Positions 1-64,000 of a stretch of DNA of 64,000 nucleotides are shown piece by piece; within the stretch, counting starts at the first letter, position 1, and each line of letters starts with the position of its first letter. Below the pieces are notes generated by a model. The model ran no database searches, was not told the origin of the DNA, and was given only the letters and a program-made list of their open reading frames with translations. This DNA comes from Octopus vulgaris (lineage: Eukaryota). Location of the stretch: NCBI GenBank assembly GCA_951406725.2, contig OX597827.1, forward strand, positions 39,246,001 through 39,310,000. Direction: 5' to 3'. The position numbers were made by a program, and so were the translations under genes.

Positions 1-1547
1 CTCTCTTGGACAATATTCTCAGAAGTAGGTATCGATTTAAATTTCTTCACATCAATACTTTTTGTACCAACATTTTGGTCTTTGGGTTTTCCATCATCAG
101 GTGTTTGGTCTTCAGTACTCAGAATATCAGCATCTTCAAGAGGATCTGACACAGTGTCTTTCGAAGATTCTAAGAAAGTCTTTGCAGGTTCTTCCACTTT
201 TGTTCTTACCTGAACTAAAGTGGGATCTTTCTCCTTCCAGTCATTATCCTCTTCAAGAGCTGAATATTCCAAGTCGTAATCTGATGGTTCAATTCTGACT
301 GATGTCACATCATCACCAACACTTTCTTGGACAATATTCTCAGAAGTAGATATTGATTTAAATTTCTTCACATCAATACTTTTTGTACCAACATTTTGGT
401 CTTTGGATTTTCCATCATCAGGAGTTTGGTCTTCAGTACTCAGAATATCAGCATCTTCAAGAGGATCTGACGCAGTGTCTTTCCAAGATTCTAAGAAAGT
501 CTTTTCAGGTTCTTCCACTTTTGTTCTTACCTGAACTAAAGTGGGATCTTTCTCCTTCCAGTCATTATCCTCTTCAAGAGCTGAATATTCCAAGACGTAA
601 TCTGATGGTTCAATTCTGAGTGATGTCACATCATCACCAACACTCTCTTGGACAATATTCTCAGAAGTAGGTATTGATTTCAATTTCTTCACATCAATAC
701 TTTTTGTACCAACATTTTGGTCTTTGGATTTTCCATCATCAGGAGTTTGGTCTTCAGTACTCAGAATATCAGCATCTTCAAGAGGATCTGACGCAGTGTC
801 TTTCCAAGATTCTATGAAAGTCTTTGCAGGTTCTTCCACTTTTGTTCTTACCTGAACTAAAGTGGGATCTTTCTCCTTCCAGTCATTATCCTCTTCAAGA
901 GCTGAATATTCCAAGTCGTAATCTGATGGTTCAATTATGACTGATGTCACATCATCACCAACACTCTCTTGGACAATATTCTCAGAAGTAGGTATTGATT
1001 TCAATTTCTTCACATCAATACTTTTTGTATCAACATTTTGGTCTTTGGATTTTCCATCATCAGGTGTTTGGTCTTCAGTACTCAGAATATCAGCATCTTC
1101 AAGAGGATCTGACACAGTGTCTTTCCAAGATTCCAAGAATGTCTCCACAGGTTCTTCATATTTATGTTTTACCTGAAATAATGTAGGGCCTTTTTCTTCC
1201 CAGTCATTATCCTCTTCAAGAGCTGAATATTCCAAGTTGTCTATTTGCACAGACATCACCTTAGAAACACCTACTTCCCTTATAACATTTTCAGAAGTGG
1301 GAGTACTAATGTCAGGAATGTTTGAATATATCACAGTATTTATGTTTTTTCCATCATTAGTGTTGTCATAGGTTGGTATTTCCACATCTCTTGTTAGAAT
1401 ATCAGCATCTTCAAGAGGATCTGATGCAGTGTCTTTCCAAGATTCCAAGAACGTCTGCACCGGCAATTGATGATATTCAACAACTTGTAGTTTGGACGGA
1501 TCTTTCTCTTCCCAGTCATTATCCTCTTCAAGAGCTGAATATTCAAG
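1..1547 (-). repeat. Coding tandem repeat, 321-bp (107-aa) unit: about 3.8 near-identical copies plus one diverged ~312-bp copy
   Basis: LEYSALEEDNDW begins at 272, 593, 914, 1235 (321 apart) and 1547. Unit: LEYSALEEDNDWKEKDPTLVQVRTKVEEPAKTFLESWKDTASDPLEDADILSTEDQTPDDGKSKDQNVGTKSIDVKKFKSIPTSENIVQESVGDDVTSVRIEPSDYD. Confidence 0.95.
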
Positions 1548-4094
1548 ATTCTTCTCATCTGTAGCTGCATCGTTTTTTCCATTTTCAGAAGAATCTAAAA
1601 GATTTTCATTCTTTAAAATTTCATGAGTATTTATTTCTCTATCTACAGAATGTACTGTTTCCCCAGAACTTTCAGGATCTTGGGACTCATCTCCATTCAT
1701 TAACAGCTGTGTCGTGATGTTGTTTATTTCACTGTGATGAATGCCAAGCAGTTCTTGTGTTCCTTGAGATGAGCAGTCGATAACTCCTGAAGTGATCTTA
1801 TCACTTTCAACTTTTGTAACCTGAGGATCTTGTCTTCTTTCAGATGTTTTTGTGTCTCCAACACCTTTGAAACTATCTTCTGATGAATAAAATTTTGACC
1901 ATATATAAAGATCTTTCCGATCTTCTTCAAGTGGTTCAGACACAGTGTATTTCCAATCAGTGCTATATTGATTTCTGTCGATCAATGATTTATAATCATC
2001 TGTGTTCTCATCTGTTTCATAAAATTTCCTCCAAATTTCATTGTCTCTGCTTATTTTCAAAGCCTTCTCTTCCCAATCCTTGTTGGATATTGGATTGTAA
2101 AACATTTTCCAAATGTCTTCATGCTCTATTTCATTTTCCAAAGGTTCAGATTCTGTAGAATCGTCTTTCAGTAAGTATGCCATGGTGTCATTATTGTCTT
2201 TACTTGGTTCTTTCAGAGTAAGACATGGCTTTTCATTCCAGTCATTATCCTCCTCAAGTGGAGAATAAAACTTTGTCCAAACCTCATTATATTCCGTATC
2301 TAAATTTGAAGTTACAGAATCTGAATGTGGTTGTACAGTTTGGTCAATGGGACTGGATCTTCCATCAAATCCAGTTGAAACACCCAAAGTAACTTCCTCT
2401 GAGTGTGATGGAAGCCTATTGCTTTCTGGTTCTGGTGATGCTTTTGTCTCTGGCTGGGTTAAACCAGCTTTGCTTGTCATAATGTCCTTGCTTATTGATG
2501 TCATTTTAGTTACAGGACATATGTCATATAATGTTTCGGTAACATATTGGTGTGGTTGTAGGGTTTGAGTTTCATCAAGATTAGAGGACACTTGGTAAGT
2601 TTTGTCCTCCAAATTAGTCCACTGAGGAATATTATCTGACTGATTTACTAAGATGGAACTAGTGGTGTCAGTCATTTTCATATCAGTTTTTTGTTCAACT
2701 GAATTATATTCAAAGTTGTTTAATTCACTCTCATCTTTAGATGTTTCTGTATGAGAGGAAACATTAGTGACCAAATCAGACCTGCTAAATTGGGCATCTA
2801 CAGTGTCTGAAGATTTGGTCTCTTCTGGCTTACCTGTAGATTGTAAAGAAGCTTCTTCAGCCTCTCCACTTGTGACAATTTCTTGGGTAGTTTTTTGTGT
2901 TCTGTCAGAGTCGAGTAGGCTAATGTTGGTATCAGCTTCAACAGGTATTAGCTTCTCAGAACTTTTCAGTTCTTCATATTTTTGTACGTTTGTGTCTCTT
3001 CTAGAAACAACATCTTTAGCTCCTAGCGAATTCAGTTTTTCACCTGTATATTCTAATTCATAATCTTCAGTTTCTTCTCCATCTAAACTTTGTATTTTTA
3101 GGGGTTGTTTTAAAATTGGGCTAACTGAAGATTCTTGAAAGGATAAAGGATCAGACTCTTTTGTGTTAGTGGCTTGTAATGTAGCTTGGTCCAAAAGAGA
3201 ACCATCCTTTATAACTAAACTAGACATTTCTTGACTAAACCTTATCTGGTCTCCTTGTAGGGAATCTAAGCCTGAAGATACGTCATCTCTTGAGACAGTT
3301 ATAGAACTTTCACAGATGTTAGTACTGTAATTGTCTTCAGAGACTTGAGTTACTCCTAAATCTAAAGCCCCACCACTGCCACTTTCAGGTTTTTCTACTC
3401 TAGTTACATCAGACTGGCTATGGGCAACATATTCTAAATCAGATTGATCTAAACTTTCATGGTCAAACTCATGTGAAGTTTCTGATATGGGGGTAGAAAT
3501 ACTAAGATCACCTGACATGAGGCCTGAATCAAACATCTCTGATGTGGAATAATCACTGCTAGGGGATATTTCTTCTCTACGATCTAAATACTTTAGCTTT
3601 GAGTTTTCATTCGCTGAAGGAGATTCTACAAGAGAATCGTTGTTAGTCACATGATCAACATTTAAGTCACTGGTAGCTTTGACCAGTCCTGCATCTACAT
3701 CACTGCAAATACCATTATAAAAAAAACCATTGCTTACTTCCTCAGCTTTGGAAGCAGTGTTGCCATCTGTGTCTTCACTGTACTCTGCCAAACCTGAAGT
3801 TTCGGAAGTTTTCTTTGTAAGTGCATTTGTTTCTTGAAGAGAGGTAATGTCTCCTGCCCCAGGCTGTTGAATCTCCACAGTTGGAGAATGTATATTGCTG
3901 AGGCGAGTTTGCATTTCACAAACGTCCTTTCCAGGGGCCGATTCTTCTTCATTGTATGCCCAAGCCCATGGAAAGTCATCAGCCCATCCTGTGTTAGCTG
4001 GCGGTAAAGAAATGGGAGTTTCTTCGGTTGGGGGAGATTTTAGGAATGGGTCTGTTAAAGATTCGGTGCTGCCAAAACCCTCACTATTTAGCAC
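1..4094 (-). CDS. Giant exon (at least 1364 codons, open to window edge) encoding an acidic S/T/E/D-rich tail; probable C-terminal region of the TDRKH-like gene
   Basis: Acceptor ccatttctttacag|GTG at 4095-4096. Frame reads VLNSEGFGSTESLTDPFLKSPPTEETPISLPPANTGWADDFPWAWAYNEEE...; no stop in the long stretches translated by hand, and the frame at 4094 matches the frame at position 3. Phase 0 fits the donor at 22112. Absent from the ORF track, consistent with no in-window stop. Linkage to upstream exons is inferred. Confidence 0.85.
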   Translation of the reverse strand, partial: MLNSEGFGSTESLTDPFLKSPPTEETPISLPPANTGWADDFPWAWAYNEEESAPGKDVCEMQTRLSNIHSPTVEIQQPGAGDITSLQETNALTKKTSETSGLAEYSEDTDGNTASKAEEVSNGFFYNGICSDVDAGLVKATSDLNVDHVTNNDSLVESPSANENSKLKYLDRREEISPSSDYSTSEMFDSGLMSGDLSISTPISETSHEFDHESLDQSDLEYVAHSQSDVTRVEKPESGSGGALDLGVTQVSEDNYSTNICESSITVSRDDVSSGLDSLQGDQIRFSQEMSSLVIKDGSLLDQATLQATNTKESDPLSFQESSVSPILKQPLKIQSLDGEETEDYELEYTGEKLNSLGAKDVVSRRDTNVQKYEELKSSEKLIPVEADTNISLLDSDRTQKTTQEIVTSGEAEEASLQSTGKPEETKSSDTVDAQFSRSDLVTNVSSHTETSKDESELNNFEYNSVEQKTDMKMTDTTSSILVNQSDNIPQWTNLEDKTYQVSSNLDETQTLQPHQYVTETLYDICPVTKMTSISKDIMTSKAGLTQPETKASPEPESNRLPSHSEEVTLGVSTGFDGRSSPIDQTVQPHSDSVTSNLDTEYNEVWTKFYSPLEEDNDWNEKPCLTLKEPSKDNNDTMAYLLKDDSTESEPLENEIEHEDIWKMFYNPISNKDWEEKALKISRDNEIWRKFYETDENTDDYKSLIDRNQYSTDWKYTVSEPLEEDRKDLYIWSKFYSSEDSFKGVGDTKTSERRQDPQVTKVESDKITSGVIDCSSQGTQELLGIHHSEINNITTQLLMNGDESQDPESSGETVHSVDREINTHEILKNENLLDSSENGKNDAATDEKNLEYSALEEDNDWEEKDPSKLQVVEYHQLPVQTFLESWKDTASDPLEDADILTRDVEIPTYDNTNDGKNINTVIYSNIPDISTPTSENVIREVGVSKVMSVQIDNLEYSALEEDNDWEEKGPTLFQVKHKYEEPVETFLESWKDTVSDPLEDADILSTEDQTPDDGKSKDQNVDTKSIDVKKLKSIPTSENIVQESVGDDVTSVIIEPSDYDLEYSALEEDNDWKEKDPTLVQVRTKVEEPAKTFIESWKDTASDPLEDADILSTEDQTPDDGKSKDQNVGTKSIDVKKLKSIPTSENIVQESVGDDVTSLRIEPSDYVLEYSALEEDNDWKEKDPTLVQVRTKVEEPEKTFLESWKDTASDPLEDADILSTEDQTPDDGKSKDQNVGTKSIDVKKFKSISTSENIVQESVGDDVTSVRIEPSDYDLEYSALEEDNDWKEKDPTLVQVRTKVEEPAKTFLESSKDTVSDPLEDADILSTEDQTPDDGKPKDQNVGTKSIDVKKFKSIPTSENIVQE

Positions 4095-5566
4095 CTGTAA
4101 AGAAATGGTACAAATATTAGAAAATAATAATTTCATACACAGACACAATTAAAAAAAAAAGAAAATTTGCAGGGAATAGGTAGGTTGGTAGGTAAAACAG
4201 TTTCAGAAAGAGAGCTAAGTTAATAGGGTGTTGGTTTACTGGATAACTGAAGGACTGGTGGCCTGTATCCTTATCACTGGTTTTAGGAAGTAATAAAACA
4301 GCATTTTCAATTGTTTAACCCCGGGTTTCCCTGAATGAGTAGACCTATGACCAAAAGCATTCCAACCATAACCATCCCACATATTTTTGTGTTTGTGGGA
4401 CTACACTGTTTAATGTGTCCTTTATAGTGTGTGAATTGAAGGGGATTTGGTTATTCACTCTTTCTAGCAGATTAAACAAGTAAAAAGAGAGGTTTAACTC
4501 ATTAGTTTAAGGGCTAAGCAGTCATATTCCATCTCTCGTGCTATATTTTATCAGTGGCCAATACACTTAGTTCCTATCAGTGGCTAAGATCTTAATGGTT
4601 TGTTCCATTAGCTTTTAATAAATAGGTACCATGGTTAGGTGCTGGGGTTATGCTTACAGCTTCAAAGTAGCAACGTTACAGCCTAAGTTGACTGGCATTT
4701 CAATGACTTCTAGTGTTGAGTTCAAATCCTACCACATGTACAGCTTAAAGAGATGTAACTGGAAGTTGTGGCATTCATACCTTCTGCAAGCTGGGACAAA
4801 TACTGCAAGGAGTTTTGTCCAGTACTCTAATGGTTCCATCAACCTATCACTGGATTAGTACCTTATTTTAAATTCCAAATCCAAAACGATGAAGAACAAA
4901 GGATTTGAACTCAGTACATAAACAGACTTAACTACTTTCGGGTAAGAGTATAAAAAAAAATTGCATCTCTCTGCCAAACCATGTTGAGTCAGTGTGGCAG
5001 GGTAGACTCATCAAATCAGTATGATCTCAAGCTCAAATTCACAGTCTCTACAATAGACTGTGATTGGGTGGAGAGAACATGTTGAGGCCTTTGTCTTGCA
5101 GTGGACAGAACATGGGCAATCCAATCCAGTCCAGTCCAGTCCAACCTACATAAACAGTCAGAATATTTGTCATTTTGACAGACACTTCAATGATCCTACC
5201 AATCCACTGCCATTAATAAAAATAATAACATAGAGGAAATGTTTAAAAAAAAAATGAAGGAAGAAGGTAAAAATCATTTTCTGATACACTCTTAGGAATT
5301 TCTTCTATAATAATGTCCTCAATGTACCCACTTAAGTACTCCGTTAAAGGTCAAATGGATAAGGACTAGTGGTAATCTACTTTCAGTTTCATTGTTGTGG
5401 AGTATTGAGCCTTGCATTTGAAATTATACAGGTTTAAAGATGCTGCTGTCGTTTTTAGCCTGACATCAACCCTGAACCAGCAGCCTAAACCTGAAAGCAT
5501 TTGAGCCTTGACCATCTGTATTTTTCCCTCAGAATTCATACATACATACATACATACATACATACA

Positions 5567-5597
<31 letters not shown>

Positions 5598-6555
5598 GAG
5601 TGTGTGTGTGTGTATGTGTGTTTGTGTTAGGTCACTCTTGAGTGCTACTGGTAACATGTAATCCACAACAGCCTGTAGGATGTCTGGGCCATCAGGAACT
5701 AAACTGGCAATATTACCACACTTGATTAGCAGGGTGGCTTTTTGGACACTGAGCAGGATAAAAATCAAGAGCTGTGAAAGGGGAGATGAACTGAGGAGGG
5801 TCAATGACCATCCAAGTACATAACACACACACACACACACTTAATCCAATGTATCCTTCCCATTTTAAGATAGTAGGGTGTGGTTTGAGGAAGCGCTATT
5901 TCTAGCAGGTTGAGTAATCACATAAAATAAATCCCTGTTGGTTTGTAGGTTTTAAGATCCTTTTACTTTTTAGCCCTTGATCAGTTCTAACCAAACAGAC
6001 CTATGGTCAAATGTGTTCCAGCCATGACAATCCTGACTTATTTACAGACTTAGTATATCTAGTGCAATAGAGTCCAATATGTCTTTTTTTTTAAGATGTA
6101 AGGCAGGGAGATTTGACTGCTGTTTTTAACCCACAGGTTTGTGAGAGAAGGGATTTCTCGTACCTCTTGGGATATTGTGCATCTTTCATCTTTCCCAACA
6201 GTATCCCTGCGACTCGATGACTTGCTCCATTCAGCATGGCCCATTTTCACTAGCTCTTCATTGATGTTAGTTGTCTAGAGGGTAAAAAAATATATATATA
6301 TATATATATATAAGTTAAATTAATATTACAAATAGAAGAATAGAAATACATATATATTATGTGGATACATACATGTAGACAAATATATATTCATAAAGTT
6401 AAAGATGTTGATTTTTATACAAGTAAATAAATCACACAAAATTGAAATTAATTCAAAACGAACAAAAATGTAACACACACACAAACACACCCATCCACAT
6501 ACATGTATACATATATGTATATATACATACAATGCATGCATACACATACACACAA

Positions 6556-6591
<36 letters not shown>

Positions 6592-6594
<3 letters not shown>

Positions 6595-7003
6595 TCTTTC
6601 ACTCTTTTACATGTTTCAGTCATTTGACCACGGCCATGCTGGAGCACCACCTTAATCGAGAAATCGACCCCAGGATTTATTCTTTGTAAGCCTAGTACTT
6701 ATTCTATTGATCTCTTTTGCTGAACCAGTGAGTTTTGGGGACATAAACACACCAACATCAGTTGTCAAGTGGTGCTGGGGGGACAAACACAGACACAAAG
6801 ACACACACACATAAATATATATACACATATATATACATGACAGGCTTCTTTCAGTTTCCATCTATCAAATTCACTCACAAGGTTTTGGTCAGCCTGAGGC
6901 TATAGCGGAAGGCACTTGCCCAAGGTGCAATTCAGTGGGACTGTACTCAGAACCATGTGGTTGAGAAGCAAGTTTTTTACCACACAGTCATATCTGTGCC
7001 TAT
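6592..7003 (-). mobile_element. tRNA-derived SINE, family A
   Basis: Reverse-complement match to the copies at 61765-62178 and 62780-63157, including the gtaaaagagt-type tail. Confidence 0.8.
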
Positions 7004-7096
7004 AGTATAAAGTTAACTTAAAATATTAAAAGATATATGAATAAAAAAGAATTGAAAATAGGAAAAATGTTACAAACAACCCAAAATATAAATATA

Positions 7097-8358
7097 TTGG
7101 GTTGGCAAGAAAGTAATTTTGTTTTTTGCAAAGAGTCTTTTTTCAATAATTTTTGTGAATGTTATGATTTTTTCCTTTTGACATTTGATAGCTGTTACTT
7201 TTAGCTTACTTTAGGAGCAAATTGCATGTAATTTTGTTTACAGCTGTTAGTTCAGTGACAATTTTAACATGGAATGCAAAAACAAACATTTTCACCATAT
7301 TTCGCTTTTTTATTTCTGTAAAGATAAGAAAGCTGCTGAGGCTCACAAAGAGATATGTGAAGTTTATAGTGTTGATTGCTTAACAGAATGCACATTTCAG
7401 AAATGGTTTAAAAAACCCTGTTCTAGACTCAAAGATGACCAATGTTCTGGTTGACCTACTGAAGTTGATGACTAATCAAAGCCATAATTGAATCTGATTG
7501 TCATATAACTGTGTGAGAAATTTCAGAGAGGTTAGATGTATCACATACAACAACTGAAAATCACTTAAAATGTCTTGGACTCATTAAGAAGCTTGATATG
7601 GGAGTTGCACATAAATTGAAAAAGATTCACTTAACACAACAAATCAATGTTTGTGAGATGTATTTCAAATGGAATGAAATCGACCTTTTTTGAAACAAAT
7701 CATCACTGGTGATGAAAAATGAATTGTCTACTATGACATCAATTGAAAACGATTATGGTCCAAGTATAATGAACCAGCACAAATCACATCAAAAGCTGAA
7801 CTGCATCAAAAAAAGGTTATGCTGTCAATTTGGTGGGATTACAAAGGTGCTGTGTAGTTTGAGCTGCTTTGAAGGAATGAAATGATCAATTCAGATGTTT
7901 ACTGTCAACAGCTAATGAAACTGGAGGAAGCAATCAAAGAAAAATGACTAGAATTGGTAAATCGTAGAGGAATCGTGTTCAACCATGACAACATTAGACC
8001 ACACACATCTTTGCTAACTTATGAAAAAGTACTGGAGCTTGGTTGGGAAGTGATGTCACATCCACCATATAGTCCTGACTTTGCACCATCAAATTACTAT
8101 TTATTTTGAAGTTTGCAAAATTCTTTGATGGTAAAACTTTCAATAATGATGACCTGAAATCACATTTGCTTCAGTTTTTGGCTGATTAGAACCAGAAGTT
8201 CTATGATTGTGGAATCATGAAGTTGCCAGAAATATGGCAAAGGGCCATCAAACAAAATGGAAACTATATAATTGATTAAAGTTCATTCTTTGTATGAAAA
8301 AAAACAACAAACTTTTATTTCACACTAAACAGCTGAAAATACTTTCTTGCCAATCCAG
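7097..8358 (+). mobile_element. Near full-length decayed mariner transposon (mellifera-like subfamily)
   Basis: TIRs ttgggttggcaagaaagt / actttcttgccaatccag flanked by TA. Relic from 7269 MECKNKHFHHISLFYFCKDKKAAEAHKEICEVY; motifs ITGDEK, HDNIRPH, HPPYSPDFAPSNY; many stops and frameshifts. Confidence 0.93.
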
Positions 8359-11162
8359 TATATATACGTAAATATAAAGTAAACCATTAATATATAAATA
8401 AACAAAATAAACAAGTTTTAAGAAACAATTTTGTGAAATGAAGATTTACCATAAAGAAAAAGTATTCTGTTATATAAAAGTCATGGTCAGTTCTGGACAT
8501 GATATCTGTGATAGTTTAAAAGACTATTTATGACTGAACATTTGTAAGTGACTGCCAAACTTGGATTTCTAGATGCTGGTAGGACATGGTCCAATGAAGA
8601 AACTTTAATGGGGTCATTGGATCTACTAGAAATAACAGCTAAATATCTCACAACTACAAGTCAAGCCTTATATGGTAAATGGAGCTCAGCCCAAATTTTC
8701 AACTCTGAATGTTCAGTTATTCGATCAACTAAACAACTGAGCTCATTAAATTAGCATGTAATTTGCTGAGTATTCCACAGACATATACTTTTTGGTCTGT
8801 CATGAGCTACAGGAGTCACACAGCCTGAGCTTAAACCAATTTCTGTAGCATATAAGAAAATGATTACAACTCTCCCGCTGCTGAATGGGATGCTGGTCCA
8901 TTGCTATTGTTGGAACCCATGTGCAGTTGTGTGGACTAGAGCAATGTGAAATGAGGTGTTTTGTTCAAGAACACAATACATCACCAGGTCTGGGAATTGA
9001 AACCATGATCATAAGATTGTGAGAGCAACATGATAATCACTAAACCATGCACCTTCACACAGACATGTGTACACTTAATGAAATTCTTGGGTGGAATCAC
9101 TGTGACACAATATGACAAGAGTAGACCATTCCGTGCCATGCTGAATCTCACTGAAAACTACATGAAGGGTACATGTGTCTGTGGAGTGCTCAGTCACTTG
9201 CATGTTAATTTCATGAGCAGGCTGTTCCTTTAATCAGATCAACTGGAACCCTCATTGTTGCAACTGATGGAGTGCTAGTTAAAAAAAAGGTACAATCCAT
9301 CTAACAGTCTTCTTTACAGTTTCTGTCCCGCCAGTTTTACTCTATGGTATGGGTTGACCTGAGACTATAGAAAATAAACTCTTTCCTAAGATGCCATGCA
9401 GTGCGATCGAAATCATAACCTCTTGATTGTGAAGTTGACTTTTTAACAGTTCAGACATACTATACCTACAATCAAAATCCTACAGTCTTAAAAAAACAAA
9501 AACATATTTCACAGTTACTGGTAGTTTCATCTCAGACAGGATTATCCAGACCAAGGATTCCCATACAGAATGAAACTGCTGGTCATTGTGAGCACTGAAT
9601 TTTCCAGCACTCCCAATAAAATTATTACATTACAATTGAATCAAAATGTTTGACTACCAGCAGCACTAGATGTAGCATCCTACCATCATCATCATCATCC
9701 TTTAACACCCTTGTTCCATACCAGCATATGTTGGATGATTGGACAAGATTCAACAGGTCCAAGAGACAATACAGAAAAAGGATGAGGGTGTTTGTAAGTC
9801 ACATACTCTAATAACACAACAAGCTATGAAAATAGTCCCTTACTATCACTTAATAGTTGGAAACCTTACACGTTTGCACCCCAAATTGATAACCCTAACT
9901 TAAGTAGAAGACCAGAAATATTTGGTGGAAGTAGAAGTTCATTATATCAACTCTAGTATTTGAGTGGTGCTCATTCTTATTGCTTTTGGAAGAATGAAGT
10001 TGACCCCACAAGGATTTAAACCCAGGACATAAGGTGCCATAATTAGATACCACAGACCATATTGTGTGATTCTGCCCATTCAGTATGAAGAAACAAGGAG
10101 AGTGTATTTTTAAGATATGTGATCTTGATAATATTGCTAGTTGCTTGGTTAGTCCAGATTACTCTGTAAGGAGCATAGGGCCAGTTTTCTGGTTTCTGTT
10201 GCTTATATATTCCTCCCTGGATGAGACACCAGTCCATCACAGGATTACTCATTTTTATCAGCTGAATGGACTTGAACAATGTGAAATGAAGTGTCTTGCT
10301 CAAGAACACAACACATCACTTAGTCCAGGAATCGAAACCACAATCTTATGATCACGAGTCCAACACCCTAACCACTAAGAGCTAGTCTCTTACTGTCGCA
10401 TAATTGTTGGGAGCCTAAATGTTTGTTCTTTGAATGATATGAAGAAATAAAGAAGGAATATTAGTAAGTCACATGATCTGATAATAATACAGCAGCCCTT
10501 TCAAATGGTTGATCAGTTGTTGTTAGTTAAATGTTGGAACCTGTTGGTTTCAATACCTAGCACTGTCACAGATATGTTTTTTTTTTATCCCTAGAACTGG
10601 CTATACCTGTACAATAACAAAGAAAGAAAGAAACAAGCAACCACCACCACCACCACCACCAACAACAACAACTTTTAAGATAACAGCAACATGGACAAGG
10701 ACAACACTGAGGATAGCAGCAACAAGAAAAATGTCAATGTAAACAACAATAACAATGACATTAATGACAACAACAACAATGACAACATCAAGACAAAGGT
10801 TACAAGCCAGTAAAGGACTTGCTACAGAGTTGCTTGACATACTAAAACTGGCAGCCAAATAGCCCTCAAATCATAACCTACCATCTTAAGAAAGGAAAGG
10901 ATATTGGACAATGTAACTCTAACATAGTCCAAAACAGACAGTTTTGTCATGGTTGGAATGCTTTCAATCATAGCCTGTTTAGTCAGGGCTAACTAACATG
11001 GGGCTAAGGAATAGCAATGGTTATGACAAGAACAAGAACAATAACAACAGCATCAAGGGTAGCAGTGACTCAATCAGGACTAGGCAACATCGACAACATC
11101 ACCTTTTCAACAAAGATACCACCACCACCACCACCACCACCACCACCACCACCACCACCACC

Positions 11163-11194
<32 letters not shown>

Positions 11195-11331
11195 CAAAAA
11201 CAACAACAAAAACAAGAACAACAATGAAAACTGAAAAAAATAAACACAGCTGCAACAACAAAAAATTTGAAAAGATAGATAATTTACAAAATTATTTTAC
11301 AATATTTTTTAACATTTTAGATAACTGAAAT

Positions 11332-11419
<88 letters not shown>

Positions 11420-12230
11420 ATATATATATATATAAACAGATCTTGTAGGTTTCAAGACACTACCACCACTACCACCAACAATAATGTAGACACCATCACC
11501 AAGTAACAGCCTGACAATGACGACGACAACCACCACCACCAACAAAAACACCATTGGCAAGTCAAACCCCACCACCAGTGCTGATATTGCTGCGGACATC
11601 ACCACAACCACCACATCACCACTGCCACTCCATCATCAACAAAAACAACAATAATGATAACATCTCAATGTGACCACCACTTCTAAAAACAATGAATTTG
11701 GGGCCTCATATAAAAAAAAACAAAAATAATGGCACTCCATCAGTTACAATGTTGAGAGTTGCAGTTGATCTCATCAAGAGAACATCCTGCTCATGAAATA
11801 AACGTGCAAGTGGCTGAGTATTCCACAGACAAGCGTAACCTTGACATAGTTCTCAGGGAGATTCAATGTGACACAGAATGTGACAAGGCTAGCCCTTTGA
11901 ATTACAGGTACAACTCATTTTAGCCAGCTGAGTGGACTGGAGCAACATGAAATAAAGTGTCTTGCTCAAGGACACAACATGTCACTGGGAACTGAACTCT
12001 TGACCTCATGACCATGAGCCAAATACCCTAACCACTAAGCCACACACCTTCACTGGGACCTCATATGTCTCAGGCAAAGAGATCTGTACTTGGAAAGGTT
12101 GAATCCAAGTTACAGGCCTAGGAAGATCTGCAATGTAATCTTCCTTCATCATACCATTAGTAGTGGCTGAGGGAAAGGCAAGGATTAACACAACTTGTTA
12201 CCAGTGTTTTTGTTGCATATGTTGCTGTTA

Positions 12231-12560
12231 GTGAAGGTGCATGGCTCAGTGGTTAGAGCATTGAGCTTATGCTCATGAGGTTGTGAGTTTGATTCCCGGA
12301 CCAGGCTGTGTGTCGTGTTCTTGAGCAAGACACTTTATTTCACATTGCTCCAGTTCACTCAGCTGTAGAAATGAGTTGTGACGTCACTGGTACCAAACTG
12401 TATCGGCCTTTGCTTTTCCCTTGGATAACAATGGTGGTGTGGAGAGGGGGTGGGCTGGTGTGCATGGGCAACTGCTGGTCTTCTATAAACAACCTTGCCT
12501 GGACTTGTGTCTTGGAGGGTAACTTTCTAGGTACAATCCCATGGTCATTCATGACTGAAG
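12231..12560 (+). mobile_element. tRNA-derived SINE, family C
   Basis: A box tggctcagtggttagagc and B-box-like gagtttgattcc; homologous to 49061-49395 and 59241-59576. Confidence 0.8.
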
Positions 12561-13243
12561 TGAATCACCCTGTTGTCATCAGAAAACAAACAACCAAAAC
12601 TGGTACCACAAGGCATCTTATCTAATGCTCTAACAATTTTGCTAATCTGGCATAGTATTTGTAGGCCCTGGTATAGTATTTGTAGGCTCTGAAAGAGTGA
12701 AAAGCAAATTTGACTTTGATGGGATTTGAATCCAGAATTCAGAGAGAGGGAACAAATACTGGTTTCAAATTTTGGTACAAGGCCAGCAATTTCAGGAGAG
12801 GAGGATAAGCTGATTGCATTGACTCCAGTGATCAACTGGTACATATTTTATTGACCCTGAAAGGATGAAAGGCAAAGTCAACCTTGATGGAATTTGAACT
12901 CAGAATGTAAAGACAGATGAAATGCTGTAAAGCATTTTGCCCAGCATGCTAATGGTTCTACCACCTTGCTGTTTTAAAGCTGGAACAAATATTGCCAGGC
13001 ATTCTAACAACTTTGTCAACTCACTGCCTATCAACAACAGTATTTGCACTCCTCCCCCCAACAACAACTTGCTAGAAATAGCAGCTAAATCTCCCTGGTG
13101 TTGTGATTGTGTTGTAGGTGTGCTGCTGTTGTATTGCCATTATTAGAGGAATAAAATAAGTGAAAAAACACTGGTTAATTTCACTACTTTTACTGAAGTC
13201 AAGCCAGCAGATGAAAGGTAAAGATACATTCATTAATTTCAGT

Positions 13244-13297
<54 letters not shown>

Positions 13298-14445
13298 TTA
13301 ATGTCTACTTTCTATTATGGCTTGGGTTGGATGGTTTGACAGGAGCTGGCCAGGCAGGAGACTGCACCAAGCTTCAGTGTCTGCTTTGACATGATTTTTA
13401 CAGCTGGATGCCCTTCCAACCACACTACAGAGTGGACTGAGTGCTTTTTATGTAACACCAGCACTAGCAGAGCCACCAAGTAAGTAACTTGCAAGACAAC
13501 TATCCTTTGAGAGGGGAGGGGCATTGGAGGAGGTGACCTTGTGAGAACAATAAACAATAACAACAACACACAGATTAAGTAGAACTGATGGTGGTGGTGG
13601 TGGTGGTCCCAGCAGTTTTCTTGCTGTTGTTGTTTACAGGGGAGGGAGAACTATAGAGTGGCTCAGTCAACCAGCTGACTAGACACATCAATCAATCAAT
13701 AAATGTACAAACTATAATAATAAATGTTAAATAAAATAAAATTTTGGAAAATAAATATTAAAATGAGCAGAGATCATGTAACTGATCTCCACAGAAACAA
13801 TACAGTTTAAGAAATGTAATTAATTGCATAAAATGAAAGAAAAATTACAAACAAAACATGCACACATACACACTCATACATGCATACACAGAGAATGAAC
13901 CAAATTAATAAGAACAAACAAGCAGAATCAAGAGGCATGCATATAGAGCAAACATAAATGTCTGAACTTCCAAAAGGAAGATCAGAAAAAAAGATTAATA
14001 AAAAAAAAATTCTATATTGTTTTACTTTTAAATTATATTTTTCATACATAGGCACAGAGCCTCAAATTTAGAATAGGAGTATAGTCAAATATATTCAATA
14101 TACCCCAACCAGGACTTAAGGGAAGCATTAAGGGCAAAGTTGATTTTAGCAGGGTTTGAATTCAGAACATTAGAAAAGGTTACCAAATACCACTAGGTAT
14201 TTTCTGTTCATTGCTTTGCCAATCCTAATGATAATGATAATGATGTGTAGCTAACATTTAAAAAAATGGTTATAGAGAAAGAAAAGAAAATATGTCAAAG
14301 GTAGTGGTGGTGGTGGGTTAAGGAAAAAACAGACAGAAGGGATAAAATGGGTTCACATGAGAAGGTTATTGTTTTATTATTATTATTTTTTTTTTTCGAG
14401 GTAAGGATCAAATAGAGGAATTTTAGGAGGTGTGTGGGGACCTAC

Positions 14446-14499
14446 CTTGGCTGCAGCCCGTTTTGTGTAGGCTCTCAGCCACAAATTACACCAGGTCAC
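14446..14499 (-). CDS. Candidate 54-nt frame-preserving micro-exon (VTWCNLWLRAYTKRAAAK)
   Basis: ccttccttcacag|GTG...AAG|gtagg; phase 0-0, open only in the required frame; lies between the last Tudor exon and the giant exon. Confidence 0.5.
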
Positions 14500-16746
14500 C
14501 TGTGAAGGAAGGATTTGGGGAGAGCGAATGATAAAAAGATATATCAATCAGTAAAAAACAAAGGAAAGGAATGCACAAGAAAAAAATATATACAATAATA
14601 AAATAAAACAAATAAACAAGTTAAGACTATCTTCCAGGTTGTTTTAGCAACAGAAGTTCTTGTTGATTTGAATTTCAAATTATTTCAAAAATTTTGCAAT
14701 TGTTTTCTTATTGGGTAACTTCAGAGTAGAATACCTTTAGATTTTTATGAGATTGTTAGAGAAATAGGAGAAAGATAAGATTAATGTTCATGGACTTCCT
14801 AGACTTTGCTCTCAAAAACTGCATGGTTTTCTCTCCAGGTTCAGAAAATATTTCAGCCCCTACCTCACCCAATAACTACAAGTCTCAGATTAGAATCACA
14901 AAGGAGTACCACTCTTGTATCTGGAAGGACGCCGTTGCTACACACTTAGTCATCCTATATCACATTAAAAAGTGAGGTTATATGTTTGACGGAATGTCAT
15001 GAAATCACTCTCAGACATGTTCCAACCAATGGTCCACAAATGTGCCATCTCCTTTCTTCATCTGTTCTAATTGCTATTACAATGGCCTCTGCTCTTTGTA
15101 GCAGGCTGGGCTTGTGCCACCTTCACTCAGGCACATCTGTCTCCTTATCTCTCCTCTTCTGATCACTGATATTCTGCTCACTCCTTTATTTCCTCTTCTA
15201 GGCCCCCAGCTAACCCCCATGTTCAGTTCTTTCTTCCCAGAACATCAACCCTTTAGAATTCCATTTCTGTACATGTCTTTCCTGTAATGTAATCAAGGAC
15301 TTGTAATAGTTCAAGTGGAATGTGAATGGCAAAGATTATAAGCACAGACTGCACACCACCTTCCTTGAGACCAAGCTTAAAGAATACATTTAAAAAAAAA
15401 AAGGATAGATGACATTGATGTGAGTAATGTCCAAAGTGAACATCAGTAAGTCAGGCCTGTGTTTATAAGGGGAGAGGAAAGGGCAATGGAGGATATTTCT
15501 GAAGGGCTGTAGTTCTGTGTAGGAAAGACTGAACAAAGGATTAAACGGTTTAGGGTGGAGTCTGGAAGCTAAGATGCAGTAAGGATGACAGAAAGAAGAG
15601 AAGAAGCAATGGTTAGGATAAGTAAGTTTGGATGGTGGGTGGCAAGGATATACAGATAGCTAGTTTTGAGGAGCAGAGATTGTTGTAGTAACAGTAGAAG
15701 ACAGAGAAAAAGAAGAGATAGACAGATAAAAAGAAAGAGAAGGGAGAGAATGAGAGAGAGAAAGAGAGAGTTTATTAATCCCACCAAGAAATGAATATCA
15801 TTACCATGTTTTATATTTTGATCTGCAAATTAAACAATAAAACAACTAATTGCTAAATTCAATACATAACGTTCATATTTGATCTCTGTTCACTTTTAAT
15901 GAGCATTATCTAATTATATACTCACGCATATATTATTAACTAATTACACACACCTGTATATTACCTGACTGTGCACACAATTATCTAATTGTGTACACAT
16001 GCGTGCAAGAACATTTTGTTACAACTTTGTGTAGATAGTGAAGTGAAAAGAATCTCAACCAGTCAAACTATCTATTCATTGTCCTCTCTCTTTCTTCCTC
16101 CTCCTCTTTCTCTCTCTCTCTCTCTCTCTTTGTATGAAGATATGTGTGTGTGTGTGTGTGTTGATGTCACAAGAATTTAGAAACCTAGAGAATGTGAAAT
16201 AATTCTTTTTAGGAACGGTGAAACTTGAAGCCGACTAAGCTATAAATAATGATTTCAAACCTTGGCACAAGGCCAGCAATATTGGAGGAGGAGGGGAGTA
16301 AGTTGCTTACATTGACCCCCAGTGCTCAACTGGTTGGTACTTATTTTATTGACCCTGCAAAGATGAAAGACAGAGTTGGCCTTGGTGGAATTTGAACTCA
16401 GAATGTAAAGACAGATGAAATGCCACTGAGCACGATGTCTGGTGTGCTAAATATTCTGCCAGCTCACTGCCTTAAATAAAGCTATAAATAATAACAAGTA
16501 AATATTGGGTCAAAACCCTTTGAATAGAGAAAGTTGAAGGCTGCTGTGGGACTTGAACCTGCACCTCCTGTAAACATGTATTCACACACATACACATTTA
16601 TACATGCATATATATGAATAAATGTTATATGCTGGTTTGTCTGTGTGTGTTTGTGTGTGTGCGTGTGTGTATATATGCTTGTATATGTATATATATGTTA
16701 TATATGTTTGTGTATATGTATATATATATGTTTATGATATCTACTA

Positions 16747-16797
<51 letters not shown>

Positions 16798-18270
16798 AAT
16801 CTACCTCTCTCTTTATATATAATGCCTACAACCTACTAACTTATCTACCTATCTATCAACGTATCAGTCTAGCTAATTAATTAACTAAACTCAGGCTAGT
16901 TCACATTATACATCAGTGTATTTATTAAATCTAAACAGAGATATTGATAAAGAGAATATAATAAGTTAATACAAACTCCACCTACGAGACTTTTTTTATG
17001 TTCTTTAGACAAGTAACATGTGACTGCGTAGATTATTTTTTATATATATGATTATCTGTATGTATAAATAGCATGCAATTAATTTATGATTAATAGAATT
17101 CATTTTCACACACACACACACCTTTATATATAATATGCAATAAATTTATAATTAAGATAGGATACTAGAGATAATTTTCTATTTTCTCATGATGACTAAT
17201 TACTCTCAGAGCGACACTACTTGCTAATGGTACCTATTTACAGTTAAGTGGATTGAGCTTTTGAAAAGCAATGTGTTCTTAGCCATTGATGCAATATCTC
17301 AGATCTCTGCAGATTTTTTTTTCTCTGTTTGTTCAACATCCTTTTAACTTGGCGAGGTAGACCACTCAAACATAAACAGAACCAACCCATTAAAAATATA
17401 TTAAAAAGAGGAAATAATTTTATCTTTTTTTTAAAATATTAATTCAAACAAAATACTAGTTTCATTTGGATTTTAAAAAAAATATTGTTTTCTACTTTTA
17501 CATTCAGTAGCAAATTCAAGAGTAACTATGATGCATTTAACAACAACAAATAATGCAACAAATTGACCAACAATATGATATTATTAAACATTAAAATCAC
17601 TAATTTGAGACAGAAAAGAACAACAGGCTCATTGACAAGATTCAAACTGTATATCTATCCCTTACTGGTTTGAATTCTGCCAGAGGGACCATTTCTCTAT
17701 TTTTTTCTCAAATTGGTTCTTATAATGTCTAAAGCCATCCACATAAAAATCTTAGTAATTAATTTAAAGTGATGATATATCGAATGTGGACTGAATATGC
17801 AATTGTGGAAAATTTGTCCTAATGTAATTCTTTCAATTGAAACAATGGGGAAGCAAGTTCAAACTGTGGGGGAGTATATTGTTACCCTCTATACTCAAAT
17901 AAGTTGCAATTTTTTTTACTACAAAAAAAAAAAAAACCAAAAGAAAGAAAACTTGCATGTGGCTTATATAGTAAATCATAATCAGAGCTTGAAATTTGAA
18001 GTATACATGTGTGCCCCACCCCCCAGCAAACGATTGATCTGTAGAGTGGGTTGGTCATGTCAGTACACAGTCTATATGACTCAGTATTGTAAGCAAGTAT
18101 ATGTTGATGGTATCTTGCATGAAAGTAAAAACAACTGTTTAAGCACAATTGGATTCTGCTGCAAAACAACCATGCTTACTTTTCCCAAATTTGTGACTTT
18201 GCCAATATCAATGTTAAAGTATTTTATAGGATTTGCATACTATATATATATATACATCATCATCCTCATC

Positions 18271-18600
18271 GTTTAATGTCCGTTTTCCATGCTAGCATGG
18301 GCTAGATGGTTCGACCGGGGTCTTGGAAGCCAGGAGGCTGCACCAGGCTTCAGTCTGATCTAGCAGTGTTTCTTCTACAGCTGGATGCCCTTCCTAACGT
18401 CAACCACTCCGTGAGTGTAGTGGGTGCTTTTTACGTGCCACCAGCACAGGGGCCAGAGGAAGCTGGCAACAGCCATGATCAGTTGGTGCTTTTTACGTGC
18501 CACTGGCACAGAAGCTAGTCAAAGTGGCCCTTGGCATCGGCCATGTTTGGATAGTGCTTTTTACATGACACCAGCACGGGTATCACAACTACAATTTCCA
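18271..18600 (+). mobile_element. Interspersed SINE-like repeat, family B
   Basis: tttaatgtccgttttccatgctagcatggg...ctggatgcccttcctaa; other copies near 13300, 22726, 27361, 42617, 56230, 62330. Confidence 0.75.
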
Positions 18601-18601
18601 T

Positions 18602-18632
<31 letters not shown>

Positions 18633-18989
18633 TAAACAATGGGCAATAAAATGCTAGTTTAAGTGTGGTATACATAGTCACGAAATAGAGTTCAGGGAGG
18701 TCAGAATCTTAAACTCCAAATTCTTCATGAGAGTGACGTAGTATGCATAATCTCCAGAAACAGACTGTTGCCATAAAGATTGTAAATTGTAACTACAGAC
18801 TGTTTTAAGTTAAATTCTACCAAACCAGTATTGAGTGCACTCTATAATGTAATTTAAAGGATATGATCAATTATATAAAATAATTAGACTGTCTCAATAA
18901 ATTCTAGAAATTAAAAAATACCTGTACAATGACTATACTTATAAAGAGGTGTAGAGTTATGCATGTGTGTATTGTTGTTGAAGATTCGT

Positions 18990-19038
<49 letters not shown>

Positions 19039-19215
19039 GGAGTGAGAGAGAGAGAGACAAGTTATTTAGTTAAAGTGGCTAGGAGCTATTTGAAATGCTA
19101 CACTCTCAACAGGGATTGTCTCTCTTAATACATTCTCTCTTCTATAGACACAAAGATACACATGCGAACATGCATGTGTATGTGCATACTCAAGATAATA
19201 ATGATAATAATAATG

Positions 19216-19255
<40 letters not shown>

Positions 19256-21329
19256 TAATAATAATAATAATAATAATAATGATAATGTGGCAAGAATGAT
19301 CCAGTGGGAGCTCTGTGGAAATCACGGGCTACAAAGAGCTAGTTAACTACATTGTCCCCGGCACTCAATTGGTACTTATTTTATCAACTTCAAAAGGATG
19401 AAAGGCGAAGTTGACTTCAGTGGAATTTGAACTCAGTATGTAAAAAGCCAAAATAAATGTCGTTTTTGCCTGGTGTGGTAAGGATTCTGCTAAATCTGAT
19501 CCCCAAAAGGATGAAAGGTAAAGTTACCATCAACAGGATTTGAGTTCAGAATGTAAAGAGCTAGCAAGATTGAGTTTCTGTGGATGTTGACTGTAAAATT
19601 GAATTGATAAAGAAATCTCAGAAAAATATCAACATGCTATATTACTCATGGTTGTGCTGGATATTTTGGAAAGGTTTTGATTATGTATGTGTGTGTGTGT
19701 GTGTAAGCATGTGTACCATTTAGAACTCTTTACTAATATAACTTTTTATTTTATTAAAAGAAATCAAATTTTTCTTTGAAACCATTTACTTTTTTGTTGG
19801 GGGTTGAGTAGGAACTTGCTTTCCTCATGGAAGTCTTGACCATTTTGAATACCAAACCTGCTTGAATCTAAATCTGGTTTTAATGATACAAAACTGTCCT
19901 TTTTTGTAAAGTGATCATATATAAATTATAATTCAGAAAACTCTTCCACAATAATTTTGTCAGACATCTTCAGTTACATTATGGCCAAAATACTAGCTTA
20001 CTAACATTAGATTTAATTATTTTATACAGTGTTCAAATATTTTCAAAATTGATTGAAGTACTTAGTGTTATTTCATTAAAAATATGGTCAGTAAAAATTT
20101 AACAAGAAATAAAATATAAAAAGAAACAAAAAGAAAATAATGGAAATAAATAAATAAAACAAAAGTAAAACTAAAATAAAACTAATTCTAAAAAGCATCC
20201 AGAAGATAACAACAAAAATATGCAAAAAACAATAACTAAATCTACAAATTCGGTGAGTGGTTGGTGGCTTGAAAAGATCTGTAAGTGTTACAGTAAAGTT
20301 TAGAAGCCATCTAGAATGTGACAAAGTTGGAAACAACAAACTAACTATATATGTATATTTGTAGCTATATCCATCTATATATGTATGTGTGTTTGTGTGT
20401 GTGTGTGAGCATGTGTATCATGACTGAGCGGTAGAGTGCCATCATCATCTCATTATGTCATCTTTTTTGATGAGTGCTGGGATTGGGTTTTCCCCTATCA
20501 TGTGTGAAACTGATTGGTAAAATACTATATATATATATATATATATGATGACCTCTCCTGTTGATTTCAGCATGACAGTCTAGTTGTTCCGTCCAATAAA
20601 TGACCCTCACATTGAATTAGTGTGTGAAGTGGTTGAGTATTCCTTAGGCATATATACCCTTAATTTAATTTCTAAGAAGAATCAATGTAACACAATGTAA
20701 CAAGACTGGACATTTGAATTGCAGGTCCAATCATTCTGATGGGTCTCTACAGTTTCAGTCAACAAAATCTCACTCATAAGGCTATGGTAAAAGACACTTG
20801 CCCAAAATGACATGCAGAAGGATTGAACCTGAGACATTATGACTGTGAAGCGAACTTCTTAACAACTCAGCCATGCCTAAGTCTATGTATCTATTTGTTT
20901 TAACCTCTATTTTTGCATGCCCTTCTTGCCTCTAAACCTAACTTACTTTACAAGTAAGGGATCTCATATTTCAAATTTTTTCAAAGGTATGAAACAAGCA
21001 GGTGATGTGTTGTGAATGGAAGTAACAACGACAACACTGCTTACAGTGAGTGACATCCTTAGAACCCAGAAGTGAACAAGCACAAAAATACATGCATGCA
21101 TATACACACACATACATATACAAGTGTGTGTGTGTGTGTGTGTGTATATACACACACACATACACACATACACATGCCCATATGATGGGTGAGACTAAAG
21201 TAGAAGGCATTTGTCCAAGTGCCATGCATTAGAACTAAACCCAAAACCATATGGTTGGGAAGTAAACTTCTTGACCACATACTTGCATACCTGTACCTTA
21301 TATATATATATATTCTGTTTTTTTACGAC

Positions 21330-21621
21330 CAGGCTATCAGATGTTGCTACACATCGCTGGTCACAATGCACTTCACATTGTTTTAGCTTTCAAATGACAC
21401 CACCCCGCTGGTTAAGCGAGCAGGCCAACAGAAGAAAGAGTGAGAGAAAGTTGTGGCGAAAGAGTACAGCAGGCATCGCCACCCCCACCCCCCTGTGGGA
21501 GCCTCGTGGAGCTTTAGGTATTTTCGCTTAACAAACACTCACAATGCCCAGTCTGGGAATTGAAACCGCAATCCTACAACCGCGAGTCCACTGCTCTAAC
21601 CAGTGGGCCATTGCGCCTCCA
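21330..21621 (-). mobile_element. tRNA-derived SINE, distinct family
   Basis: Reverse-strand head ggaggcgcaatggcccactggttagagcag...ggtttcaattccc with A/B-box-like motifs; flanked by (TA)n. Confidence 0.65.
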
Positions 21622-22111
21622 TATATATATATATATATATAGAATTTTCTGTTCTGTTATTGGTGGAATCATCAATAAAGTACTCCATCCAGTGTGAGAT
21701 AAAAATCATTTAATATACACAATAGTTATATATATATATATATATACATATATATTACTTTGTGAAGGCTAATACTACACATAATAGCTAGACAAGTAAC
21801 CCTTTCAGAGAACACAGCTTTGTGTATCATATTGCAATAATTACTGCTACACATAGCTGACTGAAGACAAAATTCTCAGTGTTACCACCAACTATCCGAC
21901 ACCTTCAAAGAGTTGACAAAACTCAAATGAAAAATATACAAATAAAAATAAATGAAATAAAATAGAACAAAATAAAAATAAAATGAAAAGAAGAAAACAA
22001 TAAAAAGAATCGAAATTAAGAAACAAAGAAAGGCAAACCCTGAAACCTTAATGATGGAACAAAATATTTTCTTGTTAGTTTTAAGAAAGTTAAATAATCT
22101 TCATGTTTTAC

Positions 22112-22266
22112 CTGGGGTCCATCATAGTCTATGAGCTGGAGACAAGGCACCAAGCCATGAGAGGTAGGTTGATATCTGACAATTTCTCCGGATATGATCT
22201 TCGATTGGTTCATACACACCATATTTTCAAATGCGTTACATGCACTTCGAGTCCAGTCATGGTCAT
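22112..22266 (-). CDS. TDRKH: TDRKH-like coding exon 9, SN-like part of the extended Tudor domain
   Basis: aactcaag|AT...CAG|gtaaa; DDHDWTRSACNAFENMVCMNQSKIISGEIVRYQPTSHGLVPCLQLIDYDGPQ; W-x3-A-x2-AF and P-x3-L-x-D patterns typical of extended Tudor domains; phase 1-0. Confidence 0.88.
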
Positions 22267-22434
22267 CTTGAGTTTGGAGATTTTTAATTTGGTTTCGGAG
22301 ATTTTATGTTATTATTATTATTTTTGTTGTTGTTGTTGTTGAAAATATGAAAATAAAAAAAAGGGTAAGTCAAAATGATTGAGGAAAATAAATATGTAAT
22401 GATACAAAACATGCAATGACTATAAAACTTTGAC

Positions 22435-22727
22435 ACCATCATAATCCTCATCACCATCATCACTGCCACCACTATCATCATCATCATCATCATCATTGTT
22501 ATCATCATCACCATCATAACTGCCACCACTATCATCATCATCATCATCATCATCATTATCATCATCATCATTATCATCATCATTGTTATCATCATCACCA
22601 TCATAACTGCCACCACTATCACCATCATCATCACCATCATCATTGCCACCACTACTATCATCATCATCATCATCATCATCATTATCATCATCACCATCAT
22701 CACTGCCACCACTATCATCATCATCAT
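22435..22727. repeat. Compound (CAT)n microsatellite with a recurring higher-order block
   Basis: Repeated ccatcat[ca]actgccaccactatcatcatc blocks. Confidence 0.9.
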
Positions 22728-23309
22728 TTAATGTCCATTTTCCATGTGGACAAGCAGGGGAGCTGCACCAGGCTTCATTGTCTGTTTTAGCAGGGTTTTT
22801 TTTACAGTTAAACGCCCTACCTAATGTCAACCACTTTATGGAGTGTACTGGGTGCTTTTTATGTGGCACCAGCACCAGCGCATTTTAAGTGGCATCATTA
22901 CTGACAGGGTCACCTAGTACCTAACAAGAGAAAAATTCCTTGACTGAGAGGGTGGGGGGAGTAGTATTAAGGGGTGGGGTGGTTTTGTGCCAGTTGAGAG
23001 ATTAAAGGTATAGAGGATAAGAGACAGGTGTCTTGCTGTAGAATAGATGCATGAGTACCACAGTTGCAAAAGAAAGGAGAGTTAGAAAGTAAGATAAAGA
23101 GAGCGGGTGAATCGGAGAGTGAAATAAAGAGATTGATAGTGAAGGAGATGTTGGCAAAGATGTGTCAGGACATGTCTGCATCTTTAAATGAAATTAACAG
23201 TCCTTGTGCATTATTGAATGGCTAACATGTGGCTTCTATGCTGCAACTGTTTTAGCTTCAACACATGATCACAGACCAAATCATTTGCCTGGTAAGTACA
23301 CCTCCAAAA

Positions 23310-23381
<72 letters not shown>

Positions 23382-24013
23382 CACTGCCACTGCTGCTGCT
23401 GCTGCCGCCACCACCACTACTACTAATGATAAAATTTGGTTTCAAATTTTCACACAAGGCCAGCAATTTTAGAAGGATGGGGTTAGTCAATTATGTCAAC
23501 TCCAGTGCTCAACTGATACTTATTTTATCAATCCTGAAAGGATGAAAAGTAAAGCTGACTTCAGTAGTATTTGACATTCCAGTTATTTTGATGATGATGA
23601 TGATGATGATTTATAACTTAGGCACAAGGTCACAAATCTTTGGAAAGTCAAAAATTGATCTTGGGGAAAATTTGAACTAAGAATGTAACAAGCAATGATG
23701 GAAAACTGTTCAGCATTTTTGTAACTTTACCTATCATTTCTACCCTCTGAGCTAATACATGGTTTCTGAATTAGACACAAAGCTAAGAACTTTGAGGGGA
23801 GGGAGTCTAGTCAATACTTTTGACCCCAGTATTGGTACTTTGTTTTATAGACTCTGGAGGAATAAAAGGTAAAGCTGATCTCAGTAGGATTTGAACCCAG
23901 GATGTAAAGAGCTGAACTGAATACCAAAAAGCATTGTTTCCAATGCTCTAATGATTCTTATAGCTCACTGCATCTTTGAGCTGATAAATAATATGAAATA
24001 TAAGCAGACCTAC

Positions 24014-24078
24014 CTTTAGGTTTTATATTAGCAAGGTAACACTCAACGGCTTGGTATGGAAGACTCAGATATTCCTCT
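24014..24078 (-). CDS. TDRKH: TDRKH-like coding exon 8
   Basis: ttatttccag|A...G|gtagg; EEYLSLPYQAVECYLANIKPK, the conserved F/Y-L-x-L-P-x-Q-A-x-E-C-x-L-A motif after the Tudor core; phase 2-1. Confidence 0.93.
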
Positions 24079-25208
24079 CTGGAAATAAAGTAAATTATAT
24101 TTGTTTACAGTTAAATTGTTTTGTTAAATTATCTTCCAAAAATCACATTATTATGTTGATAAATAAAAAAGTTAGAGTTGTTTAATGAAACCAGACTAAA
24201 TTTATGATTATGTCAGAAATTAATTAAAACATGTAAGGTGTGTATTTCGGTTAGAAATATGGTAATGAAAGGGTTAAAAAACAACAAACATGATGGATTG
24301 ATAGTGATGGTAGAAGGCTGGAATTAAAAGCAATTCAGTGAATACAAATTAATTTCTCTGTATTCTAAGTTTAAAATCATGCTGGTGTCATTTATTTCAT
24401 TGGCTATGTCTTGTGTTATTGCTAACAAGTTTGTTGTCTTATATCAATGTCAATGTCCTTATAACTCTTGATTTTTGTGGGGTTTGGCTTGTCTGGCATC
24501 GCTGAAGAACTGCTCTTCATGTAAGGGTTTGTAGTACGTGTGACACTAGAGGACCTTCTCATTGCTTTATGCAGAGACCCAGGAGAAACTTGAACTTAAT
24601 GCAGCAAATTAACAAACCACTTGGCTATTTTACTGTAAAGCTGCAATCTAAAGTAGTAAAATTGTTCTTACCATTTTGAAGCCCCTATTTTGCAGCTAGG
24701 TGAACTGAACTTATTTTATAATCAAGTGACAATAATTACCAACGCCACACAACACACAAAGTGCTGTTGTGAAAATATGAATCACTGAGTCAAACTAAAT
24801 GCCTTGCAGTAAATTGATCTCATTTCTCTTGTGTTCTGAATTCAAATCTTATTGGTGTCGACTCAGTTTTTCAGCTCAAGTCATTTTAATTGACTGTGTT
24901 TCATTCCATCCACAAAATAATTTGTTGTTATAAATCAGTAATGTTTTCAAAGAGTCCTGTCAATTGCTGAATAATAATGGGGGTACTGACAACCCTGTTT
25001 TCATCAGTTCCCAGATAAACATAGAAAGAAAAGAGATAACACCAGGCAGATGAAAAGAGAAAGACACACAGAGAGTGGTATATGTGAATAAACATAGAGA
25101 GGAAAAAGAGAGAGGTAGAGAGAGTAAGGTAAGGATATAGTTTGATTGACAGAGAGGAAGAGAGAGATAGGAAGATAGAAAGAGAGGGAGAGAGAGAGAG
25201 AGGCTTAC

Positions 25209-25381
25209 CTTAAACGGCATACATTGTCTTTTGGCACTTCTTCATTGTAACCATAATCAACACAGAAGACTTTATAACTATTGTTTAGCACAGCGGTGAC
25301 ACGAGCCCGGTACCATTGTGACTGGTTAGAGAGGCATACAGCCACAACATCGTCAACAGCAACTTCATGACATTGGTACGT
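25209..25381 (-). CDS. TDRKH: TDRKH-like coding exon 7, Tudor core
   Basis: tttaacag|ACG...AG|gtaag; TYQCHEVAVDDVVAVCLSNQSQWYRARVTAVLNNSYKVFCVDYGYNEEVPKDNVCRLR with WYRARV and VDYG hallmarks; phase 0-2. Confidence 0.95.
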
Positions 25382-25959
25382 CTGTTAAACAGATAAATTA
25401 CAAATATTATGATATTAGTTTCAAATGTTGGCACAAGGCCTGCAATTCCAGGGGAGGGGGTTAAGTCGATTACATTGACTCCAGTGTTCAAACTGGTACT
25501 TATTTTGTTGATCCTGGAATGATGAAAGGCAAAGTTGACCACAGCAGAATTTGAACTCAGAATGTAAAGACAGACGAAATGCTGCTAAACATTTTATCCA
25601 GTGTGCTAATGCTTCTGCCAGCTCACAGTCTTATATATTATAATTAATATTAACATAGAGTGTCAGACAAAATATTTCATTGTACTCTAAATGAATATGT
25701 ACATACACACAGATGTATATGCCGAGTAGATAACAGAATTGGTAGAGCATCTGACAAAAATACTTTGGTTATATTTCTTCACCTCTGACTTAAAATTCTA
25801 CTTAGATACACTTTGCCTGTCATCCTTCTTTGACTAATAAATTAAATAATAGGAGTGATACAATCAACTGATTCTTGGAAGGCAGTCTCCCTGCATAGCC
25901 ACAGTCTTTTGACTTAAACCAGTAAAAGGAAAGGTACATGAAAATTGTCAAAAACTTAC

Positions 25960-26165
25960 TTGAAAATGCCTTGAATCTGAGTAAAATTCATCAATATTTT
26001 TCTGTAGGTTCACTAATTTTGGTAAATTTTCATTACGAATGTGGGCCCAGAAATGACCAGGGCTTGTCACAGACACAACCATCAGTTCCAGAAGATCTGT
26101 TGGAGCATCTTTGGTTAAATGGGACTGCGGAACTGTATGTTCTCCTGAATCTCTAGCAGCTGCAT
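25960..26165 (-). CDS. TDRKH: TDRKH-like coding exon 6, start of the extended Tudor domain
   Basis: tcttcaag|AT...CAA|gtaagt; ...APTDLLELMVVSVTSPGHFWAHIRNENLPKLVNLQKNIDEFYSDSRHFQ (SPxHFW motif); phase 1-0. Confidence 0.92.
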
Positions 26166-26401
26166 CTTGAAGATAGATAGATAATTGAGAGATAGAAACA
26201 TAGATAGATAGATAGATAGATAGATGGTAGGTAGATATATAGATAGTCTGATAAGCAAATAGATAATTACAAAAATGTGACACAGGGGATGACAAAGGAA
26301 CATATGGAAAAACAGGATAAATTAGACAATGGATGCATATATGTTCAATACCTCATCTGTTGTCAAGCAAATATCATCAGAATTTTGATATCCAGGTAGA
26401 T

Positions 26402-27062
26402 ATGTTTCTTTATTAGCCACACAGGGCTGAACACAGATGGGACAAATTACGAAGTAGAGCTTTTATTTTTGGGGAGGAAAAAAAAAAAAGAAGTGGGGTA
26501 GGTTTTCGACCAAAAAAAAGAAAGAAAAAAAAAACTATCAGTAGGGATCGTGTATCACAGAAATGTCATGATGTAAAGTGTAAAGGGGGAAACAGATAAG
26601 GTTTATCAGTGGAAAGAAAAGCCAACGAGAAAGACCACGGTAACTTCGGTCAATAATGTCACATGTTAACACATTTATTTGCAAGTAAGTAACTCTCTGT
26701 TTTAAATTTTTCCGGGTTCATAGGATCATGCTCAAGGTGGCTTCATCATTCATATGTGCCATCCTTGCTACATTCACCCATTTTTTTTTCAAACATTCAC
26801 TAGACAAAACTTGCCTCTCTACTCTCACTTTCCTTTTCAAGTGATACTTGAAGAAGTTGATGAGAGATTGACCAGAGAGAAAAGTGTATGTCTCTAATCC
26901 TTTTAGACGCGTCCACCAGATACATTTTTTCGCCATAGCCACAAGTATGATGAAAATAGCTCTTCCTTCCCATTTGAAGGAAGGAGGCATGGCAATATTG
27001 ACGATAGACTCGGCTGATAAACTGACTCGTCCCACACATGAAAGCAGTCGTTCGATGTCTAG
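26402..27062 (-). mobile_element. 5'-truncated LINE (L1/Tx1-like) 3' end
   Basis: ORF2 C-terminal-like AIFIILVAMAKKCIWWTRLKGL...LINFFKYHLKRKVRVERQVL...KKKWVNVARM followed by a UTR ending in aataaagaaac. Confidence 0.7.
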
Positions 27063-27360
27063 GTAGATAATAGACAAGAACATAGATATACAGTCAAATG
27101 AATGACAATTAGATAAAGTGACAAATAGATAGTTAAATAGAAATTGGTAGACAGGCAAACAGATGACAACTGAATAGATAGATAAATGAATAAATAGATA
27201 GATAGATACTGAAATGCACAGACAGATAGAAAGAGATAAACAAATAAATCGATAAATTACAGGCAGCAAGGTAGAAGACAGACAGATTGTTAATTACATA
27301 TATTAATATATTGAGGGACAAACATAGTAATAGACAGTGGACAAACAAATAGATATGTAT

Positions 27361-27595
27361 AAGGTGGCACGTAAAAAGCACCAACTGATCTTGGCTGTTG
27401 CCAGCCTTGCCTGGCACCTGTGCCGGTGGTATGTAAAAAGCACCCACTACACTCACGGAGTGGTTGGCATTAGGAAGGGCATCCAGCTGTAGAAACACTG
27501 CCAGATCAGACTGGAGCCTGGTGCAGCCTCCTAGCTTCCCAGACCCCGGTCAAACCGTTCAACCCATGCTAGCATGGAAAACGGACGTTAAATGA
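27361..27595 (-). mobile_element. Family B repeat, inverted relative to the 18271 copy
   Basis: Reverse complement closely matches 18271-18505. Confidence 0.78.
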
Positions 27596-28084
27596 TGATA
27601 ATTATGATGATGAGACTGTTAGTCAAACAGATAAAAATGCTGGCATATATATATTTGGACAGGTAGACAGACACTGATATGATGCAAAAAGTTAGCTAAA
27701 GACAAATTAATAGTAATAAAAATGTTTACATGACAACAATAAGAATAACAACAAATTTACATGAGCTCATGAGAGAGTTGCTACATAGTTGCTCAATCTG
27801 CTAGAAATAGCAACCAAATTTCCCTTAAATTACACTTTAATATCCAAGATGGGATTGCTATATAGAAAAGCTAGGTATACCCTGTTTGAATGAAAGGTAG
27901 GGTGGTCATGATTAGGCTATTATTGATTGTATTTCAGCTTAGTTATGACAGGTTAGGTCTAAAAAAAAAGAACAAGTCCTACATTGCAATTATTCACATT
28001 ATCATCCCAACCACTAACTACTACAGCACTACAGAACCACTGGTATACCACTACTGTGCCAGTATATGTTCCTATTTCAATCAT

Positions 28085-28525
28085 TACCCTCACCCACAAA
28101 GAATGGCATGTCATACCTGTGAAGATGGTGAAGAATTTGTACGCATCTCTTCCCAGGCGCATTGAAGTAATTATTCAAGCTAAGGGAAGCCACATGAAAT
28201 ATTAACAATGTACAGTAACTTCTTGAAATGAACATTATGTAAAAAATTTTCATTATAGACATTTTTCTGTTTTAAAACACTGTATCTTAATTGGTTTATA
28301 TGAGGTCACCGAAAACTTTTGCATGGCCATTTTTGGTGGTCGTCTCACATCTTCCCCTCATTCGGAATCCCTACTACAAAATATAATGGTTGGGTATGGA
28401 AACGACTCCAACAGGACAAATGCTTCATCTGTAAAAAACACAATGTGAAACATCCACTTATAAGTTGGTAATTTGTAGAAATTTACAATAGTTTAAAGTG
28501 GCCAAAGACTTTTGCATGGCACTGT
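28085..28525 (+). mobile_element. Tc1-type transposon 3' fragment
   Basis: EWHVIPVKMVKNLYASLPRRIEVIIQAKGSHMKY* (Tc1 C-terminus) and terminus gtggccaaagacttttgcatggcactg|ta. Confidence 0.82.
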
Positions 28526-28663
28526 ATTTAAAAATGGAAATGCAAATTGAATAATGTGGTGTTACTATGCTTCAACAGACTACTTGCCTTACACCGCCTA
28601 TTGTCTAACTCTGTTCCCTATCACCGCGTGAATAATCTAATAACAATAACAGAGACTACTTAC

Positions 28664-28778
28664 TTTTTGTGTGAGCCACTCTATGCATGTGGTGCGCTGC
28701 AGTGTCACTGCTACTACACTGTGACAAAGGTTCTTCATGGAATGTGAGGTTCTTGTCGACTACGTCGTTAATTAGTTT
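28664..28778 (-). CDS. TDRKH: TDRKH-like coding exon 5, end of KH2 helix and linker
   Basis: ttcctttcatttcag|AAA...A|gtaagt; KLINDVVDKNLTFHEEPLSQCSSSDTAAHHMHRVAHTK; phase 0-1, exactly what is needed to join exon 4 to exon 6. Confidence 0.88.
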
Positions 28779-30267
28779 CTGAAATGAAAGGAAAGATAGG
28801 TGATGGTTTGAAAAAGGGAAGGAGAGAGAGAGAGAGAGAGAGAATTACAGAAAAATAGATAGACAGACTGGCCCTTCTATCTTTCACCCAGCAAAACAAA
28901 TATATGACAACAGGAGAGAGAATGAGCTGCACCAGCAATTGGCTGATGCTAATCAGCGAGCTGAGTAAAATGGAGCAATGTGAAGTGCCTTGCTCAAGAA
29001 CACACTGTGCCACCTGAAAGCAAACCATATCTGCGCATGTGTGTGTGCATGTGCTTGTGTATATGTATGTGTGTGTGTATATATATATATGTAAATATGG
29101 ATATAGATATGTGTGTGTGGTTAAGAAGTTTTCTTCTCAACCATATGGTTTTGGGTTCAATCCTCCAATGTGCAACCTTGGACAAGTGTCTTCTACTATA
29201 GCCTTGGGATGACCAAAGCTTTCTGACTGGATTTGGTAGACGGAAACTGAAAGAAGCCCATCAGATATATATACATATGTATATTTATTTACATCTAGTA
29301 GATCAATAGGGTTTTACCTTGCCATTATAATTCACCAGCAAACTTTATTCGTGTAGCTGTATTTTCATGTTATCTAGGTGGCTTTGTGTAAAATATTTGT
29401 TTGCTCTATTAAGATGTGATATTCCCTTGCAGCGCTTGGTTCACATTGCCTTTTTCAATTTACATAGGGCAGGCAATGTTGGGACTATCTGATATCAAAA
29501 TGCTTCACACAGTTTTTCACTTTCCATACACATAAGAACAATGCTATGACATTTCTTTTTCTCTCTTTTCAAAAGGTGGACTTATAGTTGAAGAAACACA
29601 CTTTAAAGCTACTTTTGTATATACCAATGTGGAAGTTTCTTTTTTCAATTTCAATTATTCATCTGGCTGTTTCCTACACTTGATAATTAATTACTTTGCT
29701 TAACTATTTTGCATAATGGATGGGCCTTCATAGTCCTACAATTACATTCAACTTCCAGGATGATATTCTGACTGAATCTTCAGAGCTTGCTCATTTTTTT
29801 ATTTTGCAAGCAATTTTGGGCACAGTTATAGCTAATCTTGACATTATTCTTATCAAACAACTGAAGGTATTTGTAGCCAGCTGGGGATTGTTTTCTTATT
29901 GGGATAAAACATTTCTATCCACATTTGATTTCACATCTTTTGTTGAAGAGAGGCTTAAATCAGAGTCAACTTGGTTCAACTTGCACTTCACCACTTCCAT
30001 CTCAAAAAACAAAAACAAAAAAACACACAAATGAACAAAAAACTGAAAACAACAAACAAGGTCACTTTGAATAATGTATTCCTAGATACACTATATTTCT
30101 CTGCATGTATCTGCTTAGCCTGATAGGAATAGCATCCACCTTTCTCATATTACTGTTTTAAAAGTGAACCCTACATAAGAGAAACAATCACAGCTGGAAT
30201 GTGTTTGCTTATATATGTCTGATGGATCAGAGACAACAAAACAACACATAATGAAGATTTCACTTAC

Positions 30268-30407
30268 CTTGGCATGTTCTATTTGTTCTCTTGAACCTTC
30301 TATAGAGACAAACTGCATATGTTTTGCATCTCTATTTTCTGTTGTGTCTATGAGAACTGTAGCACCACTCACTCGGTTAATATATCGTACAGTTTGATAA
30401 TTGTTAC
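30268..30407 (-). CDS. TDRKH: TDRKH-like coding exon 4, KH2
   Basis: tattccag|GT...AAG|gtaagt; GNNYQTVRYINRVSGATVLIDTTENRDAKHMQFVSIEGSREQIEHAK; phase 1-0. Confidence 0.92.
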
Positions 30408-30948
30408 CTGGAATAGATAAAGATTCGTTAAGGTAAGTGATGATAATTGAGTGCCTTCATGTGACACATAGACTCTGAAGAATTACAATGAAGAATATCT
30501 GCACTACTCTATCATACTTAAATACAACATTGTAATTAATATTGCCAGTACACACACACATACACACTCACACACATGCATGCATACATCATTACATACA
30601 TTCATATATGCATGCATACATCTATGAAAATTTGATTTTTTATAAGTAGAATTGTGAAAAATATACAAGACTTCTCTAAAATGCAATGTGAAACTCATAA
30701 TCTGTTTAGCTATCTGAATTCAAAAGGTGGAACTTAGTTTCTTTGACTGAAATCAAGTTTTCTTTAGAGTAAGATTTGAAAGAATTAATAAGACAGACAA
30801 AATGACAGACAAAAAGATAGACACACACACACACATGCACACAGTATTTACATAAATATGTATGCATACATGCATTCATAGATACACATATATATTCATT
30901 TGCAGAGACACACATATATATGTATTTGGACTCAAAAGACAAACTTAC

Positions 30949-31150
30949 CAATAAGTGAAATAGTTGATGAACTTGGAATATACATGTCTTCTGAAGTGAC
31001 TGTTGAAATATCAGAAATGATTTGCTGGATTCTGAGTTCAGCCTGCTGGGTTGCTTCTAAGCTTCCTCGTATACATAGTGTTTGATCTTCTGTTGAGGAT
31101 GTGTCACCATCTTGTTTGAGATCTATTTGGACATTACAGCTATTTTGTAA
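30949..31150 (-). CDS. TDRKH: TDRKH-like coding exon 3, rest of KH1 and start of KH2
   Basis: tttgtttcag|TTA...G|gtaagt; LQNSCNVQIDLKQDGDTSSTEDQTLCIRGSLEATQQAELRIQQIISDISTVTSEDMYIPSSSTISLI; phase 0-1. Confidence 0.92.
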
Positions 31151-32955
31151 CTGAAACAAAGGAAACCAGAGTTGTTTTTTTTATACTTTTTAAACGAAAC
31201 TATATTAAATGAAATATAAAAAAAGTTATCTAATAATAATAATAATAATAATAATAAATGTCCTGACACAGTACCAGGCAGTGACTCTCATGGCTTCTGG
31301 TCTTAACTGATTGGAAGTGTTATGTACATTTTGTCTTAGTATAAAAAGATGGGCTACTGCAAATATTCTGTTCAATACCACAGATTTGCCTGTTAGTTGC
31401 TTGACTGTAACCAGTTGAGCATGTCCCTCGGTGGTTGATGATATGTGCATCTCTGATCACAAACAGAAGTAGTCGGGGAGCATCATAGTCATGTGTTAAG
31501 AGGAATTCTTTGAGGCTTGAATAATTCACTTCTGGAAACATGAGTGTTTCATTCAACATCCTTAAACAACCCTTATTCAGGGACTTTTTGAGCGAGATGG
31601 GCAACTCAACCTGAAGAAAATTCTAACTGGGCCTCAACTGCAAGGTCATGCACTGTTTGTCTTGATATGAGATCACCATGTTGCACAGATTTAGTTGTGA
31701 TGAATGTGCCTGGTGTACCCTTATCAGACGGGTAGTCATGATGCTATTTTGGGCTTCGTATATTTTATCCCAGTGTCACTTTGATGGCATGTGCTGCTTT
31801 CTCACACAATAATAAAAATAATGATATTTTATCTATCATTTCAAAGAAGATATATTTTTGATGATCACTAACATAAGACTGGCACTCTGTCAGTTACAAT
31901 GACGAGTGCTGCAGTTGGTCAGATGAATGGAATAGCTCGCTCATGAAATTAACATGCAAATGGCTGAGCACTCCACAGGCATGTGTACCCTTGATGTAGT
32001 CCTCAAGGAGATTCAGCATGACACAATGCGAGAAGGCTGGCCCTTTGAATTACAAGTGCTACTCATATTTGCCAGCTGAGTGGACCGGAGCAACGTGAAA
32101 TGAGGTGTCTTGCTTGGAGACATAACATGCCACCAGACCTTACAGTCTTGATTCAAATACCCTAACCATTAAGCCACATACCTTCACAGTCACTAACATA
32201 ATACGACCATTAGCACATTGACACTGATTTTACATTGATCAGAGGTTGCTGCTTGATCAGTTCTGTTGACTTTCAGAGCTATGAGCAGTCATCATTATCA
32301 TTATTTAATGTTGACTTCTCATACTGGCATGGGTTATATGGTTTGACAGGACATGGTGAATCACAGAGCTAAGTTGAGCTCCAATGTCAGCTTTGATATG
32401 GTTTCATAGCTGGATGCTCTTCCTAATGTTCTTCAAGGGTGGATGCCCTTCTTAATGCTCTTCTTAATGCCCTTCTTAATCTTACAGTGTGTACTGGGTA
32501 CTTTTATTATGCTACTGGCACAAGGGAGATCTGAATTTTCTTTCAGGAAAATAGCTGAATCCAGTAACGTAAGCCAATCAGACATTGGTCAGTTTTATAG
32601 TGTTATTACTGTTACCACTTAAACATTTTAAATAAGATAGTCAGAGGAAGAGGGACAGAGTCCACAACCTGACAAAGTCAACCACAAGCAAACTTCAAAG
32701 TCATTGTCAACCTTTTCTTTGTAAAATTAAATTTATGCTCATATTTTGGTCAGTTCATGGCTAGGTCATAGTAGGTCATGGTCAGGCAAGGTCAAGTCAA
32801 AATTAGGTAAAGGCAAAGTCAGATAAAGTTAAAGTTATTTAATGTCAAGTCAGGTAAAGTCAAAGTCAAGGCCAGGTCAAAGTCAAGTTAGGGTCAGGTT
32901 ATGGCATCAAGTTCAGTTAAAATGGTTAAATATATTGAAATATTCTAAGGCTTAC

Positions 32956-33077
32956 TCGCTGTAAACTTGATCTGTTTGTGCCAATGATGGCTGATGTGGC
33001 ATAAGAAGGAATTTGGACTTCTGTGACTGTCATGGAAGATTTTGATTTTGAGCTTTTAGAGTCTTCTTCTTCGTTAT
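32956..33077 (-). CDS. TDRKH: TDRKH-like coding exon 2, start of KH1
   Basis: gctttttcag|AT...CGA|gtaag; DNEEEDSKSSKSKSSMTVTEVQIPSYATSAIIGTNRSSLQR; phase 1-0. Confidence 0.92.
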
Positions 33078-33184
33078 CTGAAAAAGCATAAAGGACAACA
33101 TCTTAAGCACTGTAATGATAATTAGGGAACGATTTCTTTTTACTGTTTTGCTCATTTTATTCTATTTTAATTTTTTTATATAAC

Positions 33185-33216
<32 letters not shown>

Positions 33217-33972
33217 CTTTGTCCCCCCACCACTTGACAATTGGTGTTGGTGTGTTTATGTTCCCATAACTTAGCAGTTTGGCAAAAGAGACTGACAGAA
33301 TAAATAACAGGCTTAAAAAAAAAAAAAAGTACTGGAATCAGTTCATCTGATTAAAAGTTCTTCAAAGCAGTGCTCCAGCATGGCCACAATCTCATGACTG
33401 AAACAAGTAAAAGATAAAAGAATAACAGAAGAAAGAATCAAAAAGCAATCCAGAACGACCTGCTCAGAGAAGCTTGTATTTCAGATCTGTTACAAGTGTT
33501 GCAATGTGTTTCTTGGAATGACATATTTTTCTACATTGCTTCAGTCGATTTAGTTGTGGTGATGGAAATAGGTATTGGATTTTTTAAAAGGAAATGACAG
33601 CAGTCAAAAAATTTAAGCATCAAGGAATTTTATTCATTGGACCAGTGGTGTAGACATGTCCCCTCCGCCTCCTACCAGGGTCTTACTTACATTTGATACA
33701 GTGGCTGCAGGCTGGAGGAGGGCTCTGTGGCAGGCTCTGCACCAGATGGCTGTATGTGATTAAGGAAGATCTCTAGATCTCCTTGGAGGATGAAGAGAGA
33801 CTGACATCTGACCACCAGTGATGGAGGGCACTGGTGGACCTGGTCAGTTCTACACATAACGACATCTCTAGTATTGCTAACCTGGGATGACCTTAGCCCT
33901 ATCAGGCAAGAGTGGAGAGAGAGAAAGAGGGAGAGAAAGAAAGAGAGAGAGAGAGGGAGGGAGAGAAACAGG

Positions 33973-34026
<54 letters not shown>

Positions 34027-34552
34027 AGTGTGTGGTTTAGATAAGAAAAACAAATATCAAAGGAGGATTTTTGTCTTTATATAATACATATGGGGTAAAT
34101 AAGTTTGACAAAGACTATCTCTCTTTCACTAACCCATTGTTGTTTAACCCTAGGTTAGCCCTGACCAAAAAGGATTACCTACGGTCAAAATGATGACCAT
34201 CTTATTTTTTACTCAACACATTGTGATCTAAGATCACACCATCCAAAGTGTCACTTTTTTCTTTTGAAGATGGTAGAGTGAAATTTCAAGCAAAATTTGG
34301 TTTCTGTTTGTAGCAGAATGAATGACCATAAAGAGGTATCCTTGATGTCTTGTCCTTCTCTACAGCAGATGTAGAGCTTCACACAACCACTGGTGTTCTG
34401 TGTTTTATTTAACATAATGTATATTATAGGTCTACATTATCCAATACATTCACATTTTTAAGACAGTAAAGCGTGATTGGAAGAAGAAATGGTTGCTTTT
34501 TCTACTGGTTCTAGTAACTGTATAAAGGCTCTCTTAAGATCACTACTGTTGA

Positions 34553-34673
<121 letters not shown>

Positions 34674-34888
34674 GCTGTATTAAATCTCTGAGCGAGATGT
34701 AAACAGTAGCAATACAGAATCGTAATATATTATTGCCAACCAAGTGTGGCATCCTATACAGAACTGCTACTGAGGTTTATAGCCCCAGGAAGACATTGCT
34801 TCCAGCAGGCTAATGACACACATTCTGTGTCCATTAGTATACTAATCGGACACAGAATGTTGGCAAATATATATATATATTGGTTGGC

Positions 34889-34931
<43 letters not shown>

Positions 34932-35039
34932 TTTCATGTTATGAGAGAACTAATTCTAGCTATCAGAGAATGGTGTGAAGGCTGATTGTCAGATCATTTA
35001 AACTGTAATGGGCATAGACGTTTTCTCTCATTCTCCTCA

Positions 35040-35410
35040 TTCTATGAATAGGGGCATTTTCACCCAAAATATCATATTATTGAATGCCCAATTCAGGATA
35101 ACAGCATATAGGTACACTGCAACATATTTTCTTTTCCTCAACAGGCCCTGCCCTGTTTAACATTATCCTGAAAGAGATCAAAGAGGAAAAGGATCCCCTC
35201 AACTTTAAATGGAGTCTGGACAGATTTCTTCAGGTAACACCGGATAAGCCACCCATACCTGGATACAACTCACTAAACAAGAACTTACTACTAAATGGAC
35301 CATAAACAAAACTTGACTTAAACAGGATTTAGATAATCCTATCAGGTGGTGCTATTAAGTTAGACATGGCCTGGACCAATCTTTGATCGAAACTTATCTA
35401 AATTTTATCC
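35040..35410 (+). mobile_element. LINE 3' fragment (CR1/L2-like)
   Basis: Reads STGPALFNIILKEIKEEKDPLNFKWSLDRFLQVTPDKPPIPGYNSL, an ORF2 C-terminal pattern (FK..LD.FL..PD.P). Confidence 0.65.
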
Positions 35411-35981
35411 AAATTTTATATTAATCTGTCCCCAGCTGTGGCTTATTCAACCATTGTTCCCACTATATGCTTGCAGGAGAGAAATAGAGAGAGGAAATGT
35501 GTATGCATGTATGTGTTGTGACTATGTGTGTATCACAAATATAACATTGGTAACAGAAACATTGTGGATTTAACAGATAGAAATAGAAGACACACTTTAA
35601 AATATTTTAAAGGTGAGTTTATGAAGAAAGAAAATGCAGGGAAAAAAGATAAAGAACAATAGTAGTAGCAGTAAGAAGAAGAAGAAGAAGAAACAACAAC
35701 AGCAATAACAATATCAACATATATTCTATTATTTATGCTTGGTTTTTGAGAAATTTTTTTTTTTTTTCCACAACAAACCTGACAATAATTTTACGTGACA
35801 TAAAAATTAAAATTCCAATGATTGACAGAGAAATACTGACTGATGAGTGAGCGATAATAAGGTCATGCAGAAAATGAGCAGATAAATCTACGATAGTATG
35901 TATGCTGACTTAGCTATTGAATTCAAATCATTGTAACACATAGTAAATTTGTCCATCATACCATTTGGTAAATAGCATGAC

Positions 35982-36028
<47 letters not shown>

Positions 36029-36313
36029 TAATAATGATAATAATAATAATAATAATAATGATAATAATAATAATAATAATAACGATGATGAAGATGATGA
36101 TGATGATGATAATAATTCTTTCAATTTTGGTACAAGGCCAGCAATTTTAGGGGTAGGGTTAGTTAATTATATCGACCCTAGTGCTCAAAAGGTACTTATT
36201 CTATTAACTCTAGAAGGATTAAAGTTGATTTCAATGAGATTTGAAAAGTTACAAAGCTCAAAGGGCTGTAACTAAATACCAGAAGGCATTTTGACTGAAG
36301 TTCAATTTCTGCC

Positions 36314-36353
<40 letters not shown>

Positions 36354-36935
36354 GAAATGATGATGATGATGAAGATGGTAATTTCCATGTCCATGAGAAT
36401 GGTAGAAGTTGCATGTCAGAGAAATGCAGACCAAGGGAAGTGGAAACCAAGCAAGGGAGAGAGAGAGGGAACAAGCAAAATTTTGTCTGAAACAAGCAGT
36501 ATATCAAATGACTGATGATTGAAAACAAAAGGAGAGAGAAAGGGATAATATAGAAAGACATATATAAATATATATGCAAGAGGAGAAGAAGGAGGAAGAG
36601 AGATTTGTTACCTGCATGCTTACTCCATCACAAAAAAAAAAACATGCCATGCTGTCTCCATTACAATCAACCTTCTACTAAAATTGGGTAAAATTCATAA
36701 CATTTTAAGAAATCATTTGAAAAAGAGAGAAAAAAATGTAAAACTTTTCTCTCTTTTATCGAAAAGATTTACATTATATATAAGTGTGTGTGAGTGTATG
36801 TGACTGAAATAAAGAGAAAAAGAGAGAAAGACGATTTAAAAATCTCATTTTAATTTCTATTATTTTTATTATTTACTATATTTTATGTATTTAAGTTCAA
36901 TTCTTCGTGTTTGTGCATGTGTGAGTATATGTATT

Positions 36936-36992
<57 letters not shown>

Positions 36993-37057
36993 GTGTATAT
37001 ACACAAACTCACATTCATACACACAAGTTATATATCTTAATCATGGATTGCATAGTC

Positions 37058-37429
37058 CAGTGGTGCTCAACCATTTTTTTTACTTATGGATCATTTTGAT
37101 TCCAATTTTATTTGGGTGGATCCGCATAACTGTTCATTATTTAAAAAGTCTTATTATATTTTTATAATTAATGTTATTAAGAATTGTATTTTAAAAAATG
37201 TTAAAATATTTAGGAGAGTATTGTAGTTCGCTTGAAGCATTATGTATTGTTTGTAAAGAATAAAAAGATTTGAATGGTACAACAATGTACTTATAGTGCA
37301 TTGTTGTACCATTCAAAACTTTTTATTCGTTAAAATATTTGGTGTAGTTTAGAAGTATATAACCAATTTCCACTAAGAAATCTTTTATAGACTTCCAAGG
37401 GTCATATGGGCCCCAACTGAGAACCACTA
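37058..37429. mobile_element. hAT-type MITE with internal hairpin insertion
   Basis: Termini cagtggtgctcaa / tgagaaccacta; partly matching 8-bp flanks gcatagtc / aaatagac. Confidence 0.65.
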
Positions 37430-40111
37430 AAATAGACCATAACTTAGGAAAGTACCACATTTAATAGCATATAAGATGTACTTTTTACAAAAAATAGTCT
37501 AAAAAAAATCATTCTGGGTCCTCTGAAGTTTGGCCTATATTATATGTTTTAATGTTCCAAAAAACCATTTTTCTGAATATGCATTGTTGAAATTGGGTTG
37601 TGTCTAATATACCTGTATGTCTTTTATGCTGTCAAATATAGTATTCAATAAATTATAGTAGCAGAGTGTTTATATGTACATGATGCCTTTGTTGATGCAA
37701 TTACAGCTCTATATTTGTTGTCTTTCTCCAACTGGGAAGGACGTTTACAGTTGTTTCAAATGAAATTTATTCACATGTGTCACTCAGTACATCATTCTCA
37801 ACTAAATATATGCATACACAGAAGGAATATAAAAAGCAAAGATGGTTCCAGTAAGATTTGAATTCAGAAAGTAAAGCAACATAGCTAAATATCAAAATGC
37901 ATTTTGTTTGCCTCTCTAGCAAGCTTGCAAATTCGTTAATCACCTGATAATTATAATAGTAAGAATTCCTAACATAAACATAAAGTCACAAATAAAAGGA
38001 GAAGAGCTCACGTAATTAAATGAACCATAGTAATTAACTGGTACTTACATGTTGACCTTGGAAATATGAAAGGCAAAGTTTGCCTTGGTGGTATTTAGAC
38101 TTAGAAAGTAGATGAATGGGCATTTTTTAATTCAGTGCTCTATAAATTATTCCATCCTTCTGATTATGGTGATGATGATGATGATGATGATGGTAAAAAT
38201 AATGATAATAAAACCTTCTTACTAAAGGCACAATGCCTGAAATTTGAGGTGAGGGCACTAGTTGATTACACTGACCTCAGTGTTTCACTGGTATTTAATT
38301 TAATTTAATTAATTTAATTTATTGAAAGGATGAACGGTAAAGTCAACCTTGCTGGGATTTGAACTCAGAATGTAACGACAGATGATATGTTGCTAAGCAT
38401 TTTGCCCAGCATGCTAACAGTTCTGCCAGTTCATCGCCTTAATAATAATGATAATAATATGAAAATTACAACTGTTGTTTCTAATTTAGGCACAAGGACA
38501 GCAGTTTTGAGGAGAAGGGGTTAGTTGTTACCATCAACCCCAGTACTTGACTGGTACTTTATTTTATCAAACCCCACAGGGATGAAAGGCAAACTAAACT
38601 TAGAGAGCAGGAAGAAATATTGGTTTCAAATAAGGCAGTTTTAGGGGAGGGGTAAGTCAATTACATCAACCCCAGTGCACAACTGGTATTTATTTTATTG
38701 ATCCCAAAAGGATAAAAGGCAAAATCAAGATCAATAGAATTTGAACTGAGAACATAAAGATGGACAAAATACCAGTAAGCATTTTGGCCATTTGCTAATG
38801 ATACTGCCACCTTGCTACTTTAAAGTAGAAATATTCTTTTCTGCTCTAGGCACAAGACCCAAAATTTTGGGAAGGGGTGGGGGCAATCGATTAGATCGAC
38901 CCCAGTGTGCAACTGGTACTCAATTTATTAACCCCAAAAGAATGAAAGGCAAAGTTGACCTCAGTGATTCTGCCAGTTCACCAATAATGATAATAAAAGA
39001 TTCCTTACATGAAGTGGAAACAAGTAGCAATCAGTCAATTTAGCCAACTGTTTCTCTACCTGATCCCACTCCATTTATCTGAAGTTTTTGCATCGTATCT
39101 TAATTAGAAATCATCATCATCATCATCAACATCCTCATCATCATCATCAACATAACCAGTAACATCATCACTACATGAAAGTGTTTCATTAACTTTTAAC
39201 ATGAGAAAACAACAGAATTTTGTCCAAGACTGCAGAAGGAAGAGACATTTTGTTTAGGAAAATACAGTCACATCATAGTAACAGTTGCATGCCATGCTGA
39301 ACAAATTTGGAAGTATTGTTAATTTCTTTTTTTAGTACAACATCAGCAATAACAACAGAAACAACAACAACAACTACTCATGGGCAGCATCAGCAGCAAG
39401 ATCATTAAACAGATTTAAACCAATGATTAATTAATTAATCAAACCAAAAACTAACCTGCAATCAATTTCTGACCAATGTTTAGTCTGTGGCTCAGAAATC
39501 TTGCTGACCTTTTCCCTCGACGGAGCAAATGTCGTCCCACTGGAACAAAGAATTGGCTGCAGGCAATGGACTACTATGTTTGCAAAGAAATTGGCGGAAC
39601 AAACCGCTGAGTAAAGAAATCAAACAAACAAGCCAACAAACCAACCAGCCAACTGACCAAGCAACGAATTAACCAATCAAAATATAGCAAAACAATTTTG
39701 TTTAATTTTAGAAAATAATTTTTGCTTTTGTTTTAATATAAGATGATGGTTAACCGTTTCATGTCTAGAATAACTGGACACTATAACACTATAATTAATT
39801 GTTACACTGTAGTTAATTAGCAAGTCTTTTAGGATCTTAAAGATTGATTGGACTTTTAATCTCATCTTTTAAGTATTTCAAACAGGTGTCATTTTCCCTA
39901 GTGGCTGCAGTTTTTACTAGGGAGATAATTATTTCTTCATAATATTTGGTGGGATTAGAAATCTGAATTTGAAATTAAGGAATTATTAATCTAAAAGATG
40001 CAAAATCTTCTAGTTGGTGATAATTTTGTATAATATTATTTCATCCTTTTTACACTAAATCAATGATTATCAGTAGTGTAAATGGTCACTTGTGGTAGTA
40101 AATTGACTGAG

Positions 40112-40224
<113 letters not shown>

Positions 40225-40904
40225 CCATATTTTACTTTGCATTGTGTATTTTGGAAAGTTTTGTAACAAATAGAACCATAACATAGCCTTTCTATTGATT
40301 AAAACCATGAAAGACAGAAGATATTTGCTACCAAACTCTTTGGATGAAAATGATGGAATCTATGATAAAAATTTCTATTTAAAGCTGTTTTCCATTTATT
40401 TTAATTTTCAGTTTGAAAATTCATATTGATATAAGAAATAAAAGTTTTATTTCAATAAAAATTGGCAAAGCAATATTTTTTTATTGATTCAAGGTAAAAT
40501 TTCAGTTTTTTGCTTGTTTATAAAATATTTATAAGAATTCTGAATTTTTATTTTATTTTAAACTTTTAATTTCTAAAAATTTAATATTTTTTTCTTAGTC
40601 CTCATTTTTGATTTATGTACATAAAAACAAAACTGTATTTTTAGATTTTAACAATTTGAAATTTCCCAGAACCCAACAACTAAAATCAAGAAGATCCAGG
40701 AGAACAAAAAACTCCTGGTCACTGCTTCTATTAATTAATAATGACAAAAACACAAATGATGAGATTTGTTAGTCCAAGCAATTTTTACCATCCTACTGAC
40801 AGCTCATCTCTGAAATATAGAAATCTTATGAACATCAGAAGAAACTAGAAAATCAGTTTGTCTCTATCCCTTAGAAACCTTGTATTTATTAATGTTTCAC
40901 CTAT

Positions 40905-41081
40905 TACTGTATTTGATGGTTTATAAGGTGCCTAAACTTGTAAGACACACCTTTAATTTTGGTGGGCTCTTTCTCACACCACAAACTGTCAGTAACCTAA
41001 AACCCAATGCAGGCTAATTTCCTGGAACATATTTAAAAAAAATACAAACAAAAAGCACCTTATAAGTCGTCAAATATAGTA
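40905..41081. mobile_element. TA-flanked MITE (Tc1/mariner superfamily); related copy near 37452-37642
   Basis: ~27-bp TIRs tactgtatttgatggtttataaggtgc / gcaccttataagtcgtcaaatatagta. Confidence 0.7.
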
Positions 41082-42275
41082 GTTTTATAATACAAGTTGG
41101 GAACACAATTACAAATAGTCTTAGTAGCCATTATGTAGTGCTATCAGCAGCTGTTGTTGTGAAAGGGTTAAATCAAATACACCAGTAGCAGGGTTTACAG
41201 TTAGAAGTTGTGTAGTTATAGTAATGACATTACTCCTAGTGTAGAAGGGTCAACACACTGGCTGCAGGTTTCACAGTTAAATAAGTTATTATATGTAGCA
41301 ATAGTAGTGGAGTGTCCATCAATCAGTAAGTTACGAGCTGTGATATGGTTAACTTCAGTTGCAGTTTATAAGCAAACTAGAGGCAGCAGTAGTAGTTGAT
41401 GTAGTAACAGCTATCACGCAGTGTTACAAAGTGGTGTTCTAAGGTTTGCGAAAAAATTCAAGCCATACTGTCTTCTGTAGACCACATGAAAGATGCAGAA
41501 CAGTTAAAAATGAACAGGAATTCAAAAGTAGTGATAACAGGGTGATTAACAAGTGAAAGAAATCACTCTGGTAATTAGGTTTAATGAAACAGTTAAAAGT
41601 TATAATAAAATAAAGGATGAAATAAATTCAATGCAGTTGATTAGTTAAGATGCTGGACTAGTTACTAAGCCTAATCATGTATGTATTCAGAACACTATTA
41701 CAATCACTGTGTGTGAGTGTGTGTGTATGTGTGTGTGTGTAAAGGAAGTGGGGGTGATGAGGTGATGACTTAAGAAACCACGGTCATGTGGGAACTATTA
41801 TACTTAATGTATACTTAATGAAAATTACTTCTTCAGTATTAAGAACAATCATTATCTAATTCTGGTCATGAAAAAGAGAAAAAAAAAGGCTGGGGAGTCA
41901 ACCGTTGCTGAAATTTAATTAATCAAACGTAATCAAAATTAATCAAATATGGAATAGTCCATTTATATATCTAAAAATCTGACTAATGTTTGATCTTTAG
42001 ATTTATAAAACATTATCTTGTGAGGGAACCTGTATGTAGTCACTTGATTTGTGTGCTATAATTAGCAGCCACATTTCCTTCATATTACACCTTACCTTCT
42101 TAGGAAAAGAAAGGTTACATTAAGTAACACAAGGATGGTCATGACTGGAATACCTTTGGTCATCGGTCTGCTAGATCAGGACTGACTTGGCTACTAAACT
42201 ATAACAGTGTATTATTTTACATCCCCCTCTCACACATCAATATCATAATTGTCCTCATCACTAGGAACTAAGAAT

Positions 42276-42491
42276 ATTCTTTTCTACACTAGGCACAAGG
42301 CCCGAAATTTTTGGGGTGGGGGCAGTCGATTAGATCAACCCCAGTATGCAACTGGTAGTAAATTTATTGACCCCAAAAGGATGAAAGGCAAAGTTGACCT
42401 TGGCAGGATTTGAACTCATAACATAAAGACAGATGAAATACTGCTAAGCATTTCACCCAGCGTGCTAACGTTTCTGCCAGCTTGCCGCCTT
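42276..42491 (-). mobile_element. SINE family D (CORE-like); representative of many copies (12760, 16250, 23450, 25420, 38215, 38830, 48078)
   Basis: ggcacaaggcc...gaccccagt...aaaggatgaaaggcaaagttgacc...tttgaactcag...ctgccagct; the reverse strand has a tRNA-like head. Confidence 0.8.
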
Positions 42492-42556
42492 AGGAACCAA
42501 GAATATTGCCCAACTAATGATTAATAGAGACAGAAGCAGTATCAATACCAAGAGGT

Positions 42557-43143
42557 AATCTTGATCTCCAACTTAACGTGGAGTATGTGTTAGATTATTA
42601 GAATCATCATCATCATCGTTTAACGTCCGCTTTCCATGCTAGCATGGGTTGGATAATTTCACTGAGGTCTGGCGAACCAGATGGCTGCAGCAGACTTCAA
42701 TCTGATCTGGCAGAGTTTCTACAGCTGGATGCCCTTCCTAACACCAACCACTCCAAGAGTGTAGTGGGTGCTTTTACGTGCCACCAGCACAAGGGCCAGT
42801 CAGGTGGTACTGGTAACAGCCACACTCAAATGATGCTTTTTATGTACCACCTGCACAGGAGCCAGTCCAGCGGCACTGGCAACGACCTCGCTAGAATCTC
42901 TCATAAGAACTTGTGGTGCATAAAAGCACTCAAATTATATCATTGACAGACAATATAACTAGCATGATGAAATCATGTGATCTATAAGTTCTGGTGATGA
43001 CAGCAAATGATTCTCATCTGTCAACAATATGATTTCGAGTGCTTTTATGCATCATGAGTCCTTACGAGAGATTCTCTCATGCCAAATAATGCAGTATTCT
43101 GTGGTCTAATATGATCCTCCATGTTAAGCTGGAGATCAAGATT
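42557..43143. mobile_element. Foldback MITE interrupted by a family B repeat (about 42605-42890)
   Basis: Outer IR aatcttgatctccaacttaacgtggag / ctccatgttaagctggagatcaagatt; inner IR 42893-42950 / 43017-43076. Confidence 0.75.
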
Positions 43144-43934
43144 GGTTGTTCAACTAGATGTCTGACAACTCTCACTTGCAATGTCTCCTTTATGCTCTGG
43201 TGTCAATTACTACGTCTTCATAGTCGGATCAGTACAAAAATGATTGAACGCTGTACTGAGACTAGATAAACACAATTGTTAAGGAATTGTCTGTGCATTG
43301 TGTCTTTGAGAAAGAACACTTTATTTCTCATTGCTCCAGTCGACTCAGCTGACAAAAATGTATTTTAAAGGACCAGCCTTTTCACTCAGTGTCATGCTGA
43401 ATCACCCTGAGAACTATGTTAAGAGTAAGCATGTTTGTAAAGTGCTCAGCCACTTGCACATTAATTACATGAGCAGGCTGTTTGATTGAATGTATCAACA
43501 ACAATACCAGTCATCATAACTGAAAGAGATCCAGGAGTTGAGCACACTACTGCATGACAGCAAAAAAAAAAAAACCCAATTGATTTCAATTGTTCAATTC
43601 TCAGTGGTGCCTACCTATAGCAATGAAATACCAGGGGCTGAGTGGTTTATATATATGGTCTGTGGGCTCAAATCAACTGAAGGTGTTTTCTCGTAGCTCA
43701 GAGCAAGACACTAAATTCTGCATGCCTGGTTGTCCAGTTCTTTACTGACACAGCCATCTGATGCTTGCTTTATAAGCAGTGATGGGCTGAAACTTGGCTC
43801 TTAAACACTACCAATGAAGAGATTATATATAATGTTACATATGTCATCTCACTGAACTCTACAACATATAGGGTGATTAACGGACCTGAAAATCCTTGGC
43901 TCCCACCCTGATATATATATATATATATATATAA

Positions 43935-44212
43935 ACAACTTATAAACAAGGGCAAAAGAAAGTTATTTCCATGCCAATATGCTGATAACAGACTATTAAA
44001 TCGTCAATTTCCACATATTATATACCGACTACAGAAATATGTTGTGCTGAAATCGAGGAAAGCCAGTCAGATTCTGTTGACTTTCTTTCCTTGATTTCAG
44101 CACAACGTATTTCGGTAGTGGGTATATAATATGTGGAAATTGACGATTTAAAAGTCTGTTATCAGCATATTGGCATGGAAATAATTTTCTTTTGCCCTTG
44201 TTTATAAGTTGT
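43935..44212. repeat. Long inverted repeat, ~128-bp arms, ~22-nt spacer
   Basis: acaacttataaacaagggcaaaagaaa... / ...tttcttttgcccttgtttataagttgt with few mismatches. Confidence 0.92.
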
Positions 44213-44663
44213 ATATAATTTTAACCTTTAAAGGTATTTTAATATGCTGCCACTTTTTGATGAAATTTTTTTCTGTAAAAAACTTCATCCTATATTAGTA
44301 GTAGTATATATCTATCAATCTATATATATATATGCAAAGTATTCACCCTATATCTTTAAATTAACAATGTAAGTCATACCCAATACTTAAAGGCTATCTC
44401 CATCAAATTAAATATATATATATATATACATGCACACACACACATGTTGAGGAAATTATATATTTGTGTGTATATACAAACATATATGTATGTGTGTGCA
44501 TTTATATATATGCATACATATATACATACATACAAATACACAAATATATCTATATAAACGTATACATCTATAGTACACACACTTATAAAAATAGACATAT
44601 ATATATATATATTGAGAAAAACGTGTTTTAAATCTCTGAGTGAGATATATACAGTATTTGGTA

Positions 44664-44708
<45 letters not shown>

Positions 44709-46229
44709 CACACACACATATACATATATATATATTAAACTACCTTATAATTGCCTTCAAGTTTTGAGTGGGTATTAGGGTTAAAAAAAAAACACTGTGA
44801 AATAAAGCACCTGGGTTCTTCAACAGGTTGTGCATATATTAGAATTTGCAGAACCATCAAACACATGCCAGTATTAGCAACAAAAGTAATACGATACAAT
44901 AAAAAAAAACCTTCCCACTCCAAGCTGTATGTATTAGGAGTGTCATATGTAAGGTAACACTCAACATAGTATTCATGTTTAAATCCTGTGTTGCTTATGA
45001 GACATCCATTAGTAGCCAGATAAAAAAATAACAGTAAATAAAAATTAATGAAAAATAGAAATAAAAGAAAGATAGTTGAAATAGAAATATATCACTATAT
45101 ATATGTATATATGAATGGGTTGCAACTCATTGTATATGTATTTATAAAAGGGCACTATCATGGGTGAGTGACAAGTACTTTATATTGGTCCTATCAAGAA
45201 GGTTCAAACAGAAGAAGAAAGAAATACCATAGTCCAGTATATTCCAAGATACACCATTAGACAAAAATTTTTTTTAAATAAGTAAAAATATATAAACATA
45301 GAACAGCAATTTTAGGTGTATTTTATGCAATTGAATACTTGACAGAATACTGTAGATGGGAATATAATAAATGTTAAATGAGAACAAGAAGAAGAGAAGG
45401 CAACATGTGGTAAAGGAAAGTGGAAGGAGAATATGACATGTGGTAAGTGAATGTGAGGCTGAAGATGATAACATGTGGTGAAATAGATTGGGAAGAGAGG
45501 ATGAGTAGTAAATAAGAGGTGGAGATGAGAACATGTGGTAAAATGAGAGTAGGAGGTGGGTTAGGGTAACATGTGGTTCAAGTGGGGACAGTTGGCATAA
45601 GGGAGTGATGTACAACAATTAGTAAAAGAGATTGTGAGGCGACGAGAGACAAGAAATGGTAAAAAAAACACGCACAAAAAAAGTTCAAGGTAGATGACAA
45701 CATGTGGCAAAAGTGAGTGAGAGAGGTGATGACAATAATTGGTCAAAAGATTAAGAGGAACTGGGATAACATGTAGTAAGAGAGAATAGGGGAGAAGATG
45801 GCAACAAGTGGTAAATGAGGGTAGGTAAAAAAAGGAGGTGATATATATATATATATATATATATACATATCTTTTATGTTGGGGCACCACCTTGAAGGGA
45901 CAGCTCAATCCCAATACTTACTTTAAAGTCTGGTAATTGTTCTATTGGTCTCTTTGCTGAACTGCTAAGTTACAAGGCTGTTAAACAAACCAACACTGTT
46001 GTCAAGTGGTGGTGAGGGACAGTCACAACAGAAATACAAAGATACACACATAGATATATACATTTATATACAACGGTCTTTGTTTTTTCAAGGCTTTGGT
46101 TCAAGACACTTGCCCAAGGTGCTGTACAGTGGGACTGAACCCAAAACCACATTGCAGGAAAGCAAGCTTCTTACCCACACAGCCATGACTGCATCTAACC
46201 ATAGCTGCTCTGACACACACAGGATTCTT

Positions 46230-46483
46230 TTATTATTCTTTTACTTGTTTCAGTCATTTGACTGTGGCCATGCTGAAGCACTGTCTTCAGTCGGACAAAT
46301 CAACCCCAGAACTTGTTCTTTGTAAGCCTAGTACTTATTCTATTGGTCTCTCTTGCTGAACCACTAAGTTATGGGGACGTAAACACACCAAAATTGGTTG
46401 TCAAGTGATGGTGTGGGGACAAATACAGACACACACACACACAAATATATATATATATACATATATATACACATATACACACA

Positions 46484-46566
<83 letters not shown>

Positions 46567-46697
46567 CAGGCTTCTTTCAGTTTCCGTCTACCAAATCCAC
46601 TCACCAGGCTTTGGTTGGTCCGAGACTATAGAAGACACTTGCCCAAAGTGCCATGCTGCAGGACTGAACCCAGAACCATGTGGTTGGGAAGCAGGCT
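46230..46697 (-). mobile_element. SINE family A (a second degraded copy lies at about 45880-46190)
   Basis: Reverse-complement match to 61765-62178 with an internal (TA)n expansion. Confidence 0.8.
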
Positions 46698-47169
46698 TCT
46701 TACCACACAGCCACATCTGGATCAGTCCTGACCAAACAGACATTTGATCAAAGACTTCCAGCCATGACCATCCTGTTTTTTTTTCTTTTTAGCTAAAGTG
46801 GCCTAGTGGTTAGAGTGTAGCACTCATGACTTTATGAGCATGGTTTCCATTTCCAGACCAGGTGATGCATTGCATTCTTCAAAATGCTTTGCTTTATGTT
46901 GTTCCAGTCTGCTTAGGTGTAAATAAATCCCAGCAACATCTGAGACGTTAACCCTACAATGGACTGGTGTCCCATTTAGTGGGGAGTGTTGTAATCTCAG
47001 TAACTGATATACCATGGAGACTGGGTTAAGCCCTAACCTTTTAAGTTTTAGGACTCAGGACAGACCCAAGCCTAAGCTAGATTATCCTTTCATTTTTAAG
47101 ATGATAGAAAGATATGAGGGAGATTTGGCTGGTATTTCTAGCAGGTAGAATGACCACATAGGGGCTTTT

Positions 47170-47688
47170 AAGATATCTGAAGAGGAGGAGATGATAAAAG
47201 AAGTGGTAGAAGTGAGCATGAGAGAAGATGATAATATCTGATAAAAGAGACTGAGGTAAGATATGACAAGTGATAAGAAAGATTGATGGAGAAGAAATGG
47301 TTAAAAATAAAAAGTGATGGAGGAAGTGGTGATGCAAGTGGTAGAAAGGATGGAAGGAGGAGGTGACACAAAGTGGTAAAAGGAGGTGAGGGAGGAGGAG
47401 ATAGAAGTAGTAAAAGGTGAGGGGGGAAATGGTAGAAATGGTAAAAGGGAATAAGTGGGAGGATGTGACATAAAGTGATAAAAGGGTGAGGGTGGAGATG
47501 ACAGAAATGGTAAAAGTGGTTGAGGGAGGAGGAGATGACAAGAAGTGGTAGAAAGAGAGAGGAAGAAGATAGCAGTGGGAGGAGGTGACAAATAATGGTA
47601 AAGAGAGTGAGGGAGGAGATAACAGAAACTGTAAAAATGGTCAAGGGGGAGGCAATGAGTGGAGGAAGAAATGGTAGAAAAGAAGAAT
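47170..47688. repeat. Degenerate purine-rich minisatellite (~32-bp unit); related tract at 45385-45840
   Basis: Recurrent ggtaaaag...gagggaggagatgaca...agtggta units. Confidence 0.75.
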
Positions 47689-47695
47689 CACTTAC

Positions 47696-47789
47696 CATCT
47701 GTGTGCCGGAGTAACAAATAAAGCAAGACAAATGTGGTTGGAAGGGCAACAAAAAGAGCGAGTTTTCCTGTGATTGTTATGTCAAACAT
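47696..47789 (-). CDS. TDRKH: TDRKH-like first coding exon, N-terminal hydrophobic anchor (whole exon 47696-47937 with 5' UTR)
   Basis: ATG in acaaccATG context with an in-frame TAA 9 nt upstream; MFDITITGKLALFVALPTTFVLLYLLLRHTD; donor G|gtaagt phase 1; acceptor ttttcag at 47938-47939. TDRKH/Papi proteins have an N-terminal mitochondrial TM anchor. Confidence 0.87.
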
Positions 47790-48300
47790 GGTTGTTGGTT
47801 ATTGCGTCGTTGAATGCTGGTAATATATATATACTTTGTTGTCAGCAGTCAGGGGGAGATAAATTTTCACTGGCTGCTGTTAGACTTCTTACTTATTTAA
47901 TTTCTTCTCTTGTTTTATATTTAACGCTCGAAATGACCTGAAAATTTTGCACATGTGCAAAAGAAAAAAGAAGAAAAAAGAACCATTGTTAATTAATGTT
48001 AATTAATTAGTTAAAATATTGATGGTAGATGCAGCAGTAGCAGGAACACAGTAGTGAAAATAAAAAAAAATAATATCCCTTTCTACTTAAGGCACAAGAC
48101 CTGAAATTTTGTGGGTACATCAACCCCAGTGTTTCACTGGTACTTAATTTATCGACTCTGAAAGGATGAAAAGCAAAGTCAACCTCAGTGGAATTTGAAC
48201 TCAGAATGTGCAGACAGATGAAATACTGTTAAGCATTTTGCCTGGCATGCTAACACTTATGCCAGCTCACCACCGTGATAATAATAATAATAATAATGAA

Positions 48301-48347
<47 letters not shown>

Positions 48348-48948
48348 TAATAATAATAATAATAACAACAATGATGATGATGATGATGATGACAATGATA
48401 ATTTCAAGCTAGTGATTTTGAGGGAGTGTATCAATTACATTGACCCCAGTGGTCAACTGGTACTTCTTTTATAAACCCTGAATATAGTGCCCTGGCAGCC
48501 AACAACTGGTGCAGTAATCCTAGCAGAGTTTAATGCAAATAATAAAGTCTAAATAAGATGAAAATTAGAAGAACAAATGAATATCATTTTAAATAAATGA
48601 AGCTTTATTTCTTTAGGTTTGGAACTGAAATCCCATCAGGGTAGAATATTGAATTTTACTTTTATCTTTTCATGCATCATTTATCATCCTAATTTTTAAC
48701 ATACTTTCCTGTGCTTACAAAGGTCAAACAAAATTTGTCGAGGTGGATTTTTGATGGCTGGATGTCCTTCCAATTGCCAACTCACACCTGTTTCCAAGTA
48801 AGGTAATATTTCCTCATGTTTTTCCCAATATTTTCTCAGACATGTTTCCATAGAAGTTTGGAAACCAAGATCACCATTTACATGATGGTAACACTCATTT
48901 ACAACAAACATGCAACAACAAGACACAGTAACGCTCACACATGCATGC

Positions 48949-48979
<31 letters not shown>

Positions 48980-49060
48980 TGTGTGTAATTTTTGGAATAA
49001 TGGGTATATTTAAATTGGTATATGTGAAGAGTATATCTGAAGGCGCAATAGTTGGTATAT

Positions 49061-49395
49061 GTGAAGGTGCATGGCTCAGTGGTTAGAGCGTCAAGCTCAC
49101 AATCATGAGGTTGTGAGTTCAAATCCCGGACCGGGCTGTGTTGTATTCTTGAGCAAGACACTTTATTTCATGATGCTCCAGTTCACTCAGCGGTAGAGAC
49201 GAGTTGCGATGTCACATGTGCCAAGCCGTATCGGCCTTTGCCTTTCTCTTGGATAACACTGGTGGCATGGAGAGGGGAGGCCAGTATGCATGGGTGACTG
49301 CTGGTCTTCCATAAACATCATTGCCCGGACTTGTACATAGGAGGGTAACTTTCTAGGTGCAATCCCATGGTCAGTCATGACCGAAGGGGGTCTCA
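49061..49395 (+). mobile_element. SINE family C
   Basis: tggctcagtggttagagcg...gagttcaaatccc head; matches the 12231 copy. Confidence 0.82.
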
Positions 49396-49769
49396 GCAAG
49401 GGTATATGTCAATTAGGGTGTTGATGTGTTGAGTAAAACCCTAGCACAGTTTGGGCTACCTGGTGTTATTTGCAGTTAGGGTATATTTCTGTTGGATCTC
49501 CTTCAGGAATTCCGCAGTATTAGTTAAGATAATAATCAATTAAGGAAACAGAAGATGGATTTGCTATTAGTCTTTATTCTGTACGATGATTGTTTCTATC
49601 CATCCTGTGATTGTCCTTTATGGGTGGGATGTTGTACATCCTATTGTGTTACATCAATGTTTGCAGTCTCGTTCACATCAGGTACATGCATACATAAAGT
49701 GGTGTCCACTAGGAATATTGAATTCAGGCAGCCATGTTGGTATTTGCATGCTTTACTACCAAGTAGGGC

Positions 49770-50057
49770 AAGTCACCTGGAATTTGCATTACTGGTCTGG
49801 AACCCCTATCTTGCCCAGGATATTAATCATCTGGAAACCGCTCAGTGATGTGCAACCAAGAGAATACCCTCCACCAGGCATTTGCCATATTCTGAACGCC
49901 TTACTTCCCTGGGCATGGATACATTGAAACTCCAAAGTCTGGCAGCTGACTTGGCAGACACACATAACGTTATTAACCATCTTACAAACAATAACTCTGA
50001 GCACCTTTTCAAACTCCACCTGTCTAACACCTGTGGACATGTTTACAAAGTCAGAAA
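49770..50057 (+). mobile_element. CR1-like LINE ORF2 3' fragment
   Basis: VWNPYLAQDINHLETAQ*CATKRIP...LPYSERLTSLGMDTLKLQSLAADL...GHVYKV. Confidence 0.85.
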
Positions 50058-51124
50058 ATCTATCAAATCCACTGACAAGACTTTGTCCAGCCTGAGGCTG
50101 TAGTAGAAGATGCTTGTCCAAGGTGCCACAAAATAGGACTGAACACAGAACCATGCAGTTGGGAAGCACACTTCTTACAATACAGCCACACTTGCACCTA
50201 TGTCAGAAAAAATTAATATTAATATTATTGTCCATGGTTCAATTGTTTCACACATGAAAAAACATTAATGTATTTGTGTAAGAAATCTCATTATGGTGAC
50301 TACATACACATGCACAGACACAGATACACACGGACACAGAGACACACACACACACACAGATAAAATTATTGGACTGGATTGGATTGCCTATATTCAGTTC
50401 CTTGCAGGACGAAAACCTCAGCAGGTTCTCTCCACTAACTACAGTCTGATGCAGAGGCTGTGAATTTGCACTTGAGATCATACTGGTTTGATGAGCCTAC
50501 TCTACCACACTGCCTTGACATGAATTGGTAGAAGGGGAGCAGCTCGTTTTGCTCCTACCTAGGAGTAAAGTTGATTACATTGACCCCTGTGTTCAACTGG
50601 AACTTATTTTGTCGACTCCGAAAGGATGAAAGACAAAGATGACCTCGGTGGAATTTGAACTCAGAATGTAAGGATGGACAAAAATACCACCAACGATTCT
50701 GCTAACTCACTACCTCTACAAATTATAACAGATACAATACTGCACAGATGTTTGTAGAAATATTTGTAAGTCTTTAAGACAATCATCTGATCGATATTGA
50801 ACTTAGAACTCATTAAATAAAATATCATGTGTTTAAAGAAAAACGGCATTGTAGGTTATATATTTACATCACTTTCTTTGAAGTTCAATAAGAAAACGTT
50901 CATCGTTTATTGATTTATGCTCTTGCTACTTAAAAATAGTATACTACGATGATTGCTGTTATTGCTATTATTTTTGGTTGTTTCTGCTTTTCTTTGTATT
51001 TTGTCGATTGTTCTTGTTAAAAGACAGCCACTAAAAACACTGCTCGTAATGTTGGTGTTTTATTATCAATCTTGTATGAGAGACAGTTTCAGCTAATCAA
51101 TGCCAAGTGTACAGATTGATTTTC

Positions 51125-51126
<2 letters not shown>

Positions 51127-51166
<40 letters not shown>

Positions 51167-51522
51167 CACACACACACACTGTGTGCGCATGCATGCACAC
51201 ACACACACTCACATATGTACACATATACAACATACATGTACACAACCACATGCACACACAAACGTACACACACATGTAAAACACACATGTACACACATGC
51301 ACTCACACAAATGTACACATCCACACGTGCATGTACATATGCACACACACACATGTACACACATATGTACACAGACACACACATGTACATCACTCACGCA
51401 CACACACATGTACACACACATGTGTACACACACACACGTGTACACACACACATATACACACACATGTACACACACACATATACTCATACACACAGAAGCA
51501 TGCACACACACACATACACACA
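51127..51522. repeat. Compound (CA)n / cacatgtaca microsatellite tract
   Basis: Directly visible; source of the HT/CV-rich spurious ORFs. Confidence 0.9.
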
Positions 51523-51781
51523 AATCCAAACAAACAAAAAGGACACAAGTTGTTGGAGAAGTTACATATTTTTCGCATTTTACTGAAAAACCTACTTAAC
51601 TCATGAATCTAAAATAGCTGAATTCAGCATTACCATTATCCAAAGCATTATCATCACCATCAACATTATCACGATCATTATCATAATCATTATCCATATC
51701 AACATCATCTTCATCACCATTACTATCACAATCTGATTTACAACTAAGAAAAATAAATAGTAACACACTTTTCAGATATAC

Positions 51782-51818
<37 letters not shown>

Positions 51819-52033
51819 AGTATGCAAACATAAGCATGCATGCGTAAACACACATTCACACACACATGCACTCACACACACACATACACACAAATATACA
51901 TATAAGATTACCCAATTGCTGCTGTAGAAATTCCAATGAAAGGATCATGTTTTTAGGCTAAAAACCGGTTCTTATTCCATTGACAAGAAATTTGAAAAGT
52001 AAAACCAGGAAATCATACAACACACCTCCCCTC

Positions 52034-52091
<58 letters not shown>

Positions 52092-53008
52092 GTGTGCAAG
52101 TGCATGCGTGTGTGCAAGTGCATGCGTGTGTGCAAGTGCATGCGTGTGTGTGTGTGTGTGCATTAGAGCTAACACACTATGTCAAAGAAAGCATTTTAGA
52201 TGTTACATATACTAACTGAGGAGGTACATTTACAAAGTTACATACACAATTTAAAAAAAAAGAAGTTTTTTTTGATACAACATGCTAATACAACACTTGT
52301 ATTTTTTTCATATCAGCCCCAAATGCATCAATAAACACATTTCACATTCCTAATATACACATATGTCACAATAATTTGGCGTACCTTTAACATACATATC
52401 TGTTACACACAAATATTGAATCTCAGAACTCTAATTAATAATATATTGAGAGTTATGCCCCTTGAATTATGCCTATGACCCGAGTGAAATCACCATACGA
52501 AAGTATCACATTTGAAAAACATGTCTGATGAATGAAAATGTATGTGTTCTCTGTTTTCTGTGAGAGCGTTATCTTTCTGGTTGACATGAAACTTGACTTA
52601 CATAGCTGTATTTCATAAGTATTGACTGTACACACACACACAAACACATATATATATACACATACACACGTATATATACACATACACACACACACACATA
52701 TCAATTTGTATATCCTACTTAAAGTGGATATACAATTAGAACATCATAGCATTGTGGCATCTCATATAGGAAAAGTACTGAAGTATCAATAGCAGCAGTG
52801 GAACTGCTAGATCATGTGGTTTCTGCATACATGTGCATTATCAGTTGTAGGTATCCACTATCACCACATGCTAGCCAAATTTTGCCTTTACTGATATTTA
52901 GAAAAACAGTGATTAATCAGTCACTGTTATCACAAATATGTGTGTGTGTGTCTGTATGTTGTCTACACCACCTGCCTTCGTCTTATGTTTTTTTTGTGAA
53001 TTCTCCCC

Positions 53009-53059
<51 letters not shown>

Positions 53060-53176
53060 TGTGTGTGTATGTGTGTGTGTGTATGCGGGGTGCAATGGGT
53101 AAATCATCACTATTTTATATTTTTAATTTCGCGTATGTGCATTGTTTGTTTTTGATTTTGTCAACTACACAGTATA

Positions 53177-53626
53177 GTAGGGTCAGTTGGGTACCGTCTG
53201 TGAGAAAAACAGCACCATGATGTAATTCATTATGCCAGAAATTTGGAAACGACATGTTGTACTGCTTGGCATTTGTGTCAGAAGCTCCAATACGAACATT
53301 TCAGAGTGTTTGGGTGTCAGTCTGAGAATAGTGCAATCTGAGGACTGAGAGTGATAAAAATCAAACATCCAATCAACATCATGGTGTTTGGAGCAATCAC
53401 TAGTGACAGTGATGTTATGCTTCCATTCATCTTCCCACATGGTCTCAGACTCAACATAGAGGCCTACATCAAGTGCCTGGAGGAGGTAGTGCTGTCCTGA
53501 GTTGAGGGTGGCTACTGGAAGACCCTATGTCTGGCAACAGGACTCTGCACCATATCATACAAGCAGGAGAACCCTGTTATGGCTGTCAGACAATTTCTGC
53601 AACCACATTACCCCTAACATCTGGCT
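53177..53626 (+). mobile_element. Deleted maT/DD37D-like Tc1/mariner transposase fragment
   Basis: KHPINIMVFGAITSDSDVMLPFIFPHGLRLNIEAYIKCLEEVVL...GRPYVWQQDSAPYHTSRRTLLWLSDNF...PNIW; subfamily assigned by motif resemblance only. Confidence 0.8.
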
Positions 53627-55066
53627 GAGAGACCAACAAAACTCCTTATAGCACCAAGAGTGATACTGAGTAGTAGAAAAATGAGGCTATTGAATGTGGA
53701 GGATATGCAAAGGCTAGACAGAAATGAGACGAGATGGATGTGTGATGTTAGTTTAAATGAATTACTAGATCATAAGCTGAGAGTGAAATCTTGGTGCAAG
53801 AATTTTATACCAGTTGTAGTGCACACTAACATGAAGTTCAGTCCTTGTTGCAGTGTGGTGGCTGGTGGCTTGTGTGCTTCAATAACCCTGAGAGCTATGA
53901 CAGTAGAACACAAGCTTGTGACAGGGTCTCACATATTAGATAGGTCAAAAAACAGAGACCAGACTAATATGAATCACACTTCTTCCCAGAAGTAAAAGTG
54001 GATTTGCATAGAGCCAACACCTCGGATTACACACACGCACACACACACACACAAAAACATCTAGAAACATCAATGATGATTCAAAACCAACAAGACCTTG
54101 GAGAAAAAGGCCTTCCCTCAAAAAAAAAAAAAAAAATGATGCAGTGCAGCAAAATAGGAAAGGAAGCTGCAAAGCTGCAGAGCTGAAAAAGCAGGCATCC
54201 GATTGGAGAGAAGCAGAAAAGACAGTCTTGAGTTAAGAACAGTGGAGGAAAAGTCAGCAATAGCCTATGGTCCATAGGGAATGAAGGGTTTAAGTTGAGA
54301 GAGTAGAATGCAAGAGAGAAAACTGATGGTACGGATAAATAGAGGATGCCTGTAGAAGATGGCAGCTGGAGGTTAACAAGGTCCAAGTGTAAGGAGTCAA
54401 CAGAAGGGGTTGATTGAGGAAGACATGGGAAGATGCAGTGGGGGATGATTTCAGGATGCTAAACTTCATAAAGATGACAAGGACCTCAATATGTGATGAG
54501 ACACTGTGTTGGAAAATACCTGTCCAATCTAAGCAAGAATGGAAAAATGATGATGATGATGATGATGATGATGACGATCATGATGACGATGACAATGATG
54601 ATGATGATGGTGGTGGGATACAATAAATATGCTTATGATGTGTAAATATTGTACGTGCCTATATAGATTTTATATATACATTAGGTGTACGTGCTTCTCT
54701 ATCATGTCAAAGCAAAGTAAGAACATAATTCAGGTGGGTGGTTTGGCAGGAAAGAAAGAAGCGGTGGTGGTGGTGGGGGAAAGAAATTTATTATAGCAAG
54801 GAGAAAAATAAAAATAGAAAAAGAACAAGGAAACAAACAAAGCTAAAAGAAAATTGCAATGATTTCTCACATGCTGGTGTATATTTAACCCCAAAAGAAT
54901 TATGCTGTGCTTGTATCTGCCTACACACATGCAATTATATATATATATACATATATATACATATATATATATACATATATATATATATACATATATATAC
55001 ATACATATATATATATACATATATATATACATACATATATATATACATACATATATACATACATAT

Positions 55067-55117
<51 letters not shown>

Positions 55118-56448
55118 CATGTTGTAAAGCTTTGTTCAGTGTGCAAGGGGGAGAGGGAGGGAATGAAGGTGGGGGAGAGAGTGATTTCTCTCAAGACTAA
55201 GATAACTAAACAGCTACGACACAGTGGTTTTATTGGTATGCAGATCTTTCTGGAAGGGCGTAGCACTTTCTAACCACCCTGATTTGATGCAGTGCCAACA
55301 CGTAGTCACCTGACTGACGAGCTTTTGGCTAACTCACCAACAAAGGCTTAAAAATAATAATAATGATAATACCAGTAGCGATTGCAGTAGTGGTACTAGT
55401 AGTAATAGTAGCAGTTGTCTAATGGGGGTTCCTTCATATTCATATCGAAAATTATGGAAAATCATTTTGTGTAAAAGCCCTTTCAATAACAAAGACTGGC
55501 TGATAACAATAACCAGTTGATAATATTTAGCAGAAAATGAGTCTAATAGGTAGAACATTTTTAATTAAGAGATTTGTAATCACTAATTTTGATAACAATA
55601 ACTGTTTAATAATATCATCACCAATTATAGTGAGGGGCTTTCTGTGTATGTATGTGTACATACACACATATATACACCAATGCTGTCAGCCACACCAACT
55701 GACTTAACAGCAGATTCTCCACTTCCATTACCAACACTTTTGATTGCACCAATGCCATCATCACGCAACTGCAATCTATCATATCACTGTAGCTAGTATG
55801 CTTTAGTTTCTTCTCTATAGCAATAAGTTTGCAGTAGTGGTTGTATATTTTTTTTATGCGGATGTCCAAGTTTTTATTTTGTGTAAGTGATAGTGTATGC
55901 ACATGTGTGTGTGTGTGTGTGTGTGTGCATGTGTGTGTGTGGTGGTGGTGGTGTGTGTGTATGTGTGTGTGTGTGTGGTGTATGTATGTGTGTATGTGTG
56001 TGTGGCAATTGAGCTGTTGTTGCATAAGTGGTTGTTTTATTCTGTTTGGCTTAAATCATTTCTTGAAGGCAAATTTATTTTGGTGTCTGCAACATGAAAT
56101 GAGTTCAGTTTTCATGTTTAGTGAGACTGAGGTTTCAGTGATTATGCTGAATTTTTCTGTAGTGCATAGGGGGCAGGTTCCGTGCACAGTCTATAATACT
56201 TGCCTATATGCATCAGCATCTGAACGTGGTCAATGCCAGTGGCACCTGACTGGCTTCTGTGCAGGTGGCACGTAAAAAGCACTCACTACACTCTCAGAAT
56301 GGTTGGCGTTAGGAAGGGAATCCAGCAGTAGAAACATTGCCAGATCAGATTGGAGCCTGGTGAGGCCTCCTGGCTTGCCAGTCCCAGTCAAACCATCCAA
56401 TCCATACCAGCATGGAAAATGGACATTAAACAATGATGATGATGATGA

Positions 56449-56485
<37 letters not shown>

Positions 56486-58081
56486 AGAAATAACCTCTAT
56501 TTAGTAATTCAGTTGAAAATTATACACATATATTATATATTGTGAAATTTGATTTAGAATTTCTAAATTGAATTTTTGCCTGTAAGTTTGGAATTATATT
56601 CCCTACTATTATTATTGAAAATAATTTTACTATATATATAAATGTGTGTTTCTTATTTAATTATTTATATCTAATTTCAAAAAGAAGGAATCATTCGCAA
56701 GCTCAGGTACCAAGTTTTCTCAGTTGGATTTAGATGGTGACAACTCAGTCAATTGACAAATTAAAATTAAGAAAAGTAAACATTTTAAAAATTATTATCT
56801 TATAGCCTGGCTTCATTTAAAACATGCTAATTTTCGATCCCTAACTGTTTAAGATATTGCATGTTTACTTAAGGATTTTCTCATCACTACTTTGGGAAGG
56901 ACAGCGAACTGTGCTTCACCAAGGAGGTCTAATAAGATTAAAACATTAAAACTTGTGCACTTGTTGAAATGATTAAAATAATATTAGTCTTTGAGCTGAT
57001 GTCTTTTCTTCAGCAAATAATAAATTCTAATTAGATTTTTAGTACTTAGTATATTAAATTGACTAACCTATTGATAATATAACAAATTTTGCTATAGTTA
57101 TATATGTTACCTATTTGAATTTTATAAGTTCATACCTAAAAAAACACAATGTTGAAAAATTCTCTCAGCAAAGTCACATGTTAAACTTGCATAGTTTTAC
57201 TGTTCCACTTACAAATTGAACCTGTAGAAAACATGTAAAGTGGTCTTATTTCAAAATCTCAAGCCTTGAAGATTACGTTTTGAACATGAAGTAACATAAC
57301 CAATTGCATCAATAATGATGGACAGAAATGAAAATTCATAAACAGAACAGAGAAGTAGCTTTTATGAAATATTATTTAAATGTCCTTTTCTTAAATAATC
57401 TTGTATAAGACCTTCTTATCTCTTGTACAGATAATTTCCACAACACTGCATGTGAATATGGTGGCTGTCTGATCTGGAGAATGTTGTGCTTGGCCAAAAA
57501 CTGCTGAATGGGCAGGTGTTGTCATGGCAATATTGCCACTCACTGGATACATGTAATTCTGTTTGATAACTGCATACTACAGACTTTACTTCCAAGCACT
57601 GTTATAAACAACGGAAGTGAATAAGAACATTATAACTTTATGTGTATGTGCAACAGAGTCCAAGGGCAATCTGTGCCAAGTGGCTTCACACTGCATACTC
57701 CTCTAGCTCCATTAGTATAGCAAAAGTCCTAATACTTTTTCATAAGACTTCATGTATGTGTATGTATGTATGTATAGGGTCCTTGTGTCTACCCTATGTG
57801 TAAGTTTTGTAGTATTTAATGCATTTTTCATTTATATGTACACACACACACACGAGGAGTACTTAACACATTTGGTTGGAGTCACATGCATTTAATAGCA
57901 GTTTGACTCTGCTCTGCATTACTTAGAGTTTCTTGGGCATAGAACACATTCTCCTTGTCAGATTAAGGTGCATGTGTCCTATGCCCATGAAAGTAGTGCA
58001 CTTTAATGAAAGTGATGTAAAGTAATATGGAGCTGAGCCAAACAGTATAAATGATACATATATATATATATATATAGTATA

Positions 58082-58660
58082 CAGGATGGCCCAGAAGCAA
58101 CTGGATCGTATTGAATTTATTGAATATTGCTAATTGTTTGTCATCCATCTTTGACAACACAATGATGGCCAAATCATATCTAAAATTGTTGAATGAAAAG
58201 TTGTGGCCTATAATGTCTCAATATGAAGATCCCGTTGATTTGAACTTTCAGCAGGATGGTGGCCCTGCTCATTATGGTCTACCTGTTCGAAACTATCTTG
58301 ATGAACATTTTCCAGGCAGATAGATAGGCTGTTGTGGACCTGTGGAATGGCCTGCAAGCTCCCCAGACCTCAGTCCACCGGCCTTCATTCTCTGGGGAGT
58401 ACTCAAAAATCAGGTCTTCAAAACTAAGCCAAAAAATTTCAGTGATTTGAAACAGAATATCAAAAATGCATGGCAAGATATTACACCAGAATTGTGCAAA
58501 AAATGTAACTGATTCAACTACTAAACGATGTTGTAACTGTGTTGTAAATAATAGTTTATGTTTTGAACATTTGCTGTAAACTCGAGTAATAGAAATTTCT
58601 TTTTCATTTATTTGTAACTTTTAACAATGATTAGGGTTCAGTTACTTCTGGGGCACCCTG
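58082..58660 (+). mobile_element. Internally deleted rosa/DD41D-type transposon
   Basis: TA|caggatggcccagaagcaactg ... cagttacttctggggcaccctg|TA; FQQDGGPAH...FPGR*IG...WPASSPDLSPPAFILWGVLK with 41 residues between the second Asp and the mutated third catalytic position. Confidence 0.85.
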
Positions 58661-58749
58661 TATACATATATATAAATATATATATATATATAGTACGTTT
58701 ATATATTTGTTGTGCAAGATTTTTTCTGTAAAGTCGTGTGTTGAAACAG

Positions 58750-59199
58750 ATATTGTTATATTTCAGAATGGTCATTTTGCCAGTTTAGCCAATAAAAACA
58801 CAAGCACTATATATTTGGTGTTACTTTGCTTCAGTGTTATTTATTTTATATTAATCTTAATCTTATTTCGGCCAGAGTTCTTTCGTCACACTCCTGTGAC
58901 TGCATCAGTGGTCCTTTGTTTTCTTCTTTCTTATTTGTGTCTTTTCTTACTAACCGTCAGCCATTTTGTATTTTGAAATACAAAATGGCTGACGGTTAGT
59001 AAGGAGAGACACATATAAGAAAGAAGAAAACAAAGGACTACTGATGCAGTCACAGGAGTGTGACGAAAGAACTCTGGCCGAAATAAGATTAAGATTAATA
59101 TAAAATAAATAACACTGAAGCAAAGTAACACCAAATATATAGTGCTTGTGTTTTTATTGGCTAAACTGGCAAAATGACTATTCCGAAATATAACAATAT
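58750..59199. repeat. 450-bp near-perfect palindrome (224-bp arms, 2-nt centre)
   Basis: Centre gccattttgtattt-tg-aaatacaaaatggc; the mirror ORFs 58707+ and 58931- translate almost identically. Confidence 0.96.
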
Positions 59200-59240
59200 A
59201 TATATATAACAATATATATATATATATATATATATATGAA

Positions 59241-59576
59241 TGACCCCCTTCGGTCAGACAATGACCATGGGTTTGCACCTAGAGAGTTACCCTCTGAGGC
59301 ACAAGTCTGGGCAAGATTGTTTTTATGGAAGACCAGCAGTCGCCCATGCATACTGGCCTCCCCTCTCCACGTCACCGATGTTGTCCAAGGGAAAGGCAAG
59401 GGCCGATACAGCTTGGCACCTGTGACGTCGCAACTTGTTTCTACAGCTGAGTGAACTGGAACAACGTGAAATAAAGTGTCTTGCTCAAGAACACAACACG
59501 CAGCCCGGTCCAGGATTCGAGCTCACAACCTCACGATCATAAGCTCGACGCTTGTAACCGCTGAGCCACGCGCCTT
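59241..59576 (-). mobile_element. SINE family C, young CpG-rich copy
   Basis: Reverse head aggcgcgtggctcagcggttac...gagctcgaatcctgg. Confidence 0.85.
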
Positions 59577-59589
59577 ATATATATATATA

Positions 59590-59792
59590 TAGTTAATCCA
59601 AACATGAACAAAGAGAAAACACAACAATGCGAGGACGTGGAACAAGTATAGTGTTATTGGACACTCAGGAAAGGAAAGAAAGAAGGAGGATTTAACGTTT
59701 TGTGCGGAGCTCTTTGTCAGAAACGTAGAAAAAGGAAATGTCTAACGAAGGGAAGACGGAGAAAGAAAATCGCCAATGATACACACGTGGTC
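59590..59792 (-). mobile_element. Penelope-like element terminal repeat with a decayed minimal hammerhead
   Basis: Minus strand CTGACAA-AGAGCTCCGCAC-AAAACGTT versus core CTGANGA-stem-GAAAC; inserted in (TA)n. Confidence 0.55.
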
Positions 59793-60247
59793 TCTCTCTC
59801 TCTCACTATATATATATATATATAAGTGGGTGAACAAGGGAAATTAGTATTCAGCACATTGATATGAGTTACATATGTGTGTGTGTGCATGGTCTTCAAA
59901 TCACAACATCGTGCCATCTTGACAAAGTGAGATTACACTGGACAAGTGTAGATATAGAAAAAAGATGCAGTAGGTAGAGTCAAAATGCCATCCACCAAGG
60001 CCTAAACAATCACTATCTCTGAAATAGCCTAGTCCACCTATTTCTAAATAAATACAATATGAGGAACAATTAGGAGGAAACAAGGTTTTGCAGCAAACAA
60101 GAGAACCAGGGGTGGTTGTTCCACAGAGGTTACTTGCCTTATAAAATATATAGACAAAACCTTTAATGCTATCTTTATAGTATCAGTCTAGGCTATGGAA
60201 CTACCCTTCACCATACACACAGATCTGTCTATCTGTATGTCTGATTG

Positions 60248-60323
<76 letters not shown>

Positions 60324-60364
60324 CCTACCTACATACCTACCTACCTACCTACCTACCTACCTAA

Positions 60365-60426
<62 letters not shown>

Positions 60427-60951
60427 GTGCATGCGTGTATATGTGTATGTATATGCATGTATATGTATGTATGCATGTGAAGAGACACTAACACACAAAC
60501 ACACACACACACACACATCAAATAAGGGAGTAGAGAGTGGGAGAGAGAGACTCATACTATATTTCTTTGAGACAAACAAGACAAACGTCAAAAAAAAAGA
60601 GCAAGATGAAGAAATATTTACCAAAAGCATTCTTTTAGATAACACTAAAGAAGTAAAAATACCAACAGTTTCTTTACTTACTACACAAACACATACAAAA
60701 ATCACTCAGATACATACATCAAAATTAGGTGCTAGGTGTGATAAACAAATGGTAAGATTCTCATGAAATGGAAGTGTCTGGGACATAATATCAATTCTCT
60801 ACTACAATATATTTTCAGTTACTTTGCTAATATCCCTGGGGTGAAAAAACAACCTCACAAAGTCATTTCTTTGAGAGTTTTTCCATTTCTTATCTTCTTC
60901 TGTAATTAACTATGGTTTCATACTTACGTAAAAAATGTGTTGCATACATAC

Positions 60952-61039
<88 letters not shown>

Positions 61040-61139
61040 CATGCTTATATACATATAAAGATATGTATATGTATCTTTGTATCTATAACCATCAGTCACG
61101 CACCATGCATAAATACTCAGGGGAAGCAGAAAGCATTAA

Positions 61140-61480
61140 TAACATAAACTGTTGACAATGAGCCTTATCACTTTGAAACAATGCACAGCAGATTCCTTGT
61201 GTTTACTTAAAACATTCGTTGCTTACCTTCAGAAAACAAAAATTATGAGAAACAACAGGTTCAACATTTTATCAAACAACCACTCAGCCATTTTTTTTCC
61301 TGCTATATCTTGTGGTTCAAAATGTTTTGATAATTATATTTTGTGTCACTGCACTGTTGAAAATGTTTCTGATCAGGTGTTCTTTTACCATTTTCAATAA
61401 TGTTTGACTTCATAATACTTCTCAGACAGATTCTTTCGTGATTCATTATTCCATATTTGTAAGTGGATAAATTTTGAAAT
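61140..61480 (-). mobile_element. Possible hAT transposase relic (TTF-type zinc finger region)
   Basis: Broken frames give KHFQQ..., EWLFDKMLNLLF..., VLSKHKESAVHCF, resembling the WL...FC..C...KHE.S..H pattern. Confidence 0.4.
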
Positions 61481-61764
61481 AGAATATATCTCTAGAAACT
61501 AGGTCAACTATTAGAGCCAGACAATGGGACTAATGAATATATCCAATCAATGCCTTAAGTATTAAAATATGAAAGTATTCAAATTATAAAAATACTTTCC
61601 AGATGTGCTGATTGTTTGTGTCTGTCCATACACATATCTAATCTGTAGCAAAGAATAGGAATTAGTCTTCTATTCTGTTACCATATGTAATGCATATGAT
61701 GCTTCAGTCATGGCACATTGTTTAATATAGTCATATTGATATATATATATATATATATATATAT

Positions 61765-62237
61765 AGGCGCAGGAGTGGCTGTGTGGTAAGTAGCTTGTTT
61801 ACCAACCACAAGGGTTCAGTCCCACTGCGTGGCACCTTGGGCAAGTGTCTCCTGCTATAGCCTCAGGCCGACCAAAGCCTTGTTAGTGGATTTGGTAGAT
61901 GGAAACTGAAAGAAGCCCGTCGTATATATGTATATATAGATATATGCGTGTGTGTGTTTGTGTATCTGTGTTTGTCTCCCTAGCATTGCTTGACAACCGA
62001 TGCTGATGTGTTTATGTCCCCGTTGCTTAGCGGTTCGGCAAAAGAGACCGATAGAATAAGTACTGGGCTTACAAAAGAATAAGTCCCGGGGTCGAGTTGC
62101 TCGATTAAAGGCGGTGCTCCAGCATGGCCGCAGTCAAATGACTGAAACAAGTAAAAGAGTAAAAGAGTAAAAGAGTATGGCTTCACAGACCCCAGTAGAA
62201 CTGTCCAACCCATGCTAGCATGGAAAACGGACGCTAA

Positions 62238-62318
<81 letters not shown>

Positions 62319-63157
62319 CACAGCTGGACGGCCTTCTGTGCTTACTTTGGATCGTAGGGCAACCTGCTGTGCTTGAGGAGACCTATTGAGTCAAGTACAT
62401 CAACATCAAAATAAAAATCAAATGGAAATTGTAGTTGTGATACCCATGCTGGTGGCACATAAAAAGCACCATATGAACGTGGCCAATGCCAGCGCCGCCT
62501 TGACTGGCTTCCGTGCTGGTGGCACGTAAAAACACCAACTGATCGTAGCCGTTTCCAGCCTCCCCTGGCTCCTGTGCCAGTGGTACATAAAAAGCACACA
62601 CTACACTCATGGAGTGGTTGGTGTTAGGAAGGGCATCCAGCTGTAGAAACACTGCCAGATCAGACTGGAGCCTGGTGCAGCCATCTGGTTCGCCAGTCCT
62701 CAGTCAAATCGTCCAACCCATGCTAGCATGGAAAGTGGACATTAAACGATAATGATGATGATGATGATGATTTATATTTATGCGCAGGAGTGGCTGTGTG
62801 GTATGTAGCTTGCTTACCAACCACATGGTTCCAGGTTCAGTCCCACTGCATGGCACCTTGGGCAAGTGTCTTCTACTATAGCCTTGGGCTAACCAAAGCC
62901 TAGTGAGTGGATTTGGTAGACGGAAACTGAAAGAAGCCTGTCGTATATATGTATATATATAAATGTGTGTGTGTGTGTCTGTGTTTATCCCCCCAACATC
63001 GCTTGACAACTGATGCTGGTGTGCTTACGTCCCCATAACTTAGCGGTTCAGCTAGACTTACAAAGAATAAGTCCTGGGGTCGATTTGCTTGACTAAAGGT
63101 GGTGCTCCAGCATGGCCACAGTCAAATGACTGAAACAAGTAAAAGTGTAAAAGAGTA
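61765..63157. mobile_element. SINE cluster: family A (+) 61765-62178, family B pieces (-) 62185-62752, family A (+) 62780-63157
   Basis: aggcgcaggagtggctgtgtggtaagtagcttg...ggttcagtcccactgc heads and (gtaaaaga)n tails. Confidence 0.85.
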
Positions 63158-63848
63158 TGTGTGTGTGGATGGAGGGGGGTGATGGCATTATCAGTTTTTC
63201 TGGTTGACAAAATGTCTTTGAAGTTGTGTGGAATAAGTGATCTCTTATCTAAAAATAAAGGTAAGAGTTAATGTCGGGAAGGGCATCTGGTAGTGAAACA
63301 ATGCCTGAAATTACATATTCAGCCAGCCCATGTAAGCAGACCTTAGATGTCAATCCAATCTCCACTTGTAAATGGATGGACTCTCCGGAACTTTAGCTGT
63401 CTGAATCAACTAGTGCCTGATGACACTTAATCAGCAGTATAAATCATCTGTCTCCCTCTCTCTCTTTCACTCTCCCTCTCTCTCTCTCCATGTTTCCTGG
63501 AGATTCCCCCTTTCACATCAAACACCAGGTCCCACTCGCACTAATACCATATGTTGCAAGCAGTGGTCATATTTGTTCATGTCCATCTCACACCAGAACG
63601 ACCTCCACACATGCAAAAATACACAAATACACACACACACACACGCACACACACACACACACATACAATGTCTCCATCACATACACTTTACACTGTCTGT
63701 TCCATCACATGCAAAAATCAATAGTTTCTTGTATTTTCTCCTTCACAGACACAGACTGTTGACATTAGTTGTTGGTGGTATTGACGGCAGTTGTAATAGT
63801 AGTGGTGATAGTTTGGTGGTGGTGGTGGTGGCAGTGATGATAGTTGTA

Positions 63849-63902
<54 letters not shown>

Positions 63903-64000
63903 ATGGTGTGTTTGTGGAGTTGGTGGTGGTTGTGGGCGGAATGACAAAGGTGTGGTGGTGGTGGTGGTGTGTGAGGTTTAAAGATGTCAGTAGTAGGAGG

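Follow-up and report, generated by a model that had tools for sequence, protein, structure and literature searches.

A 107-residue coding repeat array, likely part of a giant acidic tail on a derived TDRKH/Papi-like protein of Octopus vulgaris

Analysis of a 64,000-nucleotide stretch of Octopus vulgaris DNA (contig OX597827.1, hereafter the window) reveals that the tandem array at its start is coding and lies within a giant exon. Because the phase of this stop-free exon agrees with that of 12 upstream exons, which encode a transmembrane segment, two KH domains and a Tudor domain, we propose with moderate confidence that the array contributes to a giant, disordered and acidic tail of a TDRKH/Papi-like protein; the tail would act as a multivalent docking string on the side of mitochondria predicted to face the cytosol. 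Concerted evolution of coding arrays is ordinary in itself. TDRKH/Papi is described as a compact mitochondrial scaffold of 560–630 aa for piRNA trimming, and the form predicted here is up to ten times longer. The altered RNA- and PIWI-binding signatures, together with a module amplified separately in two lineages, point to the repurposing of a piRNA factor, comparable to the giant exons of ankyrins. Both the 45-residue module and the candidate phospho-FFAT motif described below can be tested directly with peptides.

Exon chain and predicted host protein

A HMMER search of 1.84 billion representatives returned three proteins, all of them predicted: P0002 (2,849 aa), P0003 (6,301 aa) and P0004 (626 aa). 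A word-index search found P0002 among the longer proteins and none among 7,857 candidates of near length. Mapping of P0004 onto the window located 12 exons between 47789 and 6164 (Table 1). The introns are GT-AG in 12 cases out of 12, the only splice sites of the chain that are not unique being the donor of exon 6 and the acceptor of exon 7, and after approximately 507 residues the chain continues open, in phase 0, into the giant exon 13. The latter is stop-free over at least 4,092 nt, the open frame extending from beyond the window edge to 4148. From the acceptor of the giant exon P0003 runs on for 6,062 aa, a stretch that may span more than one exon beyond the window. The sequence-only reading of this DNA had overlooked the exon that contains the array, which starts at 4094, and the gene to which it belongs, which reaches to 47789.

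The three predicted proteins differ in the parts of the gene that they contain. P0004, which comes from another organism, links the Tudor exons with the giant exon and contains 120 residues from the start of the latter, and P0003 links the Tudor part with the whole tail; the latter record resembles a gene model, as it begins inside the Tudor domain, contains two added exons and skips exon 12. P0002 begins at the start of the giant exon and is devoid of the Tudor part. In the window, in P0003 and in P0002 the start of the giant exon and the repeats form one open frame. The simplest reading of these data is a short and a long isoform, both predicted, the long one being a prediction from sequence records. 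The conserved start of the giant exon is 82% identical to P0004 and 59% to P0002 over 145 aligned residues; no family was found for it, the ESM Atlas gave no usable match and the AlphaFold model presents no fold (pLDDT 50.4, pTM 0.11).

P0004 matches the Pfam families TUDOR (3e-25) and KH_1 (1.5e-17, in two stretches), and its six best PDB sequence matches are Tudor domains of TDRKH/Papi. Two tandem KH domains are present, window exons 3–6 matching the KH stretches of P0004 at 55–60%, and are followed by a single extended Tudor domain that is nearest to TDRKH/Papi in the Pfam and PDB sequence searches. The N-terminal transmembrane segment stands out with a Kyte-Doolittle 19-mer mean of 2.09 from residue 9, against at most 1.05 elsewhere in the chain and the tails. 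An identity as AKAP1 was set aside in view of the domain layout and the PDB matches.

Both KH domains lack the GxxG loop in the window chain (IIGTNR and LIGNNY) as well as in P0004 (VIGTNR and LIGKNS); the excerpts of PMC3854531 note a loss of GxxG in KH1 alone for zebrafish and C. elegans. The cage of the Tudor domain that receives the PIWI arginine is formed by F308, Y315, Y338, Y341 and D343 in BmPAPI and includes D390/F391 in the mouse protein (excerpts of PMC6411938, PMC3854531 and bioRxiv 10.1101/786731). In the window chain the WY pair, the Asp and the Tyr of DYG are kept, a Cys is found at the position of TDRKH F388/BmPAPI Y338 and a Tyr at that of D393/D343, where F388 and D393 of TDRKH were counted from D390/F391 and Y338 and D343 of BmPAPI were placed by spacing. 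P0004 carries these cage changes too. Since both KH loops are without GxxG and two cage positions are changed, we call this copy derived, and the best reading of the sequence is a derived TDRKH-like protein that should be filed apart from the canonical members. According to the excerpts of the same three sources, the N-terminal segment of mouse TDRKH and BmPAPI is an anchor in the outer mitochondrial membrane, these mouse and Bombyx proteins dock PIWI and PNLDC1 at mitochondria for piRNA trimming, and the described TDRKH/Papi proteins have lengths of 560–629 aa. By analogy, we infer a location in the outer mitochondrial membrane for the present protein. A search for a long TDRKH orthologue, weak in that it was limited to 7,998 candidates of 1,097–3,130 aa, found none and returned four other Tudor proteins, P0005 and P0006 being without the TM-KH-KH layout. 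No description of a giant TDRKH was found in the literature searched, outside which most subscription papers lie.

Table 1. Positions of the exons, repeat units and motif relics in the window
Feature	Position	Strand	Remarks
Exon 1 with start ATG; N-terminal transmembrane anchor (predicted)	47696..47789	-	30/30 aa identical to P0004; donor GTAAGT
Exon 2, basic juxtamembrane segment	39456..39539	-	82% identity to P0004; AG/GT boundaries
Exon 3, start of KH1; loop IIGTNR, without GxxG	32956..33077	-	
Exon 4, remainder of KH1 and start of KH2	30949..31150	-	
Exon 5, KH2; loop LIGNNY spans the exon 4/5 junction, without GxxG	30268..30407	-	
Exon 6, end of KH2 and linker	28664..28778	-	Donor not unique, several frame-keeping choices
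Exon 7, start of extended Tudor	25960..26165	-	Pfam TUDOR E=0.0055; acceptor not unique
Exon 8, Tudor core (WYRA ... FCVDYGYN) with changes at two cage positions	25209..25381	-	Pfam TUDOR E=9e-11; best PDB sequence matches TDRKH
Exon 9, extended Tudor	24014..24078	-	
Exon 10, extended Tudor	22112..22266	-	
Exon 11	14446..14499	-	84% to P0004; 19/19 to P0003
Exon 12, precedes giant exon, ends in phase 0	6164..6274	-	Matches P0004; skipped in P0003 model
Giant exon 13	1..4094	-	Acceptor tttctttacag|GTG; 1,364 open codons to window edge
Conserved start of giant exon, ~135 aa	3690..4094	-	Contains SLTDPFLK, WADDFPWAWAYNEEES, DVCEMQ, FYNGICSDVD; predicted disordered
Possible internal splice donor GAA|GTAAGC	3732..3740	-	P0004 match ends there (3738)
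Relic, fused C+A motif WTKFYSPLEEDNDWNEK	2229..2279	-	Phospho-FFAT score 3.0 (borderline); counterpart in P0002
Three further C-type motifs (WKMFYNP, WRKFYET, WSKFYSS) and relic B motif WKYTVSEPLEED (1955-1920)	1881..2111	-	
Unit 1 (U1)	1230..1541	-	104 aa; motifs A and B intact; linker diverged
Unit 2 (U2)	909..1229	-	107 aa; mosaic of old-type 5' third and young-type remainder
Unit 3 (U3)	588..908	-	107 aa, young type
Unit 4 (U4)	267..587	-	107 aa, young type
Unit 5 (U5)	3..266	-	Partial, 88 aa, cut by window edge; motif B Trp -> Ser

Units of the array, their turnover and selection on the frame

Tandem Repeats Finder (TRF) detects the array at 1–1237 with a period of 321, 3.9 copies, 95% matches and 0% indels. 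Its coding strand is the minus strand, on which the 321-nt unit corresponds to 107 aa, and unit borders were anchored on YSALEEDNDW. Over positions 1–1547 one frame contains 0 stops and the other five contain 10, 15, 28, 31 and 69; this frame stays open through approximately 850 non-repetitive codons upstream, for which the chance is about 1e-27. The sequence-only reading is thus confirmed as to the coding 321-bp array and the lack of frame-breaking indels among units. The diverged end unit that it placed at 1236–1547 corresponds to U1, which is 9 nt shorter than the period with the frame kept, and the older relics that it saw at 1900–2290 are both present, FYSPLEEDNDWNEK at about 2279–2229 and WKYTVSEPLEED at about 1955–1920. 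The relic region aligns to P0002 with a score of 243 against a shuffle maximum of 73.

U3, U4 and U5 are 97.0–97.8% identical in nucleotide sequence, and U2 is 90.5–91.6% identical to these three. Each young unit also contains a CAG|GTAAGA site. The mismatches between U2 and U3 number 21 in the first 96 nt and 6 in the remaining 225 nt, with a boundary at about window position 1134; a sharp step of this kind is what a crossover or conversion boundary would give. What had been taken for a divergence gradient is instead this step inside U2. U5 carries a TGG to TCG change (Trp to Ser) in its WKDT motif, so that the motif is not kept by every young copy.

The window covers only the upstream edge of the array. 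In P0003, which is near-identical to the window protein, 22 units extend from residue 1091 to approximately 3440 and are followed by about 2,860 non-repetitive residues. The numbers of residues out of 107 that are identical to U4 of the window are 49, 95, 104, 86, 103, 105, 101, 103, 102, 102 and 95 for units 1–11, and 61, 87, 70, 79, 102, 103, 86, 53, 29, 84 and 55 for units 12–22. Homogenised blocks are therefore formed by units 3–10 and 16–17, diverged units are found at both ends and in the middle, and identity drops again toward the far end (Spearman -0.67, units 3–22). Since diverged units occupy both ends and the middle, the polarised gradient is the effect of a window edge on the step inside U2, and the polarised expansion proposed by the sequence-only reading is not supported by this arrangement.

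In the unique part of the giant exon, 1 of 851 residues differs between the window and P0003, so that the two come from one species or from very closely related ones. For unit 3 the count is 7 of 107 residues (p=1e-6 relative to the flank), and the P0003 units nearest to window units 3, 4 and 5 are units 10, 6 and 8. This excess of differences and the disturbed order indicate that units have been reshuffled between the window and P0003, either by real turnover or by assembly; P0003 units 4 and 18 also contain in-frame deletions. Recent turnover fits the reshuffled units or copy-number differences, which assembly differences could mimic. High turnover is typical of disordered repeats, as stated in the excerpts of PMC5100051. 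Of the expansion described earlier as ongoing, recent turnover would stand, given unit 3, and polarity does not; the qualification "young" holds for the 107-aa unit and fails for its motifs, which are common to P0002 at 26% identity.

The dN/dS ratio is 0.38 between U1 and U2 over the first 55 codons (Fisher p=0.014), 0.36 between U2 and U4 (p=0.013) and 0.47 between U2 and U3, and these comparisons support purifying selection on the older units. The three youngest units present 9 non-synonymous and 3 synonymous changes, a ratio of 0.81 (p=0.73) that is near neutral. The lack of frameshifts among the young units would arise by chance with a probability of 0.30–0.45, or of 0.02–0.07 when U2 is added, both under an assumed indel rate, and is by itself weak evidence.

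Unequal crossover and gene conversion would multiply and homogenise the 107-aa unit, and since the unit is multiplied in this way, selection would keep the motifs and the frame, single copies being left to drift. Two observations point to such concerted evolution, namely the mosaic U2 and the grouping of modules by species. In a tree of 34 distinct modules (53 columns), the latter shows as 2 label changes, where shuffles give 10.6; the array clade has modest support (84/80).

Conserved motifs and their candidate partners

Three motifs are common to P0003 and P0002, which are 26% identical: motif A, YSxLE[ED]xxW; motif B, [KE]TFxExWK[ED]TxSDPLE; and motif C, WxxFY[ST]P. P0002 arranges them in repeats of its own, of 155 aa and 547 aa, with different linkers. 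As so distant a protein has A, B and C too, the motifs are, judged by this comparison, old. A profile built on 13 distinct modules of P0002 detects 21 sites in P0003, 5 in the window protein and 0 in five control proteins; with a profile made in the opposite direction, 15 sites are detected in P0002. The distance from the Trp of motif A to that of motif B is 25 in 21 of the 22 P0003 modules and 24–25 in 14 of the 17 P0002 modules. Linker columns match in 0–4 of 17 P0002 copies, as against 16, 13 and 12 of 17 for the residues F, T and K that precede the motif B Trp, positions that the search pattern does not force; conservation counts at the W, T and S columns are circular, these residues being fixed by the pattern for B. 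A fusion of C and A, WTKFYSPLEEDNDW, located at the relic 2279–2229, is present in both species, which suggests that A and C may descend from one motif.

The array is composed of 26–28% D+E, with a net charge of about -0.15 to -0.2 per residue. The AlphaFold model of one unit contains neither helix nor strand (pLDDT 55.5, pTM 0.10), the alignment behind it comprising five sequences only; composition and this shallow model together suggest that the tail is disordered. Pfam contains nothing meaningful for the giant exon, the 107-aa unit or P0002. For two units, the PDB sequence search gave chance-level matches (LARP7, E=0.064; Rev1 C-terminal domain, E=0.6) and the ESM Atlas one match at 0.75.

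Phospho-FFAT is the sole candidate that was scored against a published definition. We used the matrix of PMC7705450, Table EV4, with the thresholds of its calculator sheet for SCORE4, a site passing if it scores under 3; the criteria are F/Y at position 2, S/T at position 4 and acidic flanks. All five window copies of motif A (5–5.5) and all five of motif B (6.5–8) fail. For motif C the passing sites are 9 of 11 in P0002, 4 of 9 in P0003 and 0 of 4 in the window (3.0, 3.5, 7.5 and 8.0); the STARD3 site has a score of 2.5. P0002, once its duplicated block is taken out, contains 6 distinct sites under 3 against 1.4 in shuffles (P=0.003), and P0003 contains 6 against a shuffle mean of 2.2 and a shuffle maximum of 6. 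According to the excerpts of PMC7705450, about 10% of human proteins pass (2,079 of 20,373); human TDRKH is one that does, with a site that aligns within its Tudor domain. VAP-mediated tethering to the ER is a lead, because A and B fail in the window, none of the four C motifs there scores under 3, the enrichment in P0003 is unclear and some 10% of human proteins pass. That motif C is a phospho-FFAT binding VAP on the ER, which would make the tail a mitochondria-ER tether or spacer, is therefore put forward tentatively, as a possibility that we would not call probable.

Three other partners were rejected by inspection of the motifs. The KxTQT motif of LC8 is excluded by its Q position, which varies among A, V, K, Q and E, the PxExxAc motif of TRAF6 by a P kept in only 11 of 17 P0002 copies, and the p53-type FxxxWxxL motif by a Thr at the position of the Leu.

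Alternative readings and known systems

In the reading that we favour, the N-terminal helix would serve as an anchor in the outer mitochondrial membrane, the role it has in mouse TDRKH and BmPAPI. The long form would be made, and the 626-aa short form represented by P0004 may be produced as well through the internal donor. With a single N-terminal anchor, the tail would reach into the cytosol and present one short docking motif after another, A and B forming one bipartite docking module of about 45 aa for a putative partner, and motif C, if it works as a phospho-FFAT, would bind VAP on the ER so that the protein becomes a long mitochondria-ER tether or spacer.

It could be argued that the giant frame lies outside the usual TDRKH-like mRNA, that the main product has about 626 aa, and that the repeat belongs to a separate gene or to rare read-through. 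Indeed, the P0004 match stops exactly at GAA|GTAAGC (3738) and the protein ends 12 residues later, its last 11–12 residues past this site being not found in the window; P0002 starts at the exon start without the Tudor part; the known TDRKH/Papi proteins, as covered by the excerpts cited above, have 560–629 aa; and the weak search of 7,998 candidates of 1,097–3,130 aa gave no long orthologue. However, the exon start is spliced to the Tudor exons in P0004, in the window as in P0003 and P0002 it is read in a single open frame with the repeats, and conservation in P0002 continues past the donor into FYNGICSDVD, the post-donor score being 73 against a shuffle maximum of 57. Moreover, the sequence GTAAG occurs 5 times in the giant exon against 2.1 expected, which makes the evidence for an internal donor weak. 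We therefore regard a product confined to the short form as rather unlikely. An expansion still under way from one end, polarised so that the youngest copies lie furthest downstream, would account for the identity that climbs within the window from the relics to U1, U2 and U3–U5, but the change in the window is a sharp step within U2 and, provided that the unit order of P0003 is right, it is contradicted by the array of this record, in which diverged units flank and separate the two homogeneous blocks; we hold it to be very unlikely. As for an assembly artefact, near-identical 321-nt units are hard to assemble and their order differs between the window and P0003; yet the units differ mutually at 2–3% of sites, a second record has the same array and a distant protein the same modules, so that an artefactual array is extremely improbable and at most copy number and order would be affected.

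Other alternatives concern what the tail does. If it were an acidic spacer or a condensate former, its length, charge and scattered aromatics would matter rather than its motifs, and repeat number would drift neutrally. The near-neutral change among the young units, the Trp lost in U5, the in-frame deletions of P0003 units 4 and 18 and the higher indel rates of disordered repeats in animals (excerpts of PMC5100051) agree with this view; the motifs and the Trp-Trp spacing of 24–26 residues are nevertheless kept in P0002 at 26% identity where the linkers are not, and dN/dS is 0.36–0.38 in the older comparisons, which leads us to consider a motif-independent tail unlikely. Motif A could also be an LC3-interacting region (Y-x-x-L), so that the protein would bind ATG8 through many copies and serve as a receptor in mitophagy or in the autophagic turnover of nuage. 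LC3-interacting regions have a [WFY]xx[LIV] core with acidic neighbours, and we take motif A to be comparable to the one of FUNDC1. All 22 A motifs of P0003 and 14 of the 15 of P0002 have the YxxL/V/I core, which the search pattern forces in part, and an acidic tract follows it. Such a core is, however, very common by chance, an acidic residue precedes the Tyr in 19 of 22 copies of P0003 but in only 7 of 15 of P0002, Gly or Pro lies inside several cores, and motif B and the fixed spacing are left unexplained; we judge this function decidedly unlikely. The EDxxW[DE] end of motif A might finally be a W-acidic motif for kinesin light chain, defined by Trp followed by Asp or Glu, or an acidic motif of the Arp2/3 type, linking mitochondria to motors or actin. 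In the sequences D/E follows the Trp in 14 of 15 P0002 A motifs but in only 7 of 22 of P0003 and 2 of 6 of the window, and the most amplified version has Lys; a motor or actin link has very little probability.

Our preferred reading, a docking string on a derived TDRKH-like protein, can be compared with several known systems. Relative to mouse TDRKH, Bombyx BmPAPI and Drosophila Papi, the window protein differs by its KH loops without GxxG, by the Cys and Tyr at two cage positions, and by a predicted tail that may reach about 6,000 aa and has no counterpart in the 560–629-aa proteins described in the excerpts. By analogy, an array in a giant-exon extension of a scaffold resembles the giant ankyrins (vertebrate gAnkB and gAnkG, long forms of Drosophila Ank2) and may work like them, a huge exon adding an unstructured repeat segment to a conserved folded protein. 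In the excerpts of PMC7401806 the giant exon of Drosophila Ank2 is at the 3' end and the repeat number of giant ankyrins scales binding. The repeats of gAnkB are 12 aa long and basic there (pI 10.6), whereas those of the window have 107 aa and are strongly acidic, and the host is here a membrane-anchored TM-KH-KH-Tudor protein for which no relation to ankyrins was found.

With the phospho-FFAT tethers (STARD3; the mitochondrial PTPIP51/RMDN3; MIGA2) the predicted protein would share a membrane anchor followed by a predicted disordered cytosolic arm. Motif C contains the FY[ST]P core of the STARD3 motif, given as QFYSPPE in the excerpted source, and in P0002 and P0003 it equals or betters the STARD3 score on the matrix. 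This candidate motif differs in that 4–9 copies lie in a tail of several thousand residues with a constant Trp three residues before the Phe, and that the motifs amplified in the window, A and B, do not qualify. A farther-reaching scenario, which we consider rather improbable, would have a cephalopod-type lineage repurpose the piRNA-trimming scaffold, with the RNA loops and part of the PIWI cage lost and with the gain of an ER-tethering tail of up to 6,000 residues containing many phospho-FFAT motifs and of the new A+B module, its copy number being tuned by recombination in each lineage.

AHNAK and Ki-67 are single-exon arrays in which small exons for an N-terminal domain are followed by a huge exon with units of about 100–130 aa under concerted evolution. 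The present gene is like these in its small N-terminal exons and one huge repeat exon; it differs in its other host domains, and no sequence match was found in Pfam, PDB or the Atlas. Rfam gave 0 matches in the window, the DNA of which is rich in microsatellites and has a GC content of approximately 36%.

Possible exchange and splice signals within the array

The first, diverged unit of the array (1541-1230), when compared with unit 1 of P0003, the near-identical 6,301-aa record containing 22 units, differs at 4 of 104 residues, whereas their unique flanks show a single difference over 851 residues (p=0.0006). A WQDT variant is common to units 1 and 22 of P0003, hinting at conversion between distant units. 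It is also of note that each of the three young units (units 3 to 5) contains one consensus splice donor, CAG/GTAAGA, on the minus strand at positions 853, 532 and 211, respectively, in phase 0 and read as the codons Gln-Val-Arg, and that this donor is not present in units 1 or 2. These sites could give rise to isoforms with fewer units, or they could be silent.

The conserved exon start and motif B

Conservation is much higher in the first ~135 residues of the giant exon (4094-3690, minus strand) than in its remainder, reaching 82% to P0004 (a 626-aa relative) and 59% to P0002 (a distant 2,849-aa relative). This segment includes DPF and WADDF motifs; Pfam, the Atlas and structure prediction yielded no match for it. 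In motif B, one of the short motifs repeated in the units, ETFLESWKDTVSDPLED (588-1229) resembles the opening residues of the C-terminal domain of Rev1 at chance level (E about 0.6), which is at most a hint of a short helix in this motif.

Gene models, far tail and repeats

The P0003 model leaves out exon 12 and adds two exons (see table); these differences are possibly alternative exons or prediction errors. Beyond the window, residues about 5000-6301 of P0003 contain several poly-Lys/Arg tracts and the net charge becomes positive over the last 300 residues, whereas the array is acidic. Of 94 other ORFs scanned against Pfam, 93 yielded no match. The Mos1 HTH remnant of the intron 11 transposon corresponds to Pfam HTH_48 (E=9.5e-14). 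Interspersed repeats of several families, 250-420 nt each, share 70-89% identity (110 pairwise matches within the window).

Additional exons of the P0003 model and repeat elements in the window
Feature	Position	Strand	Remarks
Decayed mariner-type transposon	about 7095-8360	plus	intron 11; terminal inverted repeats and Mos1 HTH remnant
Interspersed repeat copies	6592-7009, 18255-18602, 12231-12560		further copies up to 63158
Extra exon of P0003 model	19922-19785	minus	not used by P0004
Extra exon of P0003 model	15823-15770	minus	not used by P0004

Follow-up and report, generated by a model that had tools for sequence, protein, structure and literature searches.

Related W-x-x-F-Y motif copies in the giant acidic tail of an octopod TDRKH-type protein

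Results

Motif copies in the giant exon

Four [IV]-W-x-[KM]-F-Y motifs recur on the minus strand of the analysed stretch of Octopus vulgaris DNA (64,000 nucleotides, hereafter the window), all in one shared stop-free frame. They are best explained, at about an even balance of probability, as related short-motif copies in the giant acidic tail of an octopod TDRKH, where they likely form an array for multivalent docking at the mitochondrial surface. The consensus of the copies is [VI]-W-x-[KM]-F-Y-[S/T/E/N]-[P/S/T], and those in the window are as follows.

2253..2282, minus strand: motif 1, V-W-T-K-F-Y-S-P-L-E, EVWTKFYSPLEE, [IV] codon start 2282; phospho-FFAT score 3.0, conventional 5.5
2085..2114, minus strand: motif 2, I-W-K-M-F-Y-N-P-I-S, DIWKMFYNPISN, [IV] codon start 2114; phospho-FFAT score 7.5, conventional 6.0
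2007..2036, minus strand: motif 3, I-W-R-K-F-Y-E-T-D-E, EIWRKFYETDEN, [IV] codon start 2036; phospho-FFAT score 8.0, conventional 4.0; the sole copy matching WXX[FW]X[DE]
1875..1904, minus strand: motif 4, I-W-S-K-F-Y-S-S-E-D, YIWSKFYSSEDS, [IV] codon start 1904; phospho-FFAT score 3.5, conventional 5.0

The four-fold recurrence described at this place in the earlier note was borne out, as the motifs are in frame and, when the 1,364-aa exon was shuffled 20,000 times, no shuffle held more than one motif. More specifically, a single [IV]W.[KM]FY appeared in 2 shuffles and a pair in none. The looser W..FY, which gives the fairer figure because the stricter pattern was picked post hoc, occurred singly in 210 of the 20,000 shuffles and doubly in none. 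A near-identical database model of 6,301 aa (P0029) carries nine copies, namely the four of the window and five more downstream that are known from this one predicted gene model. The columns [VI], W, [KM], F/Y and Y/F are constant in all six copy types, while the adjoining residues vary freely. In the window copies, flanks are identical at 12-21 of 42 nt and core codons differ synonymously (K AAG/AAA, Y TAT/TAC, I ATT/ATA); diverged flanks around synonymous core codons indicate selection on the amino acids, a contrast that is partly circular in that the core was chosen for its identity.

Gene structure and identity

The motifs lie in a giant coding exon of acidic composition (22% D/E, 21% S/T), the most 3' in the window of a minus-strand gene with the following parts.

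1..4094 (extends as far as the window edge), minus strand: giant exon coding for no fewer than 1,364 aa, acceptor at 4094
6164..6274, minus strand: last Tudor-SN exon, joined by splicing to the giant exon; at 6166, run X20 matches 26 of 30 nt with its loose end
14446..14499, minus strand: 54-nt in-frame exon within the Tudor-SN part, shared by both database models
22112..22266, minus strand: Tudor-SN exon
24014..24078, minus strand: Tudor exon
25209..25381, minus strand: Tudor core exon, best solved-structure matches TDRKH, one cage aromatic replaced by Cys
25960..26165, minus strand: start of the extended Tudor
28664..28778, minus strand: end of KH2 and linker
30268..30407, minus strand: KH2, loop G-N-N-Y
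30949..31150, minus strand: KH1 body and start of KH2
32956..33077, minus strand: start of KH1, loop G-T-N-R
39456..39539, minus strand: basic 84-nt exon directly after the transmembrane segment (TM), found in the Argonauta model
47696..47789, minus strand: first coding exon, which encodes the single TM anchor (residues 9-27); Argonauta shares 30 of 31 residues

The giant exon is spliced, because three RNA-type contigs end at its acceptor (4096), past which a DNA run continues, and because the loose end of run X20 (about 8% diverged) is the exon upstream of it. The charge-hydropathy boundary places the tail that it encodes among disordered sequences, with a net charge of -0.11 to -0.13 per residue, and a Pfam search of the exon gave no family above cut-off. 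Single-sequence AlphaFold of the motif region was uninformative (mean pLDDT 32.5), and the helices drawn over motifs 1 and 2 are not evidence.

Judged from its sequence, the gene is of the TDRKH/Papi type, whether orthologue or paralogue. An N-terminal TM, two KH domains and then an extended Tudor follow in order, and the six best solved-structure matches of the Argonauta orthologue are the Tudor domains of human TDRKH and insect Papi (E 5e-22 to 3e-18). The outer-mitochondrial anchor supposed in the earlier note corresponds to a single hydrophobic segment (residues 9-27); its location is supported by homology, in that mouse TDRKH requires its TM for mitochondrial location (excerpt of PMC6411938).

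Both binding surfaces of the core appear altered. The second Gly of the GxxG loop is missing from both KH domains (G-T-N-R and G-N-N-Y; G-T-N-R and G-K-N-S in Argonauta), with the loops placed where we take the KH consensus to lie. This loop is the hallmark of binding by KH domains (excerpt of PMC3413153), and those of the octopus protein appear, from their residues, unable to bind RNA. In the Tudor domain, F-C-V-D-Y-G-Y-N stands against Y-F-V-D-Y-G-D-S in fly Papi and Y-F-V-D-F-G-D-N in TDRKH, and the aromatic cage for methyl-arginine is incomplete: Cys stands at the position of BmPAPI Tyr338 and Tyr at that of Asp343 (cage residues from an excerpt of bioRxiv 10.1101/786731, mapped onto the octopus Tudor by spacing). 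Because both KH loops and the cage are degenerate, a role as scaffold or spacer is likelier than one as a piRNA-trimming platform.

Shared ancestry of the copies

Two repeat features accompany the copies in the giant exon.

1..1550 (runs past the window edge), minus strand: 107-aa (321-nt) unit repeated in tandem, 3.9 copies at 95% across 1-1237, then a more diverged copy to about 1550; 22 units in P0029
2130..2267, minus strand: old diverged copy of the repeat unit after motif 1 (Y-S-P-L-E-E-D-N-D-W ... S-E-P-L-E), ungapped against the 107-aa repeat

Motif 1 and the next 46 codons are homologous to the repeat and align to it without gaps (profile match E 4.4e-8); 65-72 of 138 nt are identical, where controls average 40.6 and reach at most 57. 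Motifs 2 and 4 alike follow S-E-P-L-E by 13 residues. The match of the motif-1 segment to the repeat and this common spacing indicate that the motif copies share ancestry. The proposal that the motif outlasts its context needs a correction here, as the flanks are related and, in the amplified repeat, it is the context that outlived the motif: in none of the 22 P0029 units does W-x-x-F-Y stand in the register of motif 1 or in that of motifs 2 and 4, and 4 of the 22 carry a separate copy 18 residues upstream. Since it was lost there in both registers, the motif is dispensable in the amplified units.

Relatives and literature

The Argonauta model ends before the motif region, and homolog, ESM Atlas and metagenome searches found no orthologous motif region in distant species. 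Motif-region homolog searches at near and longer lengths gave 0 of 2,089 and 0 of 88 candidates, and the Tudor-exon search gave 0 of 4, although P0088 fits the latter; the blanks of the homolog search are weak because true relatives such as P0088 are missed. In an exhaustive search, the best 150 of 802 matches were nearly all multi-Tudor proteins, the only relatives with a single Tudor among them being P0029 and P0088, and TDRKH of squid or cuttlefish may rank below those 150. None of the other proteins retrieved beside P0029 contains [IV]W.[KM]F[YF]. The ESM Atlas search gave no usable match, and both the single solved-structure match to the motif region (E 0.069) and three metagenome loci (41% over 27 aa) were judged to be chance. 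In searches of the literature that left most subscription journals outside, nothing was found in print on TDRKH with FFAT, and the sole match for TDRKH in octopus concerned NAA60; among the matches listed for cephalopod piRNA, Tudor or Papi, none was on cephalopods.

FFAT scoring

The earlier note read the motifs as resembling FFAT or phospho-FFAT sites, a reading that position-weight scoring leaves weak. The phospho-FFAT matrix was Table EV4 of PMC7705450 (cut-off below 3; the STARD3 control was reproduced at 2.5) and the conventional matrix Table S2A of PMC3261905 (cut-off at most 2 suboptimal elements; flank cell '>=-2' taken as >=2). With phospho-FFAT scores of 3.0, 7.5, 8.0 and 3.5 and conventional scores of 5.5, 6.0, 4.0 and 5.0 for motifs 1-4, none of the four passes either cut-off cleanly. 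The part that stood concerns positions 4, 5 and 7, which, given the F-Y core, are more FFAT-like than planted nulls (P 0.017 for the four copies, 0.004 for the six copy types), values overstated because the copies are related.

Residues by position are mixed in the same way. F or Y occupies phospho-FFAT positions 2 and 3 in 4/4 window copies and 9/9 in P0029, and S or T occupies position 4 in two of the four (S, N, E, S) and seven of the nine, with S/T-P in 5/9. Position 6, unconstrained in FFAT, varies fully (L, I, D, E, M, H), and position 5 is never D, E, K or R. Four near-identical downstream copies in P0029 (MFYTPMT) score 2.5, the same as STARD3; the conventional scores of the downstream copies are 4.5 and 5.5, and P0029 has further phospho-FFAT sites at 1.5 and 2.5. 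The K found at position 1 in three of the four window copies, which is 'quite inhibitory' in FFAT (excerpt of PMC3261905), accounts for motif 1 being just 0.5 worse than STARD3. For scale, about 10% of human proteins score below 3 (2,079 of 20,373; excerpt of PMC7705450), and a weak FFAT-like motif targeted the ER as a dimer and failed as a monomer (excerpt of PMC3261905). The human TDRKH site VYVSASE (score 2.5) was rejected as a precedent, since it sits in a Tudor strand and is not conserved here.

Discussion

Alternative explanations

The docking array has a stricter sub-case in which the copies are phospho-FFAT sites that make the protein an ER-mitochondria tether via VAP or MOSPD2. The STARD3-like scores of motif 1 and of the downstream copies with their common S/T4-P5, the further sites in P0029, the behaviour of positions 5 and 6 and the comparison with nulls all speak for it, and the region is predicted disordered by charge-hydropathy behind a single N-terminal TM, with a cytosolic topology inferred from mouse TDRKH. 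This sub-case is nevertheless only tentatively entertained: motifs 2 and 3 fail both matrices, hits at 3 or below in the window exon are no commoner than in shuffles (1 observed, shuffle mean 1.1), kinship of the copies inflates the P values, the invariant [VI]-W and the [KM] are foreign to FFAT, about 1,100 residues separate anchor from motifs, and no lipid-transfer domain was seen. Retention of five columns in six copy types despite near-saturated flanks, with synonymous core changes, also bears on the rather unlikely alternative that the motifs are neutral relics, left by old duplications within a rapidly evolving spacer, the role of which, if any, is bulk acidic length. One repeat ancestral to the copies, the absence of the motif from the ancestral registers of 22 amplified units and searches that found it in octopods only would suit a relic; the conserved columns argue against it.

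Basic residues within a LIR core are disfavoured, and it is quite improbable that the copies are Atg8/LC3-binding sites of a mitophagy-receptor-like protein combining membrane anchor, net-negative disordered tail and LIRs. The anatomy does resemble organellophagy receptors (excerpt of PMC12431859), and Y-S-A-L, a [WFY]xx[VIL] core, occurs 22 times in the repeat, 20 of them with an acid just upstream. This reading, however, concerns the YSAL repeat more than the W-x-x-F-Y motifs, as W-x-x-F is not a canonical core (excerpt of PMC11064669) and the canonical core is found in only 2/9 copies (YSPL, YNPI), each with a Pro inside. Even less probable is intramolecular regulation, in which the motifs would fold onto the KH/Tudor core of the same protein, as a larger counterpart of the auxiliary tail regulated by phosphorylation in Bombyx Papi, where a C-terminal disordered domain governs KH RNA binding via Ser547 phosphorylation; conservation of the Bombyx tail is poor even in comparison with mouse (excerpt of PMC8938449), there is one core to nine copies, and the KH loops here appear incompetent for RNA. 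When the motif region was modelled in complex with the KH-KH-Tudor core of Argonauta, the prediction scored 0.00 and counts neither way. Ligands of the AP-2 alpha-ear or a related coat adaptor are the most improbable reading: W-x-x-F is present in 8/9 copies, an acid lies within 3 residues upstream in seven, and phospho-S/T could supply the +5 acid, but WXX[FW]X[DE] is matched by 1/9 (excerpt of PMC5694535) and a mitochondrially anchored protein has no obvious reason to bind coats. Thus, the adaptor-ear and LIR sites offered as alternatives in the earlier note fit worse than FFAT (1/9 and 2/9 copies). FxxP (PP4-type) and YxxPhi patterns each match 6/9 copies and were rejected, as they leave the invariant W unexplained.

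Proposed explanation and significance

In the preferred docking array, the TM would serve, as it does in mouse TDRKH, to anchor the protein in the outer mitochondrial membrane, and the tail would be disordered and cytosolic. Each copy would offer two hydrophobic anchors (W and F-Y), weak singly and binding by avidity, and phosphorylation of the following S/T would probably tune the interaction. The best-named partner, a possible candidate held with low confidence, is a VAP-family MSP domain on the ER, for which motif 1 and the four MFYTPMT copies make the strongest case; the invariant [VI]-W points either to an additional pocket or to another partner. The boldest version is speculative and unlikely: octopod TDRKH as a giant RNA-blind mitochondrial tether whose tail of about 6,000 residues would bear a W-extended, phospho-switched FFAT-like array and grip ER VAP by avidity over a long adjustable distance.

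TDRKH/Papi is a compact, conserved piRNA-trimming platform. Degenerate RNA and methyl-arginine sites together with a spliced giant repeat tail would represent a clear instance of a germline scaffold repurposed in a cephalopod lineage, and the motif array provides a direct handle on a new partner of octopod TDRKH. If VAP is truly the partner, the rules of FFAT would widen to include an upstream [VI]-W, a tolerated K1 and avidity, and long ER-mitochondria tethers would gain a new type.

Comparison with known systems

The octopus protein shares the order TM-KH-KH-extended Tudor-acidic disordered tail with TDRKH/TDRD2/Papi, the mitochondrial piRNA-trimming scaffold. It differs in KH loops without the second Gly, in the altered Tudor cage and in a tail made of 107-aa repeats and W-x-x-F-Y motifs, which spans 1,364 aa or more and in P0029 about 6,000, whereas the tail has 63 aa in mouse TDRKH and 164 aa in Bombyx Papi (excerpt of PMC8938449).

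With the STARD3 phospho-FFAT (QFYSPPE), motif 1 and four downstream copies have F2-Y3-S/T4-P5 in common, and both proteins combine an acidic flank, a membrane anchor and a cytosolic unstructured region, predicted in the octopus. In contrast to STARD3, the octopus copies are many, have K or M at position 1 and an invariant [VI]-W upstream, and lack S/T4 in two of the four window copies; the octopus protein shows no lipid-transfer domain, and its binding is putative. Organellophagy receptors likewise pair an anchor with a net-negative disordered tail, and the octopus repeat is rich in Y-x-x-L cores; however, the octopus motifs are non-canonical LIRs, the tail is far longer and folded KH and Tudor domains are kept. 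Ligands of the AP-2 alpha-appendage are similar in bearing several copies of a W-x-x-F core after acids in a disordered tail, from which the octopus protein departs in its +5 acid, present in 1/9 copies, and in its predicted mitochondrial location.

Gene model and relatives

The upstream exons assemble into a stop-free gene model of 11 exons in which every junction is GT-AG, and this model becomes one of 13 exons once two exons backed by database models are added. The five best solved-structure matches to the Tudor exon are all TDRKH. Among the 150 of 802 matches listed from an exhaustive protein search are two close relatives: P0029, a 6,301-aa database model that is 97% identical to the giant acidic tail-coding exon of the window, and P0088, the Argonauta hians protein GAB1604296.1, whose model ends ~120 residues into that exon. 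P0029 is a predicted protein starting at the Tudor domain and is the sole basis for everything outside the window.

A basic exon (39456-39539, minus strand) directly follows the transmembrane segment and may be alternative, since the reading frame also stays open without it; mitochondrial signal-anchor proteins carry a basic stretch at this place. A 54-nt in-frame exon within the Tudor-SN subdomain (14446-14499, minus strand) is found in P0029 and the Argonauta model, is missing from the aligned range of the TDRKH structures, and is possibly alternative as well. The first 120 aa of the giant exon are 84% identical between the window and Argonauta, and the aromatic cluster G-W-A-D-D-F-P-W-A-W-A-Y-N-E-E-E-S (3939-3989, minus strand) at its start is invariant between them, making it a candidate binding site better conserved than the four motifs considered below.

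The KH and Tudor core is altered:
32956-33077, 30268-30407 and 25209-25381, minus strand: both KH loops degenerate, and the methyl-arginine cage of the Tudor domain degenerate in part, in Argonauta too

More specifically, both KH loops are without the second glycine, as in Argonauta; the GxxG loop is described as a hallmark of nucleic-acid binding by KH domains (PMC3413153). The Tudor domain reads F-C-V-D-Y-G-Y-N where Papi/TDRKH have Y-F-V-D-[YF]-G-D, so that one cage aromatic and the following aspartate are replaced (cage mapped by spacing from bioRxiv 10.1101/786731). Judged by these residues, the protein may have dropped out of the piRNA pathway, or it may be a diverged paralogue.

Expression and splicing

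The giant-exon stretch is present in 20 of the 24 sequencing runs listed. Four of these were aligned in detail, three RNA-type and one DNA, with X4 and X12 classed as RNA by guess. Each RNA-type run has one contig stopping at 4096 and zero depth over 4102-4313; the DNA run carries on past 4096. The loose end of the X20 contig matches the upstream exon at 6166 (26 of 30 nt), so splicing joins the giant exon to it as the model has it. In X12 and X20, the contig parts left unaligned (1,704 and 1,575 nt) could by size accommodate all of the upstream coding sequence (1,383-1,521 nt), a hint by length only.

The X20 contig spans the motifs at ~8% divergence, with 198 letters that differ over 1754-4096. 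In the spacer that separates motif 4 from the tandem repeat (1550-1754), 161 other letters replace 203 nt, which shortens X20 by 42 nt and keeps the frame. The motif region aligns all the way in X20 and is far less variable than this spacer.

Origin and conservation of the motifs

The four recurring [IV]-W-x-[KM]-F-Y motifs reported in the earlier note are indeed present: their [IV] codons start at 2282, 2114, 2036 and 1904 (motifs 1-4), all within a minus-strand frame that is free of stops from 4148 to the window edge. Among 20,000 exon shuffles, the exact pattern occurred singly in 2 and a looser W..FY in 210, and neither ever occurred twice.

A 321-nt tandem repeat occupies the end of the window. 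Its unit profile matches the stretch after motif 1 (E 4.4e-8) and, weakly, the one following motif 2 and the one preceding motif 4; the motif-1 unit aligns to the repeat without gaps at 65-72 of 138 identical nt (control 40.6 +/- 5.4), and S-E-P-L-E sits 13 residues before motif 2 and likewise before motif 4. Together these matches indicate that the four motifs are, as read from sequence, old copies at the edge of the repeat array. The earlier claim that the motif outlasts its context must be amended to that extent: the flanks are not independent, the profile match and gap-free alignment pointing to a shared repeat origin. In P0029 the motif is lost from all 22 repeat units in the motif-1 and motif-2/4 registers. 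Separately, 4 of the 22 have V-W-S-M-F-Y-T-P-M at a point 18 residues upstream, and the ninth copy, V-W-N-M-Y-F, lies downstream of the array.

The 107-aa repeat covers 1-1550 (minus strand) and, in P0029, residues 1088-3430 with 22 units. Every P0029 unit bears L-[EQ]-Y-S-A-L-E-E, a LIR-like core, and nearly all carry D-N-D-W-x-E-K and F-[LI]-E-S-W. Each of the four aligned runs, the diverged X20 among them, has short contigs of high depth at the repeat, which suggests that the array is shared.

All six types of copy keep [VI], W, [KM] and the aromatic pair, and position 5 is always P, S or T, with positions -1, 6 and 8 variable. The flanks of the four window copies have diverged, being alike at 12-21 of 42 nt, and the codons of the invariant residues differ by synonymous changes. 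This comparison speaks for selection acting on the motif, a result qualified by the core having been picked by its own identity.

Comparison with FFAT motifs

The position-weight scoring proposed earlier was run for both FFAT types. The phospho-FFAT matrix, coded from Table EV4 of the PMC7705450 supplement with the calculator-sheet look-up, reproduced the STARD3 control of 2.5. Motifs 1-4 scored 3.0, 7.5, 8.0 and 3.5; in P0029 the four downstream copies scored 2.5, equal to STARD3, and the ninth copy 8. Sites scoring <=3 number 1 in the window exon (shuffle mean 1.1) and 9 in the P0029 tail (4.5 in shuffles, P 0.03; four of the nine are near-identical), and 2,079 of 20,373 human proteins score <3 (PMC7705450). 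With the conventional matrix (Table S2 of PMC3261905, cut-off 2), motifs 1-4 scored 5.5, 6.0, 4.0 and 5.0 and the other copy types 4.5 and 5.5, values that the 2016/2019 matrices could shift by a fraction. Lysine at position 1 is called 'quite inhibitory' in the same source, in which a weak FFAT motif worked once dimeric (PMC3261905).

Against a null of F-Y planted in real tail windows, the six copy types fitted better (mean best 4.08 vs 6.15, P 0.004), as did the four window copies (P 0.017), the copies being related and not independent draws. By these scores and this null, therefore, positions 4-7 of the motif tend towards FFAT, the motif as a whole fails membership on score, and its conserved features lie partly outside what FFAT explains. 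Outside the window, P0029 residues 4710, 3643 and 3687 fit the FFAT matrices better than the motifs considered here, with phospho-FFAT scores of 1.5 (E-F-T-S-A-S-S) and 2.5 (E-F-F-S-G-S-L) and a conventional score of 2.5 (E-Y-L-D-A-K-D).

Possible roles of the motifs

We give roughly even odds to the most likely reading, in which the copies, each weak, would dock by avidity along a long disordered tail, phosphorylation would tune the docking, and the host protein would have shifted from piRNA trimming towards scaffolding. VAP is the best-named candidate partner, though an unlikely one; the ER-mitochondria tether envisaged earlier is a plausible hypothesis. In mouse TDRKH the transmembrane segment anchors the protein on mitochondria (PMC6411938). 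That the copies are a neutral relic of a repeat array is likewise unlikely.

Atg8/LC3-binding LIR sites are less likely, the canonical core (PMC11064669) being found in 2 of the nine copies, although an anchor with an acidic disordered region resembles organellophagy receptors (PMC12431859) and a Y-S-A-L core occurs 22 times in the repeat. Adaptor-ear ligands are also less likely, as WXX[FW]X[DE], the pattern bound by the AP-2 ear (PMC5694535), fits 1 of nine copies. An intramolecular role, again less likely, is allowed by Bombyx Papi, whose phosphorylated tail regulates its own KH domains (PMC8938449).

Our literature search found no earlier description of such a motif-bearing TDRKH form. With its giant tail-coding exon, the octopus protein is a novel form within the known TDRKH/Papi family, in which the tail of relatives measures 63 residues in mouse and 164 in Bombyx (PMC8938449).
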